From an uncultured Planctomycetota bacterium (GTDB lineage Bacteria > Planctomycetota > Planctomycetia > Gemmatales > Gemmataceae): a DNA stretch of 64,000 nucleotides. How positions within the stretch are numbered: the stretch's first letter is position 1; the number at the start of each line of letters is the position of its first letter. Positions 1 to 64,000 of this stretch are shown here, one piece after another. A program made the translations under genes and the position numbers. Under the pieces are notes generated by a model. That model searched no databases and had not been told where the DNA came from. It worked only from the letters and a program-made list of their open reading frames with translations. Where the stretch lies: NCBI GenBank assembly GCA_963849325.1, contig CAWKHF010000010.1, positions 128,001 to 192,000 of the forward strand, given 5' to 3'.

Positions 1-285
1 TCCGGCCAATCCTGGTGGCCGGTCGTCATGGCCCCGGATTTCGCCAAGTACAACGCGCAATGTTACGGTCCCAACGCCGGCGCCCTGTTTCAGATGCGGC
101 CGACCCCGTTCATGGGTGGAGGCGCGATCCGCGATTTCACACGGGCGAACAGCGGGCACACGTCCGGCGTTCAGGTCGGCCTGGCCGACGGCAGCACCCG
201 TAGCGTCAACCAGGGCATCTCGCCGCTTACCTGGTGGTCCGCCTTTACGCCGTCGGGCGGCGAAGTGATGCGGAGCGATTGGTGA
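1..285 (+). CDS. DUF1559 (prepilin-type) protein, C-terminal part, truncated by window edge
   Basis: H-X9-DG motif HTSGVQVGLADG, followed by typical tail 'TPSGGEVMRSDW'. Confidence 0.85.
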   Translation, partial: SGQSWWPVVMAPDFAKYNAQCYGPNAGALFQMRPTPFMGGGAIRDFTRANSGHTSGVQVGLADGSTRSVNQGISPLTWWSAFTPSGGEVMRSDW

Positions 286-292
286 TCGGGAT

Positions 293-1062
293 TCAGCGAC
301 CGCCGTTGCGGGAGGATCGCCTCTGCTCCAACTCGGCGCGGAGGCGCGCCACTTCCTGCTCCGCCGTCAGCCACGCTTGATGCTCCTGATCGGCGCGGCG
401 CGATTGCTCATCGGCGCGGCGCGATTGCTCGGCGAGTTGCCGTCGGAGTTGGTCCACCTCGCGCTGGAGATCCGCCGGCAACGGCAGCAGTTCGTCCTCA
501 TACCAATAGCGCACCCAACCGTCGAGCAGGGCCACCTCCATGCTCAGCTCGGGGATGGCCAACCGTCCGCGCCGGTTGGGTCTCTTCGAGACGTATTTCT
601 CGCCCTGGTGGTGAAACAGAGTCAGATCCTGGCTGTCGGAATGGAAGACCAGGTAGTAGGGCACTTTCAACCGCTCGTACTTCTCGAAGCTGTCCTCGTA
701 GTCCTTGCGCTGGTTGGACGGCGAGACGTACTCGAAGACCCAGAACGGACGCACCGGCTGGAACGGCACATCGTAACTGCCCTCCGCCTGAATGGGGTCT
801 TTGCAGATGACCACCATGTTGTCGGGGACGACCTCGCCGGTCGATGACGGCCGCGCACGGGGAACTGCACCAGGAGTTCGTTGAAGATTTGCACGTCCGG
901 CCGGCGTGCGTGGACGAGGTCGAGGCTTTCGAGCGTGATTTTGCGTTGGTGGGCCTGGGCCGTCGCTTCCATGAAATGCTCCAGCGGCAGGCTGCGTAAA
1001 TAATCGTTCGCCGCCTTGGCATAGGCGTATCGCAGCAAGCCGGGAGGGAGTTTGCTGGCCAT
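293..1062 (-). CDS. Uma2-family (PD-(D/E)XK-like) endonuclease with coiled-coil tail; frameshift near 840
   Basis: ORFs 667..1107 (MASK...HFMEATAQ) and 293..1144 (VVPDNMVV...FEYVSPSN...KYERLKVPYYLVF, EQSRRAD repeats) join into one protein. Confidence 0.8.
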
Positions 1063-1171
1063 GCTTCGCGCTCCTGCCGGTTTCGATACGGGTCCATCCT
1101 GGAACAACTGTCGTTGATCGGCGGCTCTGCGAGTCGCCGATCAACAGGCGACATCATTGCTGGACACATTC

Positions 1172-1693
1172 TCAGCGATTGAGTACGGCAAATCTCAGAA
1201 TGATGCTGAGAACCCAAAGCACCGTCCAGAGGATGAGGCCAACGATGGCGAGAATCTTGCCTGTATTGGTCATGCCCTGGCCTGATCGATCCATCTTCCC
1301 CTGGGCCATCGCGGCGAGGTCGGCATTGGCCATCGAGATAGCGATCCCTCCCAGAATCCAGTTGAGGAAAACACAGAGACAGCCCAATGCCAGTGTCAGG
1401 ATGCCCAGCGTCAGGATCACTCCGCCGCGGTGCGGTCTGCCGTGCGCCCTCCTGGGCTCGTCCTCGTAATCCTCGTCCTCCTCGCGCTCGCGGCGCCGAC
1501 GCCGGGCCGGACGGGAGGGGCGTTCCTCCTGAATGGCCTCCTCCTCCTGTTCCTCGACTGGCTCCACGCCTGCCTCTGGATCCTCGGCCGTGAAGACCTC
1601 CTGGCAGCCGGGACAGCGGACCCGCTTGCCCATGAGGTTTTCCGGCAGACGCAGGGTCTTCTGACAGTTCGGACAGGTGATGTTGACTGGCAT
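1172..1693 (-). CDS. Zinc-ribbon membrane protein
   Basis: CPNC...CPGC, charged linker, two hydrophobic helices. Confidence 0.8.
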   Translation of the reverse strand: MPVNITCPNCQKTLRLPENLMGKRVRCPGCQEVFTAEDPEAGVEPVEEQEEEAIQEERPSRPARRRRREREEDEDYEDEPRRAHGRPHRGGVILTLGILTLALGCLCVFLNWILGGIAISMANADLAAMAQGKMDRSGQGMTNTGKILAIVGLILWTVLWVLSIILRFAVLNR

Positions 1694-1901
1694 GATGTTG
1701 GCGATTGAGTGAAGGATGTTACCGTTTCTCCCGCCGGTCGGGAACGCCGGGTATCCTATGAAATGCGTCCTTGGGCGGCATGGCGATCCTCAATGGCCTC
1801 TGTTACACTTGAAGTATCCACCTTGGGGATTCGAGAGTCCTCCGCGAGACGAGACGTGCCCCGGAGCGCGGGCGTCCCGCCCGCAGACCGAGGAAATCAT
1901 C

Positions 1902-2999
1902 ATGTCCGTTCAGGCGCTGACGTGCCGGGACTGCAACCGGCCTTGCGTGTTCGACCGCATGGCTCCCTATCCGGGCAAGGGCGATGAGCGGACCTACGGC
2001 GTCGGCTGGCGCTGTCCGCAGTGCTTCAAACTCACGCTCGACGTTTGCCCGGTCGGCCCGCTGGTCCCCTCCGACTCGGTTTGCCTCAATTGCGGGTCGG
2101 CCTACGCCGGCGAGGCGGACCCTCTCTGCTGCGGCGCCTGCGGGTTGCCGCGCGACGGCGTCGCCGCCGTTCTCGGCGTCGTCTCTGTACCGGATGATCC
2201 GCTGGCGGCCGCACGCGATGCCTTCGCTGCTGGGTTGATCCGCCGCGGACTGGCGATCCTCAACCTCGCCCTGCGGCGCGATCTCGGTCTGGCGGAGGCC
2301 TGGTCGGCCAAATGCTCCTTCCTCGATGCACTGGGGTTCCGCAAGACGAAAGTGACCATGCTGGAAGCGGCCCTCGATGCCGGGGGTCCGGCCTCGTTGT
2401 GGGTCAGTTACGGATACACGCTGCAACAGATGGATCGCCACCCGGAAGCGGTCGCGGCCTATCGGCGTTATCTGGAACGGGAGCCATCGGGTCCGTGGGC
2501 AGGAGTCGCCTGCTGCAACCAGGCCAATTCCTTGATCCGCATGGGCGATCCGACCGCCGCCGATGCGCTCTATCAGCAGGCCATTGCCCTCGAACCCGGC
2601 CGCGTCAGCCATGCCGTCAATTACATCCGTTTGCTGATCGACAAACAGAAGTGGGACGAAGCGTTGGCCGTGATTGATACGGCCCTGACGAGGGCGGAAG
2701 TGTCCACGGACATCATCGCCTTGCGGGAGGACCGGGCCGCTGTCCTGGTGGCCCAGGAGCGCGGCGCGGAAGCGCTGGCCAACGCCGAAGAAGCCTTGGC
2801 CCTCGGTTCCGATTCCGTATCGGCGCACTATTTCCGCGGACGCGCCCTGAACCTGCTCGGCCGACTGGAGGAGGCGCGAACCGAGATGCTCCGCGTCCTC
2901 ACGCTGGACCCCAACAACGAGGCCGGCAAGCAGGCGCTGGAGACGCTGGACTCGGTGCTCTTGTGGGGCTGGCCGGGACCGAAACTCCATCTTGGTTAA
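1902..2999 (+). CDS. TPR protein with N-terminal CxxC pairs
   Basis: GAGGA upstream of ATG 1902; CRDC/CPQC/CLNC/CGAC followed by TPR-like helices. Confidence 0.8.
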   Translation: MSVQALTCRDCNRPCVFDRMAPYPGKGDERTYGVGWRCPQCFKLTLDVCPVGPLVPSDSVCLNCGSAYAGEADPLCCGACGLPRDGVAAVLGVVSVPDDPLAAARDAFAAGLIRRGLAILNLALRRDLGLAEAWSAKCSFLDALGFRKTKVTMLEAALDAGGPASLWVSYGYTLQQMDRHPEAVAAYRRYLEREPSGPWAGVACCNQANSLIRMGDPTAADALYQQAIALEPGRVSHAVNYIRLLIDKQKWDEALAVIDTALTRAEVSTDIIALREDRAAVLVAQERGAEALANAEEALALGSDSVSAHYFRGRALNLLGRLEEARTEMLRVLTLDPNNEAGKQALETLDSVLLWGWPGPKLHLG

Positions 3000-3027
3000 T
3001 CCCATCTTGGGGCTTGTCCCAATAACT

Positions 3028-3092
3028 TCGTTTAGCCGCGACGCGCAGCGGAGCGCGAAGACCGCGCTCCGCTGCGCGTCGCGGCTAAACGA
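3028..3092. repeat. REP-like palindrome (TTTAGCCGCGACGCGCAGCGGAGCGC family)
   Basis: Long inverted repeat; near-identical copy at 32640-32706, degenerate copy at 30715-30775. Confidence 0.9.
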
Positions 3093-3159
3093 GACACTAT
3101 TACCGGGAACGTATATCAAAATAAAAGAAGCCCGCCACCTGGAAAAAGGGAACTGTTCC

Positions 3160-3934
3160 ATGAGATTGCCGATTCGAGCTCTTGGCCTGCTGACCGTGCT
3201 GTCCCTGGCGGCGACTCCGTGCGGCCGAGGGACAAGGGACGCCGGGCAAGGCGTCGCCACGCTACACGACCGCCGCTTCGAGCACCGCCGGCGGCAGCGG
3301 CAAGTATTACATGAATCGGGAGATCGCCTTCGTCATGGGACATCAGGGGGCCGGCTGGCTCGAACGTCCCGAGCGCGAGAAAGAAGAACAGCCTAAAAAA
3401 CTGCTGGCGACGCTGGAACTCAAGCCGGGCCAGGTCGTCGCCGACATCGGCGCCGGCAGCGGCTATCACACCTTCCGCATGGCCGAGAAGGTCGGACCAC
3501 GCGGCAAGGTGCTGGCCGTGGACATCCAGAAGGAAATGCTCGACATCATCCGCCAGCGCATGAAGAAGGAGAAGGTGGCCAACGTCGAGCCGATCCTCGG
3601 CACCGAGACCGATCCGAAACTACCGGACAACGGCGTCGATTTGATCCTGATGGTGGACGTTTATCACGAATTCGCCTTCCCTTATGAGATGACGGAAGCG
3701 CTGGTCAAGGCCCTCAAGCCCGGCGGCCGGATCGCGTTCGTCGAATTTCGCCGGGAAGACGAGAAGGTACCGATCCTGCTGGCGCACAAGATGACGGTGA
3801 AGCAAGTGCTCAAGGAGATGGGGCCGCACGCGCTCAAGCACGTCAAGACGATCGACTCGCTGCCGTGGCAGCACGTTATCCTCTTCGAGAAGAAGGCGGC
3901 CGGCAAGGATGTTCCGCAGGGCCGCGAGCGTTAG
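3160..3934 (+). CDS. Class I SAM-dependent methyltransferase with signal peptide; N-terminal frameshift
   Basis: VADIGAGSG motif I; MGHQGAGWLERPERE; signal-like MRLPIRALGLL in another frame. Confidence 0.85.
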
Positions 3935-3941
3935 AGGCACG

Positions 3942-4022
3942 AACCAAATGCATTTTTGACCCCGGATAACACGGATAACACGGATAAAACAAAAGAAGCG
4001 TTCTCGTTTTCTTTATCCGTTT
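3942..4022. repeat. Left part of an ACACGGATA-type hairpin, interrupted by the insertion
   Basis: CCAAATGCATTTTTGACCCCGGATAACACGGATAACACGGATAAA is complementary to sequence at 4012-4022 plus 8232-8268. Confidence 0.85.
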
Positions 4023-4153
4023 GTAACCGTTCACCGATTTTTCAGCAGTTTTTCAGTTCCAGACATGCCGTCTGACCATGAAAAGTGTCGTCCCAGCCCA
4101 CCCAGGCAGAATGTCTGGGGCCGAAAAAAGGCTGGAGGGTGGTGAACGGTTAC
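4023..4153. mobile_element. MITE copy 1 (131 bp), IS66-like ends
   Basis: 13-bp perfect TIR GTAACCGTTCACC/GGTGAACGGTTAC; no ORF; second copy at 8092-8223. Confidence 0.9.
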
Positions 4154-4236
4154 GCCCGGAGAATGGCTAGGAAAAGGTTCCTGACACGTTCCTGACGCCT
4201 CTTCTTTCCGAATGTTAAAAAAACTTCCAGGGACTG

Positions 4237-4279
4237 TTGACAACCCTCCTCCCCCCAACTAAACTGAATTAGTGCACTA
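4237..4279 (+). promoter_or_regulatory. Sigma70-type promoter with candidate GntR operator
   Basis: TTGACA(4237)-17 bp-TAAACT(4260); palindrome TAGTGCACTA at 4270-4279. Confidence 0.7.
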
Positions 4280-4294
4280 GGGTGGAGAAAGCCA

Positions 4295-4690
4295 ATGCTC
4301 ATTGACCCGAAAAGCCCGATTCCGATCTTTCAACAAATTGCGGCGCAAATGCGGCAACACATCGCCTTGGGGGTCTATAAGCCGAAGGAATCACTGCCCT
4401 CCCTGCGAAGCTTGGCCGCTGACATTCAGGTGAATCCCAACACCGTTCAAAAAGCCTATGACGAGTTGACCCGCGAAGGCCTCGTTGAGTCACGGCGCGG
4501 AGCGGGCCTTTTCGTGGCCGATCGGGCCAGCGCAGCCGGAACGACCCAAACCGAGAGACGAATTCATCGCCAGCTTTCCCGGGTCATTGCCAATGGTCTC
4601 AGGAAGCGAATTGCACCCGAGCGAATTCGAACCCTGTTTCGCGAAGCCCTCGACAGCCAGGTGGCAGCCACGACCTGGAGCACGCCATGA
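4295..4690 (+). CDS. GntR family regulator (YtrA subfamily)
   Basis: PIFQQI...LPSLRSLA...VNPNTVQKAYDEL...RGAGLFV; short C-terminus; precedes an ABC ATPase. Confidence 0.92.
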   Translation: MLIDPKSPIPIFQQIAAQMRQHIALGVYKPKESLPSLRSLAADIQVNPNTVQKAYDELTREGLVESRRGAGLFVADRASAAGTTQTERRIHRQLSRVIANGLRKRIAPERIRTLFREALDSQVAATTWSTP

Positions 4691-5592
4691 CCCCCATGCT
4701 CATAGAGTTCTCCGCAGTCACAAAAGAGTTCAAGAACCATCGGGCGCTGGACTCTCTGAGTTTGCAATTCCGGGAGGGGAGCACCGTGGGCTTGCTCGGT
4801 CCCAACGGTGCCGGCAAGACCACCTGCCTGAAAATGATGCTCGGCCTATTGCGGCCTACCTCCGGTTCGGTGTCCATCTTCGGATGGGACCTCTGGTTGG
4901 AGGGTCCGAAGATCCGACAGGAGATTGGGTATGTTCCGGAAGATCCCTGGCTCTACCCCTGGATGACCGTTCGCCAGGTCATCCGCTTCGCCTCATCCAT
5001 GTATGAGCGTTGGTCGAGCGCTCTGGCGGATGATCTTCTGGTCAATCTGAATTTGCCTCCCGACTGTACTGTCAAAAACCTATCTAAAGGAATGCGCATG
5101 AAGGCGGCGCTCTTGGTGGCCCTGGCCCATCGTCCCCGCTTGCTGATCCTTGACGAACCCATGTCGGGGCTTGATCCACTCGCCAGGGAGGACTTGGTAG
5201 AAATTCTCATCAAGTTGAGAGGTGAAGAGACAGAGTGCATCATTATCTCTTCCCACCAGATTGATGACGTCACTCGACTGGCCAACGAGGTCGTCATCCT
5301 CCATGCGGGCAAGCGGCTCGTGCATGCGTCCATTGATGAATTGCTTGGGACCACGAAGCGGGTCGAGGCGGTCTTGCTGGATGGCCGCCTTCCTGAACGT
5401 GTCTTGCAACAAACTGTGTGGCAGCGAGTCGATCGACGAACCTGGTCGATGACCTTGCATCCGTTCGACGCCACCATGGTCAATACCTTGCGGGAAGCCA
5501 ACCCGATTTCATCCCTAACGGTGATCGACATGGGCCTGGAACAGGTCTTCAAAGACTTTATTCGAGGAGCAACGCCATGTTGCGCACCCTGA
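4687..5592 (+). CDS. ABC exporter ATP-binding protein (YtrB-like)
   Basis: GPNGAGKT, LSKGM signature, LILDEP, H-loop SSH. Confidence 0.95.
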   Translation: MTPMLIEFSAVTKEFKNHRALDSLSLQFREGSTVGLLGPNGAGKTTCLKMMLGLLRPTSGSVSIFGWDLWLEGPKIRQEIGYVPEDPWLYPWMTVRQVIRFASSMYERWSSALADDLLVNLNLPPDCTVKNLSKGMRMKAALLVALAHRPRLLILDEPMSGLDPLAREDLVEILIKLRGEETECIIISSHQIDDVTRLANEVVILHAGKRLVHASIDELLGTTKRVEAVLLDGRLPERVLQQTVWQRVDRRTWSMTLHPFDATMVNTLREANPISSLTVIDMGLEQVFKDFIRGATPCCAP

Positions 5593-6254
5593 TTTGGAAA
5601 GATGTGTTGGCCAATCGCTTTTCGCTCTTGCTCGCAGCTATCTTGCTCGTAGCAGCCTATGGCGTGGCAGCGATCATGGGTTTGCTAGATCCCGTGATGT
5701 CTGCTCAACCGTCGTGGGGACGACGACTGGCCGAGATTTTGTTTTTCGGCAGTCTGATGAGCTATGCCGTGGCCCATTTATCCCTGGCGGTCTTATCGGG
5801 AAACTTGATCGCTGGGGAACGCGTCCGTCGATCCGCCGAATTCCTCGCCTATCTGCCGCCAAGCCGGGGGATGGTTTTGCGGGCCAAGGCAACGGTGCTT
5901 GGCGCCGTGGCACTCCTCTTGCTGTTTATCCCTCTTGCGATGACAGGGTTGGGGGCGTTCTTCGATAAGGCCTCCCTTGTCGATATCTATCGTAAGACTG
6001 CGAGCGGGTGTGTTGTCATCTGGGCGATGGGCTTTTGTGCTTCCGGAATCGGTTGGCTGGCATCCTGTTGTTTACAGAGCAACGCCGTCGCCATCCTCTT
6101 CGCTCTTTTATCGCCCTATATCCTGATGATACTAATCATGCGCGTGATTCAGAGTGCAGAACCCATGGCCATCTTGGTGGCAGCCAGCTTGTCCATCGGC
6201 TTGGCAGGATTCCTGTTTGGAACGATGCACTACCTTAATCGCGTGGAGCCTTAA
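5577..6254 (+). CDS. ABC-2 type permease
   Basis: MLRTLIWKD start; about 6 TM helices; 'GERVRRSAEFLAYLP' loop. Confidence 0.85.
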   Translation: MLRTLIWKDVLANRFSLLLAAILLVAAYGVAAIMGLLDPVMSAQPSWGRRLAEILFFGSLMSYAVAHLSLAVLSGNLIAGERVRRSAEFLAYLPPSRGMVLRAKATVLGAVALLLLFIPLAMTGLGAFFDKASLVDIYRKTASGCVVIWAMGFCASGIGWLASCCLQSNAVAILFALLSPYILMILIMRVIQSAEPMAILVAASLSIGLAGFLFGTMHYLNRVEP

Positions 6255-6274
6255 TTGGAAGGGAGGGACGATCG

Positions 6275-7318
6275 ATGCTACGTCTCAGGTCAATAAGGAT
6301 CAAGGTAATCATCTATGCCCTCACTCCAATCCTTGTGTTCGGGAGCGCTTATCGCCTGGCACGAGTTTTTCTCCCGGCAAGCGAAGATGCGGCTGCGACC
6401 CACGACGAATTATTTAGCGAGGAAGAGTGGATCGAACAAATCGCAGATGCCTTCAGACTCTATGCCCAGGCATTTGAGAATCGCTTTCCGGACGTGGAAT
6501 ACCTCTATGGGGATGAGTTGATGGGAGCCGTCAGAGAAAAACTGAAAATTCCCCGTTGCGCAGGGTGGTCACCGGCCAGCGGCTTCGGTCGGTTGACCAA
6601 ACTACAAAGGAGTGACCCGACGTTTGGTTACCACGGTTCGGGAGCTAGCCTTGGGGACCCCAATCGGGTCCTCGTTCATTGGTCAACGGCGGAGGGCAGG
6701 TCTCGAGTCATTTTCTGCGATCTGTCCCATCGTGAGGTCGATGGTGGTGAGTTGCTGAATCTTCTTTCGCCCTGGCAACCGGTTGCCAACCAATGTGTTG
6801 TGCGGGTGGGTTCCGGCGGATCGGGGACGATCGTTTCGCCAAAAGGATTGATTGTCACCGCTGCTCATGTCCTTCCTTCGAGCGGTTCGAGTATCGATAT
6901 CCATTTTGCCGATGGCCGTGCGATGACATCGACCGTGGTTGCTCAAAGTAAACGATTCGATGTCGCCGTTCTCAGAATTCCCGTGGACCAGTCGATTCCT
7001 TTCGTTCGGCTGGAAGAACGACATGTTAGCGAGGATCAGGTGGCCTGGATCATAGGATATGGCGGTGGTCGTTCCGAGCCCGCTATTCGCCAAGTACGAA
7101 CCGTCCAGTACGTCCTCGATGAGTTGATTACGACCTGGAACAATGTCATCGGCGGCGATTGCGGCGGGGCCGTGTTGAACGCCAAGGGATGTCTCATCGG
7201 CGTTCTTGACACCCTAGCTGAGCCCCACCCAAGATACTGTCGAACGATTTCTTCTCCCACGCTGCTGAAGGTTTTCCCGGTTTTGTTAGAGCAGGTCGGG
7301 GGGATGAGGTCACCGTGA
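6275..7318 (+). CDS. Membrane-anchored trypsin-like peptidase domain protein (nucleophile site Cys)
   Basis: GSGTIVS, TAAHV, DVAVLRI, GGDCGGAVLN. Confidence 0.8.
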   Translation: MLRLRSIRIKVIIYALTPILVFGSAYRLARVFLPASEDAAATHDELFSEEEWIEQIADAFRLYAQAFENRFPDVEYLYGDELMGAVREKLKIPRCAGWSPASGFGRLTKLQRSDPTFGYHGSGASLGDPNRVLVHWSTAEGRSRVIFCDLSHREVDGGELLNLLSPWQPVANQCVVRVGSGGSGTIVSPKGLIVTAAHVLPSSGSSIDIHFADGRAMTSTVVAQSKRFDVAVLRIPVDQSIPFVRLEERHVSEDQVAWIIGYGGGRSEPAIRQVRTVQYVLDELITTWNNVIGGDCGGAVLNAKGCLIGVLDTLAEPHPRYCRTISSPTLLKVFPVLLEQVGGMRSP

Positions 7319-7759
7319 GAAGGGGCGGCGCTGTTTTCCGAAAGGCAGGTGCGCGAGCGTACGTTGCAGGCAACAGATTTGGCGCAGTTGTGGACCGACC
7401 TGTCGGACGCCGATGTCCCGAACGCTTACCGGGCCCAGGGGATGCTGGTCGCCGGTGCCGGGCACCATCGTTCAGCGCCTTGCCTGTTGCATGGTCAAGG
7501 ACCTTGACCACGCGGAGGCGCGCATCAGGGAACTCTATGCTGACTTCGCGGACTTGGCGGTCAAGCACATCGGCGATTCACGAGTATTTCCGGGCAGGAA
7601 GCTGCATTGACTGATGTGCAGGGTGTCCCGGCGAGCGGCGTGCGGGTGCGAATGGTCCCTCCGCTGGCACACTCAAGCAACCAGCGGCGACCGAGTTTGT
7701 CTGCCGGAAACTGTACCGCAATCTTGTGACAGATTCCGAAGAGCCAGGGCGGGAGTTGC

Positions 7760-8041
7760 CCCGGAGGGACCGCAGGTGGGATCGGGTCGCTCCCGTGGAA
7801 CCTGCGACAGCGGCCTTCCCCGTCTGACAGCCGGGTCGGCTCCCCATCAGATATTTCGGGGCCTGCTCAGCGTTCACTCACGTTACGGCCTGCTTGCTCG
7901 CGGGGTCCCCGACGGACCCTTTCCATCAGAGGCTTCGACAGGATCGTTACCTCCCCTGCCGCTCCGATTGCTACCGGCCGGAGCGACCGTTGCCGGGTGG
8001 GAATTTCACCCACTGAAGAGAGACACCTTGGCACGGCGCAC
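7760..8041 (-). mobile_element. Group II intron 5' fragment (domain I only, no RT)
   Basis: Minus strand starts GTGCGCCGTGCCAAGG...GTGGGTGAAATTCCCAC...GGTAACGA...GAAGCC...AGCCGACCC...GGGGAAGGCCG; no RT ORF or domain V/VI; left limit approximate. Confidence 0.75.
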
Positions 8042-8091
8042 TGTCAGCAACTTTTTTTTCCAGCACTGCATGCGGCGATGATAGCCCGGAG

Positions 8092-8223
8092 GTAACCGTT
8101 CACCGTTTTTTCAGCAGTTTTTCAGTCAAAGACATTCCGTCTGACCATGAAAAGTGTCGTCCCAGCCACCCAGGCAGAATGTCCGGGGCCGAAAATCAAG
8201 GCCGGAGGGTGGTGAACGGTTAC
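8092..8223. mobile_element. MITE copy 2 (132 bp)
   Basis: Same TIRs; about 10 differences from copy 1 by eye. Confidence 0.9.
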
Positions 8224-8268
8224 ATCCGTTTTATCCGTGTTATCCGTGGTTCAAAGTGCATTAGGTTT
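8224..8268. repeat. Right part of the interrupted hairpin
   Basis: ATCCGTTTTATCCGTGTTATCCGTGGTTCAAAGTGCATTAGG pairs with 3942-3990. Confidence 0.85.
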
Positions 8269-8276
8269 AGTAGCTC

Positions 8277-8801
8277 TTACTGTTTCTTCTTTTCGTATTG
8301 GAGCGCCTTGTTCAGGTGGCGGATGGCCACACCGAGGTCGCGGACGGCGGCCACGCGATGGCCGTGGTAATCGTGATCGGCTTTCTCCATCACCGCGACC
8401 GTCTGCTGCAGGACGGGGATGGCCTCGGCCAACTGCATGTTGGAGACGGCCTGCGGCTCGTTACCCTTGCCCTTGCCCTTGACGGCGCCGGGGTTGGCGG
8501 CCTTGCCCGTGCCCGTCTTCTTGCTCTGCATCCCCAGGGCCAACCGCAGTTGATGCTGGGCGGCGCCGATGGCCTTGACGGCCACGACGCGATGGCCGCC
8601 GTAGTCGTGGTTGGCGGCTTCAAGTGTCTGCTTGGTCGCGTGCAAGACGCGCAGCCCCTCGCGCAGCTGGGCGTTGGAGACTTTCTGCGGCTCCGACTTG
8701 CGCGGCTTGGTGGGCGCGGCATCGACCGGGACAGTCAACCCCGTCAGCAGAAGTCCAACGGCCAGAGAGAACGTGCGAGCTTTCGACCCTTGAGCGAACA
8801 T
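8277..8801 (-). CDS. Secreted helical protein with duplicated HDY(G/H)GHRV motif
   Basis: Signal peptide; two repeats EPQxVSNxQL...A(N/D)HDYxGHRVxAV. Confidence 0.8.
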   Translation of the reverse strand: MFAQGSKARTFSLAVGLLLTGLTVPVDAAPTKPRKSEPQKVSNAQLREGLRVLHATKQTLEAANHDYGGHRVVAVKAIGAAQHQLRLALGMQSKKTGTGKAANPGAVKGKGKGNEPQAVSNMQLAEAIPVLQQTVAVMEKADHDYHGHRVAAVRDLGVAIRHLNKALQYEKKKQ

Positions 8802-8928
8802 ACGATTACTCCTCGTCAGGGGATGGATTGCAAGAATACGGTCTCCGCTCGCTGACGCTCGCGGCTCTGCTCATTCAACCAGGCGAGGCCACGAAAGTTC
8901 CGCCAACCTCGCTTTTTCTTTTCCGCGG

Positions 8929-9210
8929 TCAACTCGTGCGAGTGACGAACTTGATGAAGATCAGCAGCACCTCGGCGACGATGACGATGGCGCCGACGAC
9001 GCGGCGAATGGGCGGCTGGACGGGGCGGAGATAGCCCACGGCTGCCGCAGCCAGGACGCCCGTCTCGACGACAGCCGGGGCGTTGGCCAGGCGAATGCCG
9101 TCCTTGCGCACCACCAGGGCGGCATTGCACTTGAAACACGAGAACTCGCGGCCAATGTCCGCGGCCGCCACGTTGTAGGCCGTGTTGCAACCGGGGCACA
9201 ACTTATTCAC
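8929..9210 (-). CDS. Small zinc-ribbon membrane protein (possibly truncated)
   Basis: CPGC...CFKC and a C-terminal hydrophobic stretch. Confidence 0.6.
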   Translation of the reverse strand: MNKLCPGCNTAYNVAAADIGREFSCFKCNAALVVRKDGIRLANAPAVVETGVLAAAAVGYLRPVQPPIRRVVGAIVIVAEVLLIFIKFVTRTS

Positions 9211-9238
9211 GGCGGGCCTTCCCCCTTATCGAATTCCA

Positions 9239-10971
9239 TCAATCAAATATCCCTTTACTCGTTATCGTCACCGCCTGAGACTGGGTAACGCCGTTGCTGG
9301 CCTTGACGCGCAGCGTATAACGTCCGGGCCGGGCGGCCTTGACCTTCCAGGTGACGGGACTGTTACGGCTGACGGCGCCGGCCGGCAGCGGCGGCACGGC
9401 CTGCGTCTCCTCGCCGTCCACGCGCGTCAGACCGCGCGGCAACTCCAGCGTCACCATCTGCCGCGGCAACGGGTCGTTGACGTAGGCCGTCACCGTGAAT
9501 TCCTCGCCTGGCCGGAACGAGCCGCCGATAGTCAGTCCGAGCTTGCCGCCGCCCTCGCTGCTGGAGACGTGGCCCAGGCCATAGGCAAATCCCAGCTCGC
9601 GCTTCCCTTGCGGCGGCAGCTCCTTGGCGTCCCAGTAGAGGACGACGCACGAATCATCGCGGATCGGCTGGACGGGGAAATCCCAGTCGATGTGCGGCTT
9701 TTCAAACGCCCCCCACTGAAGCTGGTTGACCCAGTGACACAGCGTAACGCGGTCGGGACTGTCGAGGCGTCCGCCCAGCCGCAGCGTCAGGTGAGCGACG
9801 GTGCCTGGCTTGGCGAGGCTGGGGCGTTCCAGCGCCTGGATAAAGTCGGGCACGCTCGCCGCCGTGCGGAAGTCGCGCGACGTATCGCACAGGCCACTCG
9901 CTCCGGGAATGGTGAAGGGTACGCCGTCGTTGCCGCCGATGAAGGTGTCCAGCAGGAAACGGAAAGCTACCCGGTGCGGCCGTTGGTCCTGGTTCTCGAT
10001 GCGGTAGCGCACCAGGCAGGTGTCGAGACGGCGTTTGGTTTGACCGGGCGCGACTTGTTCGCCAGCCGTGATCTCGACGGTCTGCGTCACTTCGACGCGC
10101 TGTTGATCGTAGAAATACACGGATTCCCGGCCGATGCGTTGGCGTCCGCTGCGGTCCATGCCGAGCGCTCTCGCGCGTCGCGGCAGGTGCCGCGCAGGAT
10201 CGGCAGCTCCTTCGAGGGATCGGGGGTAAAGCCAGCGGTATCGCCCTTGCGACCACTCCCGCCGGTCCCGAAAACGAATTTGCCGAATAGGAAGGTCTCG
10301 CCGTCGATCTGCGTCAGGGCGGTATGGGTCTCCCCATCGTCTCGGAAGGTCAACCGCTTCGGTTTGCCCTTGTCGTCCTTCTCCTTGAGCATGGTCAAGC
10401 CGAAGCGCAGAGTGTCAAGCTGGGGGTCCGGGGATTCCTGGAACTTGACGGCCAGCAGGGGGTCGGGGTCGATGGGCAGCGCGACCACGGGGGCTTCCGG
10501 CTCTTCCTCCTGCGGTCCGCCGCCGACGAAGCGATCGCGGACCATGAAGACGAGCAGGACGAAGGCGAGTAGTCCCGCCGGCAGCAAGCGCAGGGCTGGC
10601 GGCCACTGACGGAAATCCAGCCGTGGCGCCGGCGCGGATGCCGGGATCGCGGAAGGCGGAGGGACCGGGCGGGCCGCCGGTGCGGCATCCTTGCCGACGA
10701 GGTGGCCGCACTCCAGGCAGGCCCGTGCTTGCGGCGCCAACGGCGCCTGACAGGCGGGACAGGTACGCATGGCGGAGGGCCGAGGCAGCGGCGGAGGCGC
10801 GGGCACGACGGCCGCGCGGGCCAAAGGCACAGACGCCGGCGCCGGTGCCGGTGCCGGTGCCAGCAAGGCGAAGACGCCCTGGCAGTGCGGGCAGCGGACT
10901 TGACGGGCCGATACCCCCGTCGGCAACTGCAACGCCCGCTTGCAGTGCGGACACGAAACGAGCTGAGACAT
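9239..10971 (-). CDS. Zinc-ribbon/TM protein with beta-rich C-terminal domains; frameshift near 10150
   Basis: MSQLVSCPHC...CPAC..CLEC, Pro-rich linker, TM; continues into ORF 9239..10159. Confidence 0.7.
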
Positions 10972-10990
10972 GGTGCGCCCTCCCGGAGCC

Positions 10991-11914
10991 TCACTTGGCG
11001 CGACGGCCGCGCTCCCCGAAGCGCAGGACACTTCGCCCCACCCGGATCAGGTCGCCCGAACGGAGGGGCGACGGTTGCGTAACGCGAGTCTCGTTGAGAT
11101 ACGTCCCGCCGCTGCTGTCGGCATCGACGAGGAGATACCGGCCGCCTTGCTGCAAGATGCGGGCGTGCCGCGGCTCGACGCCGGGATCACCAAACAGGCC
11201 AATGTCGCAGGACTCGGCCCGGCCAATCAGCGTCTCACTCTTGCTCAGAAGCAACTCGCGGCCGGCGCGAAAGCCGGCTTCAACGCGCACCCACGCTTCG
11301 CGCAACACCACCTGGGCCAGACCGATCAGCAGGCCGATGCAAACGCCGAGCACCACGAAGCCGATGGCACTGGGACTCCACAACAGCTCCTGCGGCTGGG
11401 CGGCGAACAGCACCTTCCACAGACCGCGGAGCGAGACGTATAGGACACCGCCCAGCAGTCCGCCGACGGCGCCGCCGATCAGACCGTTGAGGAGCTTGCG
11501 CCGCGCCGCTCCCCTCCTCGCCGCGGACCAGGCTGGCCAAGACCTCGAAGACGCCGATGGACAGGCCAACCAGCAGGCCGGTACACGTCCAGCCGAGGAC
11601 GAGGAACAGCGACCACTCGGTCCAGCCGAAAAACGCTTGTCCGAGCAGGCCGCCAAAGAAGCCGCCGAGACAGCCAACCAGCACGGCCGTGCCGCGCGCA
11701 GGGCCACTTGACCAGCCTGGCGTAGCGACAGCACCCATAACGCATCGACCAGTCCGACGCCCAGCGCCACGGTCAGGCCCAGGAATACGCCCTTGACGCC
11801 GGCCTGGATGACCAGCGGTGTTTCCGGGGCCAACCAGCGGCCCAGCAACCAGCCGAACAGGGCGGCCCAACCGCCGAACAGGGCACAGTAGTAAATGAAC
11901 CAGCGAAACGACAT
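10991..11914 (-). CDS. Multi-pass membrane protein with C-terminal FHA domain; compensating frameshifts
   Basis: IGRAESCDI...HARI...DADSSGGTYLN...LRSGDLIRVG; missing TM segment lies in the frame of ORF 11280..11870. Confidence 0.85.
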   Translation of the reverse strand: MSFRWFIYYCALFGGWAALFGWLLGRWLAPETPLVIQAGVKGVFLGLTVALGVGLVDALWVLSLRQAGQVALRAARPCWLAVSAASLAACSDKRFSAGPSGRCSSSSAGRVPACWLACPSASSRSWPAWSAARRGAARRKLLNGLIGGAVGGLLGGVLYVSLRGLWKVLFAAQPQELLWSPSAIGFVVLGVCIGLLIGLAQVVLREAWVRVEAGFRAGRELLLSKSETLIGRAESCDIGLFGDPGVEPRHARILQQGGRYLLVDADSSGGTYLNETRVTQPSPLRSGDLIRVGRSVLRFGERGRRAK

Positions 11915-11971
11915 CGCATCGGCCCCCTCGATTCGTCCGCCGCCGCTGCTCCGCGCCGCGCGGCGCGGAGG

Positions 11972-12304
11972 TCAGGAGGAAACAACAGACGCCGGGCCTT
12001 CCGCGCCCTCGCCGACCGACAGGGTCACGGGCACGACGAAACTCTGTGCGTCGTTCACCGTCACGCGGACGCGCGCGTGCAGCGTCTCGCCGGGCCGGTT
12101 CGGCACGGCCGGCACCACCAAGACGATGGTGGCGCGGGCGTCCTCGAGTTGCGTTGCGCCGATGCCGAGCCAGGCTTGATCGCTGCTGGCCTGGGCGCGC
12201 ACCGGCTTGGCTCCCAGCATCTTCGGCCGCGCCGACAGGACGTGTTTAAGCCGTTCGCCCACCCGGCCGCGCAGGTGGATCCCCGCGCTTGTCTTGACGC
12301 GCAC
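11972..12304 (-). CDS. Hypothetical beta-rich (Ig-like) protein or gene fragment; start uncertain
   Basis: 'ASSDQAWL...ARVRVTVN..FVVPVTLSV'. Confidence 0.45.
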   Translation of the reverse strand: MRVKTSAGIHLRGRVGERLKHVLSARPKMLGAKPVRAQASSDQAWLGIGATQLEDARATIVLVVPAVPNRPGETLHARVRVTVNDAQSFVVPVTLSVGEGAEGPASVVSS

Positions 12305-12613
12305 CGGCTCGACCGAGAGCGGACGGTCGAACGACGGGCGGCACCGGATCGGGAACGACGATGGCCAGCGGAGCCTGGATCGAGACCGCCGGCCCAGCGG
12401 AACTACTCTCCGCGTCCTTGAGAAACTGATAGATAGTTCACACCTCTTACGGATCGTCTCATCCGGAGCAAATTCTGTCCAGCGAAAATCCGAAATTGCG
12501 CGACGGGACGCCCGGAAAGGATGCGGACTGGTCGTAAACCCGCGGCCCTCTCTATAACGACGAAGAGTTTCGTGGGCCTCGGCGTGCTATCGAGCGGAAT
12601 GGGTCGGGATCGC

Positions 12614-13503
12614 ATGTCCAACTCTTTGCCACCGCTGACCGTGGTTACGGACGTGCCGCGTTTGTCGTCGCGCCCGCCGGACGCCAACAAGGGCACCTTC
12701 GGCCGCATCCTGATCGTTGCCGGCAGTCGCGGCATGTCGGGTGCGGCGGTGCTGTGCGCTCGGCCGCGCTGCGCGGCGGCGCCGGCCTGGTACGGCTGGC
12801 CGTGCCCGAAGGCATTCTTCCCATCGTCGCCGCCGCCAATTCCTGCTACACGACCGCCCCTCTCCCCGAGGACGATCACGGCCGGTTGAGCGGCGCGGCC
12901 CTGCCGCAACTGCTGGAGCTGGTGCGCGGCAACAGCGTCGCCGCGCTCGGCCCGGGGCTGGGACAAACCGCCGACCTCGCGGACATGCTCGTTGCCATTC
13001 TCGAACAGACGAACACGCCCCTCGTCCTGGATGCCGATGCTCTCAACGTGCTCGTCGGCCGTCTCGACGCCCTGCGCCGGCATCAGGGACCGATCGTCCT
13101 CACGCCGCATCCCGGCGAGTTCGCCCGCCTGCTCGGCTGCGACATCCCGACCGTGCAGGCGCGGCGTTCGGAGTTGGCGGCCGCGTTCGCCGCCGCGCAC
13201 GGCGTCGTCCTCGTCCTCAAGGGGCATGGCACGATCGTCACGGACGGCCGCCGCCTGTACGTCAACACGACGGGCAATCCCGGCATGGCCACCGGCGGCA
13301 CCGGCGACGTGCTGGGCGGTCTGATCGCGGCCCTCATCGGACAAAAGTTGGAAACATTTGCGGCCGCTCAGCTGGGCGTGTATCTTCATGGTCTGGCCGG
13401 CGATGCGGCGCGCCGGCAAGTTGGCGAAGTCTCGTTGATCGCCTCGGACCTGCTGGAGTTTTTGCCGCAGGCATTCCTCGCCCACGCTCCGCAATCGAAG
13501 TAG
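12614..13503 (+). CDS. nnrD: ADP-dependent NAD(P)H-hydrate dehydratase; frameshift near 12760
   Basis: NKGTFGRILIVAGSRGMSGAA, LGPGLG, VLDADAL, LTPHPGEF, GMATGGTGDVL. Confidence 0.92.
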
Positions 13504-13543
13504 ACGTTCCACCGTTTCATGGTCCCGCCAGGACTGGACTTTT

Positions 13544-14530
13544 ATGAACCTTCTTTGTCCGAATTGTCAGAAAATGCTCACCGTCCCGGAGGAGTTCGCC
13601 GGTCAGCTGATGAAGTGCCCTCTGTGCAACGGCACCTTCACGGTGCCCGGTCTGCCCGGCGCGCCGCCGCCGCCAAGCGCTCCGGCGCCGGACGTCTACT
13701 CGGTTCGCAACGACCCGGCCCCGCCGCCTCCGCCTCCCCTTGCGCCTCCGCCGCTGTCGAACCTGGAACCGTCGCCTCCGCTGTCGTCGTCGGCCGTGAC
13801 CTCGAAGCCTTCGCCGGGGCCGTCGCTGTCGCCGCTGCCGCCGGAAGGCTATCAGCACACCGCGACCGTGTGGTTCAGTCCGAAGGTACTGGCGTGGCTG
13901 GCCCCGGCGTGTTTGCTGCTGGTGTTCGTGCTGCAAATCTTCGACTGGGTAGGTCTCTACCCCGGCGGGGTGCGGGCGATGTCGGGCAACGCCTGGTATG
14001 CCGCCTTCGGTTTGTACGACGTAGACGGTGACCTGAAGCAGGAGGTCCCCTTCATCGCGGACGAGAAGCAGAAACCCGGCTGGAGCATCTTGACCGTCTT
14101 CTACCTGCTGCTGTTTTTCCCTGTTTTGGTGGTGACGATCGCCAGCGTGGCCATCACCATGATCCAGGTCAAATTGCCGCCCCAGGTGGAGCAACTGCTG
14201 CCCTGGCGCTGGGGCATCGTGGCGGCGGTCAATCTCATTCTGTTCCTCTTCCTGGCCCTCCAGGTGCTCCTGGGCTTCAGCCTTGATGGCCAATACACGG
14301 AATGGGTAGACAAGGAAATGAAGAGCGAAGCCAAGAACAACCCGACCACTCCGGAACGGAAAAAGACGGAGGCACAACGCGGAGAGAAGATGGAGGTGCT
14401 GCGCCATACGTTCTGGCTGCGCCTGGTCGTGTTCCTGCACCTCGTGGCGATCCTCAGCGCGGTGTTGATGTTCTGGATCAACCAGCGCGGCACCCATCGC
14501 CCGATGCCCAAGCTGGAGTTGGTGTGGTGA
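13544..14530 (+). CDS. Zinc-ribbon, Pro-rich membrane protein
   Basis: CPNC...CPLC, Pro linker, four TM segments. Confidence 0.8.
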   Translation: MNLLCPNCQKMLTVPEEFAGQLMKCPLCNGTFTVPGLPGAPPPPSAPAPDVYSVRNDPAPPPPPPLAPPPLSNLEPSPPLSSSAVTSKPSPGPSLSPLPPEGYQHTATVWFSPKVLAWLAPACLLLVFVLQIFDWVGLYPGGVRAMSGNAWYAAFGLYDVDGDLKQEVPFIADEKQKPGWSILTVFYLLLFFPVLVVTIASVAITMIQVKLPPQVEQLLPWRWGIVAAVNLILFLFLALQVLLGFSLDGQYTEWVDKEMKSEAKNNPTTPERKKTEAQRGEKMEVLRHTFWLRLVVFLHLVAILSAVLMFWINQRGTHRPMPKLELVW

Positions 14531-14533
14531 GTG

Positions 14534-14591
14534 ACAAGCCCGGAGCGCTAGCAACGGGTGCTTTGGTCCGTCGCGGACGCTCCGGGCTTGT
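14534..14591. repeat. REP-like hairpin between convergent genes
   Basis: ACAAGCCCGGAGCG...CGCTCCGGGCTTGT; relative at 29350-29407. Confidence 0.8.
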
Positions 14592-14598
14592 CCACGCC

Positions 14599-15426
14599 TC
14601 AATCCCAAACCGCCGCTTCCTCGCCGTCCAGGCGCAGCGTCAGACACTTGGCGCTGCCGCCGGACTTGATGAACTCGTCCAGTTCCACCGCCACCGGCGC
14701 GTAGCCGCGCGCCTGCAAGTCGGCGGCCAGCTTGTCGCAGCCGGCGTTGAGGACGACCGTCTTACCGACGACGACGGCGTTGCAGCCAAAACACCGCGCC
14801 TCGGCCTCGCTCGCCGCGATGAGGTTCGGGATGTGGCTCTCGATGACCCGCCGGCCGTAGGCGTCGAAGGCGTCGGGATACCACAACGCTTCATCGGGAG
14901 CCAGCGGACAAAAGCACGTATCGAGATGGTAGAAATAGGGATTGACCAGTTCCATCGGCAGGACTTGCTTTTGCAGGATTCCGCCGAGATACTGATGCCC
15001 CTGCACGTCGCTGCGGATGCGATAGCCGGCGAACAGCGTCGTCCCGCAGAATAGGGCGTCGCCGGCGCCCTCGAAGTACATCCCTTCGGGCAGATGTTCG
15101 ATGGCGAAGCCGTGCGCCGCAAACCAGGCGTCGAAGTGCAGCGTCTCGCGGGCGCGCTCCTCGTGACGGAAGCGCGAGCTGAAAAAACGCTTGTCGAACA
15201 TCAGTCCGGCGTTGGCCGTGAACACCAGGTCGGGCAGTCCCGACTGCGGCGCCAGCAATTCGACCGCCACGCCCAAGTCAACGAGCGTGTCATGCAGCCG
15301 CTGCCACTGCTGCCGCGCTCGCTCCCGCGAGCTGCCGCGCGCCCGGTTCATCCACGGATTGATCTCGTACTCAATGCCGTAGTAATCCGGCGGACACATC
15401 AAAATGCGTGGCTGTCTCACGAACAA
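14599..15426 (-). CDS. Amidinotransferase/dimethylargininase family hydrolase
   Basis: YEINPWM, PDLVFTANAG, FEGAGD, YHLDTCF, GGSAKCLTL. Confidence 0.9.
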   Translation of the reverse strand: MFVRQPRILMCPPDYYGIEYEINPWMNRARGSSRERARQQWQRLHDTLVDLGVAVELLAPQSGLPDLVFTANAGLMFDKRFFSSRFRHEERARETLHFDAWFAAHGFAIEHLPEGMYFEGAGDALFCGTTLFAGYRIRSDVQGHQYLGGILQKQVLPMELVNPYFYHLDTCFCPLAPDEALWYPDAFDAYGRRVIESHIPNLIAASEAEARCFGCNAVVVGKTVVLNAGCDKLAADLQARGYAPVAVELDEFIKSGGSAKCLTLRLDGEEAAVWD

Positions 15427-15642
15427 CTCCCAAGCGACGCTTTGCTGCTCCTTGCCCTACCGGAAACGGTTGAACAGGCTTCTTTGTGGCCCGCACCAGG
15501 ATCTTCGCCGCTCGGGCCACGGGCCTTGCCTGAGGAGCCTCTGTGACCGATTCTACACGATGTCGGCAAGGAAAGCGGCTCGTTCGTTCTTCCCGCTCGG
15601 CGGCCCCTAGCTTTTGCTCCGCCGCTTTGCTAAACCCAAAAC

Positions 15643-18537
15643 ATGAACGCGCGCGAGTTAATCCTTCTGAGTCCGTACCGGCCTCCGACGCAAAACACTC
15701 TCTATCTCGGCGACGAGGAAGTGTCCGCCTTCCTCAACGGCTACACGGCGCTGTGGCACCCCGCCGCGCTGGTCGGCGCTTCCGGCCCGCCGCGCCTCGG
15801 CTCTCCTTACGACTACGAGCAGCCCACGGCCGGACACCTTTACTGCGTGCCGGACAATCCGCCGCTGGTGCTGCCCGACGACTGGGACGAGCGCGTTCGC
15901 GCCGCCGGCGCCCTGGCGTTTCGTTCCACCCAGGAACGCGAGTCCACCTTGGCCAATCTGCGCGAGGCGCTGCGCGGATGGGGCGATAACGCCGCGGCGT
16001 CGCTGCCGTTGCTCGACCTGGGGCCGGAGCGCGAGGCACCGTTTTTCGGCATCGGCTTCGGTCATCTGCACGTCGAGGCGCTGTTCGAGGCGATGTCGCA
16101 CGAGAACCTGCTGGCCGCCTCGGAGTTCTGGCAGGACGTGACGGCGGCCGTGACAGCCCTGGGTGAGTCCGATCCGGAAGCGCCGCGCCGTCATTTGCAG
16201 TCGGCCGCCGACCGCCTGCTGGCGGCGCGCGAAGTCCTCTATCCCGTCACGCTGCACCTACTCGATTTGTGCCTGCTCGACGGCGAGCATCTCGACGCCG
16301 CTTGGCCGCGGAGCTTCGACAAGGGAATACCCCTGAACGTCGTCGCCTGCTCCGCCCTCCTCGAACGGCTCGGCAAGGAACAATCCCAGCGCCTGGCGGC
16401 ACTGCGCGAACGCATCGAGGGCGACATCGCGGAAGTCTGCGGCGGCCCGTATCTCGAACGCGAGGACGCCCTTCTGCCACTCGAATCGCAGACGTGGAAC
16501 CTCCTGAAAGGGCGGCAAATTCATCGGGAATTGCTCGGTCAGGAGCTGCGCGTCTTCGCCCGCCGGCGCTTCGGTTTCCATCCGCACCTGCCGCTGTTGT
16601 TGCAGAACGTCGGCATTACGCGCGCCCTCCTCGTCGCCTTCGACGAGGCCGTGCTGCCGTCGTATCGTTCGCCGGTCGTCAGTTGGCCGTCGCCGGACGG
16701 CAAGTCGGTCGAGGCGTTCACCCGCGCGCCGCACCCCGCCGACAGTGCCCAGACCTTTTTCCACCTGACCTATCACCTGCACCAGACCATCATGCAGGAC
16801 CAGGCCGCCACGCTGGCACTGTTGCACCGCGACAAACCGGCCGGTCCCTGGTACGACGACTGGCTGGAGTTGAGCCGCTTCGCTCCTGTGCTCGGCCGCT
16901 GGACAACGCTGTCGAATTACTTCGGCGAGGTCATGCCCGGCGATTACACTTCCGCCGCCGAGGCCGACGAGTTCCACGGCGACTACCTCGTCGAACGCTG
17001 CCCGGTCGAGGGCTACGCCGGTGACACGCCGGAATTGCCGGCTTCGCCCGGTCGGGGCGGAGACCAGCCGATCAGTATGTTCGCGCGCCAGGTGCGCGCC
17101 CGCCGCAAGCTGGATACGGCCTGGACCCTGGCCGCCTTGCAGCGCAGCCTGGGTGGCCCACTTCCCGAGATGGAGGGCATCGATCTGTTGACGCATCTGG
17201 CCCACGTCGAGGACCGCGTGGAGGTCGAGTCGGCGCCGCCGGAAGAGGAATTGACGGCGGTACTGGCGAGGACGGCGGAGGCGTTGGCTCAGCGCCTGGT
17301 GGCGCGCGGGCAGGCGAATAATCCGGGCTTTCTGGTGCTCAACCCGTGCAGCTTCAAGCGTCGCGTGGCCCTGGAGCTGGAAGGCGTGTACTCGCTGCCG
17401 CCGCTGGCCGGCCCGCTCAAGGCCTGCCAGCTCGACGGCACGACGGCGCGCGTCGTCGTCGAAGTGCCGGCGCTGGGGTTCGCCTGGATACCGAAGGAAG
17501 GACCGCCCGGCAGCGCCGACCCGGCGCATGCGGCTGGCCGACGAGCGCTGTGTCCGCAACGAGTTCTTCGAGGCGGAGGTCGATGCGCAGACAGGCGGAC
17601 TGCGCGCCATCCGCGATCCGCGCACGCGCGTCAGCCGGCTCGGCCAGCAACTCGTGTTCAACCCCGGCGGCAGCCCGCGCGTCCAGCAGATTCGTACCAT
17701 CTCGCAAGGCCCGGCCCTCGGCGAGATTGTCAGCGAGGGCGTCCTGCTCGACACCCAGGGGCAGGTGCTGGCCCACTTCCGCCAGCGTTTCCGCGCCTGG
17801 CTGGGTCGGCCGGTGCTCGACCTGCGCATCGAAGTCGCGCCGGTCCAGCCCCCGCAAGGTTATCCCTGGCACGCCTATTACGCCGCTCGCTTCGCCTGGC
17901 GCAACGAGCGCGCCACCCTGGTACGCGGCGTCAACGGCATCCCCTCGATCACCAGCCATTCCCGGCCGGAGACGCCCGATTACCTCGAAATCCGCCTGGG
18001 CCGCGAGAACACGGTGCTCTTTCCCGGCGGTCTGCCCTTCCACCAGCGCCACGGCGGCCGCATGATCGACGTCCTGCTGGTGTGTCCAGGGGAGAAGACG
18101 CAGGCGTTTGACCTGGCCATTGGCCTGGACCGCGAATATCCGATGCAGACGGCCCTGGGCATGGTGACGCCGGCGCCGGTGACGGCGACGACGCAAGGTC
18201 CGCCGCACGTCGGCGCCGAGGGTTGGCTGTTCCACCTCGACGCCCCCAATCTGCTGCTGACCAGTTTTCGGCCGGCACCCCCCTCACCCTACCCTCTCCC
18301 CCCCAGGGGGGAGAGGGTAGGGTGAGGGGGGACAGCACGGCCGGTATCGTGGCGCGGCTGCTGGAGTGCGGCGGTTTCGGCGGTCACGCCGAGCTGCGCT
18401 GCGTCCGCGATCCGCAGCGAGCTGTGATGCTCGATGCCCGAGGCGAGGCGCAGATGGACGCCCCCATCCAGGGCGACGCCGTCCTGCTCGACGTGGGACG
18501 CAACGACCTCGTGCAGCTGCGCGTCGATTTCGACTGA
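15643..18537 (+). CDS. Large GH38/alpha-mannosidase-like fold protein; frameshifts near 17520 and 18280
   Basis: ORFs 15643, 17528 and 18223 join; VLNPCSFKR, NEFFEAEVDAQTGGL, IVARLLECGG resemble GH38 domains. Confidence 0.65.
18278..18331. repeat. CCCCTCACCCTACCCTCTCCCC palindrome inside a CDS
   Basis: Inverted repeat; reads PLTLPSPPQGGEGRVRG. Confidence 0.85.
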
Positions 18538-18553
18538 GAGTCTGTCCCGGAAG

Positions 18554-18726
18554 CCCCTCTCCCCCTGTACTCCGGGGGAGAGGGGTTGGGGTGAGGGAGT
18601 GTGCTTTCCGCCGGTTTCTCCCCCTCACCCCCAACCCCTCTCCCCCGAGTACGGGGGAGAGGGGGGGAGGCAGCACGTCTCCCCCTTATTGTTTCCCCTC
18701 TCCCCCGAGTACGGGGGAGAGGGGGG
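18554..18726. repeat. Cluster of CCCCTCTCCCCC-GTAC-GGGGGAGAGGGG palindromes
   Basis: Three related hairpins. Confidence 0.85.
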
Positions 18727-19081
18727 CTTGTGGGACAGACTCGGAGCGTTACGACGCCTGCAAGTTCGGGCCAAGTCCCAAGCGGCTGTAAAGGCCAACC
18801 CTCTCTCCCGACCGACTTTTTCCTGCCGCATCGGCGCGCTGGCGCCGGTCCTGCCCACGGCTCGCAAGAAAGTCTTCCTGCGACTTGAAGCGAAAGGGCG
18901 AAAAACGCCGGAGACGGCGCGGGCGCGACGGAAAACGCCGCACAGGTGTTTTCTCCCCCCTGTCCCGGAGAGTTTTCCCTGGATGCCTGGCTCCTCATGG
19001 GTAATGCTTGGGATGTCCCGGCTCAGGCAGTTCTCGCGGCGAGACGCGGGCCGGCCAACGGAAACACAGAGGATCAGGTAC

Positions 19082-19564
19082 ATGAAGCGATTGATGCTGG
19101 TGGGCCTTCTGGCCCTGGGAGTGGCGGCCAGCGCCCGGCCGGCGCGGGCGGATTGCCGTTTCGAGTGGAACGTGTGTCGGAACATTTGTTTCGAGCACAC
19201 CAGCAAAAAGCGTTGTTTTTCCTACAGCAGTTATAACAACCCGTTGTCTGGCCACGGGGGCGGCGGTTACGCCGGGCCGGCCATGTGGGACGGCTACCAT
19301 CCCTACGCGGCCCCGGCCTACGGCGCCGTTCCCGTCGCCGCGGCGCCGGCCGCCGCCAAGCCGTCGTTCACCGCTCCGCAGCCGACGCCCGCCCGCAATT
19401 CCTCGGTGACGCCGACGGGACTGCAACAGGCAGGCTATTTCTACTATGCTCCGGCGACCAACGCCGGTTACGGCTACGGCGCGGGTTACGGCTATGCCGC
19501 GGGTTACGGCTACGGCTACGGGGTCGGCTCTTTCCAGGCTCCGAACTACTGGTACGACAATTGA
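19082..19564 (+). CDS. Secreted Tyr/Gly/Pro-rich protein ending QAPNYWYDN
   Basis: Signal peptide MKRLMLVGLL...ARA; 4 Cys; GYGYGAGYGY repeats. Confidence 0.8.
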   Translation: MKRLMLVGLLALGVAASARPARADCRFEWNVCRNICFEHTSKKRCFSYSSYNNPLSGHGGGGYAGPAMWDGYHPYAAPAYGAVPVAAAPAAAKPSFTAPQPTPARNSSVTPTGLQQAGYFYYAPATNAGYGYGAGYGYAAGYGYGYGVGSFQAPNYWYDN

Positions 19565-19588
19565 TGAGGCCCAGAAGCAGAAAAGGTC

Positions 19589-19683
19589 TCACGCCAAGGC
19601 GCCAAGAACGCAAAGAAAGACAAAGGAGGATCGCATAGCTCCTTCTTTGTCTTTCTTTGCGTTCTTGGCGCCTTTGCGTGAGG
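19589..19683. repeat. Long hairpin (CACGCCAAGGCGCCAAGAACGCAAAG family)
   Basis: About 40-bp near-perfect inverted repeat. Confidence 0.9.
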
Positions 19684-19867
19684 CTCTTCTTGATCCAACT
19701 CTGCCCGGGACGGCGGCCGCGAGAGAGAATCGGAGGCCGCTGGCGCGGACGTTTTGCTGGACGGCGGGCCATCCACCGGGAATGGTTGAGCGTCCGCGCT
19801 TGGGGTGTTTTTTCAGGAAGCCGCGCTCGTTCGCCGGAGCGCATCGCCCTCACAGGAGAGATCTCGT

Positions 19868-20307
19868 ATGAAAAAGCTATTCGGCGCCGCTCTGCTGGCG
19901 TTGCCGTTGTTGGCTGGGTCGGCCTGTGCCGAAGGTTGGCCCTTTAACGTCCAGATGGGAGGCAGTTTCTACTTTTACGGGACGCGGGCGCCGCCCGCCC
20001 GCAGGCCGGCCCGTGGTATCTGTACTGGCCGCTGGAAGCGCACTTCCTGACCCCGGCGCCGACGGGCTATCCCTACTGGCCCGGCCCGCAGGTGCTGCCG
20101 GGGACGACCCTCGGCGGGCCGGCGTACGCGCCGCACGCACCAGCCGCCCCGCCCGCCATCGCCCCCGCTCCCGCCGCGACTGCTCCCGCGCCGCGAACGG
20201 CACCGCCAACCGGGCCACAAATTTCCGTCCCCCCCTACCTTCAGCCGACGAGCTATTCCTCCAACGGCTACCCCGCACAGGTGCCGAGCTACTGGTACGA
20301 TCGCTGA
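19868..20307 (+). CDS. Secreted Pro/Tyr-rich protein ending QVPSYWYDR; frameshift near 19990
   Basis: AGGAG RBS; MKKLFGAALL...ACA signal; continues AGPWYLYWPLEAHF into ORF 20092..20307. Confidence 0.75.
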
Positions 20308-20319
20308 TCGGCTCGTCTC

Positions 20320-21336
20320 TCACGCTTGGGACGCGATCAGAGGCAGCGACATCCGCGCCGCGCGCCGCGCCGGCGCGGATGTATTCGTCACCCGGCAGTG
20401 TTTGCCTTGCCAGCTATCCCGTCGCGCCAGCTCGACATGGATCGCCGCCAGCAGGGCGGGCTTGTCGCGGCACCACTCCGGCGCCACCAGGTAATCCGGC
20501 GGCGCGTCGCCGTTGAGGCGGTGGATCACCATCTCCGCCGGCAGACGTTCGAGGAAATCGCAGACGACATGGACGTACTCGTCGCGGTCGAACAGCCGCA
20601 CCGTGCCGCGCCGATACATCTCTTCCAGCGGCGTCTTGCGAACAACATGGAGATTATGGATCTTGACGGCGTGGACCGGCAGACGGGCCAGCGCGTCGGC
20701 GGTCGCCAGCATGTCGTCGTGCGATTCACCGGGCAGGCCGAGGATGACGTGGGCACACAGGTCCAGTCCGCGGCCCCGACAGCGGGCGACGGCGTCGAGG
20801 AAGGCGTCGAAATGATGGCCGCGATTCATCCAATCGAGGGAACGATCGTGGATGCTTTGCAGTCCAAGTTCCAGGCAGACGTAGCGCCGGCGGGCGTACT
20901 CCTGGAGCAGATCGAGCACCGGATTGTGTACCGAGTCCGGGCGAGTGCCGACCGCCAGGCCGACGATGCTCGGGTGGACCAGCGCCTCGTCATAGAGGCG
21001 GCGCAAACGATCGACCGGGGCGTGCGTGTTCGTCGCCGCCTGGAAATACGCGAGAAAGCGCTCGGCGCCGTAGCGGCGGCCGAGCAACTCCACGCCGCGC
21101 TCAACCTGGGCGGCGACGGAGGCGCGCGGCAGGCGGCGATTGGGACTGAAACTGCGGTTGTCGCAGTAGACGCAGCCGCCGGTCGTGACGGTGCCGTCCA
21201 CGTTGGGACAGGTGAAGCCGGCATCAATGGTCACTCGGTACACGCGCGTGCCGAAGCGTTCGCGCAGGAAACGACTGAAGGCATAATAACGCCGCTCGGA
21301 CGTGAAGCCGGCGGGCAGGCAGACGTCGGACGGCAT
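20320..21336 (-). CDS. TIGR01212-type radical SAM protein (YhcC-like)
   Basis: GFTCPNVDG...GGCVYC, YFQAATNT, GTRPD, ELGLQS, VKIHNLHV. Confidence 0.9.
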   Translation of the reverse strand: MPSDVCLPAGFTSERRYYAFSRFLRERFGTRVYRVTIDAGFTCPNVDGTVTTGGCVYCDNRSFSPNRRLPRASVAAQVERGVELLGRRYGAERFLAYFQAATNTHAPVDRLRRLYDEALVHPSIVGLAVGTRPDSVHNPVLDLLQEYARRRYVCLELGLQSIHDRSLDWMNRGHHFDAFLDAVARCRGRGLDLCAHVILGLPGESHDDMLATADALARLPVHAVKIHNLHVVRKTPLEEMYRRGTVRLFDRDEYVHVVCDFLERLPAEMVIHRLNGDAPPDYLVAPEWCRDKPALLAAIHVELARRDSWQGKHCRVTNTSAPARRAARMSLPLIASQA

Positions 21337-21608
21337 GGCCGAGACCCCAAGTCCTCACAGACGGCGACCGCAGACGAATTCTCTCCAGGGTAGGGACCAG
21401 TGGAGGCGGCCGTCAAGCGCGATCGCGCCGCCGTCCGTCGCCGGATGACTTTTTCCTTCCCCTCGGCGGCGGGAGAGTTATAATGAAGAAATCATGTGTA
21501 GGGTTCGTCACGTCAGCCGAACGTTCCCTCAATGAAGACATCGTTCCGAGTTTGTGGCCCCGAAGTAACGCAGCCTTGGGACCGGCACTGAACGGGAGAA
21601 AGTGAACC

Positions 21609-22058
21609 ATGAATTACCAAGTGCATGGGGAATTGCAACCGATCGGCGGCGGCGACGCCATCCCGCTCATCCGCGAGGTCTTGACTCTCGGGCGGCGCGA
21701 GTCGTGCGACATCTGTCTACGCTTCCCCAACATCTCCGGCGTCCACGCGCAGATGCAGTTCCGCAACGGCTACTGGTACATCCGCGACATGAACAGTACC
21801 AACGGCGTCAAGGTGCAGGGCGTCCGCGTCCAGGAGAAGCTGCTGCACCCGCGCGACGAGGTCACCATCGGCAAGCGGAAATACATCATCGACTACGAAT
21901 TGCCGGCCGACCGCCGTGCCCTCGACGAGGTGGTGGAAGAGGACATCATGAGCCAATCGCTGCTGGAAAAGGCCGGCCTGGAACGGCGCAAGCCCGACCG
22001 CTCCGCGCCGAAGTCGTCCACGTTCGACGCCGGCGATTTCCTGCTCGCCGACGAGTGA
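21609..22058 (+). CDS. FHA domain protein
   Basis: LGRRESCDI...SGVHA...DMNSTNGV. Confidence 0.9.
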   Translation: MNYQVHGELQPIGGGDAIPLIREVLTLGRRESCDICLRFPNISGVHAQMQFRNGYWYIRDMNSTNGVKVQGVRVQEKLLHPRDEVTIGKRKYIIDYELPADRRALDEVVEEDIMSQSLLEKAGLERRKPDRSAPKSSTFDAGDFLLADE

Positions 22059-22070
22059 CAATGTGTTTGT

Positions 22071-22126
22071 CCGAGCCTGAAGCGTAAGCGAAGGAATGGC
22101 AATCTTCGCTTACGCTTCAGGCTCGG
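22071..22126. repeat. REP-like hairpin between convergent genes
   Basis: CCGAGCCTGAAGCGTAAGCGAAG...CTTCGCTTACGCTTCAGGCTCGG. Confidence 0.88.
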
Positions 22127-22136
22127 AGGCATTTTG

Positions 22137-23006
22137 CTAGTTTGAAGCCGCAAGCGGCCACAGCAAATCCCAGCCGATCGCGAAAATCGCGGCATCGACC
22201 ATCAAGTGACTGAGCCAGGGCGGCGCGAGAGAGCCGCCGCGTTCGTACAGCCACGCCCACATGGCTCCGCCGACGGCGATGGCCAGAGCAAACGGCAGCG
22301 CCGCCCCCAGGAATCGGCCCGGCAGATACACGTACAGGACGATGACGTGATGGGCCATGAAGGCCAGGCTGGACACGATCATCGCCGGCACCAGCGGCAT
22401 GAACTGCCGTAGACCGCCGAAGACGAACCAGCGCCAGTAGTATTCTTCCAGCCACGAATGGGCCGCCACCACGAAGACGGCCAGGAAGGCGTAGGAGGCC
22501 GGCGTGGCCATGTTGACTTCCTGCAGCTTGGCTTGCAGCCGCGCCGGCGTCTGCGCCAACAGCGACGAGCCGCGCAGTCCGCCGAAGTAAACGGCGAGCA
22601 TGAGGACGGCGACCGCCGACCCAAAAATCAGGGCCGGTTTCCAGGCGCGGGAGCGCGGCCGCGTCAGGTGCAGCCAGCGTGGGTCACGCCAGCCGCTCTC
22701 CAGGGAGACGTCCCAGTCTTTCGGAGCGGGAGGAAGATCGCGGACGGGCGAATGCTCGGCGTAGGTACGTTGCTTCCGCGACCGCGGCCGCGCCCGCCAA
22801 CCGAGAAAGACGAGGAAGGCCAGCGGAAAACTGAACTGGATGATCTTGCCGAGGACGTAGGCCGCTTGCTGCTGTGGATTGACTCTCGATCCGCTGCCGG
22901 CCAGGCCCAGGAAGTAGCTCCAGGCCGCGACGCTCGGAAAGGTCATGGCGAACAACAGCGCCAGGGCCGTCAGCAGCCGCGTTTGCCTCGTCGCCGGGTC
23001 ACTCAT
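22137..23006 (-). CDS. CPBP (CAAX/Abi) intramembrane metalloprotease
   Basis: EEYYWR, FMAHH, SHLMVD motifs. Confidence 0.9.
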   Translation of the reverse strand: MSDPATRQTRLLTALALLFAMTFPSVAAWSYFLGLAGSGSRVNPQQQAAYVLGKIIQFSFPLAFLVFLGWRARPRSRKQRTYAEHSPVRDLPPAPKDWDVSLESGWRDPRWLHLTRPRSRAWKPALIFGSAVAVLMLAVYFGGLRGSSLLAQTPARLQAKLQEVNMATPASYAFLAVFVVAAHSWLEEYYWRWFVFGGLRQFMPLVPAMIVSSLAFMAHHVIVLYVYLPGRFLGAALPFALAIAVGGAMWAWLYERGGSLAPPWLSHLMVDAAIFAIGWDLLWPLAASN

Positions 23007-23038
23007 CGCGCGTTCCTCTGTCGTGATCCGCACGCCGC

Positions 23039-23860
23039 TCAGCACTCGTGTACGAGGCGCCGCACCAGCACGCGCAGCTTTTTCTCGGCGGCGTTGGCGG
23101 TGGCGATGATGTCGGCCAGGTTGGTCGGCTCCAGGGCGTCCGGTAAACACATGTCGGTGATGACGGACAAGCCGATGTTGCGCAGGCCACTGTGTACACC
23201 GACGAGAACCTCCGGCACCGTGGACATGCCGACCACGTCGGCGCCGCCGCCGCGCAGAAAGCGATACTCTGCCCGCGTCTCCAGGTTCGGACCCGGCACG
23301 GCCACGAACACCCCCTGGTGCAAGACGATCTTCTCCTCCAGCGCGATGCGCCGGGCCAGGGCGATCAGCTCGCGGTCATACGGCCGGGCCATGTCGGGGA
23401 AGCGCGGGCCGAGGCGATCGTCGTTGGGTCCGATGAGCGGATTGTCGCCCATCAAGTTGATGTGGTCCTCAATGACCATCAGGTCGCCCTTGGCGAACTG
23501 CGGGTTCATGCCGCCACAAGCGTTGCTGACGAGAAGCACTTCGCAGCCCAGCGCCTTCATGACGCGCACGGGGAGCGTGATCTGCCGCAGCGAATAGCCC
23601 TCGTAGTAGTGGAAGCGCCCTTCCATGGCGATGACGGCCTTGCCGGCGAGATGGCCGCAGACCAACCGGCCAGCGTGCGTCGGCGCCGTCGAATGGGGGA
23701 AGTGCGGGATGTCACCGTAAGGAAGCGCCGCCTCGGCCTCGATCTCCTCGACCAGTCCGCCCAGGCCAGTGCCCAAGATGATGCCGACGCGCGGCCGACC
23801 CTGCCAACGCTCCCGGATGACGGCTTTCGCTTCCTCGATCTGCTCGTACAATCCCAGCAT
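23039..23860 (-). CDS. punA: Purine nucleoside phosphorylase
   Basis: [40 protein letters not shown]. Confidence 0.93.
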
Positions 23861-23882
23861 ACGATCACCGCTTCGAGACCCC

Positions 23883-24077
23883 CTAAGCCACCAGCGCCGC
23901 CAGCAAGGCGTTGACGATGGCGCCGAGGATGGGCGGAAGCAGCGACCAGCGCCTTTGACTTGCCTCCGCCAGTCCTCTCTTTATTTCCTGTACTTTTTCG
24001 TCCAGGCTCCTCACGCGCTCGTTGAGGACGGCAAGCTCGCGACTGAGATCGCGGATGATCTCGTCATGGGTTGGTCT
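23883..24077 (-). CDS. Small coiled-coil protein with C-terminal TM; start uncertain
   Basis: [20 protein letters not shown]...[15 protein letters not shown]. Confidence 0.55.
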
Positions 24078-24085
24078 GACCACGA

Positions 24086-24418
24086 TCAATCCCTTTCGTC
24101 GATCATTTGCAGGAGTTTTTTCATCTGGGCATCGGAGAGTGCTTGCAGAAAATCGCCCCACAAGTCGAGGAGACGGCTGCGCAGGTGCCGCAGCGACCGC
24201 AGTTCGTCCGTGGCCAAGGTAGCGGACATCTGCTGAGCGGCATTGGACAGCGTTAAGGTGTATGTCTTGCGGCCGCGCTCATCCTGTCCTTGCTCCCACC
24301 GGGCGGAAACCTCCGTGATGGTTTGTCCGATGACTTCTTTGAGGCACTCGGACGCTTGTTGCAGCAGGGCGTATTCCTCGGACCTCTGTTTTGTTTGATC
24401 TTGGTAGGTCACGTTCAT
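24086..24418 (-). CDS. Hypothetical protein
   Basis: GGAGG RBS before MNVTYQ; protein-like composition. Confidence 0.65.
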   Translation of the reverse strand: MNVTYQDQTKQRSEEYALLQQASECLKEVIGQTITEVSARWEQGQDERGRKTYTLTLSNAAQQMSATLATDELRSLRHLRSRLLDLWGDFLQALSDAQMKKLLQMIDERD

Positions 24419-24549
24419 GGGAACCTCCGAGGCTTGGATGTCGGCGCCGATCATTCTAGCAGAACAATGGTTCACCGCGGCGCTTTCGCCTGATAAACTG
24501 CAACTCGGACAGAAGGCGTACAGCGGATTGTAGAGAGCGGAGACGAATT

Positions 24550-25542
24550 ATGGCCGTCAACCTGACCCCGCAATATCTGGAGGCGGAGGCGGAGTACAAG
24601 CGCGCCCAGACCGCCGAGGAACGCCTGGAGTGTCTGAAAAAGATGTGGGCGCTGGTGCCCAAGCACAAGGCCAGCGAGAAGCTGCAAGCGGAGTTGAAGA
24701 CCAAGCTCAGCGATGCCCGCGAAGAGGTTGAACACGAGCGCAAAAGTCCCAAGAAGAGCGGCGTCAGTCACAAAATCCCGCGGCAGGGGGCGGGACAGGT
24801 AATCCTTGTCGGCGGTCCCAACGGCGGCAAGAGCCGGCTGCTGACGCGACTGACACGGGCCACGCCGGAGGTCGCTCCCTATCCGTTCACCACCCGCGAA
24901 CCGCACGCCGGCATGATGGAGTGGGAGGACGTGCGCGTTCAGCTCCTCGATACGCCGCCCATCACCGCCGACTACCTGGAGAGCTACCTGTCGAGCATGG
25001 TCCGCTCGGCCGACGCCGCCCTGCTCGTCGTCGATCTGGGCGACGACGAGGGGCCGCTCGCCGCCGAGGCCGTCGTCGAACGGCTGGCCCAAACCAAGAC
25101 GCTTCTCGTCGGCCAACCGCCGGCCGAAAGCGACGACCCCGCGCTGCACCATACCAAGACGATACTGGTGGCCAACAAGCTCGACCTGCCCGAAGCGGCC
25201 GAACGCCTGGAGCTGGTGCGCGAGCTGTTCGGCCCGCGTTTCTCCGTACAAGCGCTGGATGCCGAATCGGGCCGCGGACTGGAGGAGCTGCGCACGGCCA
25301 TCTATCGGCTGCTCAACGTCATCCGCGTCTACAGCAAGAAGCCCGGCAAGCCGCCGGACATGACGTCGCCGTTCACCTGTCCGGCCGGCAGCACCCTCCT
25401 CCAGATGGCCGAGTTGGTCCACCGCGATTTCGCCGACAAGCTCAAGTCGGCCCGCATCTGGGGCACCGGCGTCTACGACGGCCAAACCGTGACGCGCGAT
25501 CACGTGCTGCACGACAAGGACGTTGTGGAACTGCACGTCTGA
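24550..25542 (+). CDS. OBG/DRG-like GTPase with TGS domain
   Basis: GGPNGGKS, YPFTT, DTPP, NKLD; TGS 'VHRDFADKLKSARIWG...DKDVVELH'. Confidence 0.9.
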   Translation: MAVNLTPQYLEAEAEYKRAQTAEERLECLKKMWALVPKHKASEKLQAELKTKLSDAREEVEHERKSPKKSGVSHKIPRQGAGQVILVGGPNGGKSRLLTRLTRATPEVAPYPFTTREPHAGMMEWEDVRVQLLDTPPITADYLESYLSSMVRSADAALLVVDLGDDEGPLAAEAVVERLAQTKTLLVGQPPAESDDPALHHTKTILVANKLDLPEAAERLELVRELFGPRFSVQALDAESGRGLEELRTAIYRLLNVIRVYSKKPGKPPDMTSPFTCPAGSTLLQMAELVHRDFADKLKSARIWGTGVYDGQTVTRDHVLHDKDVVELHV

Positions 25543-25721
25543 AAAAAGTGTGGTTCGGACGCCAAAAGGGTTACAATCGGGAGAGGTTGAGGTGTCCGGT
25601 CGGGGATCCCGTGGCGCCGGCAGGCACCTGCGGTATCGTTGCGGCTCGAACGGTCCTTCGCGTCTCCTACGGCGAAAGCGATGGGCCTCGGGCGCTTTAT
25701 CTCCCCCTACCGAGGTGCAAC

Positions 25722-26266
25722 ATGTTCAAGCGAGGGTTTCCTGTCGTGAGCGCTGGTGCGCTGGCGCTGCTGCTGGCGAGCGCGGGTACGAGTCCGGCCC
25801 AGTATCCCAACTCCAGCGACTGGTTCTACGCCCCCAACGGCATGGGCGGTACGTATTATGCGCCCCGCTTCGTCGGCGCGGCGCCGCCGTCTCCGGCCCC
25901 TATTCCGGTTACGGCGTAGGCTCGTCGATCGCCATCGATCCAATGAACTATGTGGCCTTTTATCCGCCGCTGTACAGCACGCGGGCGCCGGTGGCCGCTC
26001 CCGTCGCCGGACTGTTGCCAGCGGGGCAACCGGCCACCGTCGCGGTGATCGTGCCCGCCGATGCCGTCGTTCGGTTCGATGGACACAAGACCCGCCAGAC
26101 CGGCAGCCATCGTCTCTTCACGACACCCGACCTGGAGAATGGCAAGAGTTATCACTACGCCGTGCAGGCGACGTTCCTGCGTGACGGCAAACCCTTCACG
26201 CAGTCCCAGCGCGTCGAGGTGCGCACCGGCGGTCTGACATCTGCCGTTTTCCCCATCGCGCGGTAG
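25722..26266 (+). CDS. TIGR03000 domain secreted protein; frameshift near 25900
   Basis: ATVAVIVPADAVVRFDGHKTRQTGSHRLFTTPDL...YHY. Confidence 0.85.
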
Positions 26267-26273
26267 ATATTAT

Positions 26274-26332
26274 CCGAGCCGCGAGCGTTAGCGAGCGGGA
26301 GGCAGCGGCGCTCGCTAACGCTCGCGGCTCGG
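26274..26332. repeat. REP-like hairpin
   Basis: CCGAGCCGCGAGCGTTAGCGAGCG...CGCTCGCTAACGCTCGCGGCTCGG; half copy at about 8845-8867. Confidence 0.88.
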
Positions 26333-26357
26333 CCCCTAAACTCACGAGGAAACTTCC

Positions 26358-27563
26358 ATGGACGCCAGGCATGACGAACAGGAATCGGCACGGATCGACC
26401 GACGGGTCTTCCTGGGAGCAGCCCCCCTGATCGGCGCGGCGCTGGGGCGGACGGCGGTGGCGGAAGGACACGATCGGGAGGAGCGGCCGGCAAAAGACGG
26501 GCGACCGTTGGGTGTCATCACCCGCCAGAGGAACCCGGACAACCTGGAATTCCCCTTCTCGAACCTCGACAGCTTCCTCACACCCAACGAACTGTTTTAC
26601 GTCCGCACCCATTTCGACGTACCCGAGCTGGAGGCGAAATCGTGGCGGCTGAAGGTCGAAGGCACCGTCGAGAAGCCGTTCGAGATCGGCTACGACGCCT
26701 TGAAGAAGATGCCGTCGCACACCTTGACGGCCCTGCTGGAATGTTCGGGCAATGGCCGCGTCTTTCTCAAGCCGCCCCAGCTCGGTATCCGCTGGGAACT
26801 GGGCGGCGTCAGCAACGCCGAGTGGACCGGCGTCCGCCTGGCGGACGTGCTGGAGCAGGCCAGCGTCAAGGCCGATGCTGTCGAGGTCATCCTGGAAGGA
26901 GCCGATAAGGGAGAGCTTAAGTCGCCGAACCCGAAGACGCCTGGCGCGATTGCCTACGCCCGCAGCCTGCCGCTGGCGAAGGCGCGCCGGCCCGAGGTGC
27001 TTTTGGCCTACCGGATGAACGACGCCGAGTTGCCGCGGACGCACGGCTATCCGGTGCGTGCAGTCGTGGCCGGCTGGTACGGCATGGCCTCGGTCAAATG
27101 GCTGAAGCGCATCGTCGTCACCGACCGCCCCTTCCACGGCTTCTTCCAGACGTTCATGTACACCACCTGGAAGCGCCGTCATGGCGTGCCGGACCTGGTG
27201 CCGACCAGCGACATCGAGGTCAAGGCCGAGATCGCTCGCCCCGTCCTCCACGAAGTTGTCGCGGCGAAATCGCGCTATCGCGTCCACGGCGCCGCCTGGG
27301 CGGGGGAGTCGGACGTAACGAAGGTGGACGTCAGCAGCGACGGCGGCAAGACCTGGGCGTCGGCGCGGCTGCTCGACAAGGGAGGGGCGTACACCTGGCG
27401 CTTCTGGGAGTACGACTGGCAGACGCCGCCGCGCAGTGGACGCCGGGTGCTGATGGCGCGGGCGACGGACCAGCGCGGCCGTACCCAGCCGATGGAGCGC
27501 GACGACGACCGCCGCGATGGCGTCATCAGTCACGTGCTGCCGGTGGAGGTCGAGGTGCGCTAA
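26358..27563 (+). CDS. Sulfite oxidase-family molybdoenzyme with Tat signal
   Basis: DRRVFL; FYVRTH; LECSGNGR; HGYPVR; SVKWL; ARATD. Confidence 0.93.
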   Translation: MDARHDEQESARIDRRVFLGAAPLIGAALGRTAVAEGHDREERPAKDGRPLGVITRQRNPDNLEFPFSNLDSFLTPNELFYVRTHFDVPELEAKSWRLKVEGTVEKPFEIGYDALKKMPSHTLTALLECSGNGRVFLKPPQLGIRWELGGVSNAEWTGVRLADVLEQASVKADAVEVILEGADKGELKSPNPKTPGAIAYARSLPLAKARRPEVLLAYRMNDAELPRTHGYPVRAVVAGWYGMASVKWLKRIVVTDRPFHGFFQTFMYTTWKRRHGVPDLVPTSDIEVKAEIARPVLHEVVAAKSRYRVHGAAWAGESDVTKVDVSSDGGKTWASARLLDKGGAYTWRFWEYDWQTPPRSGRRVLMARATDQRGRTQPMERDDDRRDGVISHVLPVEVEVR

Positions 27564-27718
27564 TTCGGCGAGCGAAATTTTTCTTGCCTTCGGTTAACCG
27601 AATGAGAATAATCTGAGATACAGCTCCAGGGATGTCAACGGCGCTATCCGTTCGCACGCTCCCGAGCCGTCAGGGATGATGGTGTCCGTCGCCCCGACCC
27701 TTCGACCGAGGAACCCAC

Positions 27719-29339
27719 ATGGCTCCGAACGCACTGCTTCCCCTCGACCGGCTCGACGCCGCGCAGCGAATGGCAAGCCTGGCAGCCCGATGACGCAACG
27801 GCGCTGGGACCGCAAATGGGTCGGCCATCTCTATCGCCGCGCCGCTTTCTGCGCCAACCTCGACGAGCTGCGGGCGGCCGAGCAGCGCGGCCCCCGCGCC
27901 ACGCTCGACCTGCTCTTTCGCGGCGAGCCGGACTGCGACGATGCTGCTGCCCGCGCTGCTGACGGCCGGCGCAGTACACGGCGGCGGCCAACAACCAAGC
28001 CCAGCTGCGCGGCTGGTGGCTGTACTGCATGTTGCACAGCGGCCATCCGCTGCGCGAGAAGCTGACGCTGTTCTGGCACAATCACTTCGCCACCAGCATC
28101 GCCAAGGTCAACAGCACGCGCGAGATGTTCAACCAGAACAAGCTCCTCCGCGAACACGCCCTGGGCAAGTTCGGCCCCTTCCTGCTGGCCATGAGCAAGG
28201 ACGCGGCCATGATGCACTGGCTCGACTCCAACAGCAACATCAAGGGCAAGCCCAACGAGAACTATGCCCGCGAAGTCATGGAGCTGTTCAGCCTCGGCGT
28301 CGGCCATTACACCGAGAAGGACATCCGCGAGGCCGCCCGCGCCTTCACCGGCTGGCACACCGACAGCGACGGCTTCGGCTTCGAGTTCAACGCCGCGCCT
28401 GCACGACGACGGCGCAAAGACGGTCCTTGGGCAAACCGGCAACTGGAACGGCGACGACGTCGTTCGCATCATCCTGCAACAGCCCGCCGCCGCCCGTTTC
28501 CTTGTCCGCAAGCTGTATCGCTTCTACGTCAGCGAGACGCACGAGCCGCCCGACAGCTTCCTCGAACCGCTGGCCGAGTCGTTCCGCAAGAGCGATTACG
28601 ACATCGCCGCCCTGCTGCGGACCATGCTGTCGTCGCGGCACTTCTTCTCGGACTACGCCTTCCGCCAGCGCATCAAGAGTCCGGTCGAGTACGTCCTCGG
28701 CGCGGTGCGCGCGGTGTACCGCGAGTACGAGTCCGAAGGACAAGGTACCATCAACCGCTGACGCAGCAGGTTCTGGTGCGGCAGATCGATGCGATGGGGC
28801 AGTTGTTGTTCGCGCCGCCCAACGTCAAGGGCTGGCGCGGGGCGAAGGCGTGGCTGAACACGTCCACCGTGCTGTCGCGCGACAACTTCGCGCAGGCGCT
28901 GGCGATGGGGACGCTGTGGAACGGCGGCGTAGTGGCCCTGTCTACTTCGGAGGGATTTCCTCGACGGACGTGGACCTCACGGAGGTCGATCTGGCGATCG
29001 ACAACGAAAACGTCATACAGGTTGATGTCACGGACGCGGGCAGCTCCTCCGGCGCCAAGCCGGCCGCACCGCCCAAGCCGACGGACAAGCCGGAGGAACC
29101 GGCGCCGCACAAGGCGTTCGATCCGGCCCGCGTCATCCACGAAGAGAAGGTGACCAAGCGCCAAGGACATCGTTCATCTGCTGCTCGACGTGTATCTGCC
29201 CGGCGGCGTGCGTCCGGCGTCGGAGGCGAAGCTGATCGCCTTCGTGGAGGCGGGCAATCCCAAGGGGCCGGCCCTGGATCGCCGCGTCCGTGAAACCGTC
29301 CATGCGATTATGACCATGCCGGAGTATCAACTGGCGTGA
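27719..29339 (+). CDS. DUF1800 protein; multiple frameshifts
   Basis: HLYRRA, EKLTLFWHNHFATS, PNENYARE, IKSPVE, PPNVKGW, MPEYQLA*. Confidence 0.88.
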
Positions 29340-29442
29340 CGTGGCTTGTTACCAGCCCGAGCGTCAGCGGCGGGTCTACAACCCATCGCTGGCGCTCCGG
29401 GCTAGTACGAGCGAAATCATCTTCCATTCCAAGGAGTCCTTC

Positions 29443-30712
29443 ATGTTCAATCGTCGTCAATTCCTGACCCGCACGCTGCAAGGCTCGTCGCTGCTGGCCC
29501 TCGGCTCGGTGGTGCCGGAGTTCATCGCCAACACCGCGCAGGCCGCCGAAAAGGGCAAGGACACCGTCCTCGTCGTCATCGAGATGAACGGCGGCAACGA
29601 CGGACTCAACACCGTCATCCCCTACGCCGACGACCTGTATCACAAATATCGTCCGACGCTGGGCTACAAGAAAGACCAGGTGGTGCGTCTCAACGATCAC
29701 CTCGGCCTCAACCCCGGCATGGGCAGCTTCCGGCAAATGTGGGACCAAGGGCCAACTCGCCGTCGTGCAGGGCGTCGGCTATCCCAATCCCGACCGTTCG
29801 CACTTCGAGTCGATGGACATCTGGCAGACGGCCGACCCGCGCCGCAACATCAAGACCGGCTGGCTTGGCCGCAGCGTCAACGAGCTGCAAGGCCAGGGCG
29901 GTTTCGTGCCGATCCTGCACATCGGCGGCGGCCGGCAGCCGCTGGCCGTCCAGGGCACACCTGGCGGCGCCGTCAGCATCAACAACCGCCAGCCGTTCAA
30001 GCTCGAACTCGGCGGCGGCACCGTCGCCCAGCACAAGGCGCGGCGAAAACTGCTCGAAGAACTGTCCGCTCCCGAGAAGGACGACAGCGCCGACGACATC
30101 CTGCAATTCGTCCGCCTGCGTCAACTGCGGACCATGACCAGCGTGGAACGCTTGCAGGAAATGCTTGTCGAAGCAGCAACAACGGCCCAACCAGATCTTC
30201 GGCCCGGATGGCTTTTACGGTCCCAATCGCTGCCGATGCAGCTGCAACTGATCGCCAACCTCATTGTCACCGGCTTCGGCACGCGCATCTTCTACGTCAT
30301 GATCGACGGCTTCGACACGCACTCGACGCAGGCCGACGCCCATCGCAAGCTGCTGGCGCAGGTGTCCGACGGCATCACCAACCTGTTCAACACGCTGAAA
30401 AACGGCGGCCACGACAAGCGCGTCCTGGTGATGACGTTCTCGGAGTTCGGCCGCCGCGTGCAGGAGAACGGCAGCAAGGGCACCGATCACGGGGCGGCGT
30501 CGTGTCTGTTCGTCGCCGGCCCGGCCCTCAAGGGCGGCATCGTCGGCGAGCACCCGAGCTTGAAGGACCTCGACAGCGGCGATCTGAAGTACGCCATCGA
30601 TTTCCGCCGCGTCTACGCCACGCTGCTCGACACCTGGCTGCACTGCGACAGCAAGGCCGTCCTTGGCGGCAAGTTCGAGCACCTGGAAGGACTGAAACCG
30701 CGCAAGGCGTAA
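29443..30712 (+). CDS. DUF1501 protein (DUF1800 partner); frameshift near 29750
   Basis: Tat NRRQFL; GGNDGLN; RSHFESMDIW; GFDTH; SEFGRR; GTDHG. Confidence 0.9.
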
Positions 30713-30799
30713 TTCGTTTCGCCGCGACTCGCAGAAGCGCGTGCCATGCGCGCTTCTGCGCATCGCGGCTAAACCTGGGTCTGTTTTCGGAGGTTCGTC

Positions 30800-31706
30800 A
30801 TGTCCCCGCGCAGCCGGCCGGCGTTCACCCTGTTTCAACTGTTGATCGTGCTGGCGATCCTGCTGATCCTGTTCGCCCTGTTGCTGCCGGCGATCATCAA
30901 GGTGCGGGCGATCGGCGCAGCGAACGCAGAGCGTACCAACAATCTCAAGCAGTTGTGTCTCTGGGCCTGCACAACTACGCCGATACCAATCGGCTCTCCT
31001 GCCGCCGGGCGTCGATGACAACCACTTCTCGGCGGCCAGCAAACTGCTGCCCTTCATCGAGCAGCAGGCGAACGTCTACAACACGATCGATTTCAAGAAA
31101 TCGATCGACGACAAGGCCAACGCCGCGGCCCGCAAGGTCAACGATCAAGACGTTCCTCAGCACGGCTGGACCCCATCGCGTCGGTGAAGGACGAATGGGG
31201 CGCGACGAATTACCTCTTCAACGATCAAGCTGTTCTTCGCTCAACTCGAAAGTCGAAGATTCCCCGCCGACATCCCCGACGGCACGAGCAACACCATCGT
31301 CATCGGCGAGACACTCAAGGGCGACGGCAGAACCAAGGCGACCGACGTCCGCCGCCAGTATGTGCTCGTTGAAGAAAGAGGACTCTGAAGGACATCAAGC
31401 CCGACGCCGGCGTCAAGGATTTCAAGGACGACAAGAACATCGCCGGCGATCGCTGCGCCAGCTGGATGGATGGCCGCTTCCTGCAAGGCACGTTCAACGG
31501 CAGGCTGCAGCCCAACGACAAACGGCCGGACGTGAGTTGCGGCGGCGTCGGCGGCGTGTCCGCCCTGCGCAGCTTCGATGAGTCGTCCTCGTCGGCATGG
31601 GCGATGGCAGCGTCCGCACCGTCAATGCCACAGGCGATTTCGCACAAGACCTGGAAGGCCGCCGATGACGCCGGCCGGCGGCGAAGTGCTCGGCACCGAC
31701 TGGTGA
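30800..31706 (+). CDS. DUF1559-like prepilin-type protein, copy 1; frameshifted
   Basis: [13 protein letters not shown]...[27 protein letters not shown]. Confidence 0.8.
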
Positions 31707-31738
31707 ACCGAACGACCCTTTCGACAGGAGATAAAACC

Positions 31739-32628
31739 ATGCGAACACAACCGCGATCCGCTTTCACGCTGTTTCAACTGCTGATCGTGATCGCCATCTC
31801 GCTCATTCTGATCGGCCTGCTGCTGCCGGCGGTGCAGAAGGTGCGCGCGGCGGCGGCGCGGACGCAGAGCATGAACAACCTCAAGCAATTGGCTCTCGGC
31901 CGCACACAACTATCACGACGTCAACAACGCCTTTCCGCCCGGCGTCGATGACAACCACTTTTCAGCCGCGCACAAGTTCTTGCCGTTCATCGAACAGAAC
32001 AACGTGTTCAATCGGATCGATTTCAAGAAGTCCATCGACGACAAGGCCAACGCCCCGGCCCGCAAGGCGCTCGATCAAGATGTTCCTCAGTCCGCTGGAT
32101 CCCATTCCGTCGGTGAAGGCGGAATGGGGCGCGACCAATTATCTCTTCAACGATCAGGTATTCTTCCTCAACTCCAAGATCGAAATCTCCGTTGACGATC
32201 CTGGACGGCACGAGCAACACCGTCATGACCGGTGAGACGCTCAAGGGCGACGGCAAGACCAAGGCGGTCGACGTCCGCCGCCAGTATGTGCTGCTGAAGA
32301 AAGAAGAGTCTGAAGGGCGTCGGGGCCGACACCGGCGTGAAGTATTTCAAGGACGACAAGAACATCGCCGGCGATCGCTGCGCCAGTTGGATGGACGGCC
32401 GTTTCCTGCAAGGCACCTTCAACGGCCGGCTGCGGATCAACGATCGAACGACCCGACGTCAGTTGCGGCGGCGTTAGCGGCGTCTCTTCCCTGCGCAGCT
32501 TCGAGTCCTTTGTAGTCATCGGCATGTGCGACGGAAGTGTGCGCATCGTCAGTAACAGTGTTTCACATGACACGTGGAAGACCGTCCTGACGCCCAGTGC
32601 CGGCGACCAACCCGGTGCCGATTGGTGA
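31739..32628 (+). CDS. DUF1559-like prepilin-type protein, copy 2; frameshifted
   Basis: [13 protein letters not shown]...[37 protein letters not shown]. Confidence 0.82.
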
Positions 32629-32639
32629 GCCGCTGTTCC

Positions 32640-32706
32640 CGTTTAGCCGCGACGCGCAGCGGAGCGCGGTAGCGTCCCGCGCTCCGCTGCGCGTCGCGGC
32701 TAAACG
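32640..32706. repeat. REP-like palindrome between convergent genes
   Basis: Same family as 3028-3092. Confidence 0.9.
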
Positions 32707-32710
32707 GGAA

Positions 32711-34655
32711 TTATCCCACCGTCGAAGGATCCAATCCAATCAATTGCAGCGCCTGGCGTTTGAAATCGGCCGCCAACTGCCGGATCAACTCATCCACTTC
32801 CTGACAGCCGCCCCGCCAATCCTCGTCGGACATGCCGGCGGGGCGCGGCGGCGAGCACGCTTCGAGGTACATCTTCGCCTTCGGCTCGGTGCCGCTGGGC
32901 CGCAGGACGACGCGCGCCTGTTCGCCGCAGCGGAAGACCAGCACGTTGCGCGAGGCGGCGTCGGTCGCGCCCTTGAGGGGCCCGAAGCGGCCTTGCTCGT
33001 CGCGCAGGTCCTCGACGGCGGTCACGGCCAGGCCGGCGATCTGCCGCGGCGGCGTCGCGCGCAGGCGGTCCAGCATGCGTGCCATCTGCTGCTTGCCCTC
33101 CAGGCCGCGCATGAACACCGACACGCCTTCGTTGCGGAAATAGCCGAACTCGCGGGACAGCCGTTCCAGGTAATCGAGCACCGTCTGGCCGCGGCGCTTC
33201 TGGTCGAGGGCCAGCTCCGCCAGCAGCAGGGCGGCCCCGGCCGCGTCCTTGTCGCGGATGTGCGGCGTCACCAGGATGCCGTGGCTCTCCTCCACGGCGA
33301 TGACGAAATCGTCCGGCGTGCCGGTCACGTCCTCGTAAGCGCCCTCGTCGCTCCAGGTGCCATAGCACATCGGCGATGTACTTGAAGCCGACCAGCAGAT
33401 CGTCGACGACCTGCGCCTTGAAGTGGCGGGCGATGCGCGTGACCTGGCCGGTCGTGACCTCGGTGCGGACGACGATCGGCGACGGCGGCAAGCCGGCCCT
33501 GCTGCGTCAGCTTGTTCAGCTTGAAGTGCGTCAGCAGGGCGGCGATCTCGTTGCCGGTGAGGACGTGCCAGTTGGCCGGTTCGGTCGGGGACCATCGCGC
33601 CGAGGCGGTCGGCGTCGGGGTCGGTGGCCAGCACCAGGTCGGCGCTTGTGCGCGCGGGCCGTGGCCGCGGCGCGGTCCATCGACTCGGGCACTTCCGGGT
33701 TCGGCGTCTTGGTGACGTTGGGGAACTGGCCGTCGGGCGTCATCTGCTCGGCGACCGGCACGACGCGGAAGCCCTGGCCGACGAGCGTCTCCATCGCGGT
33801 CAGCGCGCCGACGCCGTGCAGCGGCGTGAAGACGACCTTGAAGTCGTCGAGCTTCGGCGGCGGCACCAGGCTCTGCTTGCGGCACAGGTCGATGTAGGCG
33901 CGGTGCGGCGCCTCGTCGAGGAAGTGGAGCCGGCCGCGAGCGCTGCGCCTCGGGCCACGGCAGCGACTTGATGACCGTGCACCTGATCGACGAGGTCGGC
34001 CATGATCTGGTCGTCGGGCGGCACCGGCTGGCCGCCGCGCTCGTCGTAGAACTTGCCGCCGTTGTCGTCGGGCGGGTTGTGCGAGGCGGAGAGTTCAGGC
34101 CGCCGTGCGCCTGCAGGTAGCGGATGGTGAAGGACAGCTCCGGCGTGGCGAGGTAGTGCTTGCTGTCCGGCGGCAGGATGTGGGCGTGAATGCCGTTGGC
34201 GGCGTAGACGCCGGCGGCGTGCTGGGCCAGGTCGCGCGAGGACAGGTGCAGCACCGGGTTGGGCAGCGCCGGGTTGTACTGCCGGCGCTGGTCCTCGAAC
34301 TGGCGCACGTCGTAGGCGAGGACGACGCGCAGCGGCTCGACGCCGGGAAAACGCTCCTTGCAGATATTCGCAATGTCCCTGAACGGAGGCGCGCGAGCGT
34401 CCAGAGGTTCATGCGGTTGGGGCCGATGCCGACGGCGCCGCGCCGGCCGCCGGTGCCGAAGGGCAGGATCTGATAGAAGCGGTCGAGCAGGCCCGCCCAC
34501 TGCTTCGACTCGATGAGCCATTGCAGCTGGGGGCGGTAGGGGGCGAAGTCCGTTTCGGTCAGCCACTGTCGTAAGAACTTCAGCGCCTGGTCCTTCAGGG
34601 CGGCGTCCGCTTCGATCCCCCGGAAGCCCTCGGTGGCCTGGGCCAGCAACTCCAT
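32711..34655 (-). CDS. Phosphoglucomutase/phosphomannomutase; multiple frameshifts
   Basis: FGTGGRRG, SASHNPP, TPLHGVG, DPDADR, VGFKYI, EESHG, RPSGTEPK. Confidence 0.9.
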
Positions 34656-34774
34656 AATGCAACCTCATCCTGAAGATACGGTTCCGGTCGAATCCGTCGA
34701 AATGGTACTCGACAGAGCAGAGAGAGGGAAGAGAGAGTGAAGGACGCTGCGGCGCCGCAGCGGATTGGGGTATT

Positions 34775-34807
34775 TTCGTTAGCCCAGCCCTGGCTGAGCT
34801 AACGAAA
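34775..34807. repeat. Hairpin in divergent intergenic region
   Basis: TTTCGTTAGCCCAGCCCTGGCTGAGCTAACGAAA. Confidence 0.6.
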
Positions 34808-34956
34808 CCAACCCCCTACTCCCCGGATCAACGCACGCACCCGCAGGGTGTTACCTCCGCCAAAAATGCTTGACTCTGCCGCTACGGTGGGATAGCAGTA
34901 AGGAGATAGCCCTCCCGCCTCGTCCGCCGCCTCCCCGCCGTGCGAAAGGATGCGTT

Positions 34957-36594
34957 ATGTTCCCCTCCTGCACGCCTCTTCGTCTCCCGCTCGTTCTCTG
35001 CCTGACGGCACTGTCGCCGATGATGGCCTCCGCACAGACCTCTCTGCACCAGCGCATCGACCAGGTTCTCGCCGCGGGGCAAGCCGACTTCACCCGGCGC
35101 GCGGCCGGACCTGCCTCCGACGCCGAGTTCCTCCGCCGCCTTTCTCTCGACCTGACCGGCACCCTCCCCACGACGACCCAGGCGCGTGACTTCCTCAAGG
35201 ACCGCTCGGCCAACAAACGGCAAGCGCTGATCGATCGTCTGCTGGCCGGCCCGGAGCACGCCCGTCATCTGGCCACTGTACTCGACGTCATGCTCATGGA
35301 GCGCCGACCGGACAAGCACGTGCCTCATGCGGCGTGGCTCGAATATCTCCGAACCGCCGTGGCGGCGAATCGGCCGTGGGACGAGTTGGTGCGCGAAATC
35401 CTTTCCGCCAATGGCGCCGACGCCAAACAGCGGCCGGCGGCGAAATTCTACCTCGACCGCGACGCCGAACCCAACCTGCTGACGCGCGACATCAGCCGCC
35501 TGTTCCTGGGCACCAACCTGCAATGCTGTCAGTGCCACGACCATCCGCGCATCGACGATTACAAGCAGCTCCATTATTACGGCCTGTTCGCCTTCGTCAG
35601 CCGCAGCTCGGTCGTCGTCGATCCGAAGCGGAAGCTGGCCGTGCTGTCCGAGAAGGCCGACGGCGCCGTGACGTTTCAATCGGTCTTCGACCCGGCCAAG
35701 GTGACGAAAAGCACCGGGCCGCGCCTGCCGGAGAAACCGCCGCTCAAGGAACCGGCCGTCGAGAAGGGCAAGGAGTACGTCGTCGCCCCGGCCCCCGGTG
35801 TGCCGGCCGTGCCGCGCTACAGTCGCCGCGCCTTGCTCGGCCCGGAACTGGCCCGCGCCGACAATGAGTCGTTCAAACGCAACATCGCCAACCGTCTCTG
35901 GGCGTTGATGATGGGCCGTGGCCTGGTGCATCCGCTCGACCTCGATCATTCGGCCAACCCGCCTTCGCATCCGGAATTGTTGACAATGTTGGCCGACGAC
36001 ATTGCCGCTCGCAAGTTCGACATGCGCGGCTTCCTCCGCGAGCTGGCCCTCAGTCAGACGTATCAGCGTTCGAGCGTGCCGCCCCCTAGCGTCAAGGAAG
36101 CGGCGCCAACGAGCTACACCGTCGCCCTGCTCAAGCCGCTGACGCCGGAGCAACTGGCCTGGAGTTTCATGCAGGCAACCGGCCTGACCGACGCCGAGCG
36201 TCAGGCACTGGGCAAGAACGCCACGGAGGCGACGCTGTACGCGCGGCTGGCCGGCAACGTGACGCCGTTCGTGCGGACGTTCGGCGGTTCGGCCGGCAAA
36301 GCGGAGGAGTTCGACGCCCGACTTGAACAGGCGTTGTTCCTGGCCAACGGGCCGACCGTGCGCGGCTGGCTGTCGCCGCGGCCCGGTAATTTGATCGACC
36401 GCCTGGCGCGGCTGACGAACACGGATGCCGTGGCGGAGGAGCTGTATCTGAGTGTGTTCACACGCTGGCCCGGCGTCGAGGAGCGCAAGGAGGTCGCCGT
36501 CTTCCTGGCGAGTCATCCACAAGATCGCACGGCGGCGCTGCAAGACATGGCCTGGGCTCTGCTGGCGTCGGCGGAGTTTCGCTTCAATCATTGA
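34957..36594 (+). CDS. DUF1549/DUF1553 protein
   Basis: FLRRLSLDLTGTLP, CCQCHDHP, NRLWALMMGRGLV, NPPSHPELL, EFRFNH. Confidence 0.93.
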   Translation: MFPSCTPLRLPLVLCLTALSPMMASAQTSLHQRIDQVLAAGQADFTRRAAGPASDAEFLRRLSLDLTGTLPTTTQARDFLKDRSANKRQALIDRLLAGPEHARHLATVLDVMLMERRPDKHVPHAAWLEYLRTAVAANRPWDELVREILSANGADAKQRPAAKFYLDRDAEPNLLTRDISRLFLGTNLQCCQCHDHPRIDDYKQLHYYGLFAFVSRSSVVVDPKRKLAVLSEKADGAVTFQSVFDPAKVTKSTGPRLPEKPPLKEPAVEKGKEYVVAPAPGVPAVPRYSRRALLGPELARADNESFKRNIANRLWALMMGRGLVHPLDLDHSANPPSHPELLTMLADDIAARKFDMRGFLRELALSQTYQRSSVPPPSVKEAAPTSYTVALLKPLTPEQLAWSFMQATGLTDAERQALGKNATEATLYARLAGNVTPFVRTFGGSAGKAEEFDARLEQALFLANGPTVRGWLSPRPGNLIDRLARLTNTDAVAEELYLSVFTRWPGVEERKEVAVFLASHPQDRTAALQDMAWALLASAEFRFNH

Positions 36595-36625
36595 CACTCG
36601 GCTCGCCCGATGCGGAGAGAATTCT

Positions 36626-37915
36626 ATGTGGTGCTCCTACGCTTGCGATTCGGCGGACCATCTGCTTTCCCGTCGGCATTTCCTCGCCAGCATGGCGACG
36701 GGGGCGCTCGAGGCGCTGTCGCTGGGTTCGTTCGTCCGGCCGGCGTTCGCCCGTGAACTGGACAGGCAACAGAAGCGTGTTCTCATGATCTGGCTTCACG
36801 GCGGGGCGAGTCAGCTCGAAACATGGGACCCCAAGCCCGGCACGAGCACTGGCGGGCCGTTCCAGGCCATCCCGACGTCGGTGCCCGGCATCCACATTTG
36901 CGAGCTGCTGCCGTACACCGCGAAGCAGATGCACCATCTCGCCCTCATTCGCGGTCTCAACACCGCCGAGGACGATCACGGCAAGGGCGCTTACATCATG
37001 CACACTGGCCGGCGGCAGGAGCCGGCGATGAAGTGGCCGCACCTCGGCTCGGTGTGCGCCAAGCTGCTCGGCGACGGCGACAATCCGCTACCCGGCTACA
37101 TCCACATCACGCCGCGCGGCAACGGCGGCGTCAACAGCGAGGACGCCGCCTTCCTCGGCCCGCGCTACGCCTCCGTGTCCCTGAGCGATGGCCACGCTCC
37201 GGCCAACCTCGACCGCCCGCCGGCGCTCAGTGAAATCGCCGACCGTCAGCGGCACCAGTTCCGCATGAACGCCGACGAGCGTTTCCGCCGCTCGCGCCGC
37301 ACGGCCCAGACCGAGGCGTACACCCACTCTTACGATCAGGCCGCCCAGCTCATGCGTCGGCGCGATCTTTTCGACATCGCCAAGGAGCCGCCGGCCGTGG
37401 TTGATCGCTACGGCCGGCACGACTTCGGACGGCACTGCCTGATGGCCCGCCGTCTGCTCGAAGGCGGCGCCACCTTCGTCAAGGTGGCCCACTCCAACTA
37501 CGACACGCACCACGAAAACTTCGACTTCCACATCGAGCAGCTCGGCGAGTTCGATCGACCGTTCGCCACGCTGCTCGACGACCTGCGCGAGCGTGGTCTG
37601 CTGTCCAGTACGCTGGTCGTCGTCCTGTCGGAGTTCGGCCGGACGCCGCGGATCAATCGCAATTACGGCCGCGATCACTGGTCGCGCGCCTGGTCAATCG
37701 CCCTGGCCGGCTGCGGCATCAAGGGCGGCTCCGTCAGCGGCAAGACCAACGCCGAGGGCACCGCCGTCACCGATCGACAGGTCCACGGCGGCCACCTGTT
37801 CCATACCTACCTCCGTGCTCTCGGCTTCGACTCGAAGAAGAACTTCTACGTCGAGCAGCGGCCCATCGCCATCGCCGATCCGAAGGCCGCCCCCGTCACG
37901 GAGGTGCTGGCATGA
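36626..37915 (+). CDS. DUF1501 protein
   Basis: SRRHFL; GGASQLETWDPKP; YDTH; SEFGRTP; GRDHW. Confidence 0.93.
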   Translation: MWCSYACDSADHLLSRRHFLASMATGALEALSLGSFVRPAFARELDRQQKRVLMIWLHGGASQLETWDPKPGTSTGGPFQAIPTSVPGIHICELLPYTAKQMHHLALIRGLNTAEDDHGKGAYIMHTGRRQEPAMKWPHLGSVCAKLLGDGDNPLPGYIHITPRGNGGVNSEDAAFLGPRYASVSLSDGHAPANLDRPPALSEIADRQRHQFRMNADERFRRSRRTAQTEAYTHSYDQAAQLMRRRDLFDIAKEPPAVVDRYGRHDFGRHCLMARRLLEGGATFVKVAHSNYDTHHENFDFHIEQLGEFDRPFATLLDDLRERGLLSSTLVVVLSEFGRTPRINRNYGRDHWSRAWSIALAGCGIKGGSVSGKTNAEGTAVTDRQVHGGHLFHTYLRALGFDSKKNFYVEQRPIAIADPKAAPVTEVLA

Positions 37916-38929
37916 CTCCCGCCCCGGCCGCGAAGATCGACCCAACCAAGACGCATCCAATCCAGGAGCACAAGCACACCAGTCCGCTGCTGGGCTGCAG
38001 GCTCGCCCCGTCCGGGCGATTCGTCTTCGCGGGCGCCCAGGACAACGCCGTGATTCGCTGGCACCTCGACGGCGGCAAGAAGACGCTGCTGACGGGCCAC
38101 AAGAGCTGGGTGCGTACACTGGCCTTCGCGGCGAAGGAGAAGCTCCTGTTCTCCGGCGACTACGCTGGCCGCGTACACGTTTGGCCGGTGGATAGCGAGC
38201 AGCCGACGGTGCTGCGCACCATCGAAGCGCACCGCGGTTGGGTCCGCGCCCTGGCCGTCAGTCCCGACGGCCAGACGCTCGCCTCATGCGGCAACGATCA
38301 CCTCGTCAAACTCTGGTCGGTCCCCGACGGCAAGCTCGTCCGCGAGCTGGCGGGCCACGCCTGCCACGTTTACAACACCGCCTTCCACCCCGACGGCAAA
38401 CTCCTGGTCTCCGCCGACCTCAAGGGCGTCGTCAAGGTGTGGGGCTTGGCGAAAGGCGAGGTCGACGCGGGAGCTGGACGCGAAGATCCTCTACAAATAC
38501 GATCCGTCTTTCCTGGCGGACATCGGCGGCGTGCGCGGTATGGCGTTCAACTCGGATGGCTCGCTGCTGGCTTGCTCCGGCATCACGGACGTGAGCAACG
38601 CCTTCGCCGGCGTCGGCAAGCCGCTCGTCGTACTGTTCGACTGGGCGACGGGCAAGACGAAGCAGTTGTTGCGTCCGAAGGCGAACTTCCAGGGCACCGC
38701 CTGGGGTGTGATCGTTCATCCGGCCGGCTTCGTCGCCGGCGTCGGCGGCGGCAACGGCGGCGCCCTGTGGTTCTGGAAGCCCGACAGTGCTCAGGACTTC
38801 TTCGCCCTGGCCCTTCCCAACAACGCGCGCGACCTCGACCTGCACCCCGATGGCCGGCGCCTGGCCGTGGCCTTCTTCGATGGTGCTGTCCGTATCTATG
38901 GCATGGAAGCGAACGCCGCTGCCAAGTAA
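37912..38929 (+). CDS. WD40 repeat protein; frameshift near 38465
   Basis: GHKSWV, AHRGWV...SPDG...VKLW, GHACHV...HPDG. Confidence 0.9.
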
Positions 38930-39152
38930 GGGTCGGTTGCCCAAGCCGTTTGCGGTTTGGCGAGGCTGCGGAAACGCTAAGTAATGAAAAAATGATGATA
39001 ATGAAAAATGGATCTTGAAGTCTTCATTCTCCCTTGTTACCATCGCCTTTTCTTGGGAAAGAGGATAATGGTGCAGTTACTCCTGAGCACAATTGCCATG
39101 GAGTGCACCTATGTCCCGTCCAATCACCGACAACAATTCTGAAAACTCATGC

Positions 39153-39407
39153 TGCCACTGCGCCATGCGCCATGCGCCACTTCGCCATGCGCCATGCGCA
39201 TGCCACTGCGCCATGCGCCATGCGCCATGCGCCATGCGCCATGCGCCATGCGCCATGCGCCATCGCGCCATGCGCCAGTGCGCCATGCGCCATGTCCTGC
39301 CATGCGCCATGCGCCATGCGCCATGGCGCCACTGCGCCATGCGCCATGCGCCATGCGCCATGCGCCACTCGCGCCATGCGCCATGCGCCATGCGCCATGC
39401 GCCATGC
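39153..39407. repeat. Heptanucleotide tandem array (TGCGCCA)n, roughly 35 units with variants
   Basis: Directly visible. Confidence 0.95.
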
Positions 39408-39495
39408 AGTGGGGTTACGCCCTTTCCCGTCTGCCTTAACCGTAAAGTTCCCCGTCGATTCCCTCGCCCCAGGATGTCTCAGAAGAGGAGATGCC

Positions 39496-39825
39496 ATGCG
39501 TAGACAGCTCGCCGCGATGTTGCGCTGCTTGGCCCTGTTGCTGGACCCGGCGTCTGGCGGAGTCCAGTTCGCCACGCAAGGAAACACGGTCCCGTCTGGA
39601 GGACCGGGGCGCGGGTCGTACCTATGGTATGGTCCGGACGATCCCAGTTCGACCGGGCTGTGGAGTGACCCGTTGATGTGGTCGCCCAAAGACGGGTCCG
39701 GTCCCCAACCCTGCGCCTTGGTGACGTTGGGTTCCTCGTTGGAAGTGATGAAATCGGCGACCGACGAGAGCACGGTGGACAAAGCCGAGGAGGCGAGGGA
39801 CGAAGGGCCGAAGCCGCAGGCGTAG
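39496..39825 (+). pseudogene. Short ORF, possible remnant of an adhesin-like N-terminus
   Basis: GAGGAG RBS; LWYGP...GLWSDPLMWSP resembles WNDPDNW in 41471 ORF. Confidence 0.35.
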
Positions 39826-39871
39826 GTATCGCACCGAGGTTTGCTGACGATCATTCGAGGGAGGAAGCATC

Positions 39872-41297
39872 ATGTTGTCCATTCGGGTTGTTGGCCTGCG
39901 CACCTGTGCGGGCTCGCTATGCGGCGCGATGATGCTGGTGTGCGCCGCGCCGGCGTGGGCCGATCCCAAGCCGCTGACCAAGGAGGAACAGGCCAAGGTC
40001 GATCGGGCCATTGATCGCGCCGTTGCGCTCTTGAAACGTGCCGCAGACAAAACAAGGAGACTGGCCCCGATACTGGCCAACCCAGCATCTCGTCGGTCAA
40101 TGCGCTCTGCCGGCTTACGCGCTGTTGGAAGCTGGCGTACCGGCCGACGATCCGGTCATCCAGAAGGCCGCTGACTTTCTCCGCGCGCTGGTCCTCGCCA
40201 ACGATCGGACCTACGAAGTCTCGCTGGCCCTTCTCTTCTTTGATCGTCTCGGCGATGCCAAGGACAAGCCGCTGATCCGGACTCTGGCCTTGCGGTTGAT
40301 CGCCGGGCAGCATGTGACGGGGGGATGGAATTACGGCTGCATCCGCATGGGAAAGGAGAGAGAGGACGTTCTGTTCAAGGCATTGGTGGAGTTGAACAAG
40401 CGGCAGGAAGCGGGGGGCAAATTGACGATCAAATTCTTGAAGGATCTCCATCTTCCGACCTCGGTACGCGCTCTGGCTGTGTTCCGCGATCCGAGTCAGT
40501 TGCCTTGGCAGGATCCGCCGGATTCCGAGGTCAATATGCGTGTCGTTCCCATCGTGGGCACGACGGACAACTCGAATACGCAGTTCGCCATGCTGGGGTT
40601 GTGGGCGGCCCAGCGGCATGATGTGCCGGTCGGCCCCACGTTCCGCCTGATGGTCGAACGCTTCGAGAGAACGCAAAAGCCCAATGGCTGGTGGATGTAT
40701 CTTCTCGATCGGAATCGTGGGAAGCCAGATAACCATCATCCTTCAATGATCTGTGTTGGCTTGCTTGGTTTGGCTATCGGCCGTGGGCTGAAGTCCACGA
40801 CGCCTGGAGCGTTGCGGTCGGACAAGGTAGACCTCCCGGTTATTGCAGGTCTTGCGGCTCTCAGTCAAGATATTGGTGTCGCGGCCGCCGGTTTGGGCGA
40901 TATCGCATGTCGAGGCCCGTATTATCTGTGGTCGGTTGAGCGTGTGGCGATGCTCTACAATCTACCGACCATCGGTGATAAGGACTGGTATCGTTGGGGA
41001 GCGGGGATCCTCGTTACCAGTCAGAGGCCAAGCGGAGAGTGGAGGGCTTTCTCGGTTAGCATCAACGGCCTACCCACGGTTAACCACGGTCCCATCGTGA
41101 ATACGTCTTTTGCCTTGTTGTTTCTCAAACGCTCGCATCCCATGAAGGAATTGACGCCAAAGTTACTCTTCACCGCTAAGGAACTGAATCAGGGGGTCGC
41201 TCGATTGCTAGTGGATAAGAAACTCGCAGGACAGACAGGAGCAATTTCGAGGGAAAGCAAGACCCTTGAAAGTCCAAGCAAGGTCCGTGATCCCTGA
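39872..41297 (+). CDS. Secreted prenyltransferase/squalene-cyclase-repeat protein; frameshift near 40045
   Basis: VDRAIDRAVALL; ALLEAGV; GQ...GGWNY; DNSNTQFAMLGLW; YYLWSVERV; TSFALLFL. Confidence 0.82.
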
Positions 41298-41470
41298 ACG
41301 ATCCAATCGCTCAGGTTAATGGATAGTCCATTCATTACTCCGCGTTCGACGCGAAGCCGAAGATACTCTGCGCGTTGTCGATGCCGATGCCGAGCGATCA
41401 GGCGGATGGCGGAGACCATGCAAACTCTGGAGAGTTGGTGCATCGCTTCTATTCTTAAAGGAGGTCTTCT

Positions 41471-43139
41471 ATGTGGTCCATGCTCACACGTTTGCGCGAG
41501 AAGTTTTTGCCGAGCATCCCGCCAAGGACTGTTCGCCGTGCATCCTGGTACTTCCGCCCCCATTTGGAAGCTCTGGAAGACCGTCTGGTGCCCGATGCCG
41601 TCACCTTCACGGGCGGTGGTAACGGCACCAGTTGGAACGATCCCGATAACTGGGTCGATCTCAATAACGGTGCAAATGTTGTGCCCGGAGCGTCGGACGA
41701 TGCGTCCATCCTCATTGCCGCTACCGTCGTTATCTCTGGGGCGGCCGCTAACGTCAACAGCCTGGTCACCCTTCCCGGCAGCGTCCTCACGGTCACGGCC
41801 GGCAATCAACTGACGATCAACAACAACGTGCCGGGCACCACCTCCAGTCCGTTGGCGGGATCGGTCATCGATCTGGGCCGCATCGTCGCCAACACCAGCG
41901 ACCCCCTCAACGGCACCGGCGTCGTCTTCGGCGGCGGCGCCGTCATCGGACCCGGAGACCTCAACGGCAACCTCGACGCCGGACCCAACTCCTCCATCAC
42001 CTTTGCGCCCACCAACACCGGCGAATTCGTCGCCGGTGCCACCTTTGGTCTCGGCACCGGCAACATCATCATCGCCGGTCCCGTCCAGGTGGACGGCACC
42101 CTCGATGACAACACCGCCACCCTGAACGTCGTCACCGGCGGCACCCTCATGTCGGCCCCCGGCTCCACGGCAGGCGCGGTCAACGAGAATGCCACCTGCA
42201 ACTGGACGGGCGGCTTCATCGCCCTGGCCGGCGGCTTCAACGTCGGTTCGTCGGGCAGTCTTACCGCCAGCGGCCCCGACACGAAGTATCTCGCGGGCCC
42301 TCTGAGCAACCAGAGCGCTTTCACCAGCCTGGGCGGGGCCGGACCCTTGTTTCTGGCCAGTTCTACCGCGTCCATCAGCAACGTCGTGGGCCACATGACC
42401 CTGTCGCTACCCCTGATCGCTGGCGTCGTTGGCAGCGGCGGCATCAGCAACTCTCCTCTGGGCACCCTTGAGGCGGCCCCGCCGGACGGTGCGCCGAATC
42501 ATCCTCTCCCCGTTCACCAACAACGGCAATCTGACAGTGGACGGCGGCGTCAATCTGACGCTGGTGGGCGGCACCGACCCAAGCGGCGCTTCGACGGTGG
42601 CCCTGGATGGCGTGATGCAGTTGATGGGCAACCTGACTCTGCAAGGTCCGATCGATTCGCCGACGGGGTTCGTGGAGGACGCCGCCCCCGGCTTCATCGT
42701 GGTCGGCGACCTCCATGCCGGTAACCCCAGCGTGCTGACGGTGGGCGCCGGTGCCGTCGCCAGCGTCAACGGCAACCTGGAGGTGACCTACCTCGGCACG
42801 CTGACGGGAGGAGGCGAGGTCATCAATGGCGGCCGGCTGCAATTGGACGCGGTCAGCAGCACGGCGGGTCTGGGTTCGTACCAGCAGCTGTCCGAGGGCA
42901 CGCTGGCCGTGGATGAACTGCCGGAGGAGTTTCCCACGGTGCTGGCCGTCACCGGCACGGCGCAATTGTCGGGCAACCTCATCCTGCTGAATTACACGCC
43001 GGTGGTGGGAGATGCCTTCACGGTGGTGACGGCGGGAGCTGTCAGCGGTCACTTCGATACGATCCCCGATGGTATGGAAGAGACCGATGGCCCCACCTCC
43101 GTGACAGTCACGCAAGTCAACCCGCCAGCCGGCCAGTGA
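41471..43139 (+). CDS. Planctomycete extracellular beta-helix/adhesin-like protein; frameshift near 42500
   Basis: FRPHLEALEDRLVP motif; Gly/Thr/Asn/Val-rich body; 'LAVTGTAQLSGNL...VGDAFTVVTA..VSGHF' tail. Confidence 0.82.
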
Positions 43140-43303
43140 ATCGTTGACCGCGCGGCGTGCGATGTCTGCCCAAGTCGCTTGCGACTTCGTACAGCGGCGC
43201 ATAGAAAAGGTACTTAGAAATTCGGCCGTGAGGAATTTCGATACCTCTTTTACGCTCCGCTGTATCAGGTCGCAAGCGGGGAGGAGATGCGCGAGGATAC
43301 ACC

Positions 43304-44812
43304 ATGCGTCCCCTGGGGATGGCCATTGTCCTTGCGGCGTTAACTGCCGGAGTCGCCGGCGCCGAAACGTCGCGAGCGCCGAACGTCCTGTGGATCTGCG
43401 CCGACGACCACGCCCCCTACGTCTGCGGCGCCTACGGCAACAAAACCGTGCGCACGCCGAACCTCGACCGCCTGGCCTCCGCGGGCGTGCGCTTCGATCG
43501 CGCCTACTGCAATTCGCCGGTATGCACGGCGTCGCGTCAGTCGTTCCTTTGCGGCCGTTATCCGCGCAGCCTCGGAGTAACGCGGCTGCAAACACCGCTG
43601 CCCGAGGGCGAGCCGACGCTGGCGACGATCTTGCACGCCGCTGGCTATGACACCGCCGCCATCGGCAAGATGCACTTCAACAGCAACCTCAAGCACGGCT
43701 TCGACCTCCGCATCGACCTGCCGCAGCACGCGCGCCAGCTGAAGGAGCATCCGCCCAAGCCGCTGCCGGCCGATGTCCCAGTCCAGCCGCCGTGGCGGCC
43801 GTTCCGCGATCCGGCGCGCGTCTGGCTCAACAGTGCGTGTCTGCCGTTCGCGGCACACGATGAGGACATGGCCGGCACCTTTCTCGCCCGGCAAGCGGCC
43901 GGTTATCTGCGCGAACGCCGCGACAAGCCGTTCTTCCTCATGGTCAGCTTCTACGAGCCGCACTCGCCCTTTCGCTTCCCGGTCGAGTATCGCGGCAAGT
44001 ATCGGCCCGAGCAGTTCCCGGCGCCGAAGGTCGGACCCGAGGACGATGCCCAAATCCCGGCCGTCTTCCGTGACTTGACCGAGCGCGAGAAGCAAGGCAT
44101 CCTCGCCGCCTATCACACGTCCACCGAGTTCATGGACAAGAACGTCGGCCTGGTCCTCGACGCCCTCGAACGGTCCGGTCGTGCCGCCGACACGCTGGTG
44201 ATTTACACGGGCGATCACGGTTACATGCTCGGTCAGCATGGCCGCTTCGAGAAACACTGCTGCTACGAGCCGGCGGTGCGCGCCCCGTTGCTGCTGCGCT
44301 GGCCGGGACACGTCCAGGCGGATCGAGGCACGAAGGCGCTCGTCGAATTCCTCGACATCGCGCCGACGGTGCTCGACGTTTGCCGGGTGCCGGTCGCGGA
44401 ATCGATGCAGGGCCGGAGCCTAGTGCCGCTGCTGCGCGGCGAGCGCCGGCGACACCGCGAGGAGGTCGTGGTGGAGTACGCGGAGAACGAAGAGGCGATG
44501 ATCCGTACCGAGCGTTGGAAGTTCATCTACTGCACCGGCAAGCGAGCGCGGCAGGACGGCTACGCCACCGGCCGGCCGCTGCCGGGCCGGACGATCCGCC
44601 TTTACGACGAGGACAACGATCCTGAGGAAATGACCAACCTCGTCGACAAGCCCGAGCACGCCCGGCTCGTCGCGGACTTCACGGTTCGGCTCGCCGAACA
44701 CCTGAAACGCACGGCTCGCCAGCCCGAATTGGTCCCCACCAAGGGCGACGTACATGCTGTACTGGAATTCTGTTTGCAACCGCGCGACGTGCGGCTGCCG
44801 GCGAAGAAGTAA
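43304..44812 (+). CDS. Sulfatase (formylglycine-dependent, S1)
   Basis: PNVLWICADD; CTASRQSFLCGRYP; GKMH; GDHG; EKH. Confidence 0.93.
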   Translation: MRPLGMAIVLAALTAGVAGAETSRAPNVLWICADDHAPYVCGAYGNKTVRTPNLDRLASAGVRFDRAYCNSPVCTASRQSFLCGRYPRSLGVTRLQTPLPEGEPTLATILHAAGYDTAAIGKMHFNSNLKHGFDLRIDLPQHARQLKEHPPKPLPADVPVQPPWRPFRDPARVWLNSACLPFAAHDEDMAGTFLARQAAGYLRERRDKPFFLMVSFYEPHSPFRFPVEYRGKYRPEQFPAPKVGPEDDAQIPAVFRDLTEREKQGILAAYHTSTEFMDKNVGLVLDALERSGRAADTLVIYTGDHGYMLGQHGRFEKHCCYEPAVRAPLLLRWPGHVQADRGTKALVEFLDIAPTVLDVCRVPVAESMQGRSLVPLLRGERRRHREEVVVEYAENEEAMIRTERWKFIYCTGKRARQDGYATGRPLPGRTIRLYDEDNDPEEMTNLVDKPEHARLVADFTVRLAEHLKRTARQPELVPTKGDVHAVLEFCLQPRDVRLPAKK

Positions 44813-44827
44813 AGGATCGCCGCCCAC

Positions 44828-45742
44828 ATGCCGATCAATCGCTTCGATCAGGCCAGCCGCTACGCCGCCAAGCTGGATGCGCGGGGCTTCCTCGGATGGC
44901 TGCTGCACGAAGAGCCGGCCAGTCCGCGATTCCGAGGCTGGCTGGACACGCGCACGCTCCCCTTCCCCGGCGATCCCGAACGCATTTGTGATACGGTCGC
45001 CTGGCTGAGCGATCCCGATCCGGCGGTGGAATGGGCCATCCCGGTCGAGTTCTGCATCGAGCCGGACGGCAGCCTGTTCGGCCGGTTGCTCGTCTACCTG
45101 GGACAATTGTGGCTGGAGGTCCGCCCGACGGATGTGGGCGGCGAGCGGTTCGCGGTCGGCGCCATCGTGGTCAACCTGACAGGCCACGGCCAAACTTCGC
45201 GGACGATGCGCTTTCTTCAAACGGAAATCCACACCAGCCTCACCGTGGCGGAGCGCAATCTGGCCGACGAGGACGCAGAGGCGACTCTCGCTCATATCGC
45301 CACGGGGACGCTGCCTCGCTGCGTCCTGCCCTGGATCCCGCTGATGCAACGCGGCGGCGAAGACGGTATTATCCAGCAATGGAAGGATCTGGCCGGCCTG
45401 GAACCTGATAGCCGGCGGCGGTCGGACTTCGGCGGTCTGGCGCTGGTCTTCGCCGACGCGGCGCATCGCCTCCCCATCTGGAAGGAAGCCTTGAAGGAGT
45501 GGAACATGCGCGAATCGCAGCAGGTTTTGGAATGGATCAACATGGGCCGGGCCGAGGGCCGGGCCGAAGGAGAAGCGAATGCCTTGCTGCGCTTGCTGGC
45601 GAAACGCTTCCCGCCCGGAGCGCCGCTCGATCTGGCCGCCAAGATCCAGATGACCACCGAACTGGAGCATTTGCGCAAGTGGTTCGACCTGGCATGTACG
45701 GCCGATTCACTCGATGCCTTCCGCCAGGCGGCGGCGCTGTGA
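44828..45742 (+). CDS. Rpn/YhgA-like PD-(D/E)XK protein with DUF4351-like tail
   Basis: FDQASR; RICD...PVEF; RLLVY; PWIPLM; GRAEGRAEG...LLRLLAKRF. Confidence 0.75.
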   Translation: MPINRFDQASRYAAKLDARGFLGWLLHEEPASPRFRGWLDTRTLPFPGDPERICDTVAWLSDPDPAVEWAIPVEFCIEPDGSLFGRLLVYLGQLWLEVRPTDVGGERFAVGAIVVNLTGHGQTSRTMRFLQTEIHTSLTVAERNLADEDAEATLAHIATGTLPRCVLPWIPLMQRGGEDGIIQQWKDLAGLEPDSRRRSDFGGLALVFADAAHRLPIWKEALKEWNMRESQQVLEWINMGRAEGRAEGEANALLRLLAKRFPPGAPLDLAAKIQMTTELEHLRKWFDLACTADSLDAFRQAAAL

Positions 45743-45751
45743 GAGGGCGAG

Positions 45752-46807
45752 CTACAATCCCAGGTGTTCGCGCGCATACGCCATACTCTTGCGCACGTTT
45801 TCCTCCTCAATGGCGAGTTGTTCCTTCGGAGTCCGGCCGCTGATGCGCGGCAGGGGCCGCGATGGCTTGTGCTTGCGGACCAGGGCCAGCGTGCGGGCGA
45901 GGTCGCGGCCCGGTACGCCCGTGGAGGTCGCCCAGTATTTGTCCGTCAGACAGGGCACACGTAGCGGATCGCGGGTAATCATCTCCAGGTTCAAGCGAAT
46001 CTCCGGCCGCGCCGCGCGGAGAAGTGCGATCATCTTCGGCAAATCGAGGAAGCCTTCACCCAGCGGCACCTCGGCGAGCAGGAAGCCGTCGTCGTACTCG
46101 GCGACGGCCATGTCCTTCAGATGTACCGTGAGAGCATGGGGGGCGAGCGTCCGCACCACTTCCAGCGGATTTTCCAGGAGCGCGATGCTGTTGCCGGTAT
46201 CGACGCATGCGCCGACGTGCCGGCTGTCCAGGCGCTTGAGCAGATCGATCAGTTCGCCGGCGCGATAGTCCTTGTGGTTCTCGATCGCCAGGAGCATGTC
46301 GTGACGCGTGACGATCGGCTCGGCCAACGTCACGGACTGCCAGGCTTGCTCCGCCGCGCGGCGAAAGTCGTCGGCGCCGGCGAATTGCTCGTATCGCCGG
46401 CCGCCGAAGAGCACGGTGCGCAGCACCTTCGCCCCAACCTCGCGGGCGCTGTGCAGCTCCGCCGTGAAGCGTTCGCTGTCGGCACGGTCCCTCGGCAGAC
46501 GGATCGTGCCTTCCAGATACATGCCGAACGCTTCGAGCTTCTTGCGCAGCCCGGCGAGATAGTTCCGGTCGCGCATGCCGATGCCGATCTGCACGCCGCC
46601 GGCGCCCAGCTCATGACAATGTTCGAGGAAGGCGATCGGATCGCTGAAGCCGGGCTTGCCGGCAGCGCGGTCGGCCGACAGACGGACGGCGTAGGAATAC
46701 TGGACCACGCCCAGGCGCTTTTGTTCGCCTCCGTCGGCCGCGAACAGGGCTTGCGCCAGCGGCAGAGTCGCCGCGGATGCCAGGAATCGTCGCCGGTCCC
46801 GGTTCAT
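45752..46807 (-). CDS. Sugar phosphate isomerase/epimerase (AP-endonuclease-2 TIM barrel), Tat signal
   Basis: RRRFL; AIENHKD; DTGN; HLKD; NLEMITR. Confidence 0.88.
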   Translation of the reverse strand: MNRDRRRFLASAATLPLAQALFAADGGEQKRLGVVQYSYAVRLSADRAAGKPGFSDPIAFLEHCHELGAGGVQIGIGMRDRNYLAGLRKKLEAFGMYLEGTIRLPRDRADSERFTAELHSAREVGAKVLRTVLFGGRRYEQFAGADDFRRAAEQAWQSVTLAEPIVTRHDMLLAIENHKDYRAGELIDLLKRLDSRHVGACVDTGNSIALLENPLEVVRTLAPHALTVHLKDMAVAEYDDGFLLAEVPLGEGFLDLPKMIALLRAARPEIRLNLEMITRDPLRVPCLTDKYWATSTGVPGRDLARTLALVRKHKPSRPLPRISGRTPKEQLAIEEENVRKSMAYAREHLGL

Positions 46808-46811
46808 GATC

Positions 46812-48188
<1,377 letters not shown>

Positions 48189-48295
48189 TTGGCTCCTTCA
48201 CGAGACGGTTCCCCCGTAGCTGCCGAAGAGGCGAAAGGCGAGTTCATTATGGCATCCGCCGCGAACGTCTCCAACGCAAAAACGAGACCGTCCGG

Positions 48296-48385
48296 CGGGT
48301 TGCGCACCTCCGACCGATAGGGGTCGATGAAGGACTCTTCGTACTCCTCGGCAGCCAGGCTCCAGTGCTGCGCTTGTTGGGACAT
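48296..48385 (-). pseudogene. Possible N-terminal gene fragment at island edge
   Basis: MSQQAQHWSLAAEEYEESFIDPY resembles starts of class I methyltransferases; no motif I follows. Confidence 0.35.
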
Positions 48386-48597
48386 GCGCGTTCGCTTGTG
48401 GTTCCGGTTAAGGCATTCCGCCATGCACCCTTTATCGTGCAACGCGGGGAGATTCAGGGCGACGAGCGGCGGACGGTCGCATGCAAGCTCAACGGTAGTT
48501 GCCTTGCGTACTGAACACCAGTACAATTTCGTTTATCAGTGCGGGATTAGCAAGAGCGGAAACCCGAATGTTTCCACCAACAAATGAGGAGCATTTC

Positions 48598-51048
48598 ATG
48601 CCGTTCGACAATGCCGAGAGTTTGTTACGGGCATTGTTGTCGTCTATCAAGAGTAGCGACATCCGTAAAATACTGGAGGAAATCGGGGACTACGGCAGCG
48701 CAGAGTTAGACCAGCCGTTCGGCCCCTTCCAGTTTTGCTGGCACGCCTTCGGCAACAACCCCTCAAACATCTCCTCCATCGGTCTGGGCACGAAGCCCGG
48801 CCGTAGCCTGACCGAACGCTACACCAACGGGACCGACAGCATCTTTGAGGACCGTGCCCCAGCCGGCGTGCCACTCCCGCGATCCGCTCGGGAGGCCGCT
48901 CAGCAATGGTTCGGTCGGCCTGTGAGCGGCCCCGAGGACGGGCTGTTTAACTGGAACTACAGCGAGCACGACTACGACCGGCGCATCTCGGTGATACTCT
49001 TGAATAGTGGTGACGAAACCGCGCCGACGGTAGACGTGTTGGACGATGGCATCGGCATCCAGCCCGACATGTTTTCCTCTACCATCCTCAGCCTACAATC
49101 GGGTAACAAGATTACCAAGTGGTACTTGATCGGAGCCTTCGGGCAGGGCGGTGCCTCCACGCTAGCGTTCGCGGACTACACGGTCATTGTGTCCCGCCAC
49201 CGGGACAACCCCAGCATCGTCGGCTTTACAATTATCCGGGTGCTGAAGTTAAACGAGCAGTACAAGGAAGACTGCTACGCCTACCTCTGCCTCAAAAGTT
49301 CCTCGGGCACCATCAGCGTCCCGTCGTGCCAGCTGGGCAATGAGACCCTCGTGATCTATGAACAGCATACTGGAGCCCGGATCCCCACACTCAAGAAAGG
49401 CACGCTGGTGCGCCACATTGGCTACCAGCTCCCGAAGCTGAGCGGCACCCTGGCCCCCAGCCCAGGCAACCTCTACCACTACCTGCACTGCTCTGCCTTC
49501 GACCCGTTGCTGCCTTTTCGGCTGATCGACTTGCGGCGCGACGAGGCGGACAACGAGATTGTGACCGGCAGTCGCAACCGCCTCATGAAGCTGGTTCCCT
49601 GGAACTCAGAGACCAGTCCGAAGACGACCGGATCCTTCCTGCGTTACCACCGTGAGATGGAATACTTCGCCCCGCACGGCACCCAAGACCCGTGCATCGG
49701 CATCGAGTTTTGGGTTGTATTCAACTATCGCAAGGGGCGAGGCGAGCAGAAGAACCTGCCCACATTGCGACCGCACTCCAATGAGTTGTTCGTCATGACC
49801 GGGCACCCCGTGGTCGGTACCCTGAACGGGCAGAATCAGGGGGAGCTGACGGCTCAGCTGCTCCGCGACTTGAGCCTCGGTATGGTAGCGCGGCACATCG
49901 TGATCCATATCGATGCCTCGAAGGCCGACAGCCGGGTCCGGCGGGAGCTGTTCGCCACGAACCGGGAAGGTTTCAAGGACGGGGCCGTCCTGACCAGTCT
50001 GATTAACATGCTCGAAAAGATGCTCAGTGAAGATGATACCCTCAAGGAGATCGAGCGCGAGTTGACGGAAAAGTTAGCGAAAAGGGAATCACAGGCCACA
50101 AGCGAGGATGTCAAGCGCCAGGTCGTTAAGCTTCTACAGGAGGCCGGCTTGAAGCTCCAATCCGAAGGACCAACCCTGGTGCCGGGGGAGGGGCAGGAAA
50201 AGATGCCGGTCAAGAAGCACCGCCCAGGCAGGCCGGTCAAGCCGCAGCCCCTGCCGACCCTGCCCTTCCCCCAGGTCACCAAGTTCACCATCGTCACCCC
50301 CAAGCCGAAGATGAGTGTCCACATCAATGACAGCGAGGTGGTGCTCGTTGAGACGGACGCCGACTCCGAGTTCGACCGCCAGGCGCGGGTTGCCATCCGC
50401 TCCGAACCCGACTGCCTGGAGTTGGCCGGGAAGTCGCCACTCGGCGGCGGCCGTATCCGCTGGCGACTCCGACCACGACAGACGGCCAAGGCGGGGGACG
50501 TTGGCCGCATCATCGTGACGCTCACCAAGCCGGATGGCTCCCAGCTCAGCGACACGACGGACTTCGAGGTCTTGGCCGCCTTGGAGCAGTCGGTAAAAAA
50601 GGCCAAGGGCGTCGTCCCGCAGTTCGATATTATCCCCATCAATCCGGTCGATAACCCGGAACAGTGGGAGGCGGCGTGGCCGAACTTGGGGACTGATGCC
50701 TCGGCTGAAGAACTGGCCTCGGTGGCCTACAAGCCGGTCTCGGTCGGCGGCGGGATCGTCGTATACTACTCGACCATCTTTGGGCCGTTCCAGGAGCAAG
50801 TGGAGAGGCTCAAGAACGCGGCGGCGGCGCTGCCGGCCCTCTTTCGCACGAACTACGAAATCTGGATCGGCTACCACGCCATCTTACAGGAGAACAGCCG
50901 CATTGGCATGAAGGGGACGATCGAGGACGAAGCCCTGGAAACAATCCTTGAGGAGGACCGTATCCGCGTGGCCAAGATGCAGGTGAAGCAGGCCAAGTCC
51001 ACAGCCGAACTGATGTACCAGACCATGCGCGACCAGGCAGCTGAATGA
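48598..51048 (+). CDS. Large GHKL (MORC/Hsp90-like) ATPase, 816 aa
   Basis: GAGGAG RBS; ERYTNGTD (ExxxNxxD), DDGIG, GAFGQGG, KKGTLV; coiled coil; beta-rich C-terminal region. Confidence 0.82.
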   Translation: MPFDNAESLLRALLSSIKSSDIRKILEEIGDYGSAELDQPFGPFQFCWHAFGNNPSNISSIGLGTKPGRSLTERYTNGTDSIFEDRAPAGVPLPRSAREAAQQWFGRPVSGPEDGLFNWNYSEHDYDRRISVILLNSGDETAPTVDVLDDGIGIQPDMFSSTILSLQSGNKITKWYLIGAFGQGGASTLAFADYTVIVSRHRDNPSIVGFTIIRVLKLNEQYKEDCYAYLCLKSSSGTISVPSCQLGNETLVIYEQHTGARIPTLKKGTLVRHIGYQLPKLSGTLAPSPGNLYHYLHCSAFDPLLPFRLIDLRRDEADNEIVTGSRNRLMKLVPWNSETSPKTTGSFLRYHREMEYFAPHGTQDPCIGIEFWVVFNYRKGRGEQKNLPTLRPHSNELFVMTGHPVVGTLNGQNQGELTAQLLRDLSLGMVARHIVIHIDASKADSRVRRELFATNREGFKDGAVLTSLINMLEKMLSEDDTLKEIERELTEKLAKRESQATSEDVKRQVVKLLQEAGLKLQSEGPTLVPGEGQEKMPVKKHRPGRPVKPQPLPTLPFPQVTKFTIVTPKPKMSVHINDSEVVLVETDADSEFDRQARVAIRSEPDCLELAGKSPLGGGRIRWRLRPRQTAKAGDVGRIIVTLTKPDGSQLSDTTDFEVLAALEQSVKKAKGVVPQFDIIPINPVDNPEQWEAAWPNLGTDASAEELASVAYKPVSVGGGIVVYYSTIFGPFQEQVERLKNAAAALPALFRTNYEIWIGYHAILQENSRIGMKGTIEDEALETILEEDRIRVAKMQVKQAKSTAELMYQTMRDQAAE

Positions 51049-51054
51049 CCTGTG

Positions 51055-52209
51055 TTAGCGTGCTACCCGATGCACAAGCAAGACCTCAGATGTATGCTTC
51101 GTCTCATCCCTCAGCCCTGTGTACCATTTCCTGTTGGGTACTGATCGCCAGAATTGGCTGGGTCGATGGCCTTCGCATTCATACTCCTCGAAACCTGCTT
51201 CACGCATGGCCTCACGGTACAGGGGCAAGTGCTCGTTCGGCTTGCCGAAGCCAACCAGCTGTACGACATAGGCGTCATCCCTGACGACCTTGCGTATCTC
51301 GGTGAAGGCCAGCCGCAACTTGCCGAAGTACAGTTCCTCGTGCTTCTGATTACGGCGGTCGCCGAAGGTGTAGAAGGCAGAGCCCTGGCCATCCTGGCAG
51401 TCCGCGATCCAGAAGGGGGCGGACGTTTCGCGACGGCCCAGAACTTGCCAGCGGTGATAGAGGACGTGCGTTCCAGGGTACGGCGGCGAGGTAACGACTA
51501 GCTTGGGCGGTGACTCGCAGAGCAGCTTCGATGGCAGTGTGTTGATCTCATCCGCTGATCCGTGAAAGGCTTCAATGGTGGTGGGCTTGCCGCCCAAAGC
51601 GGATACTCGCTCGGCCAAGGCCTTGAGTCCAGCGGTCATGGAGATGGCATGCTCGATGATCCGCTCTCGGAAATCCGCCGCCGTGGGCAGACGTTTCTTG
51701 CAGTCCACGGCCCACTGCACCGTCTTGAGCACGATACACCGGACGACGGGCTGCAATCGTTCCGGCAGATGATTGACACCATTAATCGCTTGCTCCGCCA
51801 CCTTCCTGAAGCGCCAAGGCAGGTTCTCTTGGTAGCCTAGCTCTTTCCATTCCCCATGACGCTCTACGGGCTTGTGGGGAGATAATTCCGGCGTAACATT
51901 GATGGCCCAATCAAGAATAGCGTCCAACTCGTCTTGGCAAAGAAGGATCGTCTTCACCTGAGCCAAGAACACGGCCAGGCGGCTGATGTCCACGCCTACG
52001 GCCTGCCGCCCGAGGGCAAGCGCCTCGACCAGGCTGGTTGCTCCTCCCGAGAAAGGATCCAAAATTGTATCGCCTGGTTTGGTGAAGCACTCGATAGCCG
52101 CGCGGGCGACGAGAGGGGAAAACCGAGCGGGGTAGCGGTAGAAATCGTGCGTCAGTCCAGAGACCACACCCGTAAAGTTGATCGCTTCAATAAGCCGCTC
52201 CAGCCGCAT
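51055..52209 (-). CDS. Amino-type DNA methyltransferase, probably m4C, alpha motif order
   Basis: THDFYRYPARF; motif I ILDPFSGGATS; GVDIS; motif IV VVTSPPY. Confidence 0.88.
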   Translation of the reverse strand: MRLERLIEAINFTGVVSGLTHDFYRYPARFSPLVARAAIECFTKPGDTILDPFSGGATSLVEALALGRQAVGVDISRLAVFLAQVKTILLCQDELDAILDWAINVTPELSPHKPVERHGEWKELGYQENLPWRFRKVAEQAINGVNHLPERLQPVVRCIVLKTVQWAVDCKKRLPTAADFRERIIEHAISMTAGLKALAERVSALGGKPTTIEAFHGSADEINTLPSKLLCESPPKLVVTSPPYPGTHVLYHRWQVLGRRETSAPFWIADCQDGQGSAFYTFGDRRNQKHEELYFGKLRLAFTEIRKVVRDDAYVVQLVGFGKPNEHLPLYREAMREAGFEEYECEGHRPSQFWRSVPNRKWYTGLRDETKHTSEVLLVHRVAR

Positions 52210-52248
52210 CTCGTCTCTCCTCCCGCAGGTCAATGAGAACGCTCGACC

Positions 52249-52518
52249 TCAAGCTTTTGTTGGCCTGCGCTCGTACCAGTCCATCCATGCCTTCGTCGTA
52301 ATGCCGGTTAACGCCTCGATTTTGGCGAATCGATCAACCTTTGGGCGTCTCTTCCCTGTTTCCCACGAACCGACCGCTGTGTGAGATACCCCGAGACGGC
52401 GGGCCAAAACCGAGCGGTTCCACCCTTCCGGCGGCTGATTGAGCCTCCACTGACGGAGCGGATTATCATCTTTCCAGGTCGTTAAAGGATCCTTCTCGCC
52501 CCTACGGTGCTTGGCCAT
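52249..52518 (-). CDS. Cro/C1-type (XRE) HTH regulator
   Basis: LRQWR...LARRLGVSHTAVGSWETGKRRP. Confidence 0.88.
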   Translation of the reverse strand: MAKHRRGEKDPLTTWKDDNPLRQWRLNQPPEGWNRSVLARRLGVSHTAVGSWETGKRRPKVDRFAKIEALTGITTKAWMDWYERRPTKA

Positions 52519-52549
52519 AACGCCCTCAGCGGGTGTTGCATTAATTGAA

Positions 52550-52587
52550 GCAATTGATACAGCCTAGTGCTCTTCCTAATCAATTGC
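52550..52587. promoter_or_regulatory. Candidate operator upstream of HTH-MTase unit
   Basis: GCAATTGAT-N20-ATCAATTGC perfect inverted repeat; extra TAATTGA at 52542. Confidence 0.55.
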
Positions 52588-53078
52588 AAGAGATTCGTTG
52601 ATTTTTTTCGGGATTTGCTGTTTTGATGGGAGATCGGCGAGCACTCTCTTGAGACGATCGAAGACAAGTATCCTTGCTTGTCCTACACCTTTTTACCTTG
52701 GCACACACGTTCTGCCTTTAGTACGAACCTTCCTAGCCCGTCCTACTACCTCGGGGGCCGCCGGCGATCCGTACGCCGGTCAGCCCCTGCCGCGCGATGC
52801 CGGCATCGGCTCGCGCACCTTCCTCAACGCCCAAACCGGCCGCTTCCTGTCCGATTTAGGGGGAAGACGCCCCCGTTTAGGGTTTTGGTCCGCCCGTTCC
52901 CGGAGCGAACGGAAAAAAGCCCTTCCGAGTCGGCTTGTCAAAAAATCTTCTTTTGTTCTTGACATCCCCTTGGCATGCGTTACCATCAAACCATCTCTCC
53001 GGCCTCTTCTCTGTTCCGGCCCCGCTGTTCGGCCTGCTTGCAGGAAGTTCAGCGGGGTTTTTTTGCGCACCCTTCTCC

Positions 53079-54146
53079 TCACTCACTCCGCCTTCGTTGC
53101 CATTGGCTCAGTGCCGTGTTGACGATGACGATAGCGCCGATGAGGACGTACTTCACCTCCACGGCCACACCGAACAGGTTGACGCCGTTTTCGAGGATGG
53201 CCAGGATGAGCACGCCCAGGAGGGTGCCGGTTACGTTGCCCTGGCCGCCGGACAGGCTCGCTCCGCCGATGACCACGGCCGCGATCACGTCCAACTCCAG
53301 GCCGACGCTGGAGGTCGGATCGCCGCCGCTGCCCTGGGCGAAGACGAGGATGCCGGCCCAGCCCGTCAACAGGCCGGCCAGCACGTAGATCCAGACCTTG
53401 GTGCGTTCGACGGCGATGCCGCACAACCGGGCCGTCGTCTCGCTGGAGCCGATCGCGTAACAGTAACGGCCGAACACCGTCAGCCGCAGCACCAGGGCCA
53501 TGAGCACGGCCAGGGCCAACACGCTCCACACGCCGGGGTCGAACAGGTAGCGATCGACAGTGGCCCGCGCCAGGGCATCGACCCAGCCCGGCCGCGCCCC
53601 CGGAAAGGAGATCGTCTTGCGGCCCGCCAGCCAGACGGCCAGGCCGCGGGCGATGCTCAACATGCCCAGCGTCGCCACGAACGGCGTCACGCGCAACCGC
53701 GTCACGGCCAGGCCGTTGACCAACCCCGCCAGGCCGCCCACGCCGACGCCGACGCTCACCGACGCCAGGCTCGCCGTCGTCGGCCCGTGCCGCGCTTCCA
53801 GCAAGCGATAAATCTGCATCGACACCACCGTCACCAGGGCCACGACGGAGCCGACCGACAGATCGATGCCGCCGCTGAGGATGACGACCAACATGCCCAG
53901 GGCGGTCACCGCCGGCACGCTGCTGGTGTGCAAGAGCACCTGAATGTTCCGCAGGCTCAGAAACGTGGTCAGCTGCCCCTTCCAGTACAGCAGCAGGACG
54001 AACAGGATCAGCACCGCCGCCAGGCCGAGCATGGGGCCGGTCAGCCAGCGCGGTTGGGCCAAGAAGATCGAGGAGGGAAGCGGCGTTGCGGCCTCTTCCA
54101 GGGCCGGGTCGGCGAGAGGCTTGGCGGTGGGGAAGTCATCGGTCAT
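53079..54146 (-). CDS. Sugar ABC permease (RbsC-like)
   Basis: GGIDLSVGS; PFVATLG; GRYCYAIGS; LELDVIAAVVIGGASLSGG. Confidence 0.93.
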   Translation of the reverse strand: MTDDFPTAKPLADPALEEAATPLPSSIFLAQPRWLTGPMLGLAAVLILFVLLLYWKGQLTTFLSLRNIQVLLHTSSVPAVTALGMLVVILSGGIDLSVGSVVALVTVVSMQIYRLLEARHGPTTASLASVSVGVGVGGLAGLVNGLAVTRLRVTPFVATLGMLSIARGLAVWLAGRKTISFPGARPGWVDALARATVDRYLFDPGVWSVLALAVLMALVLRLTVFGRYCYAIGSSETTARLCGIAVERTKVWIYVLAGLLTGWAGILVFAQGSGGDPTSSVGLELDVIAAVVIGGASLSGGQGNVTGTLLGVLILAILENGVNLFGVAVEVKYVLIGAIVIVNTALSQWQRRRSE

Positions 54147-54173
54147 GGTTGTCGTCTCGGTCCCCGATGCCGA

Positions 54174-55259
54174 TTACTTCGACTTCGTGAACTCGGGCGT
54201 CTGGATCTTGCGCTTGGCTTGCAACTCCGGCTCGAACAGTTCGCGCGTCGCCTCGGCGTCGAGATTGTCCTTGGTGACCACGTATTCGCCGGTGCCGAGG
54301 TCGGTGCCGCCGGCGGAAACGTCGAAGCCCTCCAGGTGCTTCACCAGCGTCCACACGCCGAGATAACCCATGCGGTACGGATCCTGAACGATCGTCCCAT
54401 CCACGTCGCCTTCGCGGATCGCTTGCAACAGCGGCTCGGACGAGTCGAAGGTGACGTAGCGCACCTTGCCGTTGAGTCCCTGGCTGCGCAGGGCGATAAG
54501 TAGGCCGGTGGAACTGGACTCATTGACGGCGAATAGGCCGTCCAGCTTGTCCTTGTGGGCCAACAGCAGCGGCCCGGCGTTTTTTTTCGCCTCATCGACG
54601 GTGGCGCCGGCGTACTGGTCCGTGGACAGCAGGGTGATGGCCGGCTCGCCCGCCTTCTTTTGCTTCTCCATCTGCTCGTGGACGTAATCGAGGAATCCCT
54701 GTTCGCGCTGCTCGGTGCTCTCCGAGCCGACGGCATAGCGGAACAGCACCAGGTTCGGGGCCGTCTTGCCCTCCTTGCTCAGCACGTCGAGCAGACGCTG
54801 GGCGGCCAGGCGGCCGCCGTTGTAATTGTTCGTGGCCACGTATTTGACAAGGAGGTTCGGCTTCTGCTTGAGCCGTTCCGGATCGAGTCCCGAATCGATG
54901 AGGACGACCGGAATACCCCTCTCGACCACGGCCTCGACGCAGTCCACCATGCGTTTGCTGTCCTGAGGGGCAAGCACCAGGCCGTTGATGCCGCTGACAC
55001 TTTTCTGTTCGACGAGCTTGATCTGTTCGCGCGTCTCATTCTCCTTCTGCGGGCCGTCCCACTCGACGGTGGTACGGACGCCCTCGGCGCCGAGGTCGGC
55101 GGCGGCGCGTTCGGCGCCGCGGTGGATCGACTGCCAGAACTCGTGGGTCAGTCCCTTGGGAATGACGGCGATGCGGTACTTGGCGTTGTCGGCGGGCCGG
55201 CTGCAACTGCCGAGCAGCAAGCAGGCGACGGCCAGCGTCCGATAAACCCTTGGCGGCAT
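54174..55259 (-). CDS. Sugar ABC substrate-binding lipoprotein (RbsB-like)
   Basis: Lipobox LLGSC; IPKGLTHEFW; STEQREQGF; VQDPYRMGY. Confidence 0.92.
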   Translation of the reverse strand: MPPRVYRTLAVACLLLGSCSRPADNAKYRIAVIPKGLTHEFWQSIHRGAERAAADLGAEGVRTTVEWDGPQKENETREQIKLVEQKSVSGINGLVLAPQDSKRMVDCVEAVVERGIPVVLIDSGLDPERLKQKPNLLVKYVATNNYNGGRLAAQRLLDVLSKEGKTAPNLVLFRYAVGSESTEQREQGFLDYVHEQMEKQKKAGEPAITLLSTDQYAGATVDEAKKNAGPLLLAHKDKLDGLFAVNESSSTGLLIALRSQGLNGKVRYVTFDSSEPLLQAIREGDVDGTIVQDPYRMGYLGVWTLVKHLEGFDVSAGGTDLGTGEYVVTKDNLDAEATRELFEPELQAKRKIQTPEFTKSK

Positions 55260-55444
55260 GGAGTCTCCCTTCGATGGTGCCGTGTCTTGGGGCCGGTGGA
55301 GCCTGTAAGGTAGTGCCTGTGCCCGGAGGGGTCAAGCAGCGGGAGAGCGCGGGCTGGGGTTGACCGGAACACCGTGCCGAGTACACTCGGCGGCGCATCC
55401 GTGGACCCGGCATCCGGCAGTTCGGGGCTGAGGATTGAGGGCGG

Positions 55445-56870
55445 ATGGGCATGTTGTTCTGTTCGCGTGAGTTTCTGCTGTTCTTCGCCGTCGTCTTCGC
55501 TCTCTACTGGATGCTCCCGTGGCGGCGGGGCCGTGTGTGGCTACTGCTGACCGCCAGCTTCTTCTTTTACGCCAGCTGGAACAAGGGACTCGCCGTCCTC
55601 ATTGGCGCGTCCACGGTGCTCGATTACCTGCTCGCCCTGGGCATGGAACGTTCCGCCGTGAGCTGGCGGCGCAAGCTGCTGCTGGGTGTGAGCCTGACGG
55701 CGAACCTCGGCTTGCTGTGCTATTTCAAGTACGCCAACTTCTTTCTCGATTCGCTGGCGCAGGCGCTCGGCGCGGCCGGCGTGACGACGGAATTTCGCAC
55801 CCTGGAAGTGATCTTGCCGGTCGGCATCTCCTTTTACACCTTCGAGGCCATCAACTACACGGTGGACGTCTATCGCCGCCGCATCCGCGCCGAGCGCAGC
55901 CTCGGCGATTTCATGCTCTTCATCCTGTTCTTCCCGCACCTGGTAGCCGGCCCCATCGTCCGCGCCCGTGACTTTTTGCCGCAGGTGAAGCGGCCCAAGC
56001 GCTGGGACTGGGCGCGGCTGTATCTGGGCACGGGATACTTCCTCATGGGTCTGGTCAAAAAAATGGCCATCGCCGATCGCATGGCCGAGTACGCCGACCC
56101 CGTCTTCGCCGATCCGTCGGCGTACCGTTCGGGAGCGGTGCTGTTCGCGGTGCTCGCCTACGCGGTGCAGATCTACGGCGACTTCTCCGGCTACACGGAC
56201 ATGGCCATCGGCACCGCCCACATGCTCGGCTACAAACTGGCGCGCAACTTCCACATGCCGTACCTATCGGTTAACGTCGCCGACTTCTGGCGGCGCTGGC
56301 ACATTTCGCTGTCGAGTTGGCTGCGCGATTATCTCTTCATCCCGCTGGGCGGCAGCCGGGGGTCCGGCTGGCAGACGACCCGCAACCTGCTGATCACGAT
56401 GACGCTCGGCGGTCTGTGGCATGGAGCCAGTTGGACGTTCGTTTTCTGGGGCGTGCTGCACGGTCTGTTTCTGATTGTCCATCGTGTTTTCCGCGGCTTC
56501 AGCGAGCGTCGGCCGTGGCTGGATTGGGCGCTGGGGACGTTGCCCGGCACGCTGCTGCGCATGTTGCTGACGTTCCTGTGCGTGGCCGTCGGCTGGGTGT
56601 TCTTCCGCGCCGACGTTCGGCACCGCGCTGACCATCCTGCATCGGCTGGTCGTGCCGAGTCACGGCCTGGGATCGCCGCTGCCGCGCGTCGGTCTGATCG
56701 ACACGCTGCTCTTTATGTGGGTCTGCCATGCGGTAGCCTACTGGGTGCCGTGGAGAAAGTGGTGGCGCGTGCCGGCCCCGATCCAGGGCTTCGCCTACGC
56801 GGCGGCCGTCGTGCTGGCGCAGGTGCTCGCCCCGGACGCCGGCAAGGCGTTTATTTACTTTCAGTTCTGA
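55445..56870 (+). CDS. MBOAT O-acyltransferase (AlgI/DltB-like); frameshift near 56610
   Basis: YFKYANF; LPVGISFYTF; DFSGYTDMA; FWRRWHISLS; GLWHGA; FIYFQF*. Confidence 0.93.
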
Positions 56871-56888
56871 GCATCGCCCGAGCCAAGC

Positions 56889-57031
56889 GGATAACAAGGT
56901 GACAAGGTGACAAGGTGACAAGGCGAGAAAATGATACGGTAATGAAACCTACAACATTCGCGCTCCGGACCACTTGGTTCCTGGCTCGGCTGTTCACCTT
57001 GTCACCTTGTCACCTTGTCACCTTGTCATCC
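56889..57031. repeat. Inverted arrays of octamer GACAAGGT / ACCTTGTC
   Basis: About 4 units at 56889-56926 and the reverse complement at 56994-57031. Confidence 0.9.
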
Positions 57032-58219
57032 GTGAAGCGGGGCGAGCGGCGACTGACCCGCCCAGCTCGGGCGGCGCTGCTGTGGGGTCTGGCGTTCCTC
57101 GCCGTCAGTGAGGTCGCCCTGGTGATCGCCACGCAGGGGCGGCGAGGAGAGCTGCGCGACCCGGAGTTCGGCTACAAGCTGGCTCGTCTGCGCCAACATC
57201 GGGCGGCCGAGCCGGAGCGCCCGCTGCTGGTCGTGCTGGGTTCGTCGCGCACCGGACAGGGCTTTCGTCTCGGCGTGCTGCCCGAGTGCCGGACGCTAGA
57301 CGGTCGTTCGCCGTTCGCGTTCAATTGCAGCCTGGTCGGCTCCGGGCCGCTCGCGGAGTTCCTCTGTCTGCATCGCTTGCTGGACGAGGGCATTCGCCCA
57401 GACTGGTTGGCCATCGAGATCCTGCCCGCCTTGCTGGGCCGCGTGTTCGACACCTGCGGCCATCCCGACGTCGGCGTCAGCCGCTTGACCTGGAGCGATG
57501 TGCGCTGCCTAACCCCTTACGTCCCGGACCCTGGCTCCCTGGCGCGCCACTGGATCGAGGCGCAACTGGCCCCCTGGTACGCCCATCGTTTCCCGCTCAT
57601 GAACGAATACGCCCGCGATTTCCTCCCCTGGCGTCTGCGCGTCGATCAATGGAAAGCCGTGGACGCCTGGGGATGGTCGGACATCGGCGTCGATACCGAA
57701 AACCCGGTGAAAGACCCGCGCGCCTTGGAAGTGGCCCGCCAAACCTATCAGGACGAGTTGAAGCACTTTCACATCATGCCGAAGCAGGACCGGGCGCTGC
57801 GCGACCTGATCGCGCTGTGCCGGCGCGAGCGCATCCCCGCCGTGCTGTATCTCATGCCCGAAGGCCGCCTGTTCCAGAGCTGGTACGTGCCGGCGACACG
57901 CGCCTGCCTGGAGGAATATCTGACCGGGATCAGCCGCGAATGGGACATTCCGATCGTCGATGCCCGCAACTGGATCGCCGACGAATACTTCGCGGACGGC
58001 CATCATCTGGACCGTCGCGGGGCGACGCGGTTCACCCGCCGCTTCGGCGACGAAGTGATCTCCTTCCTCGTGCAAGGCAAGCTCGACGCTATCCGGTCCG
58101 TCCTTGTGCCGATCCGTGGGCCGTCCCCCGAGAACCCGCGCGAATCGTCTCCTCGGCTCGAAACGAAGGTCCGTCCGGCGCAACCTCCTCCTCCCACTCT
58201 CTCTCTCCACGGACGATAG
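57032..58219 (+). CDS. SGNH-like (DUF1574/DltD-like) protein paired with MBOAT; start uncertain
   Basis: N-terminal TM; VLGSSR; FADGHHL. Confidence 0.8.
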   Translation: MKRGERRLTRPARAALLWGLAFLAVSEVALVIATQGRRGELRDPEFGYKLARLRQHRAAEPERPLLVVLGSSRTGQGFRLGVLPECRTLDGRSPFAFNCSLVGSGPLAEFLCLHRLLDEGIRPDWLAIEILPALLGRVFDTCGHPDVGVSRLTWSDVRCLTPYVPDPGSLARHWIEAQLAPWYAHRFPLMNEYARDFLPWRLRVDQWKAVDAWGWSDIGVDTENPVKDPRALEVARQTYQDELKHFHIMPKQDRALRDLIALCRRERIPAVLYLMPEGRLFQSWYVPATRACLEEYLTGISREWDIPIVDARNWIADEYFADGHHLDRRGATRFTRRFGDEVISFLVQGKLDAIRSVLVPIRGPSPENPRESSPRLETKVRPAQPPPPTLSLHGR

Positions 58220-58385
58220 TGACGGTCTTGTACACGGGAAACGGCAGACGGCACGGTTGAGGATTTTTCGCCTTGACAGCGAGGGGTCGCAGGTTTGAGC
58301 TATCTGTATTGGGGCGCACCCGAAGCGGGGTATGAGGGTTCTCGCGCACTCGAAGAACAAGTTCGGCGAACAAGGAGGTGCTGTT

Positions 58386-58820
58386 ATGCGGGTTTTGATG
58401 GTCCTTGGTTCTACTCTGTTCCTGTGTGTGAGCGCCGGCCGTGCGGCAGACGAGGATCAGGCAGCGGTTCACAAGAATGCGGAGAAGTACCTGGCCGCGC
58501 TGCTCCAACGGGACAAGGTAACGCTGCAATCCCTCCTCCACAAACGTTACGAGGGGCGATCCCTGCCTGGACTTGCCGGAATGGCAAGCTGGGACAAGGT
58601 ACAAGCCATTGCTCACTGGACCGACCCCAACACAACCTTCACGCGCTTGACTGGGAAAATCGAGAGTGTCCGGCTGTTTGGAGACACAGCCATTGAGACA
58701 GGCACCCTGTCTGCCAATCGGAAGGAGTATGGTGGGGACTCAACCTGGGCCGACCTTGGTTATACGCGCGTTTGGGTGAAAGAAGGGAAGGTGTGGCGGT
58801 TGGTTCACGAACAGTTTTGA
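58386..58820 (+). CDS. Secreted NTF2-like (DUF4440) protein
   Basis: GGAGG RBS; signal peptide; VRLFGDTAI...YTRVWVKEGKVWRLV. Confidence 0.85.
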   Translation: MRVLMVLGSTLFLCVSAGRAADEDQAAVHKNAEKYLAALLQRDKVTLQSLLHKRYEGRSLPGLAGMASWDKVQAIAHWTDPNTTFTRLTGKIESVRLFGDTAIETGTLSANRKEYGGDSTWADLGYTRVWVKEGKVWRLVHEQF

Positions 58821-58921
58821 GGGAGAAAGTGCTGAAGAAGGCACTGCGGTAGAGACGCCGGCTTCCCTTGGAATGCTTCCCGGTGATAACCAAATCGTCT
58901 CGAAGTACACCGAGGTTTCTT

Positions 58922-59152
58922 ATGAACGAGCCATGGCGATCACGGATCACCATCGAGCCGGGCAAGCGTGGCGGCCGTCCGTGCATCCGCGGCATGCGTA
59001 TCACTGTTTACGACGTCCTCTCCTATCTGGCAGCCGGAATGACCGTTGCCGAAATTCTCGATGACTTCTCGTACCTCACGCCAGAGGACATCCAAGCCTG
59101 TTTCGCTTTTGCCGCGGAGCGGGAGCGGAGTACGTTGGTCGCGGTCGCATGA
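58922..59152 (+). CDS. DUF433 antitoxin
   Basis: ITIEPGKRGGRPCIRGMRITV...LTPEDIQAC. Confidence 0.92.
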   Translation: MNEPWRSRITIEPGKRGGRPCIRGMRITVYDVLSYLAAGMTVAEILDDFSYLTPEDIQACFAFAAERERSTLVAVA

Positions 59153-59481
59153 AGCTGCTTTTCGACCAAAACTTGTCGCCGAAGTTGGTCAACCGCTTGG
59201 CCGACTTGTTCCCTGGCTCCAGTCACGTACAGTCGGTGGGGTTGGATTGCGCCGACGATGATAAGGTATGGGAGCATGCCCGGCTGAATGGGTTCGTCCT
59301 TGTAACCAAGGACGCAGACTACAATAACCTGAGCGTGCTGCGGGGCAGTCCACCGAAGGTAATCTGGCTGCAATTGGGGAACTGCACGACCGCCCAGGTG
59401 GAAGCGGCGTTTCGTGCTCGCTTCGCTGCCATCGAAGCGTTCGAGAACGATCCCTCTGTAGGAACACTCGTGTTGAGTTGA
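59149..59481 (+). CDS. DUF5615 PIN-like toxin
   Basis: MKLLFDQNLS; DDKVW; VTKDADY; PPKVIWL; 4-bp overlap with antitoxin. Confidence 0.92.
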   Translation: MKLLFDQNLSPKLVNRLADLFPGSSHVQSVGLDCADDDKVWEHARLNGFVLVTKDADYNNLSVLRGSPPKVIWLQLGNCTTAQVEAAFRARFAAIEAFENDPSVGTLVLS

Positions 59482-59532
59482 TCGGGTGGCCGCAACCCGA
59501 ATCCATGCCTTCCTTGAAGGCGTCCGATTCGG

Positions 59533-60219
59533 CTAAAGAAGGAATGTCTCCAGAAGCCGGCGGGGAACGCCCATGTCGATGACATGGACCTGGCCCAGCC
59601 ACGCGGCAGCGGACGGCTGAAGGAAGCCTTTCTTCAGGACGGCGACGGTGGCCGTATGCCGCGCCCGCACGGCGATTCCCAGTGGCAACCCGGTGTCACT
59701 ATCGAGTCCGCTGGGGACATCGACGGCAAAGACGCGGGCCGAGGCGACGTTGAGAGCGGCGATGACGCGATCGTAAGGCGGTCGAACTGAACCGGCCAGA
59801 CCGCTGCCGAAGAGGGCGTCCACGATCCAGTCGGCCCCGGCCAGTTCTTGCCGCAGTCTCTCCTCCTCAATGGCCGATCCGGCGAAGACTTCCACCGGCA
59901 TGCCGGCGGCGGCGAGGATGCGATGCTGGATCGCGGCATCTCCACCCAGTTTGGTGGGATCGGCGAACAGCAGAACGCGCACGGCGATGCCGGCATTGTC
60001 CAGGTGGCGAGCGATCACGAAGCCGTCGCCGCCGTTGTTGCCCTTGCCGCAGCAGATGACGACCGGCCCATTGATGCCGAGTCCACGCAGCAACTCCGCC
60101 ATGCCGCGGCCGGCGTTCTCCATCAAGACGACGCCGGGAACGCCGAACTCGTCGATGGCGCGGCGGTCCAGCTCGCGCGTCTGCTCTCGCGTCAGGATCA
60201 ACGGTCCTCGTGTCGTCAT
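59533..60219 (-). CDS. nnrE: NAD(P)H-hydrate epimerase
   Basis: [29 protein letters not shown]. Confidence 0.92.
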
Positions 60220-61206
60220 CGGCTGATCCGCAGTCCCGGGCCTTTCAACAGCGCCTCGACCTCGGCGCGGCGTGATCCAGGCGAAATCGCCGGGGATCGA
60301 GTGCTTGAGGGCGCTGGCGGCCACGCCGTAATCGAGGCCCTTCTGCAGATCGCCGTCGAGCAGGCCGTGGATCAGGCCCGCCGCGAACGAATCGCCGGCG
60401 CCGAGGCGATCGACGATCTCCACCTCGTAGGTCGCGCGTCTGCAGGACGCGGCCGTCCTGGTAGGCGATGGCCGTCCAGTTGTTCTTCCACACCAGCGGG
60501 TTGTCGCGCAGGGTGATGGCCACGACGCGGAGCGGGAAGCGGCGGGCCGTCTGGGCGGCGGCGTCCTCGTAGTCCTTGCCGCGTGATGCCGAAGACACGC
60601 TCGATGTCCTCCTCGGTCGTGACGAGCACGTCGCAGAACTGCCATCAGCTCGGTCATGCAGCGGCCGGCCTCGGCCTGGCTCCACAGCTTGACGCGATAA
60701 TTCAGGTCGATGCTCGTCGGCACGCCGGCGGCGCGGGCGGCCTGCAGCGCCTCGCGCGTCGTCTCGGCGGCGGTCGCGCTCAGGGCCGGCGTGATGCCGG
60801 TGACGTGGAACCACTTGACGCCGGCGAACACCTTCGGCCAGGCGACCATGCCCGGACGGATGTCGGCGATGGCCGCGCCCTTGCGGTCGTAGAGCACGCT
60901 GCTGGCGCGCGGGGCGGCGCCGAACTCCAGGAAGTAAACGCCGACGCGGTCCTCCGGCGTCCAGACGACGTGCTCGGTCGAGACGCCGGCCTCGCGGGCG
61001 TGGTTGGCGATGAGCCGGCCGAGCGGGTTGTCGGTCAGGCGCGACACCCAGGCGGTCGAGCGGCCCAGGCGCGCCAGGGCGACGGCGGTGTTCAACTCGG
61101 CGCCGCCGACCTGCACGTCGAGGCTGTGCGCCTGCTCCAGGCGGCGGAAGTTCGGCGGACTGAGGCGGACCATCGCCTCGCCGAAGGTGATCGACGTCAT
61201 AGGCAT
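60216..61206 (-). CDS. kdgK: 2-keto-3-deoxygluconate kinase (PfkB family); frameshifts
   Basis: [38 protein letters not shown]; ends GLRISR*. Confidence 0.88.
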
Positions 61207-61221
61207 GGCAACTCGCGGAAA

Positions 61222-61293
61222 TGGGTAGGGATAGGGAATAGGGATCGGGAGTAGGGAGAATCTTCTTTACCTATTCCCGACACCCTATTCCCT
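61222..61293. repeat. Imperfect inverted (GGGAATA/TATTCCC) repeat element
   Basis: GGGATAGGGAATAGGGATCGGGAGTAGG ... CCTATTCCCGACACCCTATTCCC. Confidence 0.7.
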
Positions 61294-61932
61294 CTTTGTT
61301 TGCTGCACGATGGCGACGTACTGGCGGGCCAGGTCGCGGATGCGGTCGAAGTCGCCGTCGGCGACGGCCTTGCGGCTCGACGAGCTGGCTGCCGACGCCG
61401 AGGCAGCAGGCGCCGGCCCGGAGGAAGTCGGCGGCGGTGGTCAGGTCCACGCCGCCGGTCGGCATCAGGCGAATCTGCGGCAGCGGCCCGCGCATCGCCT
61501 TGAAGAACGCCGGCCCCACCACCTCGGCGGGGAAGACCTTCACGATGTCGGCCCCCGCCTCCCACGCCGTCAGGATCTCGGTCGGCGTGAAGGCGCCGGG
61601 CATGACCAGCTTGTCGTAACGCTGACACAGGCGGATCACGTCGAGGTTGAGCGTCGGCGCGACGAGGTATTCGGCGCCGGCCAGCAGGGCGGCGCGGGCC
61701 GTCTCCGGGTCGAGGATGGTGCCGGCGCCGAGCAGGATGCGGTCGCCCAGGGCGTGGCGCACCTGCCGCAGCACGTCGAGGGCGTCGGGCACGGTCATGG
61801 TGATCTCGACGACCGTGACGCCGCCGTCGGCCAAGCCCGTACCACCTCGACGAGCTGCTGGCTGTCCGGCGAACGGACGACGGCGACGATGCCGCAGTCG
61901 AGGACGCGGCGGAGGTGGGTTTCCTTGCTCAT
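61285..61932 (-). CDS. eda: KDPG/KHG aldolase; frameshifts
   Basis: IVAVVR; VEITMT; GAGTILD; PGAFTPTE; VKVFPA; PTGGV; GVGSQL. Confidence 0.92.
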
Positions 61933-62141
61933 GGTTCGTGGCTCGCGGGGCGGCGTCGGGTGGTCCCGTGGCGCTATTGTGCGACTCGCAAGCCTCGATG
62001 GAAAGAGGGCGGCTCGCAGAGACGCTTTGTTGCCGATTTCTTCTTGATCGAAAGATCGGGGCCGAGTCTAATTCGAGAATCGCCTCGTGAGCGGCCTGCG
62101 AAACTCGAACCCTCCCTCCTTCCGGCTTGAGGCGCCCCGCC

Positions 62142-63553
62142 ATGAATCAATCGACTTCTCCGCACGAGATGGCGTATTCGTGTACACGGCGTCGCTGGCT
62201 TCAGCGTTGCGGACTTGGCTTGCTGGGCGGCCTGTCGTTGCCGAACTATCTCGCTCTTCGCGGCCGGGCGGCGGAGCCAGCGGCGGCCGGCGCCGGCTTC
62301 GGAAAGGCACGGGCCTGCATCGTCCTGTATTGTTGGGGCGGAGTCAGCCATCTCGACACCTGGGATCCCAAGCCGCACGCGCCGGCGGAGGTTCGCGGCG
62401 AGTTCCGGACCATCGCTACCCCCGTCCCCGGCGTTCGCTTCGGCGAACACATGCCGCGGCTGGCTCGGCGAATGAATCGCCTGGCGGTCGTTCGCTCGCT
62501 GCATCATCACTGCACGGCGCACGGCAAGTCGATGTACTGGAACCGAACCGGACATCCTCCGCCGCAGCCGGAGAGTCCAACCAACCTGCCGCCCTCCGCC
62601 AACGAATGGCCGGACCTGGGAGCGCAGGTGGCGCGGAAGCGGCGAGGCCAGCGGGGCATGCCGGGGTCCGTGCAGGTTCCGTATCCCCTGGTGGACAACG
62701 ACACCTTGCAGGCCGGTGATGCTCCCGGTTGGCTGGGTAATGCTTACGCTCCCCTGATGGTGCGTCCCTAGCGCGGTACGCCGTATGCCGGCGTCTCGCG
62801 CGATCCGGGCGGCATGTTGCTGCGGCTGACCGACGACGTCGATGCCGCACGCTTGCAGGCTCGGCGTCACTTGAGCCAGCGACTGGAAAGCTCGACCGCC
62901 GACAACGCCGACGTTCGCGGTTGGACGCGCTTCCAGGAGCAACGCCGCCGATCTGCTGAGCAATCCGCACATCCAGCGCACGCTCGATCTGGACCAGGAA
63001 CCGCCCTCGGTTCGCGACCGTTACGGCGAGCACATCTGCGGTCAAAGTCTGCTGCTGTCGCGGCGGTTGGTCGAGTCGGGCGTGCCCATCGTCACGGTCA
63101 TTTGCTCTGCCGGCGATCTCAACGGCGGCAGCGGCGATAACTGGGACACGCACGGCGAGAATTTTCCGCGTCTGAAAAACGCCTTGCTGCCGCCGTTGGA
63201 TCAAGGTTCGTCCGCCCTGCTCGACGACTTGGCGGATCGCGGCCTGCTGGAGACCACCCTCGTCGTGTGGCTGACCGAATTCGGCCGCACGTCCTCGCAT
63301 GATGGGGACTGGACGCAATCATTATCCCTTCTGCTATTCGGTGGCCCTCGCCGGCGGAGGCATTCGCGGCGGTCAGGTTTACGGCCGTTCCGACAGCCAG
63401 GGCGCTCATCCGCTCGATTTTCCTTGCGGACCCGGCGACCTGCACGCCACCATTCTCCACGCTCTGGGCATTGCCCTCGATTCGACGCTGATCGACGTTC
63501 AGGGACGGCCGCTGACAATCGGCGACGGCCGACCGTTGCCGCTGTTCTCGTAA
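62142..63553 (+). CDS. DUF1501 protein; internal stop at 62769 and frameshifts
   Basis: TRRRWL; GGVSHLDTWDPKP; WDTH; TEFGRT; GRNHYP. Confidence 0.85.
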
Positions 63554-63641
63554 AGAAAATGCTTGCCTCGGTTCGCCCGACGGAACATAATCGATCTTGC
63601 AGTTCGGAGGAGGGCCGTCAACACATCTCGGGAGACTACCC

Positions 63642-64000
63642 ATGAAAGGGCTGCATTGGGGTTGGTATCTGCTGATCGGTTTGGTGGCGCTGGCGCCGGC
63701 GGGGGTGCGCGTCCTGACCTGGCCGGGGTTCCACCGTGCGGCGGTCAATCCGGCGATGGCGCAGGCGGGGCAAACGCTCTTCCTGCACGAGTGGAAGCCG
63801 AACGATCCGTTGTCGGCCGGCGGCGACGGACTCGGGCCGGTCTACAATGCGACCTCGTGCGTCGCCTGCCATCACCAGGTTCGACCCGGCGGCGGCGGCG
63901 GACTCGAACACAACGTCACCACCTTCGTCATCCGCGACGCCCAGAAGGCGCGAAGGCGTCGTCCACTCGCAGGCCGTCAAGTTCCCCGAGACCTTGAATC
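63642..64000 (+). CDS. Di-heme oxidoreductase-like (thiol oxidoreductase) protein, N-terminal part
   Basis: Read by hand: MKGLHWG...LFLHEW...GDGLGPVYNATSCVACH (CxxCH). Confidence 0.8.
   Translation, partial: MKGLHWGWYLLIGLVALAPAGVRVLTWPGFHRAAVNPAMAQAGQTLFLHEWKPNDPLSAGGDGLGPVYNATSCVACHHQVRPGGGGGLEHNVTTFVIRDAQKARRRRPLAGRQVPRDLE

Follow-up and report, generated by a model that had tools for sequence, protein, structure and literature searches.

A MITE-bounded peptidase operon with exchanged 8-bp duplications in a Gemmataceae chromosome: probable fusion with a circular or tandem donor

The locus and its cargo

The DNA surveyed in this study (hereafter the window) is a stretch of 64,000 nucleotides from an uncultured member of the Gemmataceae, in which a block of genes lies between two short elements in the order ATCCGTTT-MITE1 (131 bp)-GCCCGGAG-3,922 bp-GCCCGGAG-MITE2 (132 bp)-ATCCGTTT. 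This agrees base for base with an initial annotation of the same DNA, whose coordinates, two 8-bp pairs and 3.9-kb cargo were all borne out, each element standing where it had been placed. The features are as follows, in window coordinates.

3942-4022 (no strand): left arm and loop of the target palindrome, including the left ATCCGTTT (inverted repeats, fold)
4015-4022 (+): outer 8-bp target-site duplication ATCCGTTT, left copy (sequence, empty-site reconstruction)
4023-4153 (+): MITE1, 131 bp, with perfect 13-bp terminal inverted repeat GTAACCGTTCACC
4154-4161 (+): inner 8-bp repeat GCCCGGAG, left copy, adjoining the right end of MITE1
4162-8083: cargo between the inner repeats, 3,922 bp
4162-4294 (+): leader of the cargo; the promoter-like TTGACA-17-TAAACT at 4237-4265 agrees with the consensus at 10 of 12 positions
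4295-4690 (+): short GntR-family regulator, 131 aa (Pfam GntR, E = 5e-18)
4687-5592 (+): ABC transporter ATP-binding protein, 301 aa (Pfam ABC_tran, E = 1.8e-29)
5577-6254 (+): ABC-2-type membrane protein, 225 aa (weak Pfam ABC2_membrane_2, E = 3.2e-4, below cut-off)
6275-7318 (+): trypsin-like serine peptidase, 347 aa, full length (Pfam Trypsin_2, E = 8.9e-19)
7319-7800 (no strand): GC-rich stretch (0.62-0.64) separating the peptidase gene from the recognisable part of the intron
7801-8041 (-): group II intron, 5' part, with GTGCG as its first bases at 8041 (Rfam, plasmid matches)
8042-8083 (no strand): last 42 bp of the cargo, separating the intron 5' end from the inner repeat
8084-8091 (+): inner 8-bp repeat GCCCGGAG, right copy, adjoining the left end of MITE2
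8092-8223 (+): MITE2, 132 bp, with terminal repeats and orientation as MITE1
8224-8231 (+): outer 8-bp target-site duplication ATCCGTTT, right copy (sequence, empty-site reconstruction)
8232-8267 (no strand): right arm of the target palindrome (inverted repeats, fold)

As judged from its sequence, the cargo is a predicted operon for a GntR regulator, an ABC ATPase, an ABC-2 membrane protein and a trypsin-like peptidase, together with a truncated group II intron. PmtR was among the NCBIfam models nearest to the regulator, all of which scored below their cut-offs, and the best model for the ATPase was PmtA-like (161 bits, below the cut-off of 350). The orthologue of the membrane protein at another genome locus (L001, described below) scores 31.3 bits, above the Pfam cut-off. 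The peptidase has a hydrophobic N-terminus, and its C-terminus aligns with those of its relatives. A reading of the cargo as a defence system was rejected, the PADLOC matches being generic ATPase and protease similarities only. Pfam families of transposases, integrases or recombinases were found in none of the 62 window ORFs of at least 120 aa, nor in three short ORFs in 7194-7877, and for these ORFs the earlier statement that the window holds no transposase stands. The cargo is also without a replication or recombination gene.

The intron remnant at the right end of the cargo was overlooked in the initial annotation. It is matched by Rfam RF02003 at 7878-8015 on the minus strand (108.5 bits; gathering score 49), with around 240 nt recognisable, and is truncated, having neither a reverse-transcriptase gene nor domain V/VI; an apparent reverse-transcriptase similarity was rejected as a 22-aa match containing a stop codon (E = 0.22). 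When the cargo was searched against plasmids, all 15 of the matches listed, from 99 matching records, comprised the intron 5' part alone and ended at 8016-8041. The intron part is 77% identical to the intron of plasmid NZ_CP011276.1. The ORFs of 7319-7800 gave no Pfam match, this stretch bore no convincing similarity to reverse transcriptases, and 7286-7800, searched alone, gave no plasmid match; the stretch 7319-7800 may represent a deletion junction or intron sequence that has decayed.

The cargo is compositionally foreign to its Gemmataceae host, with a GC content of 0.52-0.60 against 0.61-0.68 in the flanks, and a GC3 of 0.57-0.69 in its four genes against 0.83 and 0.85 in two flanking genes. 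Relatives of the peptidase were found in metagenomes from three sources (six clusters, 22 member sequences, 98-99% aligned identity), a copy in another sample differing at 2 of 347 residues, whereas the flanking methyltransferase had nothing above 87% identity except the window's own contig. The cargo is counted as mobile because of this difference. Neither its foreign composition nor its spread, which is wider than that of the host, had been noted before. A scan of a genome collection with the peptidase alignment gave 382 pattern matches, 119 of which survived tblastn, and 80 loci were retained. Among these, L001 alone holds a full-length relative (71% identity), the other 79 loci encoding distant trypsin-like proteins (24-46% identity). 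At L001, the sole orthologous genome locus, the operon has ordinary chromosomal genes on both sides, and neither a MITE nor flanking repeats accompany it; homology begins at 4259, and 4162-4258 has no counterpart there.

MITE copies, exchanged duplications and insertion site

The two MITEs are in direct orientation and GTAACCGTTCACC is perfect over 13 bp at all of their ends, in line with the 13-bp repeats starting GTAA that had been claimed for them. At 131 and 132 bp they have no coding capacity of their own, being crossed by short chance ORFs only, and the element takes the form of an imperfect hairpin. The whole length of MITE1 folds as one hairpin (MFE -62.5, z = -7.4), and the hairpin of MITE2 is less perfect (MFE -49.0, z = -3.5). 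Seven substitutions and two indels spanning three bases separate the copies, as the earlier count of around 10 differences had indicated, and the longest tract identical in both is 29 bp. Six pair-breaking alleles fall in MITE2 and one in MITE1, an imbalance with a binomial value of about 0.13 in structures that derive from these same sequences. The 64-kb window contains these two MITE copies and four exact matches to GTAACCGTTCACC; with up to two mismatches there are six matches against 0.93 expected, a number reached in none of 100 shuffles.

The target duplication is of fixed length (8 bp) and is present as two pairs, which are swapped. The inner repeat GCCCGGAG adjoins MITE1 on the right and MITE2 on the left and is therefore flank rather than element; that it might be part of the element, which the initial annotation had named as fatal to its reading, is excluded by these opposite positions. 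The inner flanks are identical at all eight bases, while those of a classical composite transposon would be unrelated, an expectation that the initial annotation had also voiced and that we share. Two random 8-mers of the window are identical with a probability of 4.6e-5, and chance is not plausible as the source of the match. The 8-mer is not rare in itself, as GCCCGGAG has 11 matches on both strands of the window against 6.7 expected. ATCCGTTT and GCCCGGAG agree at three of eight positions, with CCG common to both at positions 3-5. When the cargo ends were rejoined and folded, no recognisable structure appeared (z -0.3 to 0.7), and this fold lends the inner junction no independent support.

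That the outer pair is genuine is shown by a palindrome that reappears without the insert. Inverted repeats pair 3942-3990 with 8219-8267 (21 nt perfect), and once 4023-8231, comprising the insert and one ATCCGTTT, is deleted, a near-perfect hairpin of around 100 nt forms again between two convergent genes. The reconstructed empty site has an MFE of -67.1 compared with -30.4 +/- 3.7 in shuffles (z = -10), and within the window the palindrome motif was found at the insertion site alone. Since ATCCGTTT sits inside a local ATCCGT-rich palindrome, the pure chance argument for the outer repeat is weakened; it is regarded as a true duplication because removing the insert with one copy restores the hairpin. 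The insertion into the intergenic palindrome is precise. The initial annotation did not mention the long palindrome as target.

Affiliation of the elements and related systems

Elements of the IS66 family generate 8-bp duplications, and their inverted repeats open with GTAAGCG (PMC11946415); for some members, namely ISPa75, ISPsy43 and ISPa97, the repeat is given as the 15-bp GTAACCGTCCGGGCA (PMC12888890). The present ends begin GTAA and are accompanied by an 8-bp target duplication, as in the first account (PMC11946415), and their first eight bases, GTAACCGT, are those with which the 15-bp repeat of the second begins (PMC12888890); the initial attribution to IS66 thus fits both sources on ends and duplications. 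The perfect repeat is, however, 13 bp here as against the 20-30 bp quoted for the family, and neither tnpA, tnpB nor tnpC is present, no autonomous element with GTAACCGTTCACC ends having been found in the window. Judged solely from the eight terminal bases in common and the duplication length, the elements are probably MITEs of IS66 type. No parent IS was detected among the 62 window ORFs. The 20-mer at the MITE right end had no match in the genome collection, the terminal repeat was present in none of 81 fetched loci, and the MITE alone matched neither plasmid nor phage records. A protein search with a 75-aa chance ORF across the MITE1/cargo junction, intended to catch other junctions, yielded no candidate.

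The ends of IS26 are unlike GTAACCGTTCACC. In targeted cointegrates of IS26, the donor and recipient copies have swapped their flanking 8-bp repeats, and IS26/IS6 pseudo-compound transposons resemble the present block in that direct element copies bracket the cargo, with 8-bp duplications (PMC7986276). Direct copies around a cargo with exchanged 8-bp flanks are what is found here. As with an IS26 translocatable unit, element and cargo could in principle leave together as a non-replicating circle and insert again beside a resident copy. Unlike those of the IS6 family, the bounding elements are 131-132 bp without a gene, so that any transposase must act in trans; the planctomycete host and the non-resistance cargo also differ from IS26. 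The structure works like the IS26-type family but is no member of it, as its bounding elements encode no transposase.

TIME-COMPs (MITESen1, TIME244) consist of Tn3-derived MITEs which bracket cargo in direct orientation (PMC13367494). For MITESen1, homologous recombination of a MITE-bearing circle into a replicon already holding one MITE has been proposed, and for TIME244 a MITE-made cointegrate of two plasmids has been described (PMC13367494). The likeness to our locus lies in the non-autonomous direct MITEs bracketing a cargo and in the circle capture by MITE recombination proposed there. TIME-COMPs differ in having 5-6-bp repeats and belonging to the Tn3 family, as against 8 bp here, which places the present structure outside the group, and in occurring on enterobacterial plasmids with resistance genes; furthermore, the available text of that report makes no mention of an identical inner flank pair, whereas both pairs survive here (PMC13367494). 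Acinetobacter integrons flanked by a 439-bp MITE have a duplication around the whole structure (PMC3934969), and are similar in that one MITE occurs at both cargo ends with the duplication outside. They differ in that the two MITEs are held to have transposed together, and the abstract mentions no matching inner flanks (PMC3934969). Readings as att-site-specific integration or as a REPIN were rejected, since neither makes 8-bp duplications and no integrase was found. The core sites of attC are RYYYAAC and GTTRRRY; an integron cassette was likewise rejected, because the ends and flanks misfit these cores, no integrase occurs in the 62 ORFs and attC recombination proceeds without duplication.

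Origin of the block and its significance

The block probably arose by a cointegrate-type fusion between the chromosome and a circular or tandem donor bearing one MITE at GCCCGGAG. A circle had already been proposed in the initial annotation, and of that proposal a circular or tandem donor with a MITE at GCCCGGAG stands as the most economical explanation, while the donor and the empty site were not found: genome, plasmid and phage searches returned no single-MITE allele, empty site, free circle or donor junction. Before the fusion, the 3' arm of the palindrome in a Gemmataceae chromosome would have been occupied by a MITE of probable IS66 type, flanked by ATCCGTTT. A separate circle of ~4.07 kb, either a non-replicating 'translocatable unit' or a plasmid remnant, would have carried the GntR/ABC/peptidase operon, the broken intron and a second, slightly different MITE copy with its own duplication, GCCCGGAG. 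A single crossover between the MITE copies, by host homologous recombination or by an IS26-like exchange of ends made by a transposase, would then have fused the circle into the chromosome, giving two direct MITE copies each with one chromosomal and one donor flank; the reverse crossover would free the circle again. The arrangement, the two 8-bp pairs, the precise insertion into the palindrome and the foreign, widespread cargo are established; we infer the circle, the resident MITE and this recombination route. The origin of the circle itself is not explained by the cargo, as replication and recombination genes are absent.

Recombination with a resident MITE is ranked above fresh transposition as the route, at about an even chance. 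The copies differ at 10 positions, as two MITEs that had inserted independently would be expected to, and these differences had been taken earlier to favour recombination over recent cointegration. The same product results from a replicative cointegrate, from transposition out of a multimeric donor and from recombination with a resident MITE, and the differences favour the last of these only weakly. The 29-bp identical tract is short for RecA-type recombination, which speaks against a crossover. Moreover, the 10 differences could postdate a fusion that began with identical copies: by arithmetic from the MITE divergence, about 0.85 changes are expected in the 16 compared positions of the 8-bp pairs, a figure that leaves room for divergence after fusion. 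One MITE looks wholly intact and the other is altered in both halves, a weak hint of end exchange rather than an internal crossover. It is improbable that IS66-type transposases, acting in trans, process MITE ends by a 'targeted conservative' reaction like that of IS26; to our knowledge this reaction has been documented so far for the IS6/IS26 family only.

Possible, if on balance unlikely, is a transposase-made cointegrate into an empty ATCCGTTT site, with initially identical copies that later diverged, either by replicative transposition of the MITE on the circle or by movement of a MITE-cargo-MITE unit from a dimeric or tandem donor. In both versions a single step would have produced the two MITE copies together with the new 8-bp duplication. 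Multimeric-donor cointegrates are known from Tn5/IS50. Such an event yields the exact flanks observed with no need of a resident MITE, the absence of changes in the four 8-bp repeats is arithmetically compatible with the MITE divergence, and TIME244, a Tn3-derived MITE, provides a precedent (PMC13367494). Seven substitutions and two indels in 131 bp are nevertheless much for copies that began identical, given a peptidase only 2 of 347 residues away from a copy in another sample; the pair-breaking changes are uneven (six in MITE2 versus one in MITE1), though not significantly so, and a non-exhaustive literature search found no evidence for replicative IS66-type transposition.

There is little to recommend an ordinary composite transposon, in which MITE-cargo-MITE formed in a linear donor without any circle and then transposed into ATCCGTTT, the two MITEs having inserted 3.9 kb apart at GCCCGGAG by target preference or having arisen by a tandem duplication at 8-bp microhomology. 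It would account for the outer duplication and the diverged copies, and the CCG shared by the two 8-mers and the 11 matches of GCCCGGAG against 6.7 expected lend it some colour, but agreement at only three of eight positions implies a loose target preference, and without preference the coincidence has a probability of ~5e-5. Least credible by far is an assembly artefact in which a chromosomal MITE and a small MITE-bearing circle were threaded through their common repeat: a repeat with two entries and two exits allows such a path, and near-identical cargo copies in other assemblies occur on contigs of at most 4,047 bp only, which shows assemblers to be prone to break at this point, but a 131-bp repeat whose copies differ at 10 positions is resolvable by most assemblers, the source contig is 558,916 bp long and the cargo genes are intact.

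The concept behind a fusion with a circular or tandem donor is already in print, and its novelty had been overrated initially, exchange of 8-bp flanks having been described for IS26 (PMC7986276) and capture of a MITE-bearing circle proposed for MITESen1 (PMC13367494). The locus adds a clean example from a phylum new to the concept, its MITE being probably of IS66 type, and reveals no new mechanism; in a literature search that was not exhaustive, no paper turned up that deals with MITEs of planctomycetes or with capture bounded by IS66-type MITEs. The locus is a rare 'fossil': the two 8-bp duplications left by a cointegrate-type fusion have both stayed intact, so that its history can be read from one sequence. 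MITE-bounded capture is hereby extended from clinical plasmids to an environmental Gemmataceae chromosome with a non-resistance cargo, suggesting that very short non-autonomous elements suffice as portable homology for the movement of operons. The near-identical cargo contigs from many samples should end in the same MITE and GCCCGGAG flank. If the IS66-type reaction is true, the 131-bp hairpin would be a docking site at which non-replicating gene circles enter and leave planctomycete chromosomes.

Layout of the insertion and its target

Two short non-autonomous elements, MITE1 and MITE2, bracket a four-gene cargo in the same (direct) orientation, and each is bordered by one outer and one inner 8-bp repeat.

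Elements of the locus (window coordinates)
4015-4022, ATCCGTTT, outer repeat, left
4023-4153, MITE1, 131 bp
4154-4161, GCCCGGAG, inner repeat, left
4162-8083, cargo, 3,922 bp
8084-8091, GCCCGGAG, inner repeat, right
8092-8223, MITE2, 132 bp
8224-8231, ATCCGTTT, outer repeat, right

The arrangement of MITEs, cargo and both pairs of 8-bp repeats described in the initial annotation is exact in the sequence, and that observation is here confirmed and strengthened. As GCCCGGAG stands at the right end of MITE1 but at the left end of MITE2, it is flanking DNA outside the element. The probability that two random 8-mers of the window are identical is 4.6e-5.

The insertion site is a spacer on which its neighbouring genes converge, with a class I methyltransferase gene (3311-3934, +) to the left and an unassigned ORF (8277-8801, -) to the right. 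This spacer is palindromic, with a perfect 21-nt inverted repeat (3970-3990 / 8228-8248) inside a 49-nt one. The empty site was rebuilt by script, deleting 4023-8231 and keeping one ATCCGTTT copy, and the resulting 157-nt spacer folded into a single near-unbroken hairpin of about 100 nt (MFE -67.1 compared with -30.4 +/- 3.7 for shuffles, z = -10), the helix continuing straight through the rejoined point. The restored hairpin is evidence that the whole 4.2 kb was inserted precisely, duplicating 8 bp. This evidence is independent of the repeat match, which matters because the ATCCGT-rich spacer would otherwise weaken the chance argument; the outer duplication is real. The target hairpin (3942-4022 and 8232-8267) is made of ACGGATAA-type repeats, with the MITE inserted in its 3' arm, and its motif has no second occurrence within the window. 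The hairpin probably serves as a bidirectional terminator.

Two further repeats were observed nearby. Within the right-flank ORF, which matched no family, a segment of about 135 nt recurs as a direct repeat (8325-8459 / 8559-8693, spacing 234 nt, 72% identical), suggesting a possible duplicated domain. Directly after a TPR-protein gene, a perfect 30-nt inverted repeat with a 5-nt loop (3028-3092) overlaps a sub-threshold Rfam match to 'sucC RNA' (23.6 bits, E = 0.11).

A mosaic cargo and its relatives

Features of the cargo operon (window coordinates)
4237-4265, predicted promoter-like site upstream of the operon
4295-4690, short GntR regulator
4687-5592, ABC ATPase
5577-6254, ABC-2-type membrane protein
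6275-7318, trypsin-like peptidase with a hydrophobic N-terminus

The nearest named models for the cargo are of the PmtR/PmtA type, a GntR-controlled exporter; since every score fell below the curated cut-off, its function would be described only broadly, as a regulated exporter plus protease. PADLOC gave generic similarities only.

The operon differs in composition from its surroundings, both in GC (0.52-0.60 compared with 0.61-0.68 in the flanks) and in third-position GC (0.57-0.69 in the four cargo genes compared with 0.83 and 0.85 in the two flanking genes). Outside its own contig (558,916 bp), which alone is closer, the best relatives of the flanking methyltransferase are at most 87% identical and include several named Gemmataceae MAGs, placing the host, on sequence grounds, in the Gemmataceae. 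The cargo peptidase, on the other hand, has near-identical metagenomic copies in six clusters (22 member sequences from three sources), 98-99% identical over aligned residues, so that the cargo occurs in samples where the host backbone is not represented. By these sequence comparisons, the cargo is foreign and moves.

In five of the six peptidase clusters the main difference is a variable internal tandem duplication of 41 aa, present once or twice. The proteins of these clusters (P0001-P0005) repeat the segment, including the TAAHVL motif region, one or two times more, and are 388 and 429 aa long compared with 347 aa here. The contigs that bear the six clusters all measure 1,524-4,047 bp; of the flank gene's 119 non-self relatives, 52 are on contigs of up to 4,047 bp (hand count). 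The cargo is 3,922 bp long, and one 123-bp duplication would bring it to 4,045 bp. The short contigs fit a block bounded by assembly-breaking repeats, but this is only a hint.

The right-hand 760 bp of the cargo lie outside the operon. They contain an Rfam match to domains I-IV of a group II intron (RF02003, 7878-8015, -; 108.5 bits, gathering score 49) within an intron part at 7801-8041 (-), the minus strand reading GTGCG at 8041. Neither a reverse-transcriptase gene nor a domain V/VI match was found in the intron region, which is therefore a 5' remnant. The preceding stretch (7319-7800) is GC-rich and matched nothing; together with the remnant it makes the cargo itself a mosaic with at least one internal deletion, and neither feature figured in the initial annotation. 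Plasmid matches to the region numbered 99 records, and all 15 matches listed cover the intron part only, ending at 8016-8041. Two of these 15 are planctomycete, Planctomyces sp. SH-PL62 (79%, the highest identity listed) and Frigoriglobus tundricola (72%); the relatives were searched among plasmids only, so the list says nothing on plasmid origin.

A peptidase-based genome scan (382 pattern matches, 119 of them tblastn-positive, 80 loci kept) returned a single full-length relative among the 80 loci, with 71% protein identity, at locus L001 on a Planctomycetota MAG contig of 202,657 bp. By blastn, window 4259-7285 matched L001 7999-11007 at 76.5%; the alignment spans the four genes only, with the 97-bp leader and the intron end outside. 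There the operon adjoins a phosphoglycerate-dehydrogenase-type gene and other ordinary genes, and L001 showed neither a terminal-repeat match nor flanking repeats. The operon is therefore a plain chromosomal module in a second planctomycete, the MITEs having been added in the window's lineage.

It was also observed that the L001 ABC ATPase (8429-9333) and peptidase (10001-11031) each comprise two overlapping ORFs, as a result of frameshifts or of errors in the sequencing. Located 5.5 kb upstream, L001 2446-2551 matches domain V/VI of a group II intron (RF00029, 40.8 bits), and long intergenic palindromes similar to that at window 3028-3092 occur at L001 6265-6314 and 13433-13505.

The MITE copies and the route of insertion

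Both ends of each MITE carry GTAACCGTTCACC, a perfect 13-bp inverted repeat with four exact matches in the window, two per element; allowing up to two mismatches gave six matches against 0.93 expected. An internal 29-mer occurs in the window at these two sites only, even with three mismatches permitted, and a 20-mer scan of the genome collection for further copies gave no matches. Both elements are too short for coding capacity. The 62 window ORFs of at least 120 aa and three short ORFs at 7194-7877 gave no match to a transposase, integrase or recombinase family, which bears out the earlier statement that the window holds no transposase. The two copies differ by seven substitutions and two indels (three bases), matching the ten or so differences first reported.

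IS66-family elements make repeats of 8 bp, and their 20-30-bp inverted repeats start GTAAGCG (PMC11946415), and ISPa75, ISPsy43 and ISPa97 share a 15-bp inverted repeat, GTAACCGTCCGGGCA, whose first eight bases, as given in that account, are common to the MITE (PMC12888890). The proposed IS66 attribution agrees with these descriptions in the 8-bp duplications and GTAA-starting ends, but this is a resemblance and not proof.

The pattern, with ATCCGTTT outside and GCCCGGAG inside two direct element copies, is the product expected from a replicon with an element at GCCCGGAG fusing with one carrying or receiving an element at ATCCGTTT. Three routes yield this product, and all need the cargo ends joined via GCCCGGAG, in a circle or a tandem array. 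We consider such a fusion quite probable, and the circle capture proposed in the initial annotation remains the best reading, though inferred from a single locus. The rejoined cargo ends gave no structure on folding, leaving the inner junction without independent support.

In the first route, a MITE resident at ATCCGTTT would cross over with the donor's MITE, through host recombination or a transposase-made end exchange, for which IS26 targeted conservative cointegration is a model (PMC7986276). We favour this route, with about even confidence, because 10 of about 131 positions differ between the MITE copies, compared with 2 of 347 residues between the peptidase and a copy from another sample; the argument, a protein comparison only for the peptidase, may lend weight but is not decisive. 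The original claim that these differences favour recombination survives as a weak preference among routes with the same product. MITE1 folds over its full length (53 pairs, MFE -62.5, z = -7.4) and MITE2 more poorly (MFE -49.0, z = -3.5), with six pair-breaking changes in MITE2 and one in MITE1, spread over both element halves. This split, which is not significant and involves structures derived from the same sequences, would fit whole parental copies and hence exchange at the ends. Replication genes are absent from the cargo, so the circle would be either a non-replicating unit looped from an earlier MITE-bounded site or a plasmid remnant after the intron-truncating deletion.

Alternatively, the donor could have transposed replicatively into an empty ATCCGTTT site, or the MITE-cargo-MITE segment of a dimeric or tandemly amplified donor could have transposed, as element-bounded segments of multimeric donors do in Tn5/IS50. 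An account without a circle, in which two MITEs inserted independently at identical 8-mers and then transposed together, would need a strong target preference, but ATCCGTTT and GCCCGGAG have only three of eight positions in common (CCG, positions 3-5), so any preference is loose and this account is improbable. An assembly path threaded through the repeat would be an artefact of low probability, given a repeat of only 131 bp, 10 differences between the copies and a 559-kb contig. Integration at att sites, integron cassettes and REPINs were rejected, since 8-bp duplications are produced by none of them and the window ORFs include no integrase.

Comparison with known systems

In the way it works, the structure resembles the pseudo-compound transposons and translocatable units of IS26, yet it does not belong among them, since its bounding elements encode nothing. 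Closest in kind, among the accounts drawn on, are composites bounded by Tn3-derived MITEs, of which TIME244 made a plasmid cointegrate; the repeats described there are of 5-6 bp (PMC13367494), and the present element, with 8 bp, falls outside that family. The novelty first assigned to the locus was too high: an exchange of the 8-bp flanks is already described for IS26 targeted cointegrates (PMC7986276), and circle capture through recombination of MITE copies has been proposed for the Tn3-derived MITESen1 (PMC13367494). Neither IS66-type MITE-bounded capture nor planctomycete MITEs turned up in a non-exhaustive literature search. The MITE family is probably new, and the locus adds a clean instance of an already known type of event, from a phylum new for it.
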